Shown: positions 1-64,000 of the stretch, piece by piece
How positions within the stretch are numbered: the first letter of the stretch is position 1
Layout: the number at the start of each line of letters is the position of its first letter
NCBI GenBank assembly: GCA_020137815.1
Contig: CM035350.1
Location: 6,386,001-6,450,000 of the forward strand
Reading direction: 5' to 3'
DNA length: 64,000 nucleotides
Source: Hormiphora californensis
Taxonomy: Eukaryota; Animalia; Ctenophora
Program-made: the position numbers and the translations under genes
Notes under the pieces: model-generated
Databases searched by the model: none
What the model saw: the letters and a program-made list of their open reading frames with translations, nothing else
Told to the model about the DNA's origin: nothing

Positions 1-2084
1 AACGGCGAACCTCAAATTTTATCGACGCAATGTCACTTTCGAATCCTTCCTATTAAATAGGGCATTATCTAAGATGACTGCTTTGTAGCCATCGGTAGTC
101 ATCGAAGTTAAAGCTTATTAGCAAACTTGTAGAAAGGAGTCAGAGAAGGAGATATTGAGAAAATAAACTTGTCTCATGGTGCAAATTACACATGAGTCTC
201 TCATAATGATACATTATCGATTCAGTAGGTGCAGTTCGTTGCTCTCCCTGTATGCTGTACACTGAAAAGAATATTCGGGTATGATGTTTACTGTGGAGTT
301 AGAAGAGTAGCTTGGATATATCATATACTTTTAGTTAGTTCAGATATCTTTTCGTCTCGTGTGAAAAATAAAATGCTGTTACTAACCCACATGAAGCCTC
401 TGTAGTACAATTCATTCAGGAATTATCGATCCTTTAAACGTGTTAGTGTTATTATTGATGTAAGCTATTTCTTGCAATGAAAATGCTGTGTAAACTTCAT
501 GGATCAAATTTAGATTTCGACTAATTGAATTGGTCTCAGAGAGTGATTTGATGTAGTGTTAAAATTCGAATATGGGTTTGCAAGAATTGGAGGATTTGTG
601 ACATTAAACTTACCTTGTACATCAGAACTAGCTATTTTCGAATTTTCTTTTTCTGAGTTTCCACGCCATTTTACCAGACTTAAGTTTGATTTTCATCAGC
701 GGTTGGATAATTGACATTGCCTTCTGGGGTAAAAGGGTCCGCCAGAGAGTTACATGAACATTCATTGGCTGAAAGAGGTCGCTAAGTCGAATACCGAAAT
801 AACGACGAGAAAGTCAGAAAAAGACGAAATTCCAAAAAAAAATTCAAAATTACAAAATGAAAAGTTTGTAAAAAACCCGCGCGCGGCGGCGCTACGCGAT
901 TAAATGCGTCGCTTACATTGAATTGATTCGCGCTTTACAAAACTTGCCGACTTGACCTGAGATTCCTGGAAATTCAGGATTTCCCCTTTGTAAATACACG
1001 CGCAATGCGCCAAATTCCAAGAATTACGGGTCAAGTCGCTTGAAAAGGAAAAAGAGTAGAGCTGATTAAAATTACTTCTTGCTGCTTTTTTTCAGCCAAA
1101 ATCTAAAATTCAAAATCAAAAGTGGAGAGAAGAGTTGGAAGTGTTTATTATATGTTTTCTGAGTGTCCTAGACCGCGTCGTGGGCGGCGCGGCACTTTGC
1201 AGTTTGCGGTCGGCCAGTATGACGGAGCAGTGAGCACACTGTTAAAATCCGTGTAGTTATCGGGAAAAGTGTGTAAGGGAAATTTTAAAGCTCAAATGAA
1301 ACTTTACTTGGGACTAAATTCTTGCTAACCTCAGGTCACACACGTCTAGGGCATATAATTCCGAAATCCGATCTACAATTTCCTCCCCATCCGCCATCGT
1401 TACAGGAGGGGTAGTGACGGAGTTCGAAGTTTGTCACCGAAAGAGCATATGTGGTAAAGTGCGTTTCAAACGACTTGACCTGAGATTCCTGGAAATTCAG
1501 GATTTCCCCTTTGTAAATACACGCGCAATGCGCCAAATTCCAAGAATTACGGGTCAAGTCGCTTGAAACGGACTTTAGTTCAGGTCGGTGATCAATACAT
1601 CTGTACAGCTTGAGTTTTCTAAAAGTCGTCAATGTGGTGTTCCAAGCTACTTTCATAAGTATCCCTTAGCTTTTGTCTCACGAAAGGGACTCCAAACTCG
1701 CGGGACGCGGTTCCCCTCGTGCTCCCAGTAGTGGGTTCTCTGCCACTAATCGAGTCATGCGCTCTTCTTGGAATCGATCGAAATTTCTTCTCAGGGGTAC
1801 TGGAAAGGGGAGAGTTGGTTCCACTTGTCAGTGATCCAATCCTTGTACTTTTGGAGTGAGGGGGATCAGATCCCTCAAATGTAATCCAATCCCGGAGCAA
1901 AGGAGTGTGTGTGTGACATGTGACCCAAGATATGGTAGTAGAATGGAATGCGTGAGCACAAAACCCTTGTTGTATCGTTATTAGCTAACTGCAGTTATAT
2001 TAACTTGAATTTGACTGCCATAAAACTTTGCAGCTGGTGCTGTTCCAGTTAATTATAATTCAGTACACTACTAACCCTATCACA

Positions 2085-2210
2085 CACAGTACTTAGTAGT
2101 TTGTAGCTTCGAGCATGTCTCTCTGGTTCAATTCCGGGTCAAACCCAGTATTTTTCTGTTTTCTTCCCTATTTAATTCTTTACTACTTGCTCAGATCACA
2201 TTCAGAATGA
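2085..2210 (+). repeat. Diverged, internally deleted solo copy of the tRNA-like unit found in the 59.6-64 kb array
   Basis: cgagcatgtctctctggttcaattccgggtcaaacccagtatttttt...tcttccctatttaattctt matches the reverse complement of the array unit. Confidence 0.8.
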
Positions 2211-2242
2211 CACTACTAACCCCCTACACACAGCTCTCTAGG

Positions 2243-5200
2243 ATGGGGTTGATGTTCCTTGCATCATGGTGTGTCCTGGCGGCTACCTTTATACACGCTG
2301 GCAAAACGAAGCTGCCCATGGAAAAGAAGGTCTACATTCGCCGAGAACACAGCCTCATCCGACCTTACTCCTGTAAGTAACTAGAAGTCTGAACTAACTC
2401 GGATATTAGGTTGTTCCACAATGTAACAAACTAGCTCTGATAGTAATTAGTAACCACTACCTGTATATACAACCATCATTCCGTCACTATTTCGTTATTT
2501 ACTAAAAGTGCCCCAAACTAAATGTGCCCCGAACTAAAAGTGCCCCGAACAGTTCGGGCCGAACTCTATAGAGCGTGGTTCTATTTTTAGAAAGCTGTTA
2601 TCTGTGTAAGCCTGATGGGGGTTTTGCTTCTAATACCGGGTACCGGCTTGTTATAGCGGCTTACACATGATGTGGGAAATAGTGCCAGATATATGAAAAT
2701 AGAGAGTCGGTAGAACAATAGAAAGTGACAGAGAGAGAAAGAGAAGAGAGAGGAAGAGAGAGAGAGAGTGAAAGCAGAAAGAACAAGAGGGAATGTCGTT
2801 TGAAAAAGAAAGAGATAGATTCGGTTAAAAATAGAGTTGACCGATCACAGCTGACATGCCAACTTTTCAGCGCTAAGTATGGAATCGCCCATGTGGGATT
2901 ATAGTGGATCCACGATAGTCAGTAATAACGAGATCAGGCTAACACCTGACCGACAATCCAAGAACGGTCGAGTCTGGAATACCATTGTAAGTGCTGCCTT
3001 GCTCGACCATCTTTCCGTGTGCGTACAAATGTAAAGGAGGGTTAGAACATACTATCGAAAGTGACAGCTGCTGAGGCCCTCAGCAGCAGCCCTAGATTTA
3101 GAGGGAAGAGAATGTGGCATGGTGAGTGAGTTTTTGATTGTATTTTGTTTGGTACGTGTGTATGTCTGTGTGCGACATGTGCGTGTATGGCTAATTTGGT
3201 TTCCTCACTTCTTACTCTATTCCGACACAACTCCTTGCCCTGCCACATGTATACCCGATACATCTTGCTCTAATTGATATTCCTCCCTGAATAAGGAGAG
3301 AAAAGTAATGAAGGGAACTGGTGACCAAAACCAAACCAAATTAGGACCAAATGATATTGCACTTGTCTGTCTCTTCCATGTCTAACTCACACCCTCATTC
3401 CTCAGCCCCTATCCCACTCACACCCTCACTCCCCAGCCCCTATCCTACTCACACCCTCTCTCCTCAGCCCCTACCCTACTCACACCCCCACTCCTCAGCC
3501 ACATCCCACACACCCTCACTCCTCAGCCCCTATCCTACTCACACCCTCACTCCTCAGCCCCTATCCTACTCACACCCCAGTCCTTATTATACCACTCACA
3601 CCCTCACTCCTCAGCCCCCGCTATCCCACTCACACCCTCACTCCTCATCCCCTATCCCACTCACTCCTCAGCCCCCATCCCACTCACACCCTCACACCCC
3701 AGCCCCTATCTCACTCACACCCTCTCTCCTCAGCCCCTATCCCACACACACTCTCACTCATCAGCCCCTATCCTACTCACACCCTCACTCCTCAGCCCCT
3801 ATCCCACTCACACCCTCACTCCTCAGCCCCTGTCCTACTCACACCCTCACTCCTCAGCCCCTATCCTACTCACACCCTCATTCCTCAGCCCCTATCCTAC
3901 TCACACCCCAGTCCTTATTATACCACTCACACCCTCACTCCTCAGCCCCCGCTATCCCACTCACACCCTCACTCCTCATCCCCTATCCCACTCACTCCTC
4001 AGCCCCCATCCCACTCACACCCTCACACCCCAGCCCCTATCTCACTCACACCCTCTCTCCTCAGCCCCTATCCCACACACACTCTCACTCATCAGCCCCT
4101 ATCCTACTCACACCCTCACTCCTCAGCCCCTATCCCACTCACACCCTCACTCCTCAGCCCCTGTCCTACTCACACCCTCACTCCTCAGCCCCTATCCTAC
4201 TCACACCCTCATTCCTCAGCCCCTGATGGCCCGAAACTGGGAGATGTTGTTGGAGTTCAAGGTTCACGGAGCGGGACGAACCTTGTATGGGGACGGGTTT
4301 GCCATGTGGTACGTGGCTGAAGGGAATCTTAAACCTGGTAAGAAGAGAGAAACGAGATGAGAGAGATAGCGAGAGAAATGAGGAGAGAGATGGACGAGAG
4401 ATAGGGAGAATATTAGAAAAAACAGAATAAGTTTCTTTCTTCTTACCAGTAAGAGGAGAGAATAAGAGAGAGAAATGATGAAGAATAAGAGATGGAAAAC
4501 AATGCTTAGTCTTCAACAATAGGAGTGGGTGTAGTGTCACGTGCCCTTATAGTTTTTACCCGTGCACAAGAGAGAGAGAAGATAGAGAAAGATACATATT
4601 GCGAGATGCGGTGAGATCTATCTAAGCCATGATTAACAGTCATGTCACTGAATTTAGTACTGCAGCAGCTGGAGCAGTACATAGCAGTCAAAAGTAGCTT
4701 CCTGACGTGGCTATTTGGCTGTGAATGCTCCATGAGGGGGAGTTCAGTTTCACTATCAATCAGCTGTAGATCTTGAAGAGTGGAGAGAGTCAAATTTCAC
4801 AACCAGTAACCCAACCGTGTTTCAGGTGATATTTTCGGTGCCAAAAACAACTTCAAAGGTTTGGGAATCTTCTTCGACACGTATAGCAACCACAATGGGG
4901 AGCATCATCACGGTCATCCCTACGTGTCCGCTGTTGTCTTCAATGGAACACAGAAATATGATCATGATACCGATGGTGAGTACTAAGTACTGAGTTAGAA
5001 AGTGGGGGATTGCTCAAGAAAGTGAGGCGCAATCAGGGAATTGGTTTGAATGGGATTTTGTGATGGTAAGTTTTGTTTTGTTCGTATGGAGAGAGGGTCG
5101 AACAAGGACCATGGTGAGTACGGAGTTGGGGGAGGGTGCCACTGTAATTGGGGAAAAGTGGGTTTGGGTGAGATTTTGGGAGTGGATAAGATATTATTTT

Positions 5201-5359
5201 GAGGTTCATAGATGGGCTTTCGTTAGAGTTTTTAGATAACAATGCAAATACGCCATTTTGAATATCTGAATGTATGTGTAGCTAGACAGATATGATACGA
5301 TGACAATAATATGCTAATGCCAGTAACAACTCTCTCTCTCTCTCTCTCTCTTTTTCTCT

Positions 5360-5428
<69 letters not shown>

Positions 5429-5618
5429 AGAAGCTCATTCATTGAACCACAACATTCGTTCTCTTCCTAATTCCTCTATCTCTTTCTCTTTTTTCCATTC
5501 TTTCCCTATTATTTTCTCTCTTTCTCTCTCTGAGTCTGCTAATTTATAACGGACTAGTAACTGGGCTGTACTTACTATTCCTGTACTCAAGAAGGAAACT
5601 ATTTACAGACATTCATTC

Positions 5619-5656
<38 letters not shown>

Positions 5657-7345
5657 AGAAGCTCATTCATTGAACCACAACATCGTCTTTCCTAAGCTTT
5701 TCCTTTTTTCATCCCATTATTTTCTTTTTTCTTTGAGTTGCTATTTATAACGATAGTAACGGGCGTACTTTAAATTCCTGACTCGAAGAAAAAAGAAAAT
5801 ATTAAAACGGGAGAAATTTTGGAATCGGGAAACCGATAAAGAACCAAATAAAACCCGGGGAAAAGCAAAAAAAGGGGAAAGAAAGGTAGGGAGAAAAGGG
5901 AAGTAAGTAGCAAAAAACGAGGAAGAAAAAATTCGGGGGTTATGCTCTCTCCCCTTCCTCTTTCTCTATCTACTTCTCCCTCTCTTCTCTTTCTCTACTC
6001 CCCTTCTCTCACTCTCTCTCTCTCTCTCTCGGTCCACAACACGCACCACTCCCACATGGGGCCGTAAGGTCCCATGTGGAAACAGGGTTAAATCCCCCGA
6101 GCCCGGATCCTGTTGGATCTGAGGGCCCGGAGGGCCTGCGGAGTAAAGGTAGGTAGAACAATGTACATAAGGGTAGGTTGAACAATGTACATATGGGTTA
6201 AAGTAGGAGAAAATATATAAAGGGGAATTAAAGCTCATGGTGACGGAGCAAAAGACCTCCTAAACTATCTGGAAAGAAGCACAACCATCTGGAACGGAGT
6301 CTAAGAAGGGTCAACTTATCAGGAACAGAGGAAGCAAACCGTCTGCATCTAGGGAAACCTAATGGCAAGCAGGAACGGGTAGAAAGGTATAAATATAAAT
6401 AAATTAATTAATGTCGAGAACTTTCCGGAGCGTGTTCATCGAGTTGAACAGGACTGACTTTTGGAGCTGGGAGGGGTAGATTTGGCGGGTTATGGCAGTC
6501 AGGTACTTCTCCAGTCGGGGGCTGACTCCGCCAAGGGCTCCGATCACGATAGGGATGACCGTGGCCTTTTTAAGTTCCCAAATTCGTGTGAGCTCCCTCC
6601 GAAGTTCTTGGTACTTCTCGATCTTATCTGTCTCCCTGTCCGAGACTGACCTGTCTTTTGGTACAGCGACGTCGATCAGTAGCGCTTCCTTCTTTAGTTT
6701 GTCTAGAAGGACCAAGTCAGGTTTACATGCCTGGATGGGGTTGTCCGTCTGTATGTGGAAATCCCATAGGATCTTGTAGTTCTCATTCTCAAGCACTTTT
6801 TCTGCATAGTGGCTCCACCACTTTGATTCAGCAGGAAATCCGTAAGTCCTTGCACATTCCCCAGTGGTAGGGCGGCAGCTACTCGATCGTGTCTGTGCTT
6901 GTAGTCTCCGTTGGCGAGTTTCGTGCATCCGTTTAGGATGTGTTCCACCGACTCGTTGTGTTCGTTACAGATACGGCACTTCTCAGTCACTCCTTTGCTC
7001 TTTCTCTATGGCAGCTTCTTATCCAGTTCGTGCGAATGGCTTGATCCTGGGCAGCAAATACATCGGCCTTCGGTATATCTGCTGAGGCTCTCTTTGTTGA
7101 GCCAGGCCCAGGTCGAATCAGGGTCGCATCCCCCTTCTTCCAGTTGCTTCAGGAATCTTCCATGTAGCACTTTGCTCTTCCATTTCTCTACAAGTTCCGC
7201 CTCTAATCTTTCCTTCAGGGCTTCTGCGTCTTCTGGAGGTCCAGTTAGCATATCCTCAGTCTGCATCGCCGTGTGGAGGGCACGTATCCTGGGGTCCGTA
7301 GAATTGTTGAAGAATGTCACGAGTCCTGTCTCTTCCTTTGCAATG

Positions 7346-7419
<74 letters not shown>

Positions 7420-9485
7420 AACTCGTACACAAACAAAGACACCCCAGACGGTACTCTGAAATAAGCACTACACACTCTGTACCTGTTTGTTTGTCCAGGG
7501 TGTGGGTGGTAATAAACACGGCACCAAGAGGTGCACCTCGTACATTTGTTGGTAATAAACATGGCACCACCAAGAGGTGCCTGGTGCACCTCATACATTG
7601 CAGTGTAAAATGAGTGAACTCTTTCTAATCAAGGTCGCCGGTACTTCACCAACCTACTCCTAGTACTGGTTATGTTCTAACCCTCCTTAACATTTGTAAA
7701 CAGGGTCGAGTAAGGCTAATCGTTGATAGTGGTGTAAAGTGAGTGAACTCTTAGACATGTTTCAGTATGATGAATTACAGCTTGCTGCAGGCCGCATCTT
7801 CCCACACACATACAAAGAGGGGAGAAGGGGTATAGGGATATAAGATTCTAGGTTTTCTAAATCAGCCCTCCCCCTTACCAACCTCTATATTTCGTCAGGA
7901 ACCCATAACGAGTTGGCGGGTTGTCAAAGCAGTTTCAGAGGACAGAAACACGACACTGTAGCGAGCATCAAGTACATCAACAATGTTCTTACTGTGAGTT
8001 TGGGGGTGTAAATGTTGGTTCCAGATTGCTGATATATTACTGATATATTAGTAAATCCTTGCTGCTATAGAGGGTAAAGGGTTATAGCTACTCAGTGTAC
8101 AGATTAGCACTTCTCACTCGTCCAATACTACAGGTCCATATGGATGCCAGAGGCAAGAAACAAGTGGACAAAATGCTTCGAAGTAAAGAATGTGATTTTG
8201 CCCATTGGGTATCATCTGGGATTCAGTGCCCAGACCGGCCAGCTGGCTGACAACCACGACTGTACTAATGTTGAAAACCTACGAGGTCGATCTGCTTCCG
8301 GGTCAGGTCTTCAACCAAGAGGTGGGTGCTCAGTTATTGTCTGCTGTGTTCAGTGTTCACTGTTCATTGCTGGATATTTCCAGTATAACACACGGGGGAC
8401 AACTGACGTCACAATCGGGAAAGGGATTGTATGGAGACGGAGGGCGCGCGGTGGCAGAGGTTGATGTGTTCGCGCGAGAACTGAGACGATAACGCGCGCC
8501 CGAACTCACAGCAACCGTGAAGATAGAAATAGCGCTGAAAAGCGCCCCGGGTAACCCAAATCTTCCCTTTTCAGGAGGCTCTTAAGTTGGTGCCATCAGC
8601 AGAGGGAGAACCTGAGAGACGTAAGTATTTGTACCCTTGTTTAGCCCCACACTCATTGAATAACACGCGTGTCTATGTGAATGTGTGACCCAGTGGTTCC
8701 GTCTATCTTTGAAGCATATTGCCATGGAATCTTAGAATTAGAGATCGTTATAAAACCCACATGCTCACTGACTGTTTGCCGACCCAAACTCAGCACACTA
8801 TTGCAACATAGAAAGATGGTATCATCTCCCTGCATGTATATTTTAGGTTCTTAAATCCTCCAAACCTCTCTCTGCCCACACTGCATGAACTACACTCAAT
8901 TGAATTCTAACATCACCTGCATGCACGCTTCACTCCCACACACGTCACCCTCTGACGGTGCCCTATTTCAGCTCATGTGGACGATCAAGTTCCGCTCTTT
9001 AGCCGTAGAGTTAAAACAATATTCTATATCTGCTTCGGACTGGTGTTTATCTTGATTGTAGGAGGTGTAGCGTGGCACTATTATCAACGGCTTGTTGCCG
9101 CGAAAAACAAGAAGCGATTTTATTAGCCCCCCCCCCCTGGTATATAATTGCAGCTGATGCTGATATGTGTGTTGTGTGTGGAGTGAGAGAGATGCTTTAA
9201 GCTGTTGTGGGACACTTAACTCGCTTTTTTGTATTAAAACAGCTCATTTTTCACGTTTTGTGGGTTTAGCACTCTTCTCAAACCTCCCAACAACAACACC
9301 CCTCTATCATCCCTCCCTCCCTCTCAGCCCGGAGTCCGGACAAACAGACTAGTAGGACATCCTCAGCCCTGTGGACTATTCTATACGTGCTCCTTGCAGT
9401 AATTGTTCTGCTTGTTGTCATTGGCATTGCCATTGTTGTGTGGCAGAAAAAGGAGGAAACTAGACGGCGGAAACGGTTTTATTAG
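2243..9485 (+). CDS. LMAN2: L-type lectin VIP36/VIPL family cargo receptor. Exons approx 2243-2372, 2871-2986, 4220-4337, 4826-4975, 7899-7993, 8134-8321, 8575-8620, then terminal exon 8972-9126 or 9328-9485
   Basis: Manual GT-AG splicing gives a signal peptide, REHSLIRPY, IRLTPDRQSKNGRVWN, GDGFAMWY, GLGIFFDTYSN, HPYVS, YDHDTDG, GFSAQTGQLADNHD, a TM helix and C-terminal KRFY. Exon 6 needs two single-base corrections (~8158, ~8261), probably assembly indels. Confidence 0.93.
3384..4224 (+). repeat. ~31-bp minisatellite (CTCACACCCTCACTCCTCAGCCCCTATCCTA), ~25 copies; the last copy supplies the LMAN2 exon 3 acceptor
   Basis: Direct tandem repeat. The exon starts at cattcctcag|cccctg (4220). Confidence 0.9.
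6031..7349 (-). mobile_element. 5'-truncated non-LTR retrotransposon with restriction-like endonuclease (R4/Dong/NeSL-type), in LMAN2 intron 4
   Basis: Frameshifted ORF pieces with CRIC...ESVEHILNGC (CCHC knuckle), RHD, WDF.IQTD, KPDLV...IDVA...K.EKY (PD-D/ExK) and GALG. Stop at 6404, then ~370 bp 3'UTR. Both ends abut (CT)n. Confidence 0.88.
8972..9126 (+). CDS. LMAN2: LMAN2 alternative terminal exon A (TM + tail ...AAKNKKRFY*)
   Basis: Acceptor ctatttcag, phase 1 matching the upstream donor, hydrophobic helix IFYICFGLVFILIVGGVAW, KRFY-stop. Confidence 0.85.
9328..9485 (+). CDS. LMAN2: LMAN2 alternative terminal exon B (TM + tail ...ETRRRKRFY*)
   Basis: Acceptor ccctctcag, same phase 1, helix LWTILYVLLAVIVLLVVIGIAIVVW, KRFY-stop. 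Confidence 0.85.
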
Positions 9486-9494
9486 TAATATACC

Positions 9495-10453
9495 TCGACC
9501 AAAACGCGGAGTTTTTACGTCAGCCGACCCGAAACCGGATTAAATTTGGCCACCCGCTGGTCTCATGGCCTCCAAATATGTCAAAATATGTCTGAATTGT
9601 CATTTGGGGTCATTTAGACCTTTTAATTACATGTAATTACCCTTTAATTACATGTAATTACATTTTAATTACATGTAATTACTTCCAATTACATTCCAAT
9701 TACTTCAGCACCTCGAGAGCTTTCGAACGCACCCTAGAACACCTTTCTACTCCTTCTAATTGCCGAGATCTGCATACCCCTTATTTTGACTGTTTTTCGC
9801 GTCCTACCCCTTATAGGTTTAGGTATGGCCATCGCCACACCCCCTATACGTCGCGGGACCTCGAGACCTTTCCAACGAGCCATAGAACACCTCTCTACTA
9901 CTTCAGGGGGCTTCAAAACTTTCACTCTAAAAATATCTATGGTTTATGGTTTTATGGTTTATGGTTTTATATCGACCAAAACGCGGAGTTTTTACGTCAG
10001 CCGACCCGAAACCAGATTAAATTTGGCCATCCGCTGGTCTCAGGGTCTCCAAATATTTCAAAATATGTCTGAATTTTCATTTGGGGTCATTTAGACCTTT
10101 TAATTACATGTAATTACCCTTTAATTACATGTAATTACATTTTAATTACATGTAATTACTTCCAATTACATTCCAATTACTTCAGCACCTCGAGAGCTTT
10201 CGAACGCATCCTAGAACACCTTTCTACTGCTTCTAATTGCCGAGTTCTGTATACCCCTTATTTTGACTGTTTTTCGCGTCCTACCCCTTATGGGTTTGGG
10301 TATGGTCATCGCCACACCCCCTATACGTCGCGGGACCTCGAGACCTTTCCAACGAGCCATAGAACACCTCTCTACTACTTCAGGGGGCTTCAAAACTTTC
10401 ACTCTAAAAATATCTATGGTTTATGGTTATGGTTTTATGGTTATGGTTATGGT
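9495..10453. repeat. Two tandem copies (~477 bp) of a repeat with internal TAATTACATG motifs and a (TATGGT)n tail
   Basis: tcgaccaaaacgcggagtttttacg at ~9496 and ~9972; near-identical bodies, each ending in TATGGTT repeats. Confidence 0.85.
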
Positions 10454-11009
10454 TTTTTTTCATCTGGTATTAAGGGCCTGTCGGCTCGGCCCCGTTGTTT
10501 TAGTTTTAGGGGGGATGTTTTAGGGGGGATGGGTTGAGTTTGGGTTATATTCGGGTCGGGGGGCCTTGCCAGGCCCCGAATATTTGGGGTGATGCATGTG
10601 AAAGTAGTTAATTCTGTGTGAGCTTGTTGAGTACTCAACAAGTGTGAGCGTGTGTAATTTAATTAAGTCTTGTGATTATGATATATTATGTGACAGGGAG
10701 TGATTATTGAACAATTGTACATGCAAACATTAGGGGTGTGTTCGTTTTTCTCCATTTTGACTAGAGTCTAGAGCTACACGATATGAGTTGAATGCGTGAG
10801 AGAGAGATTTGAGTGTTTGTTGGTTTATATTTATTTTCTTAGATAGAAAAATGATACTTCTCGATAGAGCAGGATTTGAGAGAGAAGAGGGGAGCAAAAT
10901 AAAAGACAACTGAGATATATTGAGGTATGTGTGTAAGAGATTTGTACGCAAATTTTTTACCCAACATAAAAATCTGGTGTCTTTTTAATCTCTCCACCAT
11001 TTGATAGTC

Positions 11010-12845
11010 TCACATCAGCACGTCCACCTTGACCTTATACCCGACACAGTTGCCCCCTCCCTGTAGACAAGAATCCACTGTCGTATCTGGCTGCATGCAC
11101 GTCTCAGAGTACGGGACAGCACAACCCACGACCTCAGCCCAACAGTTGTAATAGGGCCAATCGTAGTAAGTACACCTACATGCGGTACCGGCGGGTGCAG
11201 GACTAGACACCACGCACCCCTGCCTCTTCTTCTCGCACTGACATGTCTGGGGATAGGCCCCACAGGAGCCACCACCCTCCAGACAGCTGCTAATACTGGT
11301 ATCCGGGTCTGTACATGTAACTGCGTCATCGTGCCTACAGGACACAATGGTCCCCCTGCACGTCCACGCTCCCATGTAGTCACATCTACATGCAGTTCCC
11401 GCTGGGGCGGCTTTAGTTACCGTGCACCCTCCAGCTCCGTAGGTACACTCACAGGTCACATCGTTGTAACCCCCACAGTCACCCTTCCCTTGGAGACAAC
11501 TGTAGATGGACTTATCAGGGATGGAACAGTGGACTGAGAATGGATCCCGGCACTTGGTCACAGTTCCACTGCACATCCAAAACTCGTCGTAGGAGCACTG
11601 GCAAGCGTAGCCGGGTGGGGCAGGTGTGTACACGGTGCATCCCCCTAGAGAGTACTCACAGTCACATGACAACTCTGGCTTGTAGTAACCCCCGCAGTCT
11701 CCCCCACCTTGGACGCACGAGAATATGGATTTATCGGGGGTCTCACAGTGGTCACTCTCGTCCTGGTCACATCCCACCACCTGACCCGAACACGCCCAGG
11801 CGCCATCATAAATACACCGACAGGCACTGTAGGCGGGGGCAGGGGTGTAGATGTAACAGCCTCCTGCAGAGTAGCCACAGTCACAAGTTCCAATGTCTGT
11901 TATCGGCATGATGTCCATATCATATCCTCCGCTGTACACAATGGGTTGGGAAGGGGCGGTGAAGATCATGTTGGGGCGTGCCAGAGTTAGTCCCTTCCGG
12001 GCCACCCAGTCCAACATAAGGTGTATAAAGTTGGTGATCATGCCCCGTGCTCCAGCGATATAGTATTCCTCCCAGCTTGTCTCGCTGTCCACTGTCCAGG
12101 CAATCACATCGGAGAGGTAACCCCGTGCCTTGTTAACCGCTCCCAGGGTCGTATCCCAGTAGTACTGGGTGGGCGAGCAGGCAGTGAGGCCGATAGAGAA
12201 CATCTTATTAGGGTAGTCCAACTTGACCATCCTGTTTATTGCCCCGAGGGTGGTATCAAACATGTCATAGGTCACATAGATCTGTGAGATCCAGTTTGAT
12301 CGGAGTGCCCGGTCCACCACCGCATCTAGGTAAATATCAGAACCAACACCGATCAGGACCTTACCATGGTACCCCTTGCTAAACAACTCCCGTTCCATGG
12401 CCTCCACCACCTTCTCACCGGCCAGTGCCTGGACCCTGTCGGACAGTCCAGGGATCTTGCTGTCTATGTAGATCAGGGCCAGTCTATCCACTGCCTTGTC
12501 CGCCATTATAGCCCCAAACACCTTCTCATGTCGGACATGTCCGGTACAGACCCCATTAAAGTCACACACACTCCCCCCGAACATGTTGAGATAGCAGGTA
12601 CAATCACAGGGTAAACCATGGTGAGCAGTAGTCATCTCCCCTGTCTGGCCATGGAACTGTACATCAATCTCAATGGCATTCACACCGGATCTCAGGGCCC
12701 ATTTGGCAATCTGTGGGTTGTTCACCATATGGGCGATGACGTAGAAATCCCGGTTACCGGAAGCCCCATATCCCCCTCCCTCAACAGCCTCGTGACCAAT
12801 GGCCACGTGATACAGGGCTAGAAGTATCAGCAGATGAAGGTTCAT
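11010..12845 (-). CDS. Secreted GDPD-like sphingomyelinase D / phospholipase D (sicariid-toxin family) with four C-terminal 10-Cys repeats; coding region intronless
   Basis: Signal peptide MNLHLLILLALYHVAIG; catalytic motifs IAHMVN, NAIEID, HHGLPCDC, YIDSK, AWTVD, GMITN; four ~68-aa repeats CxC...GGC...AP...ACxC...WxC...C...C..PD...SC..GGGxCxxY. Confidence 0.92.
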   Translation of the reverse strand: MNLHLLILLALYHVAIGHEAVEGGGYGASGNRDFYVIAHMVNNPQIAKWALRSGVNAIEIDVQFHGQTGEMTTAHHGLPCDCTCYLNMFGGSVCDFNGVCTGHVRHEKVFGAIMADKAVDRLALIYIDSKIPGLSDRVQALAGEKVVEAMERELFSKGYHGKVLIGVGSDIYLDAVVDRALRSNWISQIYVTYDMFDTTLGAINRMVKLDYPNKMFSIGLTACSPTQYYWDTTLGAVNKARGYLSDVIAWTVDSETSWEEYYIAGARGMITNFIHLMLDWVARKGLTLARPNMIFTAPSQPIVYSGGYDMDIMPITDIGTCDCGYSAGGCYIYTPAPAYSACRCIYDGAWACSGQVVGCDQDESDHCETPDKSIFSCVQGGGDCGGYYKPELSCDCEYSLGGCTVYTPAPPGYACQCSYDEFWMCSGTVTKCRDPFSVHCSIPDKSIYSCLQGKGDCGGYNDVTCECTYGAGGCTVTKAAPAGTACRCDYMGAWTCRGTIVSCRHDDAVTCTDPDTSISSCLEGGGSCGAYPQTCQCEKKRQGCVVSSPAPAGTACRCTYYDWPYYNCWAEVVGCAVPYSETCMQPDTTVDSCLQGGGNCVGYKVKVDVLM

Positions 12846-13754
12846 GGTAAGATGTGTACTGTGCTCCCCCGGCATATCTCTTAAACGGTATAGAGGCACG
12901 TGAAGAGGTGCTAACTGAATGAGATTGTGTTAACTCACTTTACTTCACTAATTTCTTCATCACGTCCCCCTAGCTCTTAAAATTACTGAGTGTATCTTTC
13001 AGTGTCGGTGAGGGAGGAGTAGCACCAAATTAAAGTTTCGAGGAGCCCTTGTATCACCAACTGTGCCGCCATAACCGCCGTATATGATAGGGAGAAGGCC
13101 AACTATAAATCTGATATACTAATATATAACAATTCATAATACTGTGCCATTACATTTACAAACTGAGGGATTGGAAGCCTCTGAGCACATTTCGTTTGGA
13201 GATCAGCGTGGTGGGAAAAGTTCCTGCCATATCAGACAGCTCGCCGTCGCTAGAACCGGTAACCCTATACCTGCAGGGGTTAGAGATGGCGTTATGCTTT
13301 GTTGTTAACAAGTTATGCTAGAAGTAGAGCTAAGAGTAAGCAGTGAATTAAAGTTGGGGAATATATACATAACAGCATCCCAACAGCATACCTGTGACTG
13401 CACAAAATATGGCCCATCCTTGATCGAATATATTTGTTTGTTGACAGTACCCAAACTCCAGGCCAGATGCATTACTGGGACTGTGGATACTCAACTCACA
13501 GGATTCTAGCACACCGTCACACTGAGGGGAGGAACTGTTTAGGATGGTCTGGTACTGGTATCCCACCCCAAGTTGGGTTCTGTGTGGCAATAAATAAACT
13601 GCCCAAATTAATGATCGAGAAAGACAATTCTAATAAAATCGCCTCTATCGATCATATTTTTATACTGTCTGGCGCCGCCGACCCCATCTGAGCGCACTGT
13701 CAAATCAAATCGAGGTCTGGCACCGCCAGACAGACAACAATGTATAAAATGCTC

Positions 13755-13998
13755 ATCAAATCCCAATCAAAAATAGCCCTCGGCCTCACTGGAGTTTTAT
13801 GAAATTTCCACGGTCATTGCTTCACCCGCTGATGAGTTAATTGCGGTAAGGAAGATCATCATAATCATGTCGAGTTATTCCTAACCACAAAACTTCAAGT
13901 CTCTAACTCATCAGGAGGTGAAGCAATGTTCCCATGGGAAATTCCAAAATATCCCGAGTGAGGGCTATTTTTCAAAAATTTTTTGATTGGGGTTTCAT
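13755..13998. mobile_element. Imperfect palindromic MITE-like element
   Basis: Inverted arms: cccaatcaaaaatagccct...ttgcttcacc...ctgatgagtta versus taactcatcag...ggtgaagcaa...agggctatttt...ttgattggg. Confidence 0.6.
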
Positions 13999-14044
13999 CT
14001 AGGTGCTGACAGGCCCAGGGAAACAAACAAATTAAAATTTTTAA

Positions 14045-14105
14045 AACTAGAACTTTCTCTTCTGCCTGTTTTTAATAAAAACAGGCAGAAGAGAAAGTTC
14101 TAGTT
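14045..14105. repeat. Perfect 29-bp-arm hairpin with a 3-nt loop
   Basis: aactagaactttctcttctgcctgttttt-aat-aaaaacaggcagaagagaaagttctagtt. Confidence 0.9.
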
Positions 14106-15025
14106 CTACTTTTTTTAAATTAAAAATAAAGTAGGACTAGAAGTCACGTGACATAGAGTTTGCCTCACACACCTGTTTTGAAGCGGTGCAGAAGTCTCCC
14201 ACCTCCCCGATTACTAAATAGGGCACCAGGAGCTGTAGTAATAAAGAGCAGATCATCAGATCATAAAACATGGATCTTGAAACGTATTGAGGGAGATTTT
14301 AAAGGGGTAGATTTTAAAATGGCGAGGTGAAGGGAGGATATAATTGAATTTGATGAGCACAAAATAATGATCCTACTGCTACATGGACCTGGTGCCGCCA
14401 AACAGATGCACCTGGATCCCATAAATATATTACCGACAAGTTATACATTCACATTGCCAGGCCACGCGGTCAATATATAACGTTGTTTCTCATGAGGGAA
14501 TGGGGCAACACACATATTAAGCAAGGGAATGAAAATGAATTTCTCATAATGCAATGGGATACAACAGATAATCTTATCCGACATATATGGACGACTTGCA
14601 AAGTGGAATTTGAAAAGCTCCTTTTAGTTCAAAACGATAAATTCTATCGATATTAGCCATTATAATGTGTGTGTTATTCTACCGGTCTACTGCTGCAGGT
14701 GCAGTGTACCTACTGCAGCAGCAGTCGGCCCGTAGAATACCACACACACTATAATCCATCCAGCCCCCGGGTGAAAGCAATGCTACTATTCCTAATATTC
14801 TCTGCCTTCTTCTACTTATAGAGAGGGCGAGAGATTAAGAGAGGGAGAATTACAAATTGAGAACCTCTCAAAATTAAAGTAGAGTACTGCTGTTGGCTCT
14901 GATAACGTTTAAAGACATGAAAACGAGACAGCTACAAAATGAAAACATACAATTGCAATGACCCCTTACTCAACAAGCAATAACCGGAAGTTGAAATGAA
15001 AGTTGCATGGTGTGATCAAGAACTC

Positions 15026-15084
15026 CTGTCTGGCGGCGCCAAACCCCGTTTTGATTCTCAGATCGGGTCGGCGCCGCCAGACAG
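15026..15084. mobile_element. Short hairpin repeat family (TGTCTGGCGGCGCC...GGCGCCGCCAGACA); related copies at ~13666-13733, ~51072-51105 and ~59442-59490
   Basis: Shared terminal inverted motif and gatcgggtcgg core in several places. Confidence 0.6.
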
Positions 15085-15463
15085 GATAACTCCTGGCTCT
15101 AGTTGTTGAGTAATGGGCGAGAGACTCCACAAGGCGAAATCATAGTTACTCAAAAACGAAATCGTTGTATTGGTAATTATTTGGCAATGGCATTGGCAGC
15201 GAAGCGTACAGGGGATAGCGTTTGTTTTGTTCAAACCTTTTTATTTTATTTTATAAAAAAAAGCCTCCTCTCCGTCGCGGGGAGGGAGGGTCGAACAAGG
15301 CAAGATAGCGTGGCGTGCCCAAGGTAATTATGGACAAATTTTCCATAAAAGGATATAAAAAGATATACACGATATTTCATTCTTGATTCTCCCTGGCAGC
15401 GTGGCATGAGGAGAAGCGAGAAATAGAGAGAGAGAGAGAGAAGGAGAGAGATAGAGAGAAAGG

Positions 15464-15554
<91 letters not shown>

Positions 15555-15921
15555 TGAAAACTTTGTGGGCGAGGACTGAGAACTACATCTTACTTTAACA
15601 TACACGACGTCTCATTCCTAAGCTAAAAGAAGCAGATCTGCCGACAGAGAGAAGACCAGAAGCAGAAGATTATCAAGCAATTATCTACTGAGCCATTTAT
15701 CACTGTCAGTCATACTATTATAAATTCACCAGTCTTACCACATATCCAATTATTGGTAGACTACTTAAAAGACAGTACATAGAGATCTACTGTCAGAGCA
15801 TTGGCCTGACCCATTCTCGCTTCTCTCAAATAAGGCGGAGCGCGCGAGAACTGTGGTCAGAGCATTGGCCTGACAGGAGATCTAGAATATATTCTCTGGT
15901 CGATGCAGCCGACAGCCACGC

Positions 15922-16051
15922 AGAGAAGCTGGAGAGAAAAGAAGCTGAAGAGAAGAGATTAGAGAAGCTGGAGAGAAAAGAAGCTGAAGAGAAGAGATTA
16001 GAGAAGCTGGAGAGAAAAGAAGCTGAAGAGAAGAGATTAGAGAAGCTGGAG
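15922..16051 (+). repeat. 39-bp tandem repeat x3.3 (reads EKLERKEAEEKRL on +)
   Basis: agagaagctggagagaaaagaagctgaagagaagagatt repeated exactly. Confidence 0.85.
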
Positions 16052-16118
16052 AAAAGGGACGGGGGAGACATCATAAACTTCAACCCATGACTCTCCTAAC
16101 TAACAGTACACTGTACAG

Positions 16119-16227
16119 CAGGAACCGACCGAAACAAGTAAACAGCCAATCAGAACTCGCTATTTAGGTCACGTGACTGGTTATCAGCCAATCAAGGACC
16201 AGTATTTCCTGATTCGGTCGATTCCTG
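16119..16227. mobile_element. 109-bp hAT-type MITE, 8-bp TSD CTGTACAG
   Basis: TIR CAGGAACCGACCGA / TCGGTCGATTCCTG flanked by identical 8-mers; second copy at 34172-34280. Confidence 0.88.
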
Positions 16228-16717
16228 CTGTACAGGTTGTAACAACTGCAACTAGTGGACATTAACTTAGTACATTATCTCTTTTAGGAACTATTACAAT
16301 TATATTTCAAAGTTTCACGTGCCGTGGAACAGACTATTAGAACTCCAAACTAACATCCCCCGTTCAAGTATTGGCTAGTTTCCACCATACCCTTCTCACC
16401 CCCACGACCCACGTTGTTGAGTAAGGGGATACTCAATAAATCCCATGCCTCAAGTGATGGCGGACGTGTGGTTCAATCAAGATCAAATATGGTGTTGGAA
16501 AACCGGTTGAAAACTTAAAAACTCTCATATAACGATGGTTCGGAAATAAATTAGAATAAAAATAGTTCACGTTTCAGAGGGTCTATCTCAAAAACACACA
16601 CACATAACACGCGTCGTATAAAAATATAGTTCTCTCCAGACTCCAGACTGCTGTTACTAGACAATAAAATGGAGAGGAGTTGATCTAAGCACAGAGTTCG
16701 GTATTAAATACAGTCCT

Positions 16718-21190
<4,473 letters not shown>

Positions 21191-21493
21191 GGCTACTAGT
21201 AAGAGGGTATGGTTAGAACTACAACTATGTAGTATGGCTGATATACACCATCCTTTTACTATAATAAAAACTGGGGTGATAAGAAAAATGTTCTGGAAAC
21301 CAGATGCAAGAAGAGAGAAGGGGAGGTTGAAATTTAATACAAAGGTGGGTTTATATCAATTGTGTTAAACGCATTCAATGTACAGATCTACTGCTTTATA
21401 ACTGAGATAGTCAATATCATGAAAACGAAATATATCAAACATCAAATACACACTCCACACAAACATTCAACTTAACAAAAATACTCCCACAAA

Positions 21494-22631
21494 TCAATCA
21501 TCTTTCCGGGCTTTCCTTCTCGTTGTTCCGGATTTTTTCTTTTTCCTCTCTTCCTTTTCCAACATTTGCACGTACTTGTAGGTTAGGCCACCGCTTAGCA
21601 GCAATAGCGGTGTGATCACCATCAACAAACTGGAAATAAGAAGTTTTGGACAAATAGAAAATTGTTAAAATTAGCAGGATGAAATATCTCGCCTCGAATT
21701 GTAGGGTAAGCTGGGGTAAAATGGCCCACGGGGTAATGTGGCCCATGTATGGGGCAAAGTGGCCCTAGTAATAACATGTGGTCACGTGACTTTTTCTCCA
21801 GCGGAGACCTGCTCGTTCTGTTCCGAATTTTCGCTTTAAAACTGCTGTCATTTCTGTTTGGGTTGGCCGATTTTAATTTTGCAAAAACTGCCAGTTAGGC
21901 TTTATAATTCTCTAAAACATGGTATAAAAATTTTGAAGAAATTGGCATTTTTTTGTCAATTTTGTAAAAACGGGGCAAATATGGCCCATTCTCCGGGACA
22001 AAGTGGTCCGGTCTGGGGCAAAGTGGCCCACCTCTATCCTCTAGGACCAATGAAATGGCGCCTGCAATACCACGTGACATTGGAATGCACTGGGGCAAAG
22101 TGGTCCAGAACAAAAATGTAGTCCAGACGGTCAAATTAGGGACAAATTGGCCCATGTTCCGGTGCATAACATGGGCCACTTTGCCCCTGATTTGATCGTT
22201 TCTCTAACAACACCAGGCACGTGATAAAATCGAGCAATGCTATTGGCTTGGGCCACTTTGCCCCGGTGCAAATTTTCCAAAAAAAAGCCTCACCAAATTA
22301 TTTGAATTGATTAATTAAAACTTGTAGATTTTAAAATTTAGCTCGGCTGAAAGGAAAAGGTTTCATTGGATAGCCTATATTTTTTCTTCCTGCTGTAGAA
22401 ATTGCGTATTTTAGAACCTAAAACGTTAATGTGCGACCAAATGTAACGTTACCATGTATGTAGCGTTACGGCATTCACCCGGGTGGAGAAATTAAGAAAT
22501 ATTGGTTAGATCAGCAGAATTCAGTACCTTACAAAGAAATCTTTGGGATCTTTAGCAATGTATATGACCAACTCCTTCATGTACCCATCTGCCCATTCCT
22601 TCCACGTCTGCTCAACTATTTCCTCCGACAT
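21494..22631 (-). CDS. SMIM15: Small integral membrane protein 15 (UPF0542). Exons 22631-22528 and 21629-21494; missed by the ORF track
   Basis: Spliced translation MSEEIVEQTWKEWADGYMKELVIYIAKDPKDFFVSLLMVITPLLLLSGGLTYKYVQMLEKEERKKKKSGTTRRKARKDD matches the SMIM15 pattern AKDP..F...TPL, TM helix, basic tail. Confidence 0.85.
21701..22270. mobile_element. Element with multiple direct and inverted GGGGCAAAGTGGCCC subterminal repeats, in the SMIM15 intron
   Basis: Motif at ~21712, 21751, 21972, 22015, 22092; inverted at ~22173, 22250. Confidence 0.6.
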
Positions 22632-23216
22632 CTGATCTACCAAATAGAGGAATAACATTAGACGGACAATATCTAGTTAAGATCGGTGCAAGGGAGGCTG
22701 TCTACTTTCTCAAAAGTGCCGGAGTCGCAGCCCGCACATCGCTACGCTTGCTCCACCTCCCAGGGAGCGCTGACGGTGCTGGATTCATGAGGATGATGTA
22801 GGACATGCCAAGGAGAAAAATGTTAAAAATTATCCCGCAATGCCACTTGCCGCTTTGTCAAACTGGCGCTGGCCCCGCCCCCGGGATAAGGCAGCGCTTT
22901 TCAACTTGCCATTGGCAAACGCTGCTGGCGGGATAAGGCAGTGCGGGTCGCGGGATAAGGCAGTGCTATTCAACACTTTACTTGCCAGAGAAAACTTTGC
23001 GAAGGCCGAGATAAGAAAACTTGAAAGTTTTTGAAATTTTCAAACTTAAAATCGCGTGCATGAAATTTAGGCGCGCGGCGTTACTTAGCGGAGTAAAGCT
23101 TTAAAATTTTGCGCGCTACTGATATTGCAAACTCTAAAACCCAGGCCACGGCCACTCTGAAATTCAAACTTCAACTCGCTCATATCAAGATTCAAAACTC
23201 AAATTTTTGAAAAGCG

Positions 23217-23795
23217 TTGGAATGCGCTGCAGCCCCCTCATGCGCGCACCCCCGCAACGAGGGAATGCCGCGCGCGCGTTTGGCCTGAGCTCAGGACGGG
23301 CCCGGCTGGGTCGAAGATAACTTTGCGAGCGAAAAAACGGCGGTGCTTATAACTTTGGCCCTTGAAATCCGTTTGACTTGATTCTTTCACTAGCTGTTAG
23401 ATCTGACAATTATCTACCTTGCTGTTTTTGAGAGAAGTAAATTGGACTTCAGGAGGCTGAGCAATAACCGTTCAAAGATGGGTTGTTTTCAAAAAGTGAC
23501 GTCACAGATCCCTGCAGGGACACTTTGTTTCAAATTTGAATTAAAATCTCGAATTTTTTTATTTTACCGCACTCGATTTTGCGGAGTTTGGTTCATATCT
23601 CCTGTTCCTGATAAGATAGAGACCTGAAACCGGTTGCATTTTAAAGCTGTTATCTTCCTCTTTCCAACGCTACCAAAACGATTTCTGTACCTTATCTGGA
23701 ACCGGAGATATGATTGTTTATGTATTCCCCCCCCAGCGCGGTATTCCCTCCAGGCCCCTTATATTATATTATAAGGGGCCTGCAACGTATGCCAA
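23217..23795. mobile_element. Non-autonomous Mutator-like element, 9-bp TSD TGAAAAGCG
   Basis: Imperfect TIR TTGGAATGCGCTGCAGCCCC / GGGGCCTGCAACGTATGCCAA; second near-identical copy at 35950-36536. Confidence 0.85.
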
Positions 23796-24024
23796 TGAAA
23801 AGCGCTGCCTTATCCCGCGCCTTTAAAATTTTGCGCGTTACTGATATTGCAAACTCTAAACCCACGGCCACTCTGAAATTCCAAATAAAAACATAAAACT
23901 TCAACTCGCTCAAGTTTCAAAACTCAAATTTCAAAAATTGAAACTGTCGGGCTTTTTGTAAAGCGCTGCCTTATCCCATTACTACGGGGTCTGTAGCATC
24001 GAACGGGCATCCTATTTTTTCCCT

Positions 24025-24215
24025 GCCCGGGTGAATGCCGAAGGCATTCACCCGGATGATCTTTTTAGCACGCACGTGCTAAAAAGATCATTCAGGGTTT
24101 AGAAATCAGCAGATCGCGGAGTTAACTAAAAGTGTCCGTCCGTCCGTCCACCGTTACACATAGTAACAAAGTCTGCTCCTTCATAAAACTTTCAGCTCAC
24201 ACTTTGTTGATGCAT
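24025..24215. mobile_element. Possible DINE-1/Helentron-like non-autonomous element fragment
   Basis: Two adjacent hairpins (ccgggtgaatgccgaaggcattcacccgg; atgatctttttagcacgcacgtgctaaaaagatcat), a (GTCC)n microsatellite, a matching inverted motif at ~22469, and related sequence at ~53380-53420. Confidence 0.45.
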
Positions 24216-25560
24216 CAAAGAAAATTATTAACACACACTGTGGCGCGCAATTACTCACTCGTAACACTTCCTACTTTCACCTGAAATCACTTTGGGTACT
24301 CTACAGCCGTACCATGACGTGGTAGCAAGTCTTCTAAGCATGAAACTACTTACTATTATTATCACACAATAATTGTAAGTGACTGGAGTTAAGATGAGGG
24401 TAAATTTGAAGCACTTGGTAACCAACTAGGGTCTCCTAAGCAACTGTCTTGGTTATCATAGCAACTACCTTGGTTACCATAGCAACTGCTTTGATTAACA
24501 TAGCAACCACCCTGGATACCATAGCAACTAACAGTAACATCGTATCAGCCAAAAATTGCTCTTTGAGGGCAAAATTCATCGGGAAATCCAGTTTTGAAGC
24601 TTAGTCATCAATTTTACACCCATCTGGGGCAGGGAAACACCGCATTATGAATACATAATGCAATAATTCTTGTTCTGTTGCATGTACGTCTCAACTCTCA
24701 TTACAAGAATCAAGAGACAAAAGTACTCGAAACCCTGTATCTCTGTCCTCTAAAAAGCGTCTGCGGTTGTTCGATCCAACCCTTACCCAAGAAATCAGCT
24801 AGATGGCAAGAAACTGAATATAATATGGGATAACTCACATCCAGATAACGCGAGCAATAAGTGTTATAATCAGTGATAAACTCGAATATCCTAGCCTGCA
24901 CGATTCGTGTAATTGCAACCCGTAAATAAGGGGTCAAGAGTCCAGGAGACTTAAAGGTGACATGCAAGAGATTCACAGGAATCTGGCTGAACTACCACTG
25001 AATGAGATGACAACAGGAGACAAACCGATACCAAGCATGATTCATGGATTCACCCCCGTCACCTGTGATACTGGGAGTCTCCTGCTCTCTGTATCTCTCA
25101 CTATCCAACATGAATATCACGTTTGATATCAGCGTTTATCCTGTTTTAACTGGTTGCTTCCCTCTCATGCTGTGGTGAGCCTTCTTCTTCTTCTTTTTCT
25201 TGGAGGCCGTCTCCATTGGTTGAGATTAAGGGTTGGAACCATAGAGTTTCCTTTCCCCAGCCTGGTTAGCCTCCTCTGTGTCTCTTTAAGGTCTTTTAAC
25301 TTTTGTGGGTCCTGGTTACTTTGTACGTGCTATCCATGCGGTCCATTACCCAATAGGACAAGGTATTCGTTGTTAGATTTATTAAGAATTATTCTAACTA
25401 CATAATCCCTAATCTGTGCAAGTGATGGATGTACTCCATATTCCATACTTAGTTAGGTTAACAAATCCCTAGCCTTGCGAGAGAGTCTGAACCCGTGTTT
25501 GTATTAATTGTTATAGATACGAGAGTTAACCAATTGACACCTTTGTTAGGTGGGGAGGGC

Positions 25561-26143
25561 ATGACTCGGTTTTCTGTGAAACCTGCGTCTGAGACGCCAC
25601 AGCCAGAGGACACAGAGGCAGCAGTAGCAGCCCCGATTTCCCCCGAAATTGATGTTACCCTTGAGATGGTTGAACCATCGCCCGTTTTAGCTCCCGAGGA
25701 GCCCGTGATTTTAAGAAAACCGAAATCCTGCACTAGCGGAAGCGGTCTTTTGCCTCCTGCACTGACCAGAAAGAAGTACGATTTGATGAGAGTAAACTAG
25801 GTGAGTCTTGCGTAACCAGTAATGTAACCGATTATCGATTTTAACGAGATAAATGATCGAGTCTCGAGGGGTAAGAGACAGAAAGAAGATGCATGTACAC
25901 GTTTGTATAATACAGTACAATACATTCTGACCGCTGCTGGCTTGGAAATTGCTAATGACGCAACGACAGCTGCAATAGCTTTCCACGCCCAATTGCCAGT
26001 GAGGGAGAGCCAATTTGGAGACACATGTGGGATAGAGTGGAGATACAAATAGAATAGGGGAGGAAGTGATAGACTCCGCGGTTCGCCGGTTCGTCGGTAC
26101 TTGGTTGAGAGGGAGAGAGAGAGAGATAGATGCGTGAGAGAGA

Positions 26144-26186
<43 letters not shown>

Positions 26187-29140
26187 CGGGAGGTTGCGTT
26201 TACTGTCCACAGTGTATGTAATTTAGAAATTAATATTCAAGTAACGAGAATACAGGCAAGCTGACATACAGTACAGTTGTCGTGTATACATTCTGCAAGC
26301 CTGTAAGGGGGTAGAAGCGAGAGATGATTGCAGAGACTAGAGCACTATAGTAACTACTGCTGCAGGAGTTAATGAGGCTACAAGAATGATATCTCAATAA
26401 TTTGTCATTGTTTTACTGCAAGCACTGTATAACAGTGGACTGTCCAGTTTTCTACACCTTCACTATGTCTAGCATTTCTGCAAAATCCACCCTTATTTTG
26501 AATATAACGGAATATATGACGGACTGCATGATTTTTCAACCTCTGTCTGTCTTGAGTACGGTGAGAATAGAATAAGACGTGTGAAGGAGAGAGAGAGAGA
26601 TAGTGATTAGGGATGGGTATGCTCCGGTATGAGTGGTAAAATGAACGATCATGTTACCATTTATCTCTATCTTTATTCTCTCTCTCTTGTCTCTCTTTCT
26701 CTCTCTCCCTCTCTATCCATCTCTCAAATTCCTACACACTCCTACGGGGAGCACTCCTGATTAATTACATTAGAGGTCCCCTGATGGGCACTGGGTGGCC
26801 GATAAGATAATGTGGCCTCTTCTTTTTATCTTTTTTACGAGAGAGAAAGAGACGGAGGAATGAGGGGCACTTGGGTAATTTTGATTTAGGGCTACTGCAG
26901 CAGGTAGTTTCTAATAACATGGCACCAGTTTGGTTACGAAGTCACCTCTATTTCATTACCATGGTAACAGTTCCCCTACCAGTTACTGCACTTTATAGTT
27001 TCCCCAACCTAACGTACTACAAAGTGCATTACCTACTTTAATTCCATTCTCCCAAATTGCTCTAACACCATCCTTCTTTGTTGAGTAACAACCCATCCTT
27101 CCCAGGACAACCAGATACCCCCAACAAGGGCAGGGATACCAGCCCAACGGACAGAACAAACCTGCTAGATCTTGAAAATGGGGATGAGGATGAGAATGGA
27201 CTTTATCTTTTCAAGGTTTGATTTATTGGAAGTGTTCCTGATTTTAGTGGTTCATTACTTTCAACTCAGTAGTAACATCAAACACCACTGTATGCTGAGT
27301 GGATATGACACGTTTTGGGACATTCTTTTCACCTTCCGGGTGGCACATTATACTTTCGCTATCGTGTGAAATAGCTAATTGTTTAATTTAAACCAACACA
27401 AATAAACCATGGTGCACACATCACCCTACAGAGTGAGGCCAAGACAAAACCGAAGATGAGTACGTTTCTGCAGAGTTTAGGAACTTATGACACCACCCTC
27501 CAGATGAAGAAGACATCAGATGGGGTAAGTCAGATGAATAATACTTCTCTGAGTAGTGATAAATTCCCGCTCAATATCCGGGAATTTGGCGAGATAAAAT
27601 TATGGAACTGGACAATGGTCATTTAAAAGTTTTCCGTGGATTGTGTTTTCTCTCTGTTTCATTTTATGCGGTGAAGAGAGGGCGGTTATATGCAATTTCA
27701 AATAATGACTAGTTTTGTCGGGGATTTTTTTCTAGGGACCTGTGTGTCTAAACCAATGGCGAGGTAGTCATAATTCATGGTATTTTCAAGGTCTTTTAGT
27801 AAAATATTTTGGGAAAGAGGGAGAGAGAGAGAGAGAGAGAGAAGGTGAGAGAGATAAATACAACCTTGACTATGTGTTGGTTACGAAGTCACCCCTATTA
27901 TTGCATATAGGGGTGACAATACCGCCTACCTAAAAATGAAAATTTACAGGACCTTCTCATGAAAAGTTATCGAAAACTTGTCTAAAACCTATCTAAAACG
28001 TATGGTACTAGTTTGTATAGTAACCAGGACCTGAATTCTACAGAAAGTAACGACCGGTAGCGATTCCACCACATGTTTAACAACAGAGGTGTGTCGCAGA
28101 ACTCCTTATATGGGCATAAAATTCCAATCTTGTGGAATTTATTCTGACTCGACTATAGCTTAGTTATCAATGAATCCACCTCTAATACCTTTGGAATGGC
28201 ATTTTGCACATTTCTGAAGCTTTTTGTAGCCAAATTCCAGCATCTTCATAGTTTTCCAAAAACAAAAACAGTGTTAATGGCCAAAATATCGAAAAATTCC
28301 GGTATGTAAAGGTAGCTCAGACAATTTCCTCGGTATGTTCAAAAAATTAGAACTTTCTGTTTTGTAGTTTGGACACAGGAATTTTTTTCCCGCCGTACAA
28401 GCGATATTATTACCCCTCCGTGAGCTAGCGCAGAGGGGGAATTTCATTACCAAGACTATGTGATAGTGTGAATGTAGCATTCTCTCTATCTACCATAGAA
28501 ATGTTGACCGTGTGACAAAGCACACGCTCTATAACAGTATCTGGCTGAATTATATACATGCAGAATCTCCATAATTCTCATAGTAGGCCAATCTATGAAG
28601 TTTTAAAATATGATAGCAAGTACGATTCACTGATTTGACACATGAAAATTTGAATCAGTAACCATTCGTTACATAATCAATGATAATTAGGGGAGAGGTT
28701 TCACAATCAGTTATTTACGACTGTCTTTAGGCCTTCAAGGTACAATGGGAGTTCATTCAATGGATATGATTTACAGTTTCTAGAGGTTTCTATCATACCA
28801 CAAGTGTCTTTCCCTCCCTTTCTCTCACCATCTTTCCGGTGTGTCTCTATGATCCCATTCAATCTGAATAATGTTAACATGCACATGATCGATCCTCGCC
28901 AGGCACACATACATATCACTGCAGCACTGGCCTACTTAGGGTGTCCCTCACCCCTTACACATAACTTGCTCACAAAGTAGGGACCTCCACCTATTATAAT
29001 ACTCAACAAATCCTCCATTACATATTCCCAAATACAATTGATTGTTGATATCCTAGTTCCTACTTCAAAAACAGTTTGTCACCTTATGCATATTGTGTGA
29101 ACTTTTAAAAAGAGTAGTACATGCTCATAGACATACACAC

Positions 29141-29221
<81 letters not shown>

Positions 29222-29388
29222 AGAAAGAGAGAAAGAGAGAAAGAGAGAAAGAGAGAAAGAGAGAAAGAGAGAAAGAGGGAGGAGAGAGATAGTCTATGTA
29301 TGAGGCTCCAAGAAATGCTCATTAATCAACGAAAGCTGTAACACAGCATGCTGACATAGCTTGGAGGGATAGAGAGAGAGAGAGAGAT

Positions 29389-29465
<77 letters not shown>

Positions 29466-32400
29466 AGAGAGAGGGAGAGAGCTAAGTGTTATGCAAGTTG
29501 TGTCACCCCAGGGGGACCCATATTAGAACTAAATGGCATAACATACATATATATGTCACTCGGCTAGAGGACAGTGACTTCCTCAAAGGACATCTTTCCA
29601 CGTAGTAGACCCTTCTTGAGTCCTTCGTCCAACCCCGCTACCAACTTGGTAACGAAATTATCCCCACCCCCATACAGTCTTCGTAATTTTGGTGTGCTTG
29701 CAAGGTAGCTGTTGTAGGAGTAACTTTAACACCAAGCTATACTACCCACTTAGGCCTGGGGCCTGAGCAATGAGTTTACAGCTTCTTAGGAGAAAGAGCG
29801 AACTTTGATATATGAATAGTTGTTCGTTGCACGGATATTAATAATATCATCATCATATTATCAAGGTCGGACTACAGTATGTAATACAGGTGTTTGAGAG
29901 ATACTGATAGCATTGATAGCATTAAAACTTCGTAACTGTCTCGAGATACTTGCTGGGAGAGAGAATATCAATTCAATATCAAAGTCCCATACTGCGTTTT
30001 GCCCCTTTCTGGAACGCGCGAGCTGCAAAGAGTAGTGAGAGTTGCAAGTACAAGCGCTAACTGTAACAGGACGCGCGCAGTGAGGCATGCCAATACTGTC
30101 GATTCGGGAGCTCCAGCCTCCAAGTCCATCGTGGGACCCGTCTAACTAACCAAAGTCTTTTAAATTAGGTTCTTGATTTTAACCAACTCCTCCCCCAGGC
30201 GAACCTGAGTACACTGATGGGTGTGTACTTTCCCTGTCTGCAGAACATTCTCGGTGTGATATTGTTCATCAGGATGCCATGGATTGTAGGCATGGCGGGG
30301 GTCGTTCAGTCACTTTGTATCATTGGAACCTGCTCCCTTGTTGTAAGTATGTATTGGGTTTCAGGGTTTGTGATGTACGGGTACATGTTTCGAGAGAGGG
30401 GGACGGGGGACCTGTTGGCATGTTCCTTGCCTGTCAGCTCTCACACCGGGCCTTCGGCCCGGTGTGAGCTTACGTGAGCCCGAAGTCCGAGGCGCTTAAA
30501 GTGCCGAACAGACAGACTGCGTAGCATGGCAAGGGACCGGGGAAAGGGTCGAGTACGCCACAAAACTAACTCGAATTCCCCAGACGTTCCTGACGGCCAT
30601 TTCAACAAGTGCAATTGCAACAAATGGAGTTGTTCCTGCTGGTGGAAGTTACTTTATGATAAGTCGGGCATTGGGGCCCCAGTTCGGGGGGTCAGTTGGT
30701 ATCATCTTCTTTCTTGGTACATCCTTTGCAGCCAGCATGTACATTACCGGTGCCATCGAGATTCTTCTGGTGGGTTTTATTGCTGCAGTCTGTTTAGTTA
30801 CTACTACCTTTCACTCTACCTAACCTCACTCTACCTTCATTCTACCACCTAGAACACTGAACCCCCCCTGTCCATGACACCTCTCTCCTTCATTTCAGAA
30901 TTATCTGGTGCCCGCGATGAACATATTCCCCAACAAATGGAACAACATGCGCCTCTTTGGGGCGTGCATGCTCGTGCTGATGGTCGGGATCGTAGGGGTC
31001 GGGGTGAGAATCGTAAGTGTATGGGGCTTTGAATATTTTTAGTAGGGTAATAAATGAATTTGGATTTAATATTCTCAGAGATAAAAGCCCCCCCCCCCCT
31101 TAATTTATTTCCTATCTCCTACAGGTTAATAAGCTAGCAACCGTGTTCCTAGCCTGCGTCATCCTCTCCATCTTGTCCATCTGGGTGGGCATCCTGGGCT
31201 CCCTTGGCTCCCAGGAGGTATGTATGATGACCCAGGACACAGCAAATGGTACTGCCCACTTCCTCGCAAGTTACAGTGGGTTAAACTGTACGGATAATGG
31301 AGGGGTGCTCACGGGCGGGCTGACCAAGCTGACAGACGGGGAGAATTTCATGGACAACCTCGGACCGTACTACATGAAAACTGGAGAGGTCGCGCCAGGG
31401 GTGGCAGTTGAAGATAAAGAGTTTGATGTGTATAGTGACCTGACTACCTCCTTTACCATTCTCCTAGCCATCTTCTTCCCCTCCTGTACCGGTATGTTGA
31501 ATCTTAGAGCCCAGGTTTTATACAGACCTATTTCATAGTGTTCAGAGTCTCTCACGCGGCGTCAAATAGTGTGTACTGCAGCAGCAGCCCCAACTTCCTA
31601 TTTAATATATTAATTAATATTAATAATAATTAACTTCAGGTATCATGGCGGGTAGCAACAGGTCGGGTGATCTGGCAAATGCCCAAACGAGTATTCCGAA
31701 AGGTACTCTGGGTGCCCAAGTAACCACCACTATCATCTATCTGGTCACTGCCGTCCTGTGTGGTGCAGCCGCTACTAGAGAAGGTAGGTTCGAAAACTAG
31801 ATGCTTAACTGATCAAGTATAAATAACTGATCAAGTATAAATAACTGATCAAGTATAAATAACTGATCAAGTATAAATAACTGCTAATTCCCACGTTTTT
31901 TCAGTTTTGATAGACAAGTACGGTGACAGCATTAACGGTGGTCTGATCATGTCCCTGATCGCCTTCCCTCACCCCTATGTGGTGCTTATTGGATGTCTTC
32001 TCTCAACAATTGGAGCAGGTCTCCAGTCCCTAGTTGGTGCCCCTCGGCTTCTCTACGCCATTGCCTCAGATGATGTGATCCCTGCAATCAAGTTCTTCGG
32101 TGTTATCAGTGGCAATGGGGAGCCCCTCCGAGCTCTCTTTTGCACATTCTGTATTGCCAGTATTGGTATTGCTATTGGTAACGTGGACTACATCGCCCCG
32201 ATTATCACCATGTTCTTCTTGGTCTGTTATGCGTGTGTAAATCTGGCGTGTACCTTACAGAGCGTCCTAAGGGCCCCCAACTGGAGACCGCGGTTCACTC
32301 TCTACCACTGGAGTACCTCACTCCTAGGTCTCATTCTCTGTCTCACCCTCATGTTTATCAGTAACTGGATGTATGCATTTGTAGCACTGGCCATCGCCGG

Positions 32401-35181
32401 AGCTATCTACAAGTATATTGATTACAAGGGCGCCGAGAAGGAATGGGGAGATGGGATAAGGGGTTTGGAGCTACAGGCAGCACGGTACTCCCTCCTAGCG
32501 GCTGACCACCAGTCTTGTCATGTTAAAAACTGGCGACCTCAGCTTCTCGTTCTGTTGTCGTACAAAGAGAACCTGACCGCTGACAACATCGGACTGCTAT
32601 CCTTTGTGAGGTGCCTGAAACATGGTAATGGGTTGGTAATCGTTGGTACCGTGGTTCCATATGATCTGATCCAGCTGATAGACGATGACAATGTTCTTGA
32701 GAAGCAGAGGAGGTTGCTGAAGGAGGGGTTGAAGACCCACAAACTGGAGGGTTTTATACAGGTGACGTGTGAGGAGAGCATACCCAAAGGGACCACCACC
32801 CTTCTCCAGACTGCAGGACTAGGTGGGCTGAAACCCAACACCATCCTCATGGGCTGGCCTGAACACTGGAAGACAAAGAACAGCTATGAGAATTTCAGTC
32901 GAGTTGTCAGGTTAGTAGTTAGTTTATACCAGTTGTATCCATTACCATGGTTACCAGTTGTTTCCGTTAGTGCTACCATGGTTACCAGTTGTATCGATTA
33001 CCATGGTTACTATGGTTGTTTCCAATGTCATCTACTTTTTTGAGACTTCTCCAACCCTATTTCCAGGTGTGCAAATGTCCTGAATCAATCAGTTCTGGTA
33101 GCTAGGGGAGCTTTCCCCAAACGAAAGGAGAAGTTGGCTGGTTCAATTGATCTGTGGTGGGTGGTGCACGATGGGGGTATGATGTTGCTGCTTGCCCATC
33201 TGATTAGACAACACAAGACCTGGTCCAGGTGTAGACTGAGAATCTTTACTGTTGCTCAGGTGATGATGACAACACACTGACAAAATGACATACTTATATA
33301 ACGACACGTTACTATGGGAACTACTACTACATCAGCAGCACTGACTGAAAAAGGATTGAATCGACACCATGAATGCAGGGTACTACAACTGTAACAACTT
33401 GAACTACGCTAAGACGATGACTGGTCAATCAACCCTCACAATGTGAGGTTCACACCTCAAATTTAGAGTTACTATGGTTACCAAATTTACAGTTAGAAGA
33501 CGACAGCGTGAAGATGAAAAGTGATTTAAAGAAGATTTTGTACGAGCTAAGGATTGATGCAACCGTTCAAGTCATTGAAATGGTATGTGTGCTACCTTTA
33601 TTTACCATGATACCTCTAATATGTAGGTCTTGAAATGAAATGGGCTATTCACTTTATCCCTGCCTTGCTCAACCCTGTTTCACCGCGCCCCGCCCGGAAA
33701 CAAATGTAAAGGAGGGTTAGAACTTAACTTTAACACTCAACAGTGTAACCAAGACATATCAGCGTACACTTATGAACGGACAGTCGGAATGGCGGAGCGA
33801 AACAAGATCATGGAGAAAATGGGACTCACAAAACGGGTAAGTGTGTTTCTGTTAGATGTCCCAACTTAATTGAGTCGCCTGACACTGTGTCAAGACTAAA
33901 AGGTATGAAAAATTCAAATCCCATCCCAAACTTGAAACTCGAACTATCACGGCATCACCCCCCCCCCGCTCTCTCCAGCAACAAAAGAGGACCCTATCCT
34001 TTGTGGTGGACAGTGCCCATACCCCCGGAACGAGCGGGACGGATGCCATTGACCGGGAAACTGATAACAATCACCATGGTTCCTATCACCCGGCCGAAGG
34101 TACTATATTAATAATATACCAGCTGATCTCTTTCTGTTATATTGCATGTCTGCGGGTTGATTGAGCTGTTGCAGGAACCGACCGACACAAGTAAAAAACC
34201 AATCAGAACTCGTTATTTAGGTCACGTGACTGGTTATCAGCCAATCAGGGACCAGTATTTCCTAATTCGGTCGGTTCCTGAGCTGTTGCATGTTTGTGTG
34301 TTGATCTGATTCCACAGCATGTTTGTCAGGATCAGGTGGGGAATTGTCAGGGATTGCAGCACCTGCAGGGGTACAGGGTGATCTATCAAGCCCAGGGTGT
34401 GTTTTGCCAGCCGTTTCCGTGGCAACAGAGGATCTCTCTCATGGCGGTTCTTTACCAGGTGTTCCGGAGGAAGGCCCAGATTCGGAGATGGTAATTCAGG
34501 ATGAGGAGGAAAAAAGTTAGTTTGTGTGAAATTATACACGTGTAGTTATTGAATGTTTGCACGTGCATGCAGGCGCTGCTAATAATAAATCCACATATTT
34601 CATGAACCACGCTAATATGTTTTATCCCTGTTTAGTAAAAGTGAGACATAGTCAGCTGCCCACTGACGCGCTCTTGGCGATGGACACCAGTGTCAAGTTG
34701 AATCGGTTGGTGAAGGAGTATTCAGATTCAGCCTCAATGGTCATGTTGAACATGCCCCCTCCACCCCATTACAAGGACGCTATGACTGGTAAGATAGGGG
34801 GAGAGCAATATATCAGATCTAACTCGTGAACTGTTCATAATTTATTATTTTGGGGGACAAGAACAGCACTGTGATTTGTTTAGATGGTATCAGGATCCAT
34901 TGTTACGTTGGGTCCTTAATAAAACACCCCAACACAGATCAGAACTATGTAGAGTATCTGGATGTGCTGACTGAGGGTCTACCAAGAGTCCTCCTAGTAC
35001 GGGGATCAGGAACAGAGGTGAGTGTGTGATCTACCAATATGTTGTTAGGATACTGAATATGTCCATTAGTTATGCAAATCATGACGGAGAAGAGAATCAT
35101 AAACAGGTCACCATCATCATGATCATTCAGCTACACCATGATTTTAATTTCTTGTTTCAGGTGGTCACCGTGTATTCCTGA
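25561..35181 (+). CDS. K-Cl cotransporter (SLC12A4-7/KCC family), ~16 exons
   Basis: Exons give [127 protein letters not shown] and [15 protein letters not shown]. Exon 1 (25561-25800) appears to need a one-base correction near 25737, so the 5' end is less certain. Confidence 0.93.
34172..34280. mobile_element. hAT-type MITE copy 2, 8-bp TSD AGCTGTTG, in a KCC intron
   Basis: Same TIR and body as 16119-16227 with a different 8-bp TSD. Confidence 0.88.
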
Positions 35182-35949
35182 AATGGAACTACTACACTAT
35201 AACTGGGGACAGAGCTTCACAGAGAATCTGATGCCCAGTTAACTATATATCCCAAGACGTGCTCAATATAAATCATGTGTATTGAGCATGCTGGTGCAAA
35301 AACATTCATGTACGGACTTATTTAATTCAATCACAATCCTCAGTTATATATTCTCAATCAGACACCTAATTTATTATTAATTTGATTTGTGGAGAGAGTG
35401 TAAATAATTAAAAACTCAACTCAAAATGATTTTAAACCTTATTTTATAGCAAATATTATTACTAAATCACTATTTCCGGATGATAAAATCTGTAAAAATT
35501 TCAAGCTGGGATCCCCCGCTCCCTAGAAGTAGAAGTAGATCAGAGTGATAATCATAATGGTAGTGAAGATTAGAATTAGAATTATACAATTAGTAAATGA
35601 TACTGATTTATTTTGTTACTCAAGTTCAACTAGATTTATTGTAAAAATGTTTCATATACGGTATGTATACATATTACATAGTCATACTCACAGTAGTTCA
35701 TATACAAAGAGTGAAATTGTAATTTTATTCCTAGCTTGGGATTTCTGCACACAGTTGATTCTTTTAAAACCAGACTTTTATTTCTATTTTAATTTGTCTG
35801 AATTCAAACGCGCGAAATATTTCATTATTCTCTGCTTTTAAACGCGCAGCGCGGCGCTGAATTAAAACACTTCGGCCGAGTTCATAAATTTTGAATTTTG
35901 AAGTTTTGGCGTTCCGGGCCGTGTTGAAAATTTGTTTTCTTCAACTTTT

Positions 35950-36536
35950 TTGGAATGCGCTGCAGCCCCCTCATGCGCGCACCCCCGCAACGAGGGGACT
36001 GAAGGGAATGCCGCGCGCGCGTTTGGCCTGAGCTCAGGACGGGCCCAGCTGAGTCGAAGATAACTTTGCGAGCGAAAAAACGGCGGTGCTTATAACTTTG
36101 GCCCCTGAAGTCCGTTTGACTTGATTCTTTCACTAGCTGTTAGATCTGACAATTATCTACCTTGCTGTTTTTGAGAGAAGTTAATTGGACTTCAGGAAGC
36201 TGAGCAATAACCGTTCAAAGATGGGTTGTTTTCAAAAAGTGACGTCACGATTTTCCAACGTATGCCAAGTTTCAAATTTGAATTAAAATCTCGAATTTTT
36301 TTATTTTACCGCACTCGATTTTGCGGAGTTTGGTTCATATCTCCTGTTCCTGATAAGATAGAGACCTGAAACCGGTTGCATTTGAAAGCTGTTATCTTCC
36401 TCTTTCCAACGCTACCAAAACGATTTCTGTACCTTATCTGGAACCGGAGATATGATTGATTATGCATTCCCCCCTAGCGCGGTATTCCCTCCAGGCCCCT
36501 TATATTATATTATAAGGGGCCTGCAACGTATGCCAA
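35950..36536. mobile_element. Mutator-like element copy 2, 9-bp TSD TCAACTTTT
   Basis: Near-identical to 23217-23795 with its own 9-bp TSD. Confidence 0.85.
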
Positions 36537-37191
36537 TCAACTTTTGGTCTCCGGATCACTTTCATATCATTCGTAGGAAATCGGTAAATGATAGTGATTG
36601 CCCTTTAATAGCTAGATGCATTTTTGGCTCACCCCGAGTAATTGGCTTCGCGAGAACTATGCCTTTCTTAGAGAGATTCAGAGCGTGGCTTTGCCGCTTG
36701 TTTCCCCAAACACAGCTACCAGTTCTCCCATGATCGAAACATTGGTTCGGTTGGCCAAAATAGTATTCAAAAAAAAGAACGAAGCAGCTGCTAAAGTGTA
36801 GAAACCGATGCAGACTAGATCAGCGAGTCGCTGACAGCGACCGGGCCGGGCAATAGATTCTATCACAGAGACCAGAGTCCATCTTGTTAAATATCAGATC
36901 AGATCATCAGTCATCACATGTCAAAGATCCAGACAGCAGATTGAAAATAATGCGGAATAATGCGGAATGTTTGGTAAAGTAGGGGAGTCTACTTCACAAG
37001 CATTCTTTTGTTCCACCCGAGCCCACTGGCCACTAATCACATTTTGTTTCCTGTCATTGACCATTGTGTTGTCTGTTTTTTGTTTTATTTTATTATCTGT
37101 TCATGGTATTGTCCCTGATGTAAAGATATCTTTATTTCAACTTATATCCCTCAAGTAGGATGTAGCGAGAGCGAGAGGGAACAGAGCAAAC

Positions 37192-39191
37192 ATGTCAGAT
37201 ATGTTTGGGGGATTGGTTATCCTCTCTGCAGGGACCCTCTATCCCGCCTACTCGTCCTATAAAGCAGTAAAGACAAAGAACACCCGGGAGTATGTCAAGT
37301 GGATGATGTACTGGATTGTATTTGCATTCTTCAACGCAATCACCATGTTTACTGACGTCTTCGTATCCTGGTTCCCGGGATACTATCTTTTCAAGACTCT
37401 CTTCATCATTTGGCTTGTTTCCCCCGCAACACGGGTAATTCATATCTGTCAACAACTCTTATCTCTCTTTATTATCTCATTTTATTTCCCATCTCTGACG
37501 TTATTTTGCTTCCTCCTATTTGAGGAGATGAGATGTGCTGCCATATAACATATTGTCCTCTCCCAAAAACAGTTGTATTCTAACTACATCGATTATATTG
37601 CAGGGTTCCACCTACCTATACAAGAAAGTCCTACATCCGACTCTCCGGCAAAACGAAGAGAAGATCGATAATGCTATAGAGAATATCAAGGAGCGAGGTT
37701 ATGATTACACATCTCAATATGCGAGATTGGCGATGCAAAACTTTAGCAGAAGCCTTATGGAAGCCGTATTCAAGGTTTTTATGATTTTATGTACTTTATG
37801 TATTTTATGTGCTTACACACAGGATCGTACTGCAGTACTCCGATCATGTATGCAGTGTACATTGTACCTACTAGGTAGTTACTACATTTTACTGTACATG
37901 GGGAATGTACCCGAATGTACGCGGAAGCGCCCTCTTTACCCCCTAAGTATTCGAGTGCTCACCAATTAATTATCTTTGCAGGGCCAGGTTATGATTGCAG
38001 ACCAGATGCAGCGACAATACATTCAACAGGCCACCGTGAGTCCCCCATCACTATGGTCACACCACGGTGTAGAGCTGTGGTTACCATGGTGACTACGTGT
38101 GTCTTTTGTGGTTGTCCGGGTTCATTAGATTTTATTATCAGCCCCCACACGGTGTCCCTCTCTTCCCCCCCTCTCTCTCTCCCCCTCTCTCTCTCAGCTC
38201 TCTCTCCATCTCTCCCTGCACTCTCTCCTCTCTCCCCCTCTCTCCCCCTCTCTCTCCCTCACACTAACACGATAACACAGGCGCCCATGATGGGTAACAG
38301 CACGGATGGCCGGCAGATCGACCAGCCCCAGCGGTCCTCCGCCCCGGACGATGGTCGTCTGTACCGGGTTGACAGCCAGATGTTTGAAATGGACGATAAT
38401 TATGAGGATCTGGACTCCGATCTTGTACGTGTAACTGATATCTGTGTGTGTTTCAGGTTGGGGAGTATGAGGGTGCCAGGGTGCTTTCCAGTACCACATA
38501 TGTGTATGATGGGGAGCGGGTCATGGCACACCCAGAACAAACTATGACGTCACAACCACAATCACAACCACCATCACAACCACCGGCACCCCACATTGAA
38601 GAGGTGTTTGAATGGGATGATCAGTTTGAGGAACCACCTCCCACCAGTTCTAGTAAACATCAACACAAAGTTGTAAGAGAAGTCACAATATGCAACTTTA
38701 GAGAGCGCTCTAATAGAGCTCTTCAGATATCCTGTTATCTCTCTGACTTTCACTCTCACTTTTGCTTGCATTGTTTAAAACATCATCTTTAAATTCATGA
38801 TACCCTTGTCTCATTTCACACTTATTTCACCAGCTTCATGAATAAATTCACAGTATCTAGCATTCCTTTCTCTCTCCACATCTCCATAATAATATTCCTT
38901 TCTCTCCGTATATTTCGCATAGTTTTCACTTGAGCCCTGTTGACAGCACGAGGGAAACAGTGGGCGGCTAACTGCCCTTAGTTCGGTTTGGGGGAACGTA
39001 CACTAGATGTTTCATTATGGAATGTGACCCACACCTCCCCACATCAGAGTCCAGCCCGGGAGAGAAGGAGAAAGACAAAGGGTACAAGGCCTGTATCAAT
39101 GCCCCCACCCACTATTGATGAGGACCTGCCTTATGATGAGGGATCTGTATCCGATCCGGAATACCTTCCCGAACCAGTAGAGAAGCCACAG
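37192..39191 (+). CDS. REEP1-4-like ER-shaping protein (TB2/DP1/HVA22 family), N-terminal and middle exons
   Basis: [64 protein letters not shown]...EEKID, followed by low-complexity exons. Confidence 0.92.
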
Positions 39192-40553
39192 GTACGTGAC
39201 TTAGTATACTGGATACTGGGTAGTGGGTACGTGACTTAGTGTTATACTGGGTAGTGGGTACGTGACTTAGTGTACTGGGTACTGGGTACGTGACTTGTAT
39301 TTGATTGGAGTTTGTAGTTGTGTCTGTGTGATTTGTCAAAGTTGGTATCAATCAGTACAGCATCAAATCAGTAGATCTGAAGTATTATTATTGCAATTTA
39401 CATTGCTATCCAGTATTCTCACCAGATTTACATTGCCTATAAAAATAATATTATTCACGAACCTGGGTTACATTCCCCTAGTCTAGTGCAGCAGTCAATC
39501 AGACTCGAACACTTTGCACCTTCAAGAAATGTATGCAGTTTAAGCACACATATATCGCATTGAGATATCTCATGACTGTAAGAGAAGTGTGCATGTGACA
39601 GTGTGATGTTTTATTCACCGTCAAATATCCACCGTTACCATGCATCATATAATCATGATAATCAACATACAGAACTTTTACAAAATGAACACCTTCACTA
39701 TTTCTGATATAATATACATCACTTCTCTTAAGTCTTCTCTTCATTTCTCGGTCACCTAGCTGCCGTAACCTATAGCTGAAGAAGTAAATCACCTAGCTGC
39801 AGTAACCTATAGCTGAAGAAGTGCTTCATTGGTTGTGAAAATTCTCACACATGTTGGGAATGTTTGTGAGACGACTGAGAGGGAGAGATAGATAAACAGA
39901 GGGAGAAAGAGGCGCAGGGAGAGAGACATAAAACACGAGAGATACATTTGATACAGCTAGAGAATGATATTGAAGATAGAAAGATAGTCAGAAAGGTGGG
40001 TCTCCTTGACCATTGGCCACACAGTACTACACCCAATTCGGCCTATTATTAGTCTATTAGTCTACTGTCACAGTGTCATTGATTAGATTGTCTTATTCTA
40101 CATCTGCACACAGACACAGCACAGACATACACAATGCAACACAGCTGTCACAATCACGTTCTTACATCATTGGTGACGACATATATATATCATTGATTGG
40201 GCATGGCATAATTACTGTTTCTGTATGAAGCTACGTGAAGCAGCTGGTCAGAGAGTATGAGAAAATATGACATATGTAAAGACCTTGCAAGATGAGTAGA
40301 GTATTTGGCGTGAAGAGAGAAAAAGATTCGCTAGGAGCTGAGAGAAAAAGATTCGCTAGGAGCTGAGAGAAAAGATTCGCTAGGAGATGAGAGGATATGA
40401 CTGGTCAAGAGCGAGATGAATAGTTTCCTGCAAGAAAGAAAATGTTTTGGCAAATATTAATTACACCAAGAACATCACTACATAGGGACTAAGACGGTAT
40501 TATTTTTGGGAGTATGGAGTGTTCACACAATTATAGCGTGAGGATGGTAGGCA

Positions 40554-40592
<39 letters not shown>

Positions 40593-40603
40593 AGAGAGAG
40601 GAG

Positions 40604-40645
<42 letters not shown>

Positions 40646-40769
40646 GAGAGAGAGAGAGAGAGAGGAGGAGAGAGAGGAGAGAGAGCAGAGAGAGAGAGAG
40701 AGAGAGAGAGCAGAGAGAGAGATAGAGATAGCGAGAGAGAGCGAGAGAGAGAAGAGAGAGAGAGAAGAG

Positions 40770-40804
<35 letters not shown>

Positions 40805-40901
40805 TATACGAGCAGAGAAGAGTAGGAGAGAGCGAGAGAGCGAGAGAGGCGACGCTTCGAGCAGAGAGCGGAGATGAGAGAAGAAAAGGGTTTGTAGGAT
40901 G

Positions 40902-40934
<33 letters not shown>

Positions 40935-41141
40935 AGTCATGTGATGAATATTACCCAAAATAAACACTCAAACCGCCGTCTATGACAGGCTGAGCTCAAA
41001 CGAAGGCACAGCTCGGCGGTGGTGAGCGGAGAGAAAACGAAGAAAAGTGTGAGTATAATGACTAATGAACCCCCATGACCATGTTGTGTGTGAGCATGCT
41101 GTGTGATATAACATGAACCCACCCCCTGCTGTGTGTGAGCA

Positions 41142-44100
41142 TTAGGGTGTGCTATTTCAAATTTTTTTCGACTAGGCCATTCAGTATCTAGCTAATGTGA
41201 AACTATGGACAATTCTCTATCACATCAGCAAAACAGAATCGAGATAGTGTTTGTCAGTTACGTTGGCATCGCGATTTAAAAAGTGTAGTTTTTAACCGAA
41301 AAATGGTAAAAACAGGGAAATATGTGTGGTTTTCACCAGTTTTTGACATGTTCTTGATATCAACTTTTTATGTTCAGGATCGTGTTCAGCACCTCGAAAC
41401 TGACAAGAATTGATATGCATCATTAAATGATGCTAAAGTTCATTTTTGACCTAAAAATGTTCATTTTTGACAAAAAATGTTCATTTTTGACAAAAAATGT
41501 TCATTTTGGACATGTTCTTAAATTTTGAGAGCTTTTTCATGAACGGGATCGTGTTCCGCAGGCCAAAATTAGTCGATTACAACCGAAATTTGCTTTCCAC
41601 CAAGAAAAAACTAAAAAAAATTAAAATTCGTCCCCACGATTCTGCAAGTTGGTAAAATTAGCAAGAAAAAAAGGGAGAAAAATTTTTGTTCATAAAGTGG
41701 ATATCTGAAGACTCAAACTGAAAGTAACAGTTGTATAAGTTGTCACGAGACGATTTATATGTGTGTTTTGTTCGAAATCACGCCCTAAAACAGACTTTTT
41801 GAAATGAATATGCCCATATATGGGCATAGCTCGTGCCAACGTAATTGGGCCATGGTAGAGCCAAAACTTTGTGATAAAATGTTTTAGAATGATCGTAGGA
41901 GCTCATTTAACAGGGTGTGAACTGCATGTCGTGTTTGCTAGTCGCGAGCGCGCTTGCGAGACAAGCAAACACGTCAAGGTTCATTAACAAGCATGCTGCT
42001 CAGTCATTTTAGATTTAATACACAATGTAAGGATACCATGTAATAGGTGAGACTCTTGCCGTCACCCTCGTTCAAGTCCCGTGAAAAACGGAGCAGTACA
42101 CGCAAACTGATGCCCATTTTCCTCGCGTGACCCCGATTCAGCAGTTTGAGACACCAACTCTTTAGGGGGCCATATCTCAGGAACCAGACAAGATAGGAAA
42201 AATCGCCGTCTAATGAGGCGTACAGTTTTTAATCTAGTTTACCACTGTACCGGCCGTTTCACTCTCCGACCTAAAACAAAAATCGCAACCCCACAAAACT
42301 TCAAAATAATGAAATTCGCATCTCGCATGTCGTGTTGCATGTCGTGTCATGTTATTGACGCGCTCGCGTTCAACTCTCACACAGCAGCTGCAGAACATGG
42401 CGGGAAACATCGAGGAGTAGAGAGAGGGTCGGTGCCGAATCAAATATTTCTTGATCTTGATCTACTCCATCTCTCAGCTATCCTACCCCTCATCAACTCG
42501 ATCTCTCAGCTACCCTACCCCTCATCTACTCCATCTTTCAGCTACCCTACCCCTCATCTACTCCATCTTTCAGCTACCCTACCCCTTATCTAGTCCATCT
42601 CTCAGCTACCCTACTCCTCATCTACTCCATCTCTCAGCTTCAAAAAAAAAAAAAAAAACTCAAAAAAAAAAAATTTTTTAAAAAATTTTTTTCGTCCCCC
42701 AAACGTTTTTTTCCTTTGGGTGCCCAAGTTTTGGGGTTTTTAAAAAATTTTTAAGCAAGGGGGGGAAAAAAAAAAAGGTGGGAAAAGACCCAAAATTTTT
42801 TTCCCCATTAAAAAAGGGGTGGATGGGGGGGGGGGGGGGGAAAAAAAAAAAAAAAGAAAAAAACCCCCCAAAATTGAAGAAACCGGGGGTTAAAAAAAAA
42901 TGAACCCCCACAAAATTTTTTTGAAATTTCGACTCAGCTTTAGTTGGGCAGTTTTTGGCCTCGTTAAATTTAAAGGCTGGAAAAACTGGGGGAAAAAAGG
43001 GGGGTGAGGGGGGGGTGTCCGAACTATTTCTTAAATTTGATTCTTTCTAGTTCCACCCCTCAAAAACCGATTCTTCAGTACCCAAAATTTTCATTATCCT
43101 TTTAGACCCTCCCCTCTCACCCCTTTTTAAAAGCCCCCACCCTATGCCATTTTCCTCCTCCCCCATTCCCATTTAGTTTTAGGGAACATAAAGGAACAAG
43201 GGGTGGAAAACCCCAACCCAAAAAATCGTTTTATTTAGTTCCCTAGCCTTTCAACCCCACCACAAAACCCTACCCCAATTTCATATGAAAATCAATTCCA
43301 TCTTAGCCCCCTTCCCCCCATTTATCCCTTCGCTTCCCACCTCCCAACTCATTTTTCCCGACCAATAAATCCATAAAAGTTCCCTATATTACCCCACTCT
43401 TAGCCCCCTACCCATTTATAAAACCTCAGCTACCCTACCCCCATTACCCATTTCGTTTCCCACCCCTTTATCCATCTTTCGTCCAAAAACCCCATTTTAC
43501 CCAATTTCAGTTACTACTCCATTTACCCCATCCCTAGTTTCCCCTACCCCCCTTTTACCCTTTTGGGGCCCCCATTTTCCACCCCCAGTTTACCCCCCCT
43601 TTTACCCATCTTGCCTCCCAATTATCATTCTCGCTACCTACTCCCATTACCCATTCTCAGTTTCCCTACCTCCTTTTACCCATCCCAGTCCCTACCTCCC
43701 ATTCCCCATCTCTCAGTACCTACCTCCTTTACCCCATTCTCAGCTTCCCCCCCTCCATTACTCATCCCAGCTCCCACTCCCATTTACTCCACCCTTTGCC
43801 TCCCTTTTTATCATTTAGCTCCCTCCCCCCATTCACTCCACCCCAAACCCCCCAAATCCCTTTTACCCCATCTCTCAGCTTCCCACCCCCCCTTTACCCT
43901 CTCAGCTTCCCACTCCATTTACTCCACTCCAATTTACCCACCCCCTTTTACTCATCCTTTCCCACACCCATTCTCCATTTCAGTTTCCCACCCCCATTAC
44001 CCTCCCAGCCCCACCCCAACTACCCAGCCCCAACCCAACCATTTTAGCTCCCTACCTCCATTACTCCATCTACTTCCCTACTCCCTTTTATATCCTCAGT

Positions 44101-47100
44101 TCCCCTACCTCCCTTTACCCTCCCGCCCCCCCAAAATTTCTCCATTCTCAGTTCCCTACCTCCATTACTCCATCTTCACTACCCTACTCCCTTTTACCCC
44201 TTAGCTCCCCTCCTCCCTTCTCCACCAGCCCCCACCTCATTTACTCCATTTTTCGTACCCCCTTCAAAACTATCTTCAGTTCAAATCCCATTATCCATCT
44301 CAGCTCCCTACCCCATTTACCCATCTCTCAGCACCCTCCCTCCCATTTATATCCTCAGCTCCAAACCCTTTTTACCCATTTCAGTTCCTACCTCCCTTTT
44401 AAACCCATTTTCATTTCCCTACCTCCCATTTACCCCACCCCTCAGCTTCCCTCCCTCCTTATCATTCCAGCTACCCTCCAAAATTATCCATTCTGTTTTC
44501 CTACCTCCTTTTATTTCATCTCTCGTTCCCTACCCCCATTTCTCCACCTCGGGTTAAATTTAATTTAAAAGGGGGAAAGTATAAATTTGGGGGGGGTATA
44601 AAAAATAAGACGGACAATATTTGGGAGTGGGGAAATAGTAAATATAGGTCTAAGAAAAAATATAACTACAGGATTAAAGGGGAAAGGGTATTGGGGAGGA
44701 AAAAAAAAAGGGGATAAAAAAGGGGGGGGAAAATATGGGGGAAAATATTTATTAAATGGGGGGGGGAAATTTAAATTTTGGGGGAAAAATGGGAGTAAAA
44801 TGAGAGATGAGAAAATGGGAGGTGGGGAAGTAGGATGGATAAATGGGAGGTGGGTAGCTGAGATGGAGAAAAGGGGAGGGGGGGAAGCGAGGAGGGATAA
44901 AGGGGGAGGTGGGAAAAACGAGGAGGGAAAGATAAAGGAAAAGGGGAGGGGGTTGGTGAGAGATGGGGGAAAATGGGGGTAGGGGCTAAAAGAGGGGGAA
45001 AAAGTAAAAGGGGAGAGGGGGGAGGGAGGGAAAAATGGGTAAATGGGGGGTTTTAGGGAATGAGGAGGGAAAGTAAAGGGGGAGGGAGGGAGTGAGAGTG
45101 GGTAAAAATGGGGGGGGGGGAAGGATGGAGTAAATGGGAGGAGGGAGCGAGAGAGGAGTAAATGGGAGGTGGGAAGCGGAGATGGGAAAAGGGGAGGTGG
45201 GTAGTGAGAATAAAAGAAAGGGGGGTGGGGGGGAAAAAGGGGGGTAAAGGGAGGGGGAGCTGAGAGAGGAGTAAAGGGAGGTGGGGAAAAGTGAGAGGGA
45301 GTAAGGGGGGAGGGAAAGTGAGGATGGAGTAAATGGGGGGAAGGGAGCTGAGAGATGGAGTAAAATGGGAAGGGGTAGGGAAGTGAAGGGGAAAGGGGGT
45401 AAAGTAAAAAATGGGAGGGGGGTTTATTTTGAGAGGGGGGAATGGGGGGTGGGGGTAAAGAAAAGGGAAAGGGAAAAGAAATGGGAGTTAGGGAAGGGGA
45501 AAAAAGGGAGGGAAAAAGGGGGTGGGAGGAGGGGTGAGGGATGGAGTAAATGGGGGGAGGGAAGTGAGAGGGAAAAGGGAGGGGAAAAGGAGGTAAAATG
45601 GGGGTAGGGAAGGAGGATGGAGAAAAAAGGGAGAAATGGGAGGTAGGGGGGGGGTAGGGGGTGAGAAGGGAAAAAAAAGGGGAGGGGAGGGTTAGGGAGA
45701 GGAGAAAGGGGGAAAAGGGAAGGATGGAAAAGGGGAAAAGGAGAAAGGAGGGGGGGGGAAGAGGAGGAAGGGGGCAAGGGGAGAAAGGGGGGTAGGGAAA
45801 GCGGGGTGGGAAAGGGGGGGGGGCTAGGTGGAGAAAAAGGGAGGGGGGAAAGGAGGAGGGGGGTGAAGGGAGGAGGAGTGGAGAGGGGGAAAAGTAAAGG
45901 GAGGTAGTAAGCGGAGTGGAAAAGTAAAGGGAGGTGGGGGGATCGAGAGATGGAGAAAAATGACATGTAGGGGGAAAGCTGAGATAGGAGTAAAGGGGTT
46001 GGGTAAGCTGAGAGAGGAGTAAAGGGAGGTGGAAGTGAGAGATGGAGTAAAGGGGGGTTTTAGGGATGAGAGATGGAGTAGATGAGGAGTAGGGTAGCGG
46101 AGAGATGGACTAGATTAGGGGTAGGGTAGCTGAAAGATGGAGTTGATGAGGGCTAGGGAAGCATAGAGATGGAAACGATTATGGATAGGGATTCCCTACC
46201 CCTAATCGTTTCCATCTCTATGCTTCCCTAATAGGGAAGCTGAGCGATGGAGTAAATGGGAGGTAGGGTAGCTGAGAGATGGAGTAAATGGGAGGTAGGG
46301 AAGCTGAGAGATGGAGTAAATGGGAGGTAGGGAAGCTGAGGGATGGAGTAAATGGGAGGTAGGGAAGCTGAGAGATGGAGTAAATGGGAGGTAGGGAAGG
46401 AAGCTGAGAGATGAAGTAAATGGGAGGTAGGGTAGTTGAGAGATGGAGTGAATGGGAGGTAGGGTAGCTGAGAGATGGAGTAAATGGGAGGCAAGGATGG
46501 AGTAAATGGGAGGTAGGGAAGCTGAGGGATGGAGTAAATGGGAGGCAAGGATGGAGTAAATGGGAGGTAGGGAAGCTGAGGGATGGAGTAAATGGGAGGT
46601 AGGGAAGCTGAGAGATGGAGTAAATGGGAGGTAGGGAAGCTGAGAGATGGAGTGAATGGGAGGTAGGGAAGCTGAGAGATGGAGTAAATGGGAGGTAGGT
46701 AAGCTGAGAGATGGAGTAAATGGGAGGTAGGGTATCTGAGAGATGGAGTAAATGACATGTAGGGAAGCTGAGATATGGAGTAAATGGGAGGTAGGTAAGC
46801 TGAGAGATGGAGTAAATGGGAGGTAGGGAAGCTGAGAGATGAGTAACATGGGAGGTAGGGTAGCTGAGAGATGGAGTAGATGAGGAGTAGGGTAGCGAGA
46901 GATGGACTAGATTAGGGGTAGGGTAGCTGAAAGATGGAGTGATGAGGGCTAGAGAAGCATAGAGATGGAAACGATTATGGATAGGGATTCCCTACCCCTA
47001 ATCGTTTCCATCTCTATGCTTCCCTAATAGGGAAGCTGAGAGATGGAGTAGATGAGGAGTAGGGTAGCTGAGAGATGGACTAGATAAGGGGTAGGGTAGC

Positions 47101-47757
47101 TGAGAGATCGAGTTGATGAGGGGTAGGATAGCTGAGAGATGGAGTAGATCAAGATCAAGAAATATTTGATTCGGCACCGACCCTCTCTCTACTCCTCGAT
47201 GTTTCCCGCCATGTTCTGCAGCTGCTGTGTGAGAGTTGAACGCGAGCGCGTCAATAACATGACACGACATGCAACACGACATGCGAGATGCGAATTTCAT
47301 TATTTTGAAGTTTTGTGGGGTTGCGATTTTTGTTTTAGGTCGGAGAGTGAAACGGCCGGTACAGTGGTAAACTAGATTAAAAACTGTACGCCTCATTAGA
47401 CGGCGATTTTTCCTATCTTGTCTGGTTCCTGAGATATGGCCCCCTAAAGAGTTGGTGTCTCAAACTGCTGAATCGGGGTCACGCGAGGAAAATGGGCATC
47501 CGTTTGCGTGTACTGCTCCGTTTTTCACGGGACTTGAACGAGGGTGACGGCAAGAGTCTCACCTATTACATGGTATCCTTACATTGTGTATTAAATCTAA
47601 AATGACTGAGCAGCATGCTTGTTAATGAACCTTGACGTGTTTGCTTGTCTCGCAAGCGCGCTCGCGACTAGCAAACACGACATGCAGTTCACACCCTGTT
47701 TAACCCGATACCAAGTGAAATTTTGAATTAAATTAGGCATTTGAAAAAATAGCTCAC
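41142..47757. mobile_element. Large DNA element/foldback inserted into a ~43-bp minisatellite; long inverted arms ~41909-42640 and ~47030-47700 enclose a ~30-bp minisatellite
   Basis: Identical ORF translations on opposite strands (42213+ and 47396-); partial TIR gtgtgctatttcaa / ttgaaaaaatagctcac; host minisatellite GAGCATGCTGTGTGATATAATGAACCC on both sides. Confidence 0.65.
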
Positions 47758-48055
47758 TGAGCATGCTGTGTGTGACCATGTTGTGTGTGAGCATGCTGTG
47801 TGATATAATGAACCCACCCTTCTGTGTGTGAGCATGCTGTGTGATATAATGAACCCCCACCCCTGCTGTGTGTGAGCAATGAGCACTGAGCATGCTGTGT
47901 GATATAATGAACCCACCCCCTGCTGTGTGTGAGCATGCTGTGTGATATAATGAACCCACCCCCCTGCTGTGTGTGAGCATGCTGTGTGATATAATGAACC
48001 CCCGGCGCCCTGCCCCACCCTGCTGTGTGTGAGCAATGAGCATGCTGTGTGATTT
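47758..48055. repeat. ~43-bp minisatellite (continues the copies at 41060-41141)
   Basis: gagcatgctgtgtgatataatgaacccacccc...tgctgtgtgt repeated. Confidence 0.85.
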
Positions 48056-48829
48056 ATACCGCTGCATGGTGTGCTGTGTGAATGTGATGCTTCCTATCAG
48101 CAGTTGTAGTGGGAAAACTGTGAAAAGAGCAGATAGATTTAGAGAACATGTGAGACACGCTAAAAACTGTGGTGTGTGTTCAACAGGAAGAGCCTATCAT
48201 ATTGAGTAGAAAAGTGACAGACAGAACTACAGCATGTGTAGCGGTGTGTGTGTCTGTATGTGTGTGTGTCTGTATGTGTGTGTGCGTGCACGTTGATCAG
48301 AATGATCATAACACTTGAGAGTCATTCCTCCATTTCTACTACTAGAATACTCTCCCATAACAGCTGCAGTACAATAGAGACCACATGATGAGTGATTGTG
48401 TACAATGCATCAATACACGGTACACTCCCACCTGTACTACAGCTGATATACACTCAATTCAAAATCTACTAATTTCTTCACAGCAACATATCGAAACTAC
48501 TTAACCCTATTATATAGATGATAAATAGGACACAAGAGAACATTCCATACACGTACTTTAGTGTATCAACTTTTGATGCTTCTGTAGATTCCCTTCCCCA
48601 TTTGCATTTATTTCATTACTTCTTACTACATATATTATGCCAAAAACTAACAGAAATTGGCTGGCTGGTTTGACCCCTGAACATGGCTGTTGAACCCTCC
48701 AGCCTCGTCCTCCAGCCTCCTCCTCCTTCTTCCCAAATCTTTGGTTCCACTGTTCTGTTTTGTACACATTCTCCAAGAGGAGGAAACATAAACGTTTTGG
48801 TTAAATAGCCCATTAATCCTACTCAGTGC

Positions 48830-49063
<234 letters not shown>

Positions 49064-50092
49064 TCACTCTAAATTCTCAAACACTCCAGTCCCATTGACT
49101 TCCGGGGGTGGTACCTCCGAGTAAATCATGCACTAACATTGTGTCCAGTTAACTGACTTGTGTGTTTAGTGGTTGCCAAAACATCTTTAACTGTTTCTCT
49201 CACACCATGTTTACACCTAATTGTGTGAACTGTCTGTGGTCATGCACACATACATACAAGCTGGTACAGTACTGATATTACACACTTCTGACGAGATATA
49301 GAAGTTCTATTTTCTACCACAACTACCCGCACAGAAAGCGTACATTTTCTATTGTAGAACACGCTAATTCGGGCCAATTAACCCCGCTCGTTTTCTCTTC
49401 CCTGAAAATCTAATGAACAGCGATAGAGAAAGGAATGAGAAAATATCTTACCAAGGGCTTGTTCATTCTCCCAAGTTTTGAATGACATTGAAATAAAATC
49501 ATTGACATGAGGATCACTTCATGGCTGTATTTCCCTGTGTTGCTCAAAATATCACACAGTACTGCAGTTGACACAATGTCATTCGGTCAGTCACAATGAC
49601 ACTGACACCAGCCAACTCCCATTCTTTGTACAGAGGCAAATCACACTTGTATGTAGGGCGCGAAGAGTTAGATGTTATGTGCTGTGCGCTATATCGCACA
49701 TGCAGAGCAACCAGAGCGTCGCGCGCAGCAGTTCATCGAAAATCTGTCTCAGTCACGAGCGACCTCGTGAGTGCTGACAAACGGTTTTTAGGGTTTAAGG
49801 GTTAGTGTTGGCATTGGAAAATCTTTCAGAAGAAGTCGAAGATCAAAAAATCGAAGATCAAAAAAGGGCAGAGCTCTTCATCAAGTCCTCCTACCCGTCC
49901 CACAAACCCAATCCCATCACCCACACTTTCCACCGACTCAGAGGACACTTACCGATCAGGATTCTGGGCGGCAGTAATGTGGGTCACAGCACTCTAACAG
50001 CCCACTTATCACTGCCTCTCTTCACACAGCCCACTGTTATATCACTCCTCATAATGATTTCCAAGTTTCTAAACTACTCTCCCTCCTCTCAG

Positions 50093-50434
50093 TCGCGGGT
50101 TAGTAAGCGGCAGTCAAGTGGAGGAGCAACAACAGCCACCGCCACGAAACAATCAGAGGTTGGTGACAGACAGCAGACTGAAACTTATACAAACGCCGAT
50201 GGGCAGACTGTGAGAGTTGTAAAGAAACGTGTACTGAAGAAACGGCCACCCATGTATTAACAGAACTGCATGTACTAACAGAACCAGTTAACTGTAGTTA
50301 CATATCTCCTCACACATATACCCCATCCTTGACAGGGCGGACGGGTAACTCGATCTAAGTCCAAGAAGAATGTTGTTGATGTGACTCTTCCAGAAGATGA
50401 CATTCTCATGGGAGAGGGTGATGTGAGTGAGTGA
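50093..50434 (+). CDS. Probable C-terminal exons of the REEP gene after an ~11-kb intron
   Basis: Phase-0 acceptors at 50093 and 50335 are compatible with the phase-0 donor at 39191. They encode a basic disordered tail (SRVSKRQSS..., GGRVTRSKSKK...). Internal donor uncertain. Confidence 0.5.
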
Positions 50435-51126
50435 GATGCCAGGAGGTTTGGGACTGAATATATAATTGGATACAATGTATCTAACTAATCGCGATAAACT
50501 GAGAAGAATAACGGCTCGGGTCTATTGTTAATACAAATGCATGCAATTTTGTTTGGGGATTTTGCTGTTCAAGAACCGTGTCTGTGTGTGTGTGTGTGAG
50601 TGTGTGAGTGTGTGTGTGAGAGATGAATACATTTGTCTAAAACTGCGAAAGTTATGATATGTGAACTGAGAGATGATGCTGCACTTTGTAGATATTTCTG
50701 AAATACTGTGTTATATTGAGCCTTCGTTTTTAGTATTCAACCATAATAATATGCCTTGTATAAATTCGAGATTTTAGTACTCCAATACCCCATGATATTG
50801 TTCTGCTATGAAACCCCATTGAAAGCTCTGATTGTAACCAGGTGTATGGCATAAACCGAAATCGAATGAACATAATACCAAGTCTGGAGTTCCGATTGTC
50901 GATTCAAAGGTGCGTGGCAGCTAGTAAAGATCGGGCAAGAAGTAATGTGTGGTGTCACCTGAAATCAAGGTAAGTGTCTCGGGCAAATATATCTGAGTTG
51001 AGATTGAGAACTGTGGGGGTCGGGTAGGTAAATTTGGGTGAAATTCACCGTGAATCTAATGATCTGTTTAGTGTCTGGCGGTGCCGACCCGTACCGATCT
51101 GAGCGGGAGGATATCATCACTTTAAT

Positions 51127-53150
51127 TTACACTTCAGGGTTACCCACACACGTATGTCGTATACTGTATTGGTAACTTGTGTGTAGTAATGTATAGTCTG
51201 TGAATGTGATAAGTTGCTCCACTCTCCATTGTAAATACTTACTACGAGACACATGGGTTATCGACACAATTTCTCCGTGCGTGGTAGTCAGCTGCCTTTT
51301 TATAATGCTGTCACCCTCATAGTCCCTGCCCAGGAACAAGCCCGTGATCTCGGTAGAATTTAGGGCCAGTGGCAGGAAGAAAATGTCGCCAAGTCTTCCA
51401 GTAAATGCCTGACTTGCGACAAATCCTATTCCGTAGCCGTCTTGATCCTGATAAAGATTCTTCATTCAATATAGTAATTTAGTTAAGTGAGCATTTGAGA
51501 GAGACTGGAGACGGGTCGCGGACTCTAAGTCTAACGGACTCTAAGTCTAACTTTAGACTTTAGACATCGAGTCCGGATTTTTCTGTCAGGCTAATGCTCT
51601 GACCACAGTTCTCGCGCGCTCCTTATTTGAGAGAAGCGAGAATGGGTCAGGCCAATGCTCTGACAGGGATTTTTAGACTCAGCACAACTTTTTAGACATA
51701 GAGTCCCCCTGTGTTAGACTTGATAGATATAGAGTTCCCCATACTCAAGCGTTAGACAAAGAGTCTTCGGACACTAGGTCTAAAACCTAATCCCAACCCT
51801 AAACCTAACCCTTACAATACCCTAACCCGGCCTAACCTCGACCACAAACAACAACCCAAACCATTCTGGAAAGGGTAGGGAGCACAGCGAGCTCTCGATT
51901 TTAGACTTAACTACCGTTATTTCTTAGACTTAGGGCCGGATGAACCAATTTGGCCAAATCTTAAGTCTGAGGTCAGATAAATCGCTCTAAATGATTTAGC
52001 ACGACCCCCAAAGTTCACGCTATTTCTAAAATGTTGTTTTAGACTTGTTAGACATATAGTCCTCCCTGTATTTTGAGCAAAAAGCGGACTCTAAGTATGT
52101 ATTATATTTAGAGTCCGATTAGACTTAGGCGTTAGACCTAGCTTCCGTCTCCCACTGGAAGACAGCGACATAACAAAGAGTTTAGTCAGGCAGTTTAGCC
52201 AAGTAGTAAACAGTGAAGCAGGCAATACATTGTACCTGTCCAAAGATGAACATTCCTGAAGAATCTGGTGTAGAAGCAACGTTAATATCCGATTTGAATT
52301 CCCCATTCAAATAGAACATCAGAACATTGTTCGAAAGAACTACTGCAACATGATTCCACACCCCCAGCTCCAGTGGAATTTGCCCCTCTGAAATTATAGA
52401 AGTATAGAAATCAAGCCCCAACAAAAAAGGGAGACTTGAAAAATAGGGTCTGACTGTGGTCTGAAACCCCCTAGGAGAGTGGAGTTTTTCTGAATCGCCA
52501 TTTCGAGACGAATCCAACGCAACCGGAATTAGCTTTCTGTCTTATCGGGAAGTTTGGGCTTGAGCTTCTTCATTTTTGGTCATTTTTCGGTGCGTGATCC
52601 AATCAGAGGCCTGGATTTCGAAATAAAGGCATGTGATTGGCTCACGCACCAAAAAATGACCAAAAATGAAAGGGCTCAAGCCCAAACTTCCCAATAAGAT
52701 AGAAAGCTAATTCCGGTCGCGGTAACGTTGGATTCGTCTCGAAAAGGTGATTCAGAAAAGCTCCGTTTAGTAGGGGGTTTCCAAACAACAGTCAGACACT
52801 ATTGAAAAAAGTTAGCGTTCAGCTGTCAAAGCATTGACCTGACAGGCGTTCAGCAACCTCCCTCAAGAACATACCGTGATCTCCGCCTTGGTAGACAACG
52901 ATCCATTTAGCTTGACCGGATCTGGTATCTGTCCACATATGTAGTGCGTCCCTTTTGGCTTGTGTTGTGTAGGAAATGCTACATTCCCAGTAAGCATCGG
53001 GTAGCGTTTCATGCCGTATCCAGAATCCCAGTGTTAGGCTGGAAAACTGGGAAGCCTCTCCTTCAGCGGCAACGATTTCCTGTTGAACGTAGTTTGAAAC
53101 ACTCCTCTCGCTTGGAAACCTCAGTTCCCAATGTGGTTCTGGGGTGGGTA
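51127..53150 (-). CDS. Pentraxin/LamG-like domain protein. Exons ~53150-52875, 52387-52236, 51447-51127; 5' end not identified
   Basis: LRFP...NYV, SLTLGFWIR, ISY, WNHVAVV...FYLNG, FIFGQ|DQDGYGIGF...QAFTGRL; splice phases are consistent. Confidence 0.75.
51508..52152. mobile_element. Element with GGAGACGG/CCGTCTCC ends and many TTAGACT subrepeats; contains a nested ~80-bp hairpin repeat also present at 15790-15876
   Basis: Inverted termini, repeated ttagac/gtctaa motifs and the shared tgtcag...gctctgacag segment. Confidence 0.55.
52443..52802. mobile_element. Palindromic MITE in a pentraxin-gene intron
   Basis: Arms are reverse complements across the whole length (gtctgactg...cagtcagac; catttttggtcattttt / aaaaatgaccaaaaatg). 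Confidence 0.8.
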
Positions 53151-55113
53151 TTGTAATTAACTTATATATAACTAGCGCACCCATTGGGTGCGCCTCAAGT
53201 AAGGGCTTTTTGATAACCCAGCCGGCTTCGCCGGGTGGTTCTTTTCGCCCCTTTCAACGTCAATAACACGGTTGCCATGGCAACTGAATTGGTAACTATG
53301 GGGACTGGCATGTTTAAATTCATTCGAAAATATTAACAAACTTCCACTGGAAGTTCCAAAAGAGTGAACAGCAGCTTTACAGCTTTGTGCACATAAAGTG
53401 TTTTATGAAGGAGCAGTCTGTCGCTTAGATACCGCCTAACGAACGACTTCGACGTTCATCTCCAAATTATAATAGAGATACTAAATACTAATTTTAATTA
53501 ACTACTAATCTCCATCCGTTTTGTACGTACCATATGCATTCGCGGTTGAAGATAGAAGTATCAGCATAACTACTATTGAACAATAGTAGTACATCCTTGC
53601 TTTCTAGATAAGGTATTGGACTATTGTATTGGTATTTGGTATTGGCTAGTGGTGATTGGCAATGGTATAATTATCATTCCTAATATCAATTATTATCCGA
53701 CCCTTAAAAAGATAACAAGGCCAAGGATCGTTCAGTGTGTTCACAAACAATGAAAACAGACACAAACAATAAACACAAACAATGATATAGAAACACTAGG
53801 ATAGAAACAAACAGCTCACAATCACCCAAATGAGACCACATGAATGAAATACTAGCTAATATGTAATCCATAAACAAAGGGACACTTGTCTGGCCCCATC
53901 TAACATAAGTACGTTAGCTTCAGATATCAAGTTGTCCAAATAGCAGTTCCCATCAGCTCTACTTCGAGACTATAAAAAAGTTTAAACTTTTAGGGCATGT
54001 TAGCGGGCATGCTTGGCGCTCGTAATTGCCACTTTAAGCGGTCGTTAGGCAAGAAAAGGTAGAGAGCGCTTATCTTTGTCATGCTACGCAGTCTGTCCAT
54101 CTCTGATCTATCTCGAGAGTTATAATGAACATTTAAAAAAAAATTAAAAGCTTTATAAATACAGTTGAAACCCGATTTACCGGCATCCTCGGGGAAACCA
54201 TTTTAATCCAGATGAAATTTGGGACGGTGTTATACAGTCCCCTCGTGTGCACACCCCGTGAGAGTTGTTGAGTGAGGGGTTACTCAACAACGTGAGCTAG
54301 GGGCATGTAGCACTCTGCAGTGCTTGCCAGCGAAAGTAAAAGATCGGATGAAGTCCTTTCAGGCCAATTTTCTGACAGATAAAGTCGGATTTAGTGAGGC
54401 TGCATCACCACTCATTTACAATTACTGCTTAGCAGCTACTAAGCTGGTTATAAATTACCACATGCACTGCACGTGGTTACATGGATGTGTAGCTGTATTA
54501 TATAACCTAGCCTTAGAGCACTCTAAAAATAGTTGATAGTAACACGGTATTAATTAGCAGCTTGCGTCTTTTCAAGGGCTTCTCTCCCCACATTCCTCTC
54601 GCAAAGAAATATAGTGCCCTGTAATTATAGGTGTGTACAGTTCAACTGCTAGCAGCTGATGTGCTAGCTGTTTCGACAAAAGATCCAATAAACGACTCTT
54701 CTGGGAGTGTCGGTTTGGAACCCTAACGAACTATCATGACTTTTGTCAATACGATATGGTCGACACCATGTGAGTGCTCGTGAGTGAGTGGTAACAGCAT
54801 GTTGAACCCACTCACGGGGGTAGAGAAGGAAGAATAAACAGCATATTTTGTGTTTTTTACAGAAAGAAGTTGAGGTACCACAACAATCTTAATCATAGGA
54901 CTCTAGCTCTCGAGAGGGGGGATTCCAGGCCCGGGCCTGGCGCGGGACACGCACACACAGATACACACACTCACAACACACGCTTGCTCTTATTTCTCCT
55001 CACGACGGGGGATATGCACTGCTTGTTTGTATAGCTATCACATCATCATCATCATCAATATATCGCTCATATTCGCTCTCTCATTCACACACACCCTGCA
55101 GAGACAGTCCAAT

Positions 55114-56835
55114 TTAAGACTCCTCCTCAAAGTCACCTCCGTATTTGATCAGCTTGATGAATCGCTTCCAGTCGACAGCATCTCCCTTCATGGGGGCAAC
55201 ATCGTACATCTGCTTGATCTGAAACATAGACAGGGGTTACAATAAATAGCTCATTATTGAAGTACCATTTAACTGGTTGAGGGAGAGAGGGCATTCGTGT
55301 CAAAGGGTTTTCAATGGTGTTTCTAGTATCCCCAGTAGATGGGATACAATATGGAATATATAATTTCGGGTTGGGCGAGTGGTTAGTGAAGTTACTAACC
55401 ACTCGTACACTCCGAAATTATATATCCCATATTGTATGTATTGCATAGTTCTATGCTTGAATATTTTACCTCTTCTTTGCTGAATCGATCTCCGAGCTGA
55501 GTCAAGGCGTTGGTGAAGCTGAAAGGAGTAAAATGTAAGAAATATGTAACACTTATAAGTTTGAATCACTTATGCATCGTAATTTATGCTAGTTAACAAA
55601 AGGAAAATATGACAATATGTGCCATGCTAGTATAATGAAACTAAAATTGGTATCAATATGTGGAAACAAGATGCGAATATGATGTGGTGCTTTTTTGTGG
55701 GAACACACTGCAAAACTATGCTGAAATGCTGCATTTTTTGGAGTAAAAAGCAAGCTGAATGTCCATGTGGGGAAACAGTTGATGAAAGGGGCTGCTGGCT
55801 CCAGGTGATGTCGTGGTCCATGCTGCATTGCTGTAGGCTATCTGGCTGTAGGGGGATTGTTAGACAGTTGTGGCTTTTTGGCTGGAAAGGCTTCGATGAT
55901 GGTTGTCTATATCGAAATGGGCTGCCTGCTCATCGTGCTCGTCCATTACTTTTTCGTTGAGATAAGGCCAGTTAGATCAGGGTCCAAGGTCTTGAAGGCC
56001 TCCTGGAGTACATCATCAGTATCGGTGTTCTGCAGCTTATCTCCCATGAAGGTGAGGAACATGGTGAAATTAATGGGACCAGTTGACTCCTTGATCATGT
56101 CAGAAAGAAAGGCATCATCTTTGATCACACCTGGATTGTAATGTGGTTGTAGTGTGTGGTATACTTACTTCCCCGTCACACCCGAGAACCATACCCCTCC
56201 GTCTCTCGTTCATGAGTGTGATGGTGAGTGATGGAACTCTCATGGAAGGAGAGAGAGAGAGTAGTGGAGGGATAGATTCTCGAGAATGGCGGGCTGCTTA
56301 CACGGCGGCAGGGATGGAACCAACGTTCTCAATGTCGAAACAGGCGAAAGCGTTTGAAAGCACATCTTCGGGGTCGGTATCAGCCAGTTTCTCTCCCATA
56401 AAGGTGAGGAAAGCAGTGAAGTTAATCTGTCCGGGTGATGCCTTGGTCATCTCTTTGCAGTATTTGTCGTCCTGAACAATTCCTGATACACCAGATTAGT
56501 ACTCGATATACCATGCTAGCTCTTACTTACAGGCTCTCTTGACAAGTAATTACTCATCATGTAAAAGGGTTGTTTCACTTTTGTCTTATTTTGTCATGAT
56601 CAAGGTGACTCTCATTGCAAGGCCATTCTACAATGCACTTTTTTCGAAAAGCTCTGTTGTAGTATAATATGTATGGTGCCCTCATTGGGTTAAATTGTTT
56701 TCCTAGAAGCTAGATGAGCTAGGTGGCTGGTCGACACGTAGTTGGTAAAAGTGCGAAATTAGATTACCCAGAAGCAACTTCCCTGGCCTACTACTACTAC
56801 AGCTGCTGCTGTACCGGCTGGAGAGACAAGCTAAC

Positions 56836-56921
<86 letters not shown>

Positions 56922-58294
56922 ATGGCGAGGGCACTGCAAAAGCTGCCTGTCATCGCCTAGCTTAGCAGCCTTTCTGCACATTCAGTGAGCGGAATGTTTG
57001 TGGGCAAAGAGAGGGAGAGAAGGGCGAATTCTAGCTGGAATAAAGAATACCTGGTGTGCTTCTACAGTTATAGCCCTACAGGCTCCACAACTCGGTACTA
57101 TTTATTTTTAAAACTCGAGACCCAAGAAGTATACATGCATTGGGCAGTGATTTCAGTGGCGAGGCCATAGCCTGGCAAACTAAGTATTGCAGGAAAAAGT
57201 CAGCTTAAAATACACTCCATATCGTTTCAACCAGCTGAGCACCAATAAAAATCGTCGGTATAGCTATGTTCAAACACTGGTATGTCTCATTGTGGGGTCG
57301 GTTGAGGGTCAGATTGTGCTTCTACTCTGTCAGCTGCCAATGCTCTGACTACTCACCGAGGGAAGCCCACATGTCCTTGAGATCCTTGTCGCTGATGAAA
57401 CCATCCCTGTCCTGATCGATGATTGTGAAGGCCTGAAGAACACCGGTGTTAGAATAAACTCATCCAGGTCTGTTAGAAAAGATGTTTATCTAAAAAGAAT
57501 AAAACATTTCTTGAAGAAAAGAAAACTGCGTTTCAGAATCAGATCAAACACCACTGATCCTAATTTTGTTCTCAGTAGTTCAAGACTTTATATAATATAT
57601 CCTCTTTACCTCTTTGAATTCCTGGATCTGCTGCTGATCGAAGTTGGCGAACACACTGGATCCAGATCGCTGTGGCTTCTTACCCTTGGTCTTGGACTAT
57701 AGTTAAAGTTCGAAGGGTACAAAGGACCGGGGTTGGGGTGCTTCACTCATGCGAATCGTCATGCGACGGTTGCTTTTCATTGGACAAGTGACAGAAGACA
57801 CAATTACACAGGTTGGGTTGACAGTCACATAGTGTCTTCAGGGACAGTTATAATGTGAATGCTTTAATTTCATAAACAGGTCTTTGCTTTGTTAATGATT
57901 TGGTACAAATATGCTAGATATATAATGTTTTCAATTGAGGAATGATGAAAGAGTCTCAAATAATGATGTTCAATTTCTGTATTTCTCTAAGAAGTACAGT
58001 CTCAAGGGAATAACCATGGATGACAAGGCTGTTCATATGATATGTTTTTCAAGGCAAGATCAATGATATCAGTTCTGTTGCCAGCTGCAAGAACACACGT
58101 GTGTCTATGTGATATTTAAGCACAATGATATATTTTACAGAAAAGTAACAGATTTTACCAAAACTGTAGTTGACTTCAGAGGTCGAGAAGTAGTGGAATA
58201 TGATGAATCAGATTTACAATGTTATTTACAGGACAGGGGAAGAAGGATGTTTTTGATTGCTTGACATGCACTGGGTTTAGGTACTTACGGCCAT
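55114..58294 (-). CDS. Myosin regulatory light chain. Exons 58294-58289, 57696-57610, 57432-57357, (56482-56302 or 56130-55950), 55518-55470, 55218-55114
   Basis: [57 protein letters not shown]...INFT.FLTFMG.KL..TD..DVL..AF...LGDRFSKEE...; all junctions GT-AG and in phase. Confidence 0.95.
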
Positions 58295-58718
58295 ATTGAT
58301 GTTTAGGTTGCTCAAAAAGTAGAGAGAAGAAGCACAGCAAAATGTGGACTACAAATTCGTTACTGGAGCAAATATATCAGGTCAATATTTGAGTGAGAGT
58401 TGGGAGAGTCGGAACGGATGTAGTGGCGGTCACGTGTACCATATCACGTGGTCCGTCATTGCGTGACCTATGTCACGTGACTTACCAAGCGCTACAGGAA
58501 GACAGCAATATATTATATTCGTTTAGCTTTTTTCTGCACTCGACTCAACCCAATGTAATTGAGGCTTTCTACTGCCATTGGCCACGGACTTCGAACGCCT
58601 CCTACACAGTCCTGCTGAGGAGGCGTTCCTAGAGAGAAAAAAGAGAGAGAAACTTACTTTTCAGAAAGAGAAAGATAGTGTGAGAGAGAGAGAGAGAGAG
58701 AATGAGAGAGAGAGAGAG

Positions 58719-58769
<51 letters not shown>

Positions 58770-59737
58770 GAGAGAGAGAGTGAGAGAGAGTGAGAGAATG
58801 AGAGAGTGAGAGAGAGTGAGAGAATGAGAGAGTGAGAGAATGAGAGAATGATAGAGAGCTTAGAGAGAGCTTAGAGAGAGCTTAGAGAGAGAGAACTTGC
58901 GTGAGTGTGTTGAGAGGGTAGCAGCTTTCTCTCTGGTGACAAGTACTGTCACCACGCTCCGCTCACACACACTCTTTCTCCCTAGCTTCCACCTAGAAAG
59001 GGATTATAGGGGGTGTCTTGTGTGTAAACAGGGGGTTGGAAGCATTCCTTTCTTTTTTTGGTTGGTAGTGGTATCGAACTCCTAACTTTCTCACTACCGG
59101 ATGCACTGCATGAAATAACATTAGCACTTTCCTTACTCATTAATTCAATTTGTTTGCCCAGCGTGCAGAAAGAGAGGGAGGAGAGAGAGAAAGCACATTC
59201 ACTGCACAAGCCTCTATTTTACCAGTACACGGTACATTAATGGGAAATGGAAACCCTCACCCCAATAAGATTAACCACGTGGTGTAGTCCTGCACGCCAC
59301 CACCCGGCCTTACTGTTGAAGCAAAAACCTTCCACGGAATGTTTGGAACAATTGAGCACAGGTGTCACCAAACGGCAACCGTTAATATCCGTGAACAAAT
59401 CCATATTTAATGTGTTTCTGGCACCCAAGATAGAGCGAATCTGGCTCCACCAGACCCCGTCCGATTCTTAGATCGGGTCGGCACCGCCGGGCCACTCGCC
59501 AGATAGAGATAAGTAGAGCGAATATGGCCGAAATTGAAACAGTCGAAAGATACAGTTTAGGGAAGTAGTTTTGATATCTCCTTCTGGTGATCAACACACA
59601 CACACGCCCTCTGTACAACAGTTTAATGGGGAATCTCACACATACACGGGCAGAACTCGGTTAAGGAGAGATTAATTAGTATTCTGAATAATGAGTTCAG
59701 AGCAAGAATTAAATAGGGAAGAAAATCGAAAAATACT

Positions 59738-59813
59738 GGGTTTGACCGGGAATTGAACCAGGGACCTCCAGAGAGACATGCTCGGAGCTATAAACCACTA
59801 AGCTACCAAACCC
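59738..59813 (-). ncRNA. tRNA-like Pol III cassette (first of 11 copies; others start at 60060, 61152, then every 322 bp)
   Basis: Reverse complement GGGTTTGGTAGCTTAGTGGTTTATAGCTCCGAGCATGTCTCTCTGGAGGTCCCTGGTTCAATTCCCGGTCAAACCC followed by AGTATTTTT: acceptor stem, D arm with GG, A box, B box and terminator; anticodon loop non-canonical. Confidence 0.75.
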
Positions 59814-60183
59814 TATGTACTGATCGCATTTCATCGCTCTATATTCAAGCTCCTGCCCTTAGCTAGACACCATGTGATAAAGGGAAGTAGTTTTGATATC
59901 TCCTTCTGGTGATCAACACACACACACGCCCTCTGTACAACAGTTTAATGGGGAATCTCACACATACACGGGCAGAACTCGGTTAAGGAGAGATTAATTA
60001 GTATTCTGAATAATGAGTTCAGAGCAAGAATTATATAGGGAAGAAAATCGAAAAATACTGGGTTTGACCGGGAATTGAACCAGGGACCTCCAGAGAGACA
60101 TGCTCGGAGCTATAAACCACTAAGCTACCAAACCCTATGTACTGATCGCATTTCATCGCTCTATATTCAAGCTCCTGCCCTTA

Positions 60184-60950
60184 GGGCGCGCACAGACTGT
60201 TCATGCGTGATCATGTCCATGCGTGGACAAGATTTTGATCAAGTCACGCAGACTGTTCAAGCTTGATCATCTGATCAAGCTTGGACAGTAAAAACTGAAA
60301 CTTATTCATATCAGCAAAAACCACTGTACCCGACTAATTTTGATACTCTGAATCACGTAAGCTAGTTTTCAAATCCGTCAGAGGTCAGGAAAGTGTTCTA
60401 ATTGGGCATAATTGGGTCTAATTGACCCCACTTAAAACTTGTCACCTGGAAATAATAGACGCTTATGTGAGGGCACTTTTCCGACTAATTTTGATACGCT
60501 GAATCACATGAACAACTTTCCCACGCCCCCAGAGGTCGGGAAAGTGTCCTAATTGAGTATAATTGGATCTAATTGACCTTAATTGCTCAATTAGGGCATT
60601 TCCCGACCTTTGGGGGCTTGGAAAAGTTGCTTATGTGATTCGGCGTATCAAAATTAGTCGGAAAAGTGCCCTCACGTCATTTCCAGGTGACAAGTTGTAA
60701 GTAGGGTCAATTAGACCCAATTATGCCCAATTAGGACACTTTCCCGACCTCCGAAGGATTTGAAAACTAGCTTACGTGATTCAGAGTATCAAAATTAGTC
60801 GGGTACAGTGGTTTTTGCTTTGATATGAATAAGTTTCAGTTTTTACTGTCCAAGCTTGATCAGATGATCAAGCTTGAACAGTCTGCGTGACTTGATCAAA
60901 ATCTTGCCCACTTATGGACATGATCACGCATGAACAGTCTGTGCGCGCCC
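60184..60950. mobile_element. 767-bp palindromic PIF/Harbinger (Tourist-like) MITE, TSD TTA, interrupting the tandem array
   Basis: TIR GGGCGCGCACAGACTG; TTA at 60181-60183 and 60951-60953. The empty site CCC-TTA-GCT is visible in every other unit. Confidence 0.93.
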
Positions 60951-63900
60951 TTAGCTAGACACCATGTGATAAAGGGAAGTAGTTTTGATATCTCCTTCTG
61001 GTGATCAACACACACACACGCCCTCTGTACAACAGTTTAATGGGGAATCTCACACATACACGGGCAGAACTCGGTTAAGGAGAGATTAATTAGTATTCTG
61101 AATAATGAGTTCAGAGCAAGAATTAAATAGGGAAGAAAATCGAAAAATACTGGGTTTGACCGGGAATTGAACCAGGGACCTCCAGAGAGACATGCTCGGA
61201 GCTATAAACCACTAAGCTACCAAACCCTATGTACTGATCGCATTTCATCGCTCTATATTCAAGCTCCTGCCCTTAGCTAGACACCATGTGATAAAGGGAA
61301 GTAGTTTTGATATCTCCTTCTGGTGATCAACACACACACACGCCCTCTGTACAACAGTTTAATGGGGAATCTCACACATACACGGGCAGAACTCGGTTAA
61401 GGAGAGATTAATTAGTATTCTGAATAATGAGTTCAGAGCAAGAATTAAATAGGGAAGAAAATCGAAAAATACTGGGTTTGACCGGGAATTGAACCAGGGA
61501 TCTCCAGAGAGACATGCTCGGAGCTATAAACCACTAAGCTACCAAACCCTATGTACTGATCGCATTTCATCGCTCTATATTCAAGCTCCTGCCCTTAGCT
61601 AGACACCATGTGATAAAGGGAAGTAGTTTTGATATCTCCTTCTGGTGATCAACACACACACACGCCCTCTGTACAACAGTTTAATGGGGAATCTCACACA
61701 TACACGGGCAGAACTCGGTTAAGGAGAGATTAATTAGTATTCTGAATAATGAGTTCAGAGCAAGAATTAAATAGGGAAGAAAATCGAAAAATACTGGGTT
61801 TGACCGGGAATTGAACCAGGGACCTCCAGAGAGACATGCTCGGAGCTATAAACCACTAAGCTACCAAACCCTATGTACTGATCGCATTTCATCGCTCTAT
61901 ATTCAAGCTCCTGCCCTTAGCTAGACACCATGTGATAAAGGGAAGTAGTTTTGATATCTCCTTCTGGTGATCAACACACACACACGCCCTCTGTACAACA
62001 GTTTAATGGGGAATCTCACACATACACGGGCAGAACTCGGTTAAGGAGAGATTAATTAGTATTCTGAATAATGAGTTCAGAGCAAGAATTAAATAGGGAA
62101 GAAAATCGAAAAATACTGGGTTTGACCGGGAATTGAACCAGGGATCTCCAGAGAGACATGCTCGGAGCTATAAACCACTAAGCTACCAAACCCTATGTAC
62201 TGATCGCATTTCATCGCTCTATATTCAAGCTCCTGCCCTTAGCTAGACACCATGTGATAAAGGGAAGTAGTTTTGATATCTCCTTCTGGTGATCAACACA
62301 CACACACGCCCTCTGTACAACAGTTTAATGGGGAATCTCACACATACACGGGCAGAACTCGGTTAAGGAGAGATTAATTAGTATTCTGAATAATGAGTTC
62401 AGAGCAAGAATTAAATAGGGAAGAAAATCGAAAAATACTGGGTTTGACCGGGAATTGAACCAGGGACCTCCAGAGAGACATGCTCGGAGCTATAAACCAC
62501 TAAGCTACCAAACCCTATGTACTGATCGCATTTCATCGCTCTATATTCAAGCTCCTGCCCTTAGCTAGACACCATGTGATAAAGGGAAGTAGTTTTGATA
62601 TCTCCTTCTGGTGATCAACACACACACACGCCCTCTGTACAACAGTTTAATGGGGAATCTCACACATACACGGGCAGAACTCGGTTAAGGAGAGATTAAT
62701 TAGTATTCTGAATAATGAGTTCAGAGCAAGAATTAAATAGGGAAGAAAATCGAAAAATACTGGGTTTGACCGGGAATTGAACCAGGGACCTCCAGAGAGA
62801 CATGCTCGGAGCTATAAACCACTAAGCTACCAAACCCTATGTACTGATCGCATTTCATCGCTCTATATTCAAGCTCCTGCCCTTAGCTAGACACCATGTG
62901 ATAAAGGGAAGTAGTTTTGATATCTCCTTCTGGTGATCAACACACACACACGCCCTCTGTACAACAGTTTAATGGGGAATCTCACACATACACGGGCAGA
63001 ACTCGGTTAAGGAGAGATTAATTAGTATTCTGAATAATGAGTTCAGAGCAAGAATTAAATAGGGAAGAAAATCGAAAAATACTGGGTTTGACCGGGAATT
63101 GAACCAGGGACCTCCAGAGAGACATGCTCGGAGCTATAAACCACTAAGCTACCAAACCCTATGTACTGATCGCATTTCATCGCTCTATATTCAAGCTCCT
63201 GCCCTTAGCTAGACACCATGTGATAAAGGGAAGTAGTTTTGATATCTCCTTCTGGTGATCAACACACACACACGCCCTCTGTACAACAGTTTAATGGGGA
63301 ATCTCACACATACACGGGCAGAACTCGGTTAAGGAGAGATTAATTAGTATTCTGAATAATGAGTTCAGAGCAAGAATTAAATAGGGAAGAAAATCGAAAA
63401 ATACTGGGTTTGACCGGGAATTGAACCAGGGACCTCCAGAGAGACATGCTCGGAGCTATAAACCACTAAGCTACCAAACCCTATGTACTGATCGCATTTC
63501 ATCGCTCTATATTCAAGCTCCTGCCCTTAGCTAGACACCATGTGATAAAGGGAAGTAGTTTTGATATCTCCTTCTGGTGATCAACACACACACACGCCCT
63601 CTGTACAACAGTTTAATGGGGAATCTCACACATACACGGGCAGAACTCGGTTAAGGAGAGATTAATTAGTATTCTGAATAATGAGTTCAGAGCAAGAATT
63701 AAATAGGGAAGAAAATCGAAAAATACTGGGTTTGACCGGGAATTGAACCAGGGACCTCCAGAGAGACATGCTCGGAGCTATAAACCACTAAGCTACCAAA
63801 CCCTATGTACTGATCGCATTTCATCGCTCTATATTCAAGCTCCTGCCCTTAGCTAGACACCATGTGATAAAGGGAAGTAGTTTTGATATCTCCTTCTGGT

Positions 63901-64000
63901 GATCAACACACACACACGCCCTCTGTACAACAGTTTAATGGGGAATCTCACACATACACGGGCAGAACTCGGTTAAGGAGAGATTAATTAGTATTCTGAA

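What the first reader, a model, noticed from the sequence alone, without database searches (positions are those of the whole stretch)
59559..64000. Homogeneous tandem array of a tRNA-like Pol III unit with a non-decoding anticodon arm
Seen in sequence: each 322-bp unit carries on the minus strand a 76-nt cloverleaf with an 8-bp-capable acceptor stem (GGGTTTGG/TCAAACCC, i.e. an extra G-1:C73 pair), an intact A box (TAGCTTAGTGG) and B box (GGTTCAATTCC), an AT-rich AATATA about 30 nt upstream, and T5 four nt downstream. The anticodon arm is abnormal: one bulged base and loop CATGTCT, lacking U33 and purine 37 (nominal anticodon TGT). I saw only three substitutions among the 11 copies; copies 4 and 6 share a C>T. 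Inference: a recently amplified, concertedly evolving small-RNA gene family with preserved promoter and terminator that probably cannot decode. It could be a tRNA-derived ncRNA, a SINE source locus, or a TFIIIC-binding boundary/satellite.
Basis: partly seen in the sequence, partly recalled or inferred. Interest (0 to 1): 0.8.

Follow-up and report, generated by a model that had tools for sequence, protein, structure and literature searches.

The report
Comb-jelly satellite carrying non-decoding tRNA copy
A 322-base stretch repeated head to tail in what is likely a comb jelly carries a tRNA look-alike with an abnormal anticodon arm; it is likely a passenger pseudogene in a high-copy repeat of a kind already known from newts and frogs, and whether it is made into RNA is untested.

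Summary
In detail: 11 near-identical tRNA-like genes in 322-bp units, intact A/B boxes, a T5 run, an anticodon arm lacking U33 and purine 37, and only three substitutions. The host is likely a ctenophore. The repeat is real and high-copy: public DNA contigs cover the whole unit far deeper than its flank and cross the head-to-tail joint. The gene is not measurably better conserved than the spacer (2 of 76 vs 12 of 246 variable sites, p 0.53). No distant homologue was found. RNA contigs do not show a discrete transcript. The unit has weak MITE-like ends (13 of 18 inverted match between TTA triplets). Best reading (0.6): a tRNA-pseudogene satellite like newt PolIII/TAN or Rana/polIII. An expressed functional non-decoding RNA is not excluded (0.17). 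The scan noted this class of repeat in two other genomes, but not this sequence.

The parts
59559..60183 (.). Left block of the 322-bp array (unit 1, most of unit 2); the left edge abuts unique flank
   Evidence: TRF; unit comparison; this junction is also in a contig of run X5 at depth 160
60951..64000 (.). Right block of the array (end of unit 2, units 3-11, 130 bp of unit 12); runs off the window
59738..59813 (-). tRNA-like gene, copy 1 (G-1 to C73). Other copies: 60060-60135, 61152-61227, 61474-61549, 61796-61871, 62118-62193, 62440-62515, 62762-62837, 63084-63159, 63406-63481, 63728-63803
   Evidence: ARAGORN; Rfam RF00005 34.3-34.4 bits; numbering
59795..59805 (-). A box (positions 8-19; U8, A14, G15, G18, G19 intact)
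   Evidence: sequence
59749..59759 (-). B box (G52-C62; G53, U54, U55, C56, A58, C61 intact); U51-C63 mismatch beside it
   Evidence: sequence
59768..59785 (-). Abnormal anticodon arm: 5 pairs with a bulged U (59770), loop C32 A33 U34 G35 U36 C37 U38
   Evidence: the same loop is in the dispersed copy
59729..59733 (-). T5 run, predicted Pol III terminator
   Evidence: function inferred
59840..59845 (-). TATA-like AATATA, 27-32 nt upstream of G-1, inside the right imperfect inverted repeat
   Evidence: function untested
59560..59577 (+). Left imperfect terminal inverted repeat of the unit (starts GGG; TTA at 59557-59559 precedes it at the array edge)
   Evidence: 13 of 18 match to 59841-59858
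59841..59858 (-). Right imperfect terminal inverted repeat (TTA at 59859-59861 follows, then about 20 nt of linker to the next unit)
60184..60950 (.). 767-bp non-coding foldback element (PIF/Harbinger-type MITE) inserted at the right-hand TTA of unit 2, TTA duplicated
   Evidence: inverted arms of 134 nt (97%) and 141 nt (96%); TAA/TTA as mPing target duplication, PMC10288884 passage
2091..2210 (+). Decayed dispersed copy: 5'-truncated gene with a 10-nt deletion, the same odd anticodon loop, G63 instead of C63, and about 55 nt of 3' spacer beyond T5
   Evidence: blastn 84% over 99 nt, E 6e-27; nhmmer E 5e-18; alignment

Best explanation
The 322-bp unit is a real, high-copy tandem repeat carrying one tRNA-like sequence with an abnormal anticodon arm, and that sequence is likely a tRNA pseudogene carried as a passenger, likely multiplied and homogenised at the DNA level, which would at most yield a short non-decoding Pol III transcript. 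Shown: the anatomy, the homogeneity, presence at high depth in independent DNA, decayed and dispersed copies, and the inserted foldback element. Inferred step 1: a tRNA gene or retrocopy lost its decoding features once, before amplification, because every copy seen has the same loop. Inferred step 2: about 300 bp around it were bounded by TTA-GGG...CCC-TTA ends, possibly an old Harbinger-type MITE, and this plus a 20-nt linker became the monomer. Inferred step 3: unequal exchange or rolling-circle amplification spread and homogenised the whole monomer, which keeps promoter boxes, terminator and spacer alike without selection on the RNA. Inferred step 4: A box, B box and T5 would let TFIIIC and Pol III act on accessible copies; the intact elbow would allow trimming, but the loop would not decode.
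For: The whole unit, not just the gene, is near-identical across 11 copies and is held by DNA runs under three organism labels and in marine metagenomes. Summed contig depth over the unit is about 1,800 times the flank in X5 (medians) and about 360 times a flank piece in X8; even a worst-case 31-fold overlap inflation leaves about 58 and 12 (the tool warns this is no copy number). The head-to-tail joint 59880>59559 is in contigs of X2 and X5. Of 1,799 X5 contigs 701 are under 99% alike and 207 fit only partly; of 509 X8 contigs 322 and 162; many internal deletions cross the gene. Variable sites at 3% or more in X5 or X8: 2 of 76 in the gene, 12 of 246 in the spacer, Fisher p 0.53. The array has C63 where the dispersed copy has G63, which would pair with U51, so the amplified version may carry a decay change. 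No homologue among 3 viral and 54 metagenome loci with the same D arm. RNA contigs of X16 and X20 run through the gene and both spacers at depth 2-4, as carried-over DNA would. Precedent: newt PolIII/TAN, Xenopus OAX, Rana/polIII (PMC10702118 background; PMC12054243 passages).
Against: The damage is concentrated in the anticodon arm while the acceptor stem (7-8 pairs), D arm and elbow residues are intact. The four common gene variants are all structure-neutral: A68>G keeps a U5-G68 pair (22% in X5, 17% in X8), U34>C, G46>A, and a 2-nt D-loop deletion (32% in X8). X20 contig 10 has 7 substitutions; the 5 whose places are listed all lie outside the gene (p about 0.10 if all 7 do). In X15 the three RNA contigs cover only 59717-59811, fully identical, depth 8-16, with no far spacer. 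Several listed contigs start at the gene's 5' end in unrelated flanks, which would fit retroposition of a real transcript (5 of 12 listed ends, 2 of 6 in DNA runs). X5 and X2 are marked as possible sources of this DNA, so only X8 is independent among the laid DNA runs that cover the whole unit. The MITE-like ends are weak: 5 of 18 mismatches, not found by the repeat finder, and X8's junction variant lacks the GGG start.
Confidence: 0.6

Rival explanations
1. A functional non-decoding tRNA-like RNA gene family: Pol III makes a precursor from each unit, RNase P and RNase Z would trim it at the intact elbow, and the array supplies dosage as 5S or tRNA arrays do.
For: Complete type-2 promoter anatomy with T5 and a TATA-like element. 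The cloverleaf is the minimum-energy fold, and leader and trailer add 5 more pairs in the precursor. Common variants are structure-neutral. The same odd loop occurs in all copies and in two deeply covered organism labels. X15 RNA contigs are confined to the gene plus 20 nt.
Against: No significant excess conservation of gene over spacer (p 0.53). No covariation, since only near-identical alleles were found. No distant homologue among 57 loci, though these collections may hold little ctenophore DNA. The G46>A allele in 2 of 11 copies refolds away from the cloverleaf in prediction. T-stem mismatch.
Confidence: 0.17
2. A SINE source or SINE-derived satellite: the tRNA-like head plus about 55 nt of tail is retroposed by a LINE, and the array is one such copy with flanks that went tandem.
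For: Dispersed copy in the window. Contig ends in unrelated flanks cluster at 59800-59818 (5 of 12 listed; binomial p 4e-4, but runs and rows are not a random sample) and at 59680-59700 (23 contigs in three loose-end rows of X8, plus X19). Two X15 RNA contigs join a fully identical head to different 5' flanks.
Against: T5 lies 4 nt after the head and is kept in the dispersed copy, which runs about 55 nt past it, so a Pol III template would need read-through. No poly(A) or simple-repeat tail at that end. The direct repeat around the dispersed copy is not clearly above background (143 of 3,000 random pairs score as high). In DNA runs only 2 of 6 listed 5' ends cluster (p 0.045). Only 13 of 299 loose-end rows and 20 of 2,377 pieces were displayed.
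Confidence: 0.15
3. The array is kept as a TFIIIC-binding chromatin boundary next to an active gene, with the RNA irrelevant.
For: Intact A and B boxes every 322 bp. An EF-hand exon and three clustered CACGTG motifs lie 1.1-2.2 kb from the array edge. That tRNA genes can act as insulators is recalled, from no call.
Against: Nothing tested here bears on chromatin. High copy number and decayed copies fit neutral spread.
Confidence: 0.04
4. An ordinary working tRNA-Thr(UGU) gene array.
For: ARAGORN calls tRNA-Thr(tgt) 11 times. Rfam is above the gathering score (34.4 vs 29). The common variant U34>C would give another Thr anticodon.
Against: 52 of 52 control tRNAs with this D arm have U33 and purine 37; this one has neither. 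Controls score 63-76 bits. Bulged anticodon stem and T-stem mismatch. U34>C is also what CpG decay would give in reverse (inference).
Confidence: 0.03
5. The array is an assembly expansion of one or two copies.
For: Very high homogeneity (3 substitutions in 11 units). The number of units at this locus was not checked against raw long reads.
Against: Head-to-tail joints, depth far above the flank and hundreds of variant contigs, including in run X8, which is not marked as a source. A transposon with target duplication sits in unit 2.
Confidence: 0.01

Closest known systems
Newt PolIII/TAN (Hirt) tandem family, Cynops pyrrhogaster. Seen: description in the background of PMC10702118 and the reference title in PMC12054243; original paper not seen
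   Same: About 360-nt tandem unit with a tRNA-like sequence; described as transcribable in vitro and, by the reference title, derived by retroposition of a tRNA
   Different: Here a 322-bp unit in a likely ctenophore, with a full cloverleaf, T5 right after the gene and possible MITE-like ends; transcription untested; no sequence comparison was made
Xenopus OAX / satellite I and Rana/polIII. Seen: passages in PMC10702118 and PMC12054243; the OAX paper PMC555291 is not held
   Same: High-copy tandem repeats with a tRNA-related segment whose SINE origin is unconfirmed; the OAX reference title says it is transcribed in oocytes
   Different: Rana/polIII keeps only 64% similarity over 64 nt to tRNA; this unit keeps all elbow residues and the acceptor stem
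SINE-derived satellites (sSat1-3) of squamates, PMC10702118. Seen: part 1 of 5 and 12 passages; supplements not read
   Same: Tandem units containing a tRNA-related head, homogenised more in longer arrays
   Different: sSat units are always shorter than their parent SINE and the parent is known; here the unit includes 67 nt upstream of the head and no parent SINE is established
PIF/Pong/Harbinger (Tourist) MITEs, PMC10288884. Seen: 9 passages
   Same: TIR-bounded non-coding element with TAA/TTA duplication: clear for the 767-bp insert, weak for the 299-bp core of the unit
   Different: The unit's inverted ends are only 13 of 18 alike and no free-standing copy with both ends was seen; searches listed no paper describing such an element with a tRNA-like cargo, which is weak evidence of absence
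Cytosolic tRNA (Rfam RF00005)
   Same: Cloverleaf, A and B boxes, elbow residues, G15-C48, T5
   Different: A33, C37, bulged anticodon stem, U51-C63 mismatch, possible G-1:C73 pair; 34 bits vs 63-76

Membership tests
Functional cytosolic tRNA | Cloverleaf with 7-bp acceptor stem and conserved D/T-loop residues | tested here: met
Functional cytosolic tRNA | U33 and purine 37 in a 7-nt anticodon loop | tested here: not met
   A33 and C37; 52 of 52 ARAGORN-called control tRNAs (of 57 loci; viral, prokaryotic or organellar, not ctenophore) have both
Functional cytosolic tRNA | Unbulged 5-bp anticodon stem and 5-bp T stem | tested here: not met
   bulged U at 59770; U51-C63 mismatch
Functional cytosolic tRNA | Covariance score in the range of working tRNAs | tested here: not met
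   34.4 bits vs 63.1-75.8 for the pattern-bearing tRNA in 20 of 57 loci scanned; 52 of all 53 matches in those loci scored higher. tRNAscan-SE was not available
Functional cytosolic tRNA | Expressed, CCA-added, aminoacylated | not testable with these tools
   only contigs of long-RNA libraries were served
tRNA-related Pol III tandem repeats (PolIII/TAN, OAX, Rana/polIII) | Head-to-tail units of a few hundred bp | tested here: met
tRNA-related Pol III tandem repeats (PolIII/TAN, OAX, Rana/polIII) | Non-canonical tRNA-related segment with internal promoter boxes | tested here: met
tRNA-related Pol III tandem repeats (PolIII/TAN, OAX, Rana/polIII) | High genomic copy number | tested here: met
   depth far above flank in X5 and X8; order of magnitude only, tens to a few thousand
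tRNA-related Pol III tandem repeats (PolIII/TAN, OAX, Rana/polIII) | Transcribable by Pol III | not testable with these tools
   promoter anatomy only
tRNA-derived SINE | tRNA-related head with A and B boxes | tested here: met
tRNA-derived SINE | Body, LINE-derived 3' region and simple-repeat tail downstream of the head | tested here: inconclusive
   T5 follows the head directly; no tail at the 3' end of the dispersed copy; no LINE library or genome to compare
tRNA-derived SINE | Many dispersed copies with common 5' end and target duplications | tested here: inconclusive
   5 of 12 listed ends cluster, 2 of 6 in DNA runs; direct repeat at the window's copy matched by 143 of 3,000 random pairs
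PIF/Harbinger MITE (the 299-bp core of the unit) | Terminal inverted repeats | tested here: inconclusive
   13 of 18; reached within 30 nt of the unit end in 0.24% and anywhere in 2.5% of 5,000 shuffles; 5 of 322 rotations reach it, 3 at the array edge; the length 18 was chosen after looking; not reported by the repeat finder
PIF/Harbinger MITE (the 299-bp core of the unit) | TTA/TAA duplication on both sides | tested here: inconclusive
   TTA on both sides of unit 1; TAA before GGG in one X16 contig; AAA inside the array; other flanks at 59559-59563 in X2 and X8 do not clearly show it
PIF/Harbinger MITE (the 299-bp core of the unit) | Free-standing copies with both ends, and a matching transposase | not tested
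   no genome held
PIF/Harbinger MITE (the 767-bp insert) | Long TIRs and TTA target duplication, no coding capacity | tested here: met
   empty site present in the other units

The most novel reading that the evidence does not exclude
A ctenophore lineage has amplified, inside a transposon-like frame, a dedicated non-decoding tRNA mimic: a Pol III RNA that is processed like a tRNA, keeps acceptor stem and elbow under selection, has a remodelled anticodon arm for another partner, and is supplied in bulk by tandem arrays while seeding retrocopies into other transcripts.
Probability: 0.15. Interest if true: 0.7.

Novelty: new member of a known kind. Interest (0 to 1): 0.3.

Why it matters
As a passenger satellite it is a modest addition: by the searches made no such repeat was found described for ctenophores, and it would inflate tRNA-Thr counts in automatic annotation, since ARAGORN and Rfam both call it. 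It is also a clean candidate link between tRNA genes, MITEs, SINEs and satellites, a link the squamate paper calls poorly evidenced. If the RNA proved abundant and conserved, it would be a multicopy non-decoding tRNA mimic in one of the earliest-branching animal groups, which has also lost all mitochondrial tRNAs (PMC4558845 passages).

Tried and rejected
No own genome was held, so no genome-wide census. Rfam found no family other than tRNA above its gathering score; weak miRNA hits fall on the foldback insert and are far below cut-off. An exact 22-nt T-arm/acceptor pattern and a degenerate one found nothing in viral contigs. The D-arm pattern found 3 viral and 54 metagenome loci, none holding the unit. 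The parent isotype could not be fixed: blastn against phages gave only 21-33-nt matches, 7 of 15 under tRNA-Phe, E 0.2 or worse. Resemblances to animal tRNA-Pro (U13-U22, C73) and tRNA-Gly (3' half) are recalled and untested. An intron-containing tRNA was rejected: the arm is only 1 nt longer than standard. A nuclear-encoded mitochondrial tRNA-Trp or tRNA-Met was considered because ctenophores lack mt-tRNAs, and rejected: no UCA or CAU sits in a loop. An 8-nt quadruplet loop needs an A-C mismatch and two G-U pairs and is not the predicted fold. RNA runs X22-X24 held none of the words, which is no proof of absence. Missing spacer cover in X15 is no evidence by itself. No covariance model was built because only near-identical alleles were at hand. 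The Hormiphora genome paper has no mention of tRNA, satellite or SINE in its main text (PMC8527503, term search); its supplements were not read and may bear on this. PMC3313829 and PMC555291 are not held. In the gene-versus-spacer count I dropped three rows (59593, 59595, 59602) that passed 3% only through one old X2 contig, the flank rows, and indels.


Full report
Observation. The array is as described. TRF gives period 322 in two blocks, and ARAGORN and Rfam each find 11 minus-strand tRNA-like genes. Unit-by-unit comparison shows three substitutions: 60034 in the spacer of unit 2, and a shared G46>A in units 4 and 6. A box, B box, T5 four bases after C73 and the TATA-like hexamer 27-32 bases upstream are where stated. 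The predicted fold is a cloverleaf with eight acceptor pairs and a bulged anticodon stem, at -19.2 kcal/mol, no better than shuffles.

Host. The mitochondrial Hsp70 ORF at 16718-18172 is 85% identical to a cluster representative whose named members are Bolinopsis microptera and Mnemiopsis leidyi; named non-ctenophore hits were 73-78%. The host is therefore likely a non-lobate ctenophore.

Can it decode? Unlikely. A D-arm pattern fetched 57 loci; ARAGORN called a tRNA in 52, and all 52 have U33 and purine 37. The pattern-bearing tRNAs of 20 of those loci score 63-76 bits in Rfam against 34 here. These controls are viral, prokaryotic or organellar; no ctenophore tRNA set was available, and the parent isotype stayed unresolved.

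Is the array real and how abundant? Twenty of 24 listed runs hold the gene or part of it, under three organism labels and several marine metagenomes; 7 are marked as possible sources. I laid 4 DNA runs on 59281-59880. X5 gave 1,799 contigs and X8 509, covering the whole unit; X2 gave one contig of the whole unit with its head-to-tail joint; X1 gave one 166-nt piece. Summed depth over the unit was about 1,800 times the flank in X5 and about 360 times a flank piece in X8, or about 58 and 12 after a worst-case correction for contig overlap. The tool warns that this is not a copy number, so I claim only tens to a few thousand copies. X8 is not marked as a source and carries its own alleles, so assembly expansion is excluded. 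Many contigs are diverged, deleted or joined to other sequence.

Is the gene under selection? Not shown. Variable sites at 3% or more were 2 of 76 in the gene and 12 of 246 in the spacer (Fisher p 0.53). There are hints the other way: the four common gene variants (A68>G, U34>C, G46>A, a 2-nt D-loop deletion) break no stem pair, and the damage sits in the anticodon arm while the acceptor stem is whole. Against that, the G46>A allele refolds in prediction, and the dispersed copy has G63, which would pair with U51, where the array has a mismatch. The odd loop is identical in the array and the dispersed copy, and apart from U34>C no variant in it reached 3% in X5 or X8, so it predates amplification.

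Is it expressed? Untested in effect. Four of six RNA holders were laid; all are contigs of long-RNA libraries, which show neither strand nor ends. X16 and X20 run through gene and spacers at depth 2-4, as DNA carry-over from a high-copy repeat would. X19 is patchy. X15 covers only 59717-59811, fully identical, depth 8-16, and two of its three contigs join the head to unrelated 5' sequence, which suggests young dispersed copies inside other transcripts.

How did the unit form? Two leads. First, the unit's core (59560-59858) has 13 of 18 inverted identity at its ends, starts with GGG and lies between TTA triplets at the array edge; shuffles reached this within 30 nt of the unit end in 0.24% of 5,000 trials, though the length was chosen after looking. 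Other flanks meet the unit at 59559-59563 in X2, X8 and X16, and the clear Harbinger-type insert landed on the right-hand TTA; TAA/TTA is the mPing duplication (PMC10288884). The ends are imperfect and X8's junction lacks the GGG, so this is a lead only. Second, contig ends cluster near the head's 5' end (5 of 12 listed; 2 of 6 in DNA runs) and at 59680-59700, as for a short SINE. But T5 directly follows the head, the dispersed copy runs past it, its flanking repeat is matched by 143 of 3,000 random pairs, and only a small non-random part of the tables was displayed.

Comparison with what is known. It works like the tRNA-related Pol III tandem repeats of amphibians: newt PolIII/TAN (about 360 nt, transcribable in vitro), Xenopus OAX and Rana/polIII, as summarised in PMC10702118 (part 1 of 5 and passages) and PMC12054243 (passages). 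It meets their structural features; transcription could not be tested. It fails membership as a working tRNA, and membership as SINE or MITE is inconclusive. Ten literature searches listed no description of this repeat in ctenophores; most subscription papers are not held. The scan's own notes hold two similar tRNA-relic satellites in other genomes and nothing matching this sequence or the insert.

Verdict. A real, high-copy satellite carrying a non-decoding tRNA derivative; likely a passenger (0.6), with a functional RNA (0.17) and a SINE source (0.15) open. New member of a known kind; interest 0.3. Small-RNA data and a search of distant ctenophore genomes would decide it.

Noticed in passing
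window 60184-60950: 767-bp nearly fully palindromic foldback element with nested inverted repeats and TTA duplication; no other copy in the window and no earlier scan note.
   Followed up: partly
window 11010-12929 (-): Intact 639-codon ORF: no Pfam hit, atlas features closest to sphingomyelinase D / dermonecrotic-toxin-like phospholipases D (0.92, 167 of 256 shared), followed by cysteine-rich repeats. That such proteins occur in ctenophores is recalled.
   Followed up: partly
window 57355-57780 (-) and 58431-58479: EF-hand exon (Pfam E 1e-6) and an upstream exon resembling myosin regulatory light chain (name recalled); three CACGTG motifs within 50 bp upstream, about 1.1 kb from the array.
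   Followed up: partly
window 16718-18172 (-) and 31877-33043 (+): Long uninterrupted coding stretches of mitochondrial Hsp70 and an SLC12 transporter.
   Followed up: partly
window 6404-6964 (-): 186-codon frame resembling the C-terminal endonuclease region of site-specific non-LTR retrotransposons (recalled); no Pfam hit.
   Followed up: no
window 59729-59824 (-): In the predicted precursor, leader AGUAC pairs with trailer GUAUU, extending the acceptor stem; a CAGTA direct repeat brackets the gene and could be an old insertion scar.
   Followed up: no
L050:222-271 and L057:701-750: Canonical-looking tRNAs with a CTA anticodon (possible amber suppressors) on two metagenome contigs.
   Followed up: no
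window 59672-59712: Imperfect 17-nt inverted repeat with a 6-bp core hairpin near where many dispersed copies seem to end (59680-59700).
   Followed up: no
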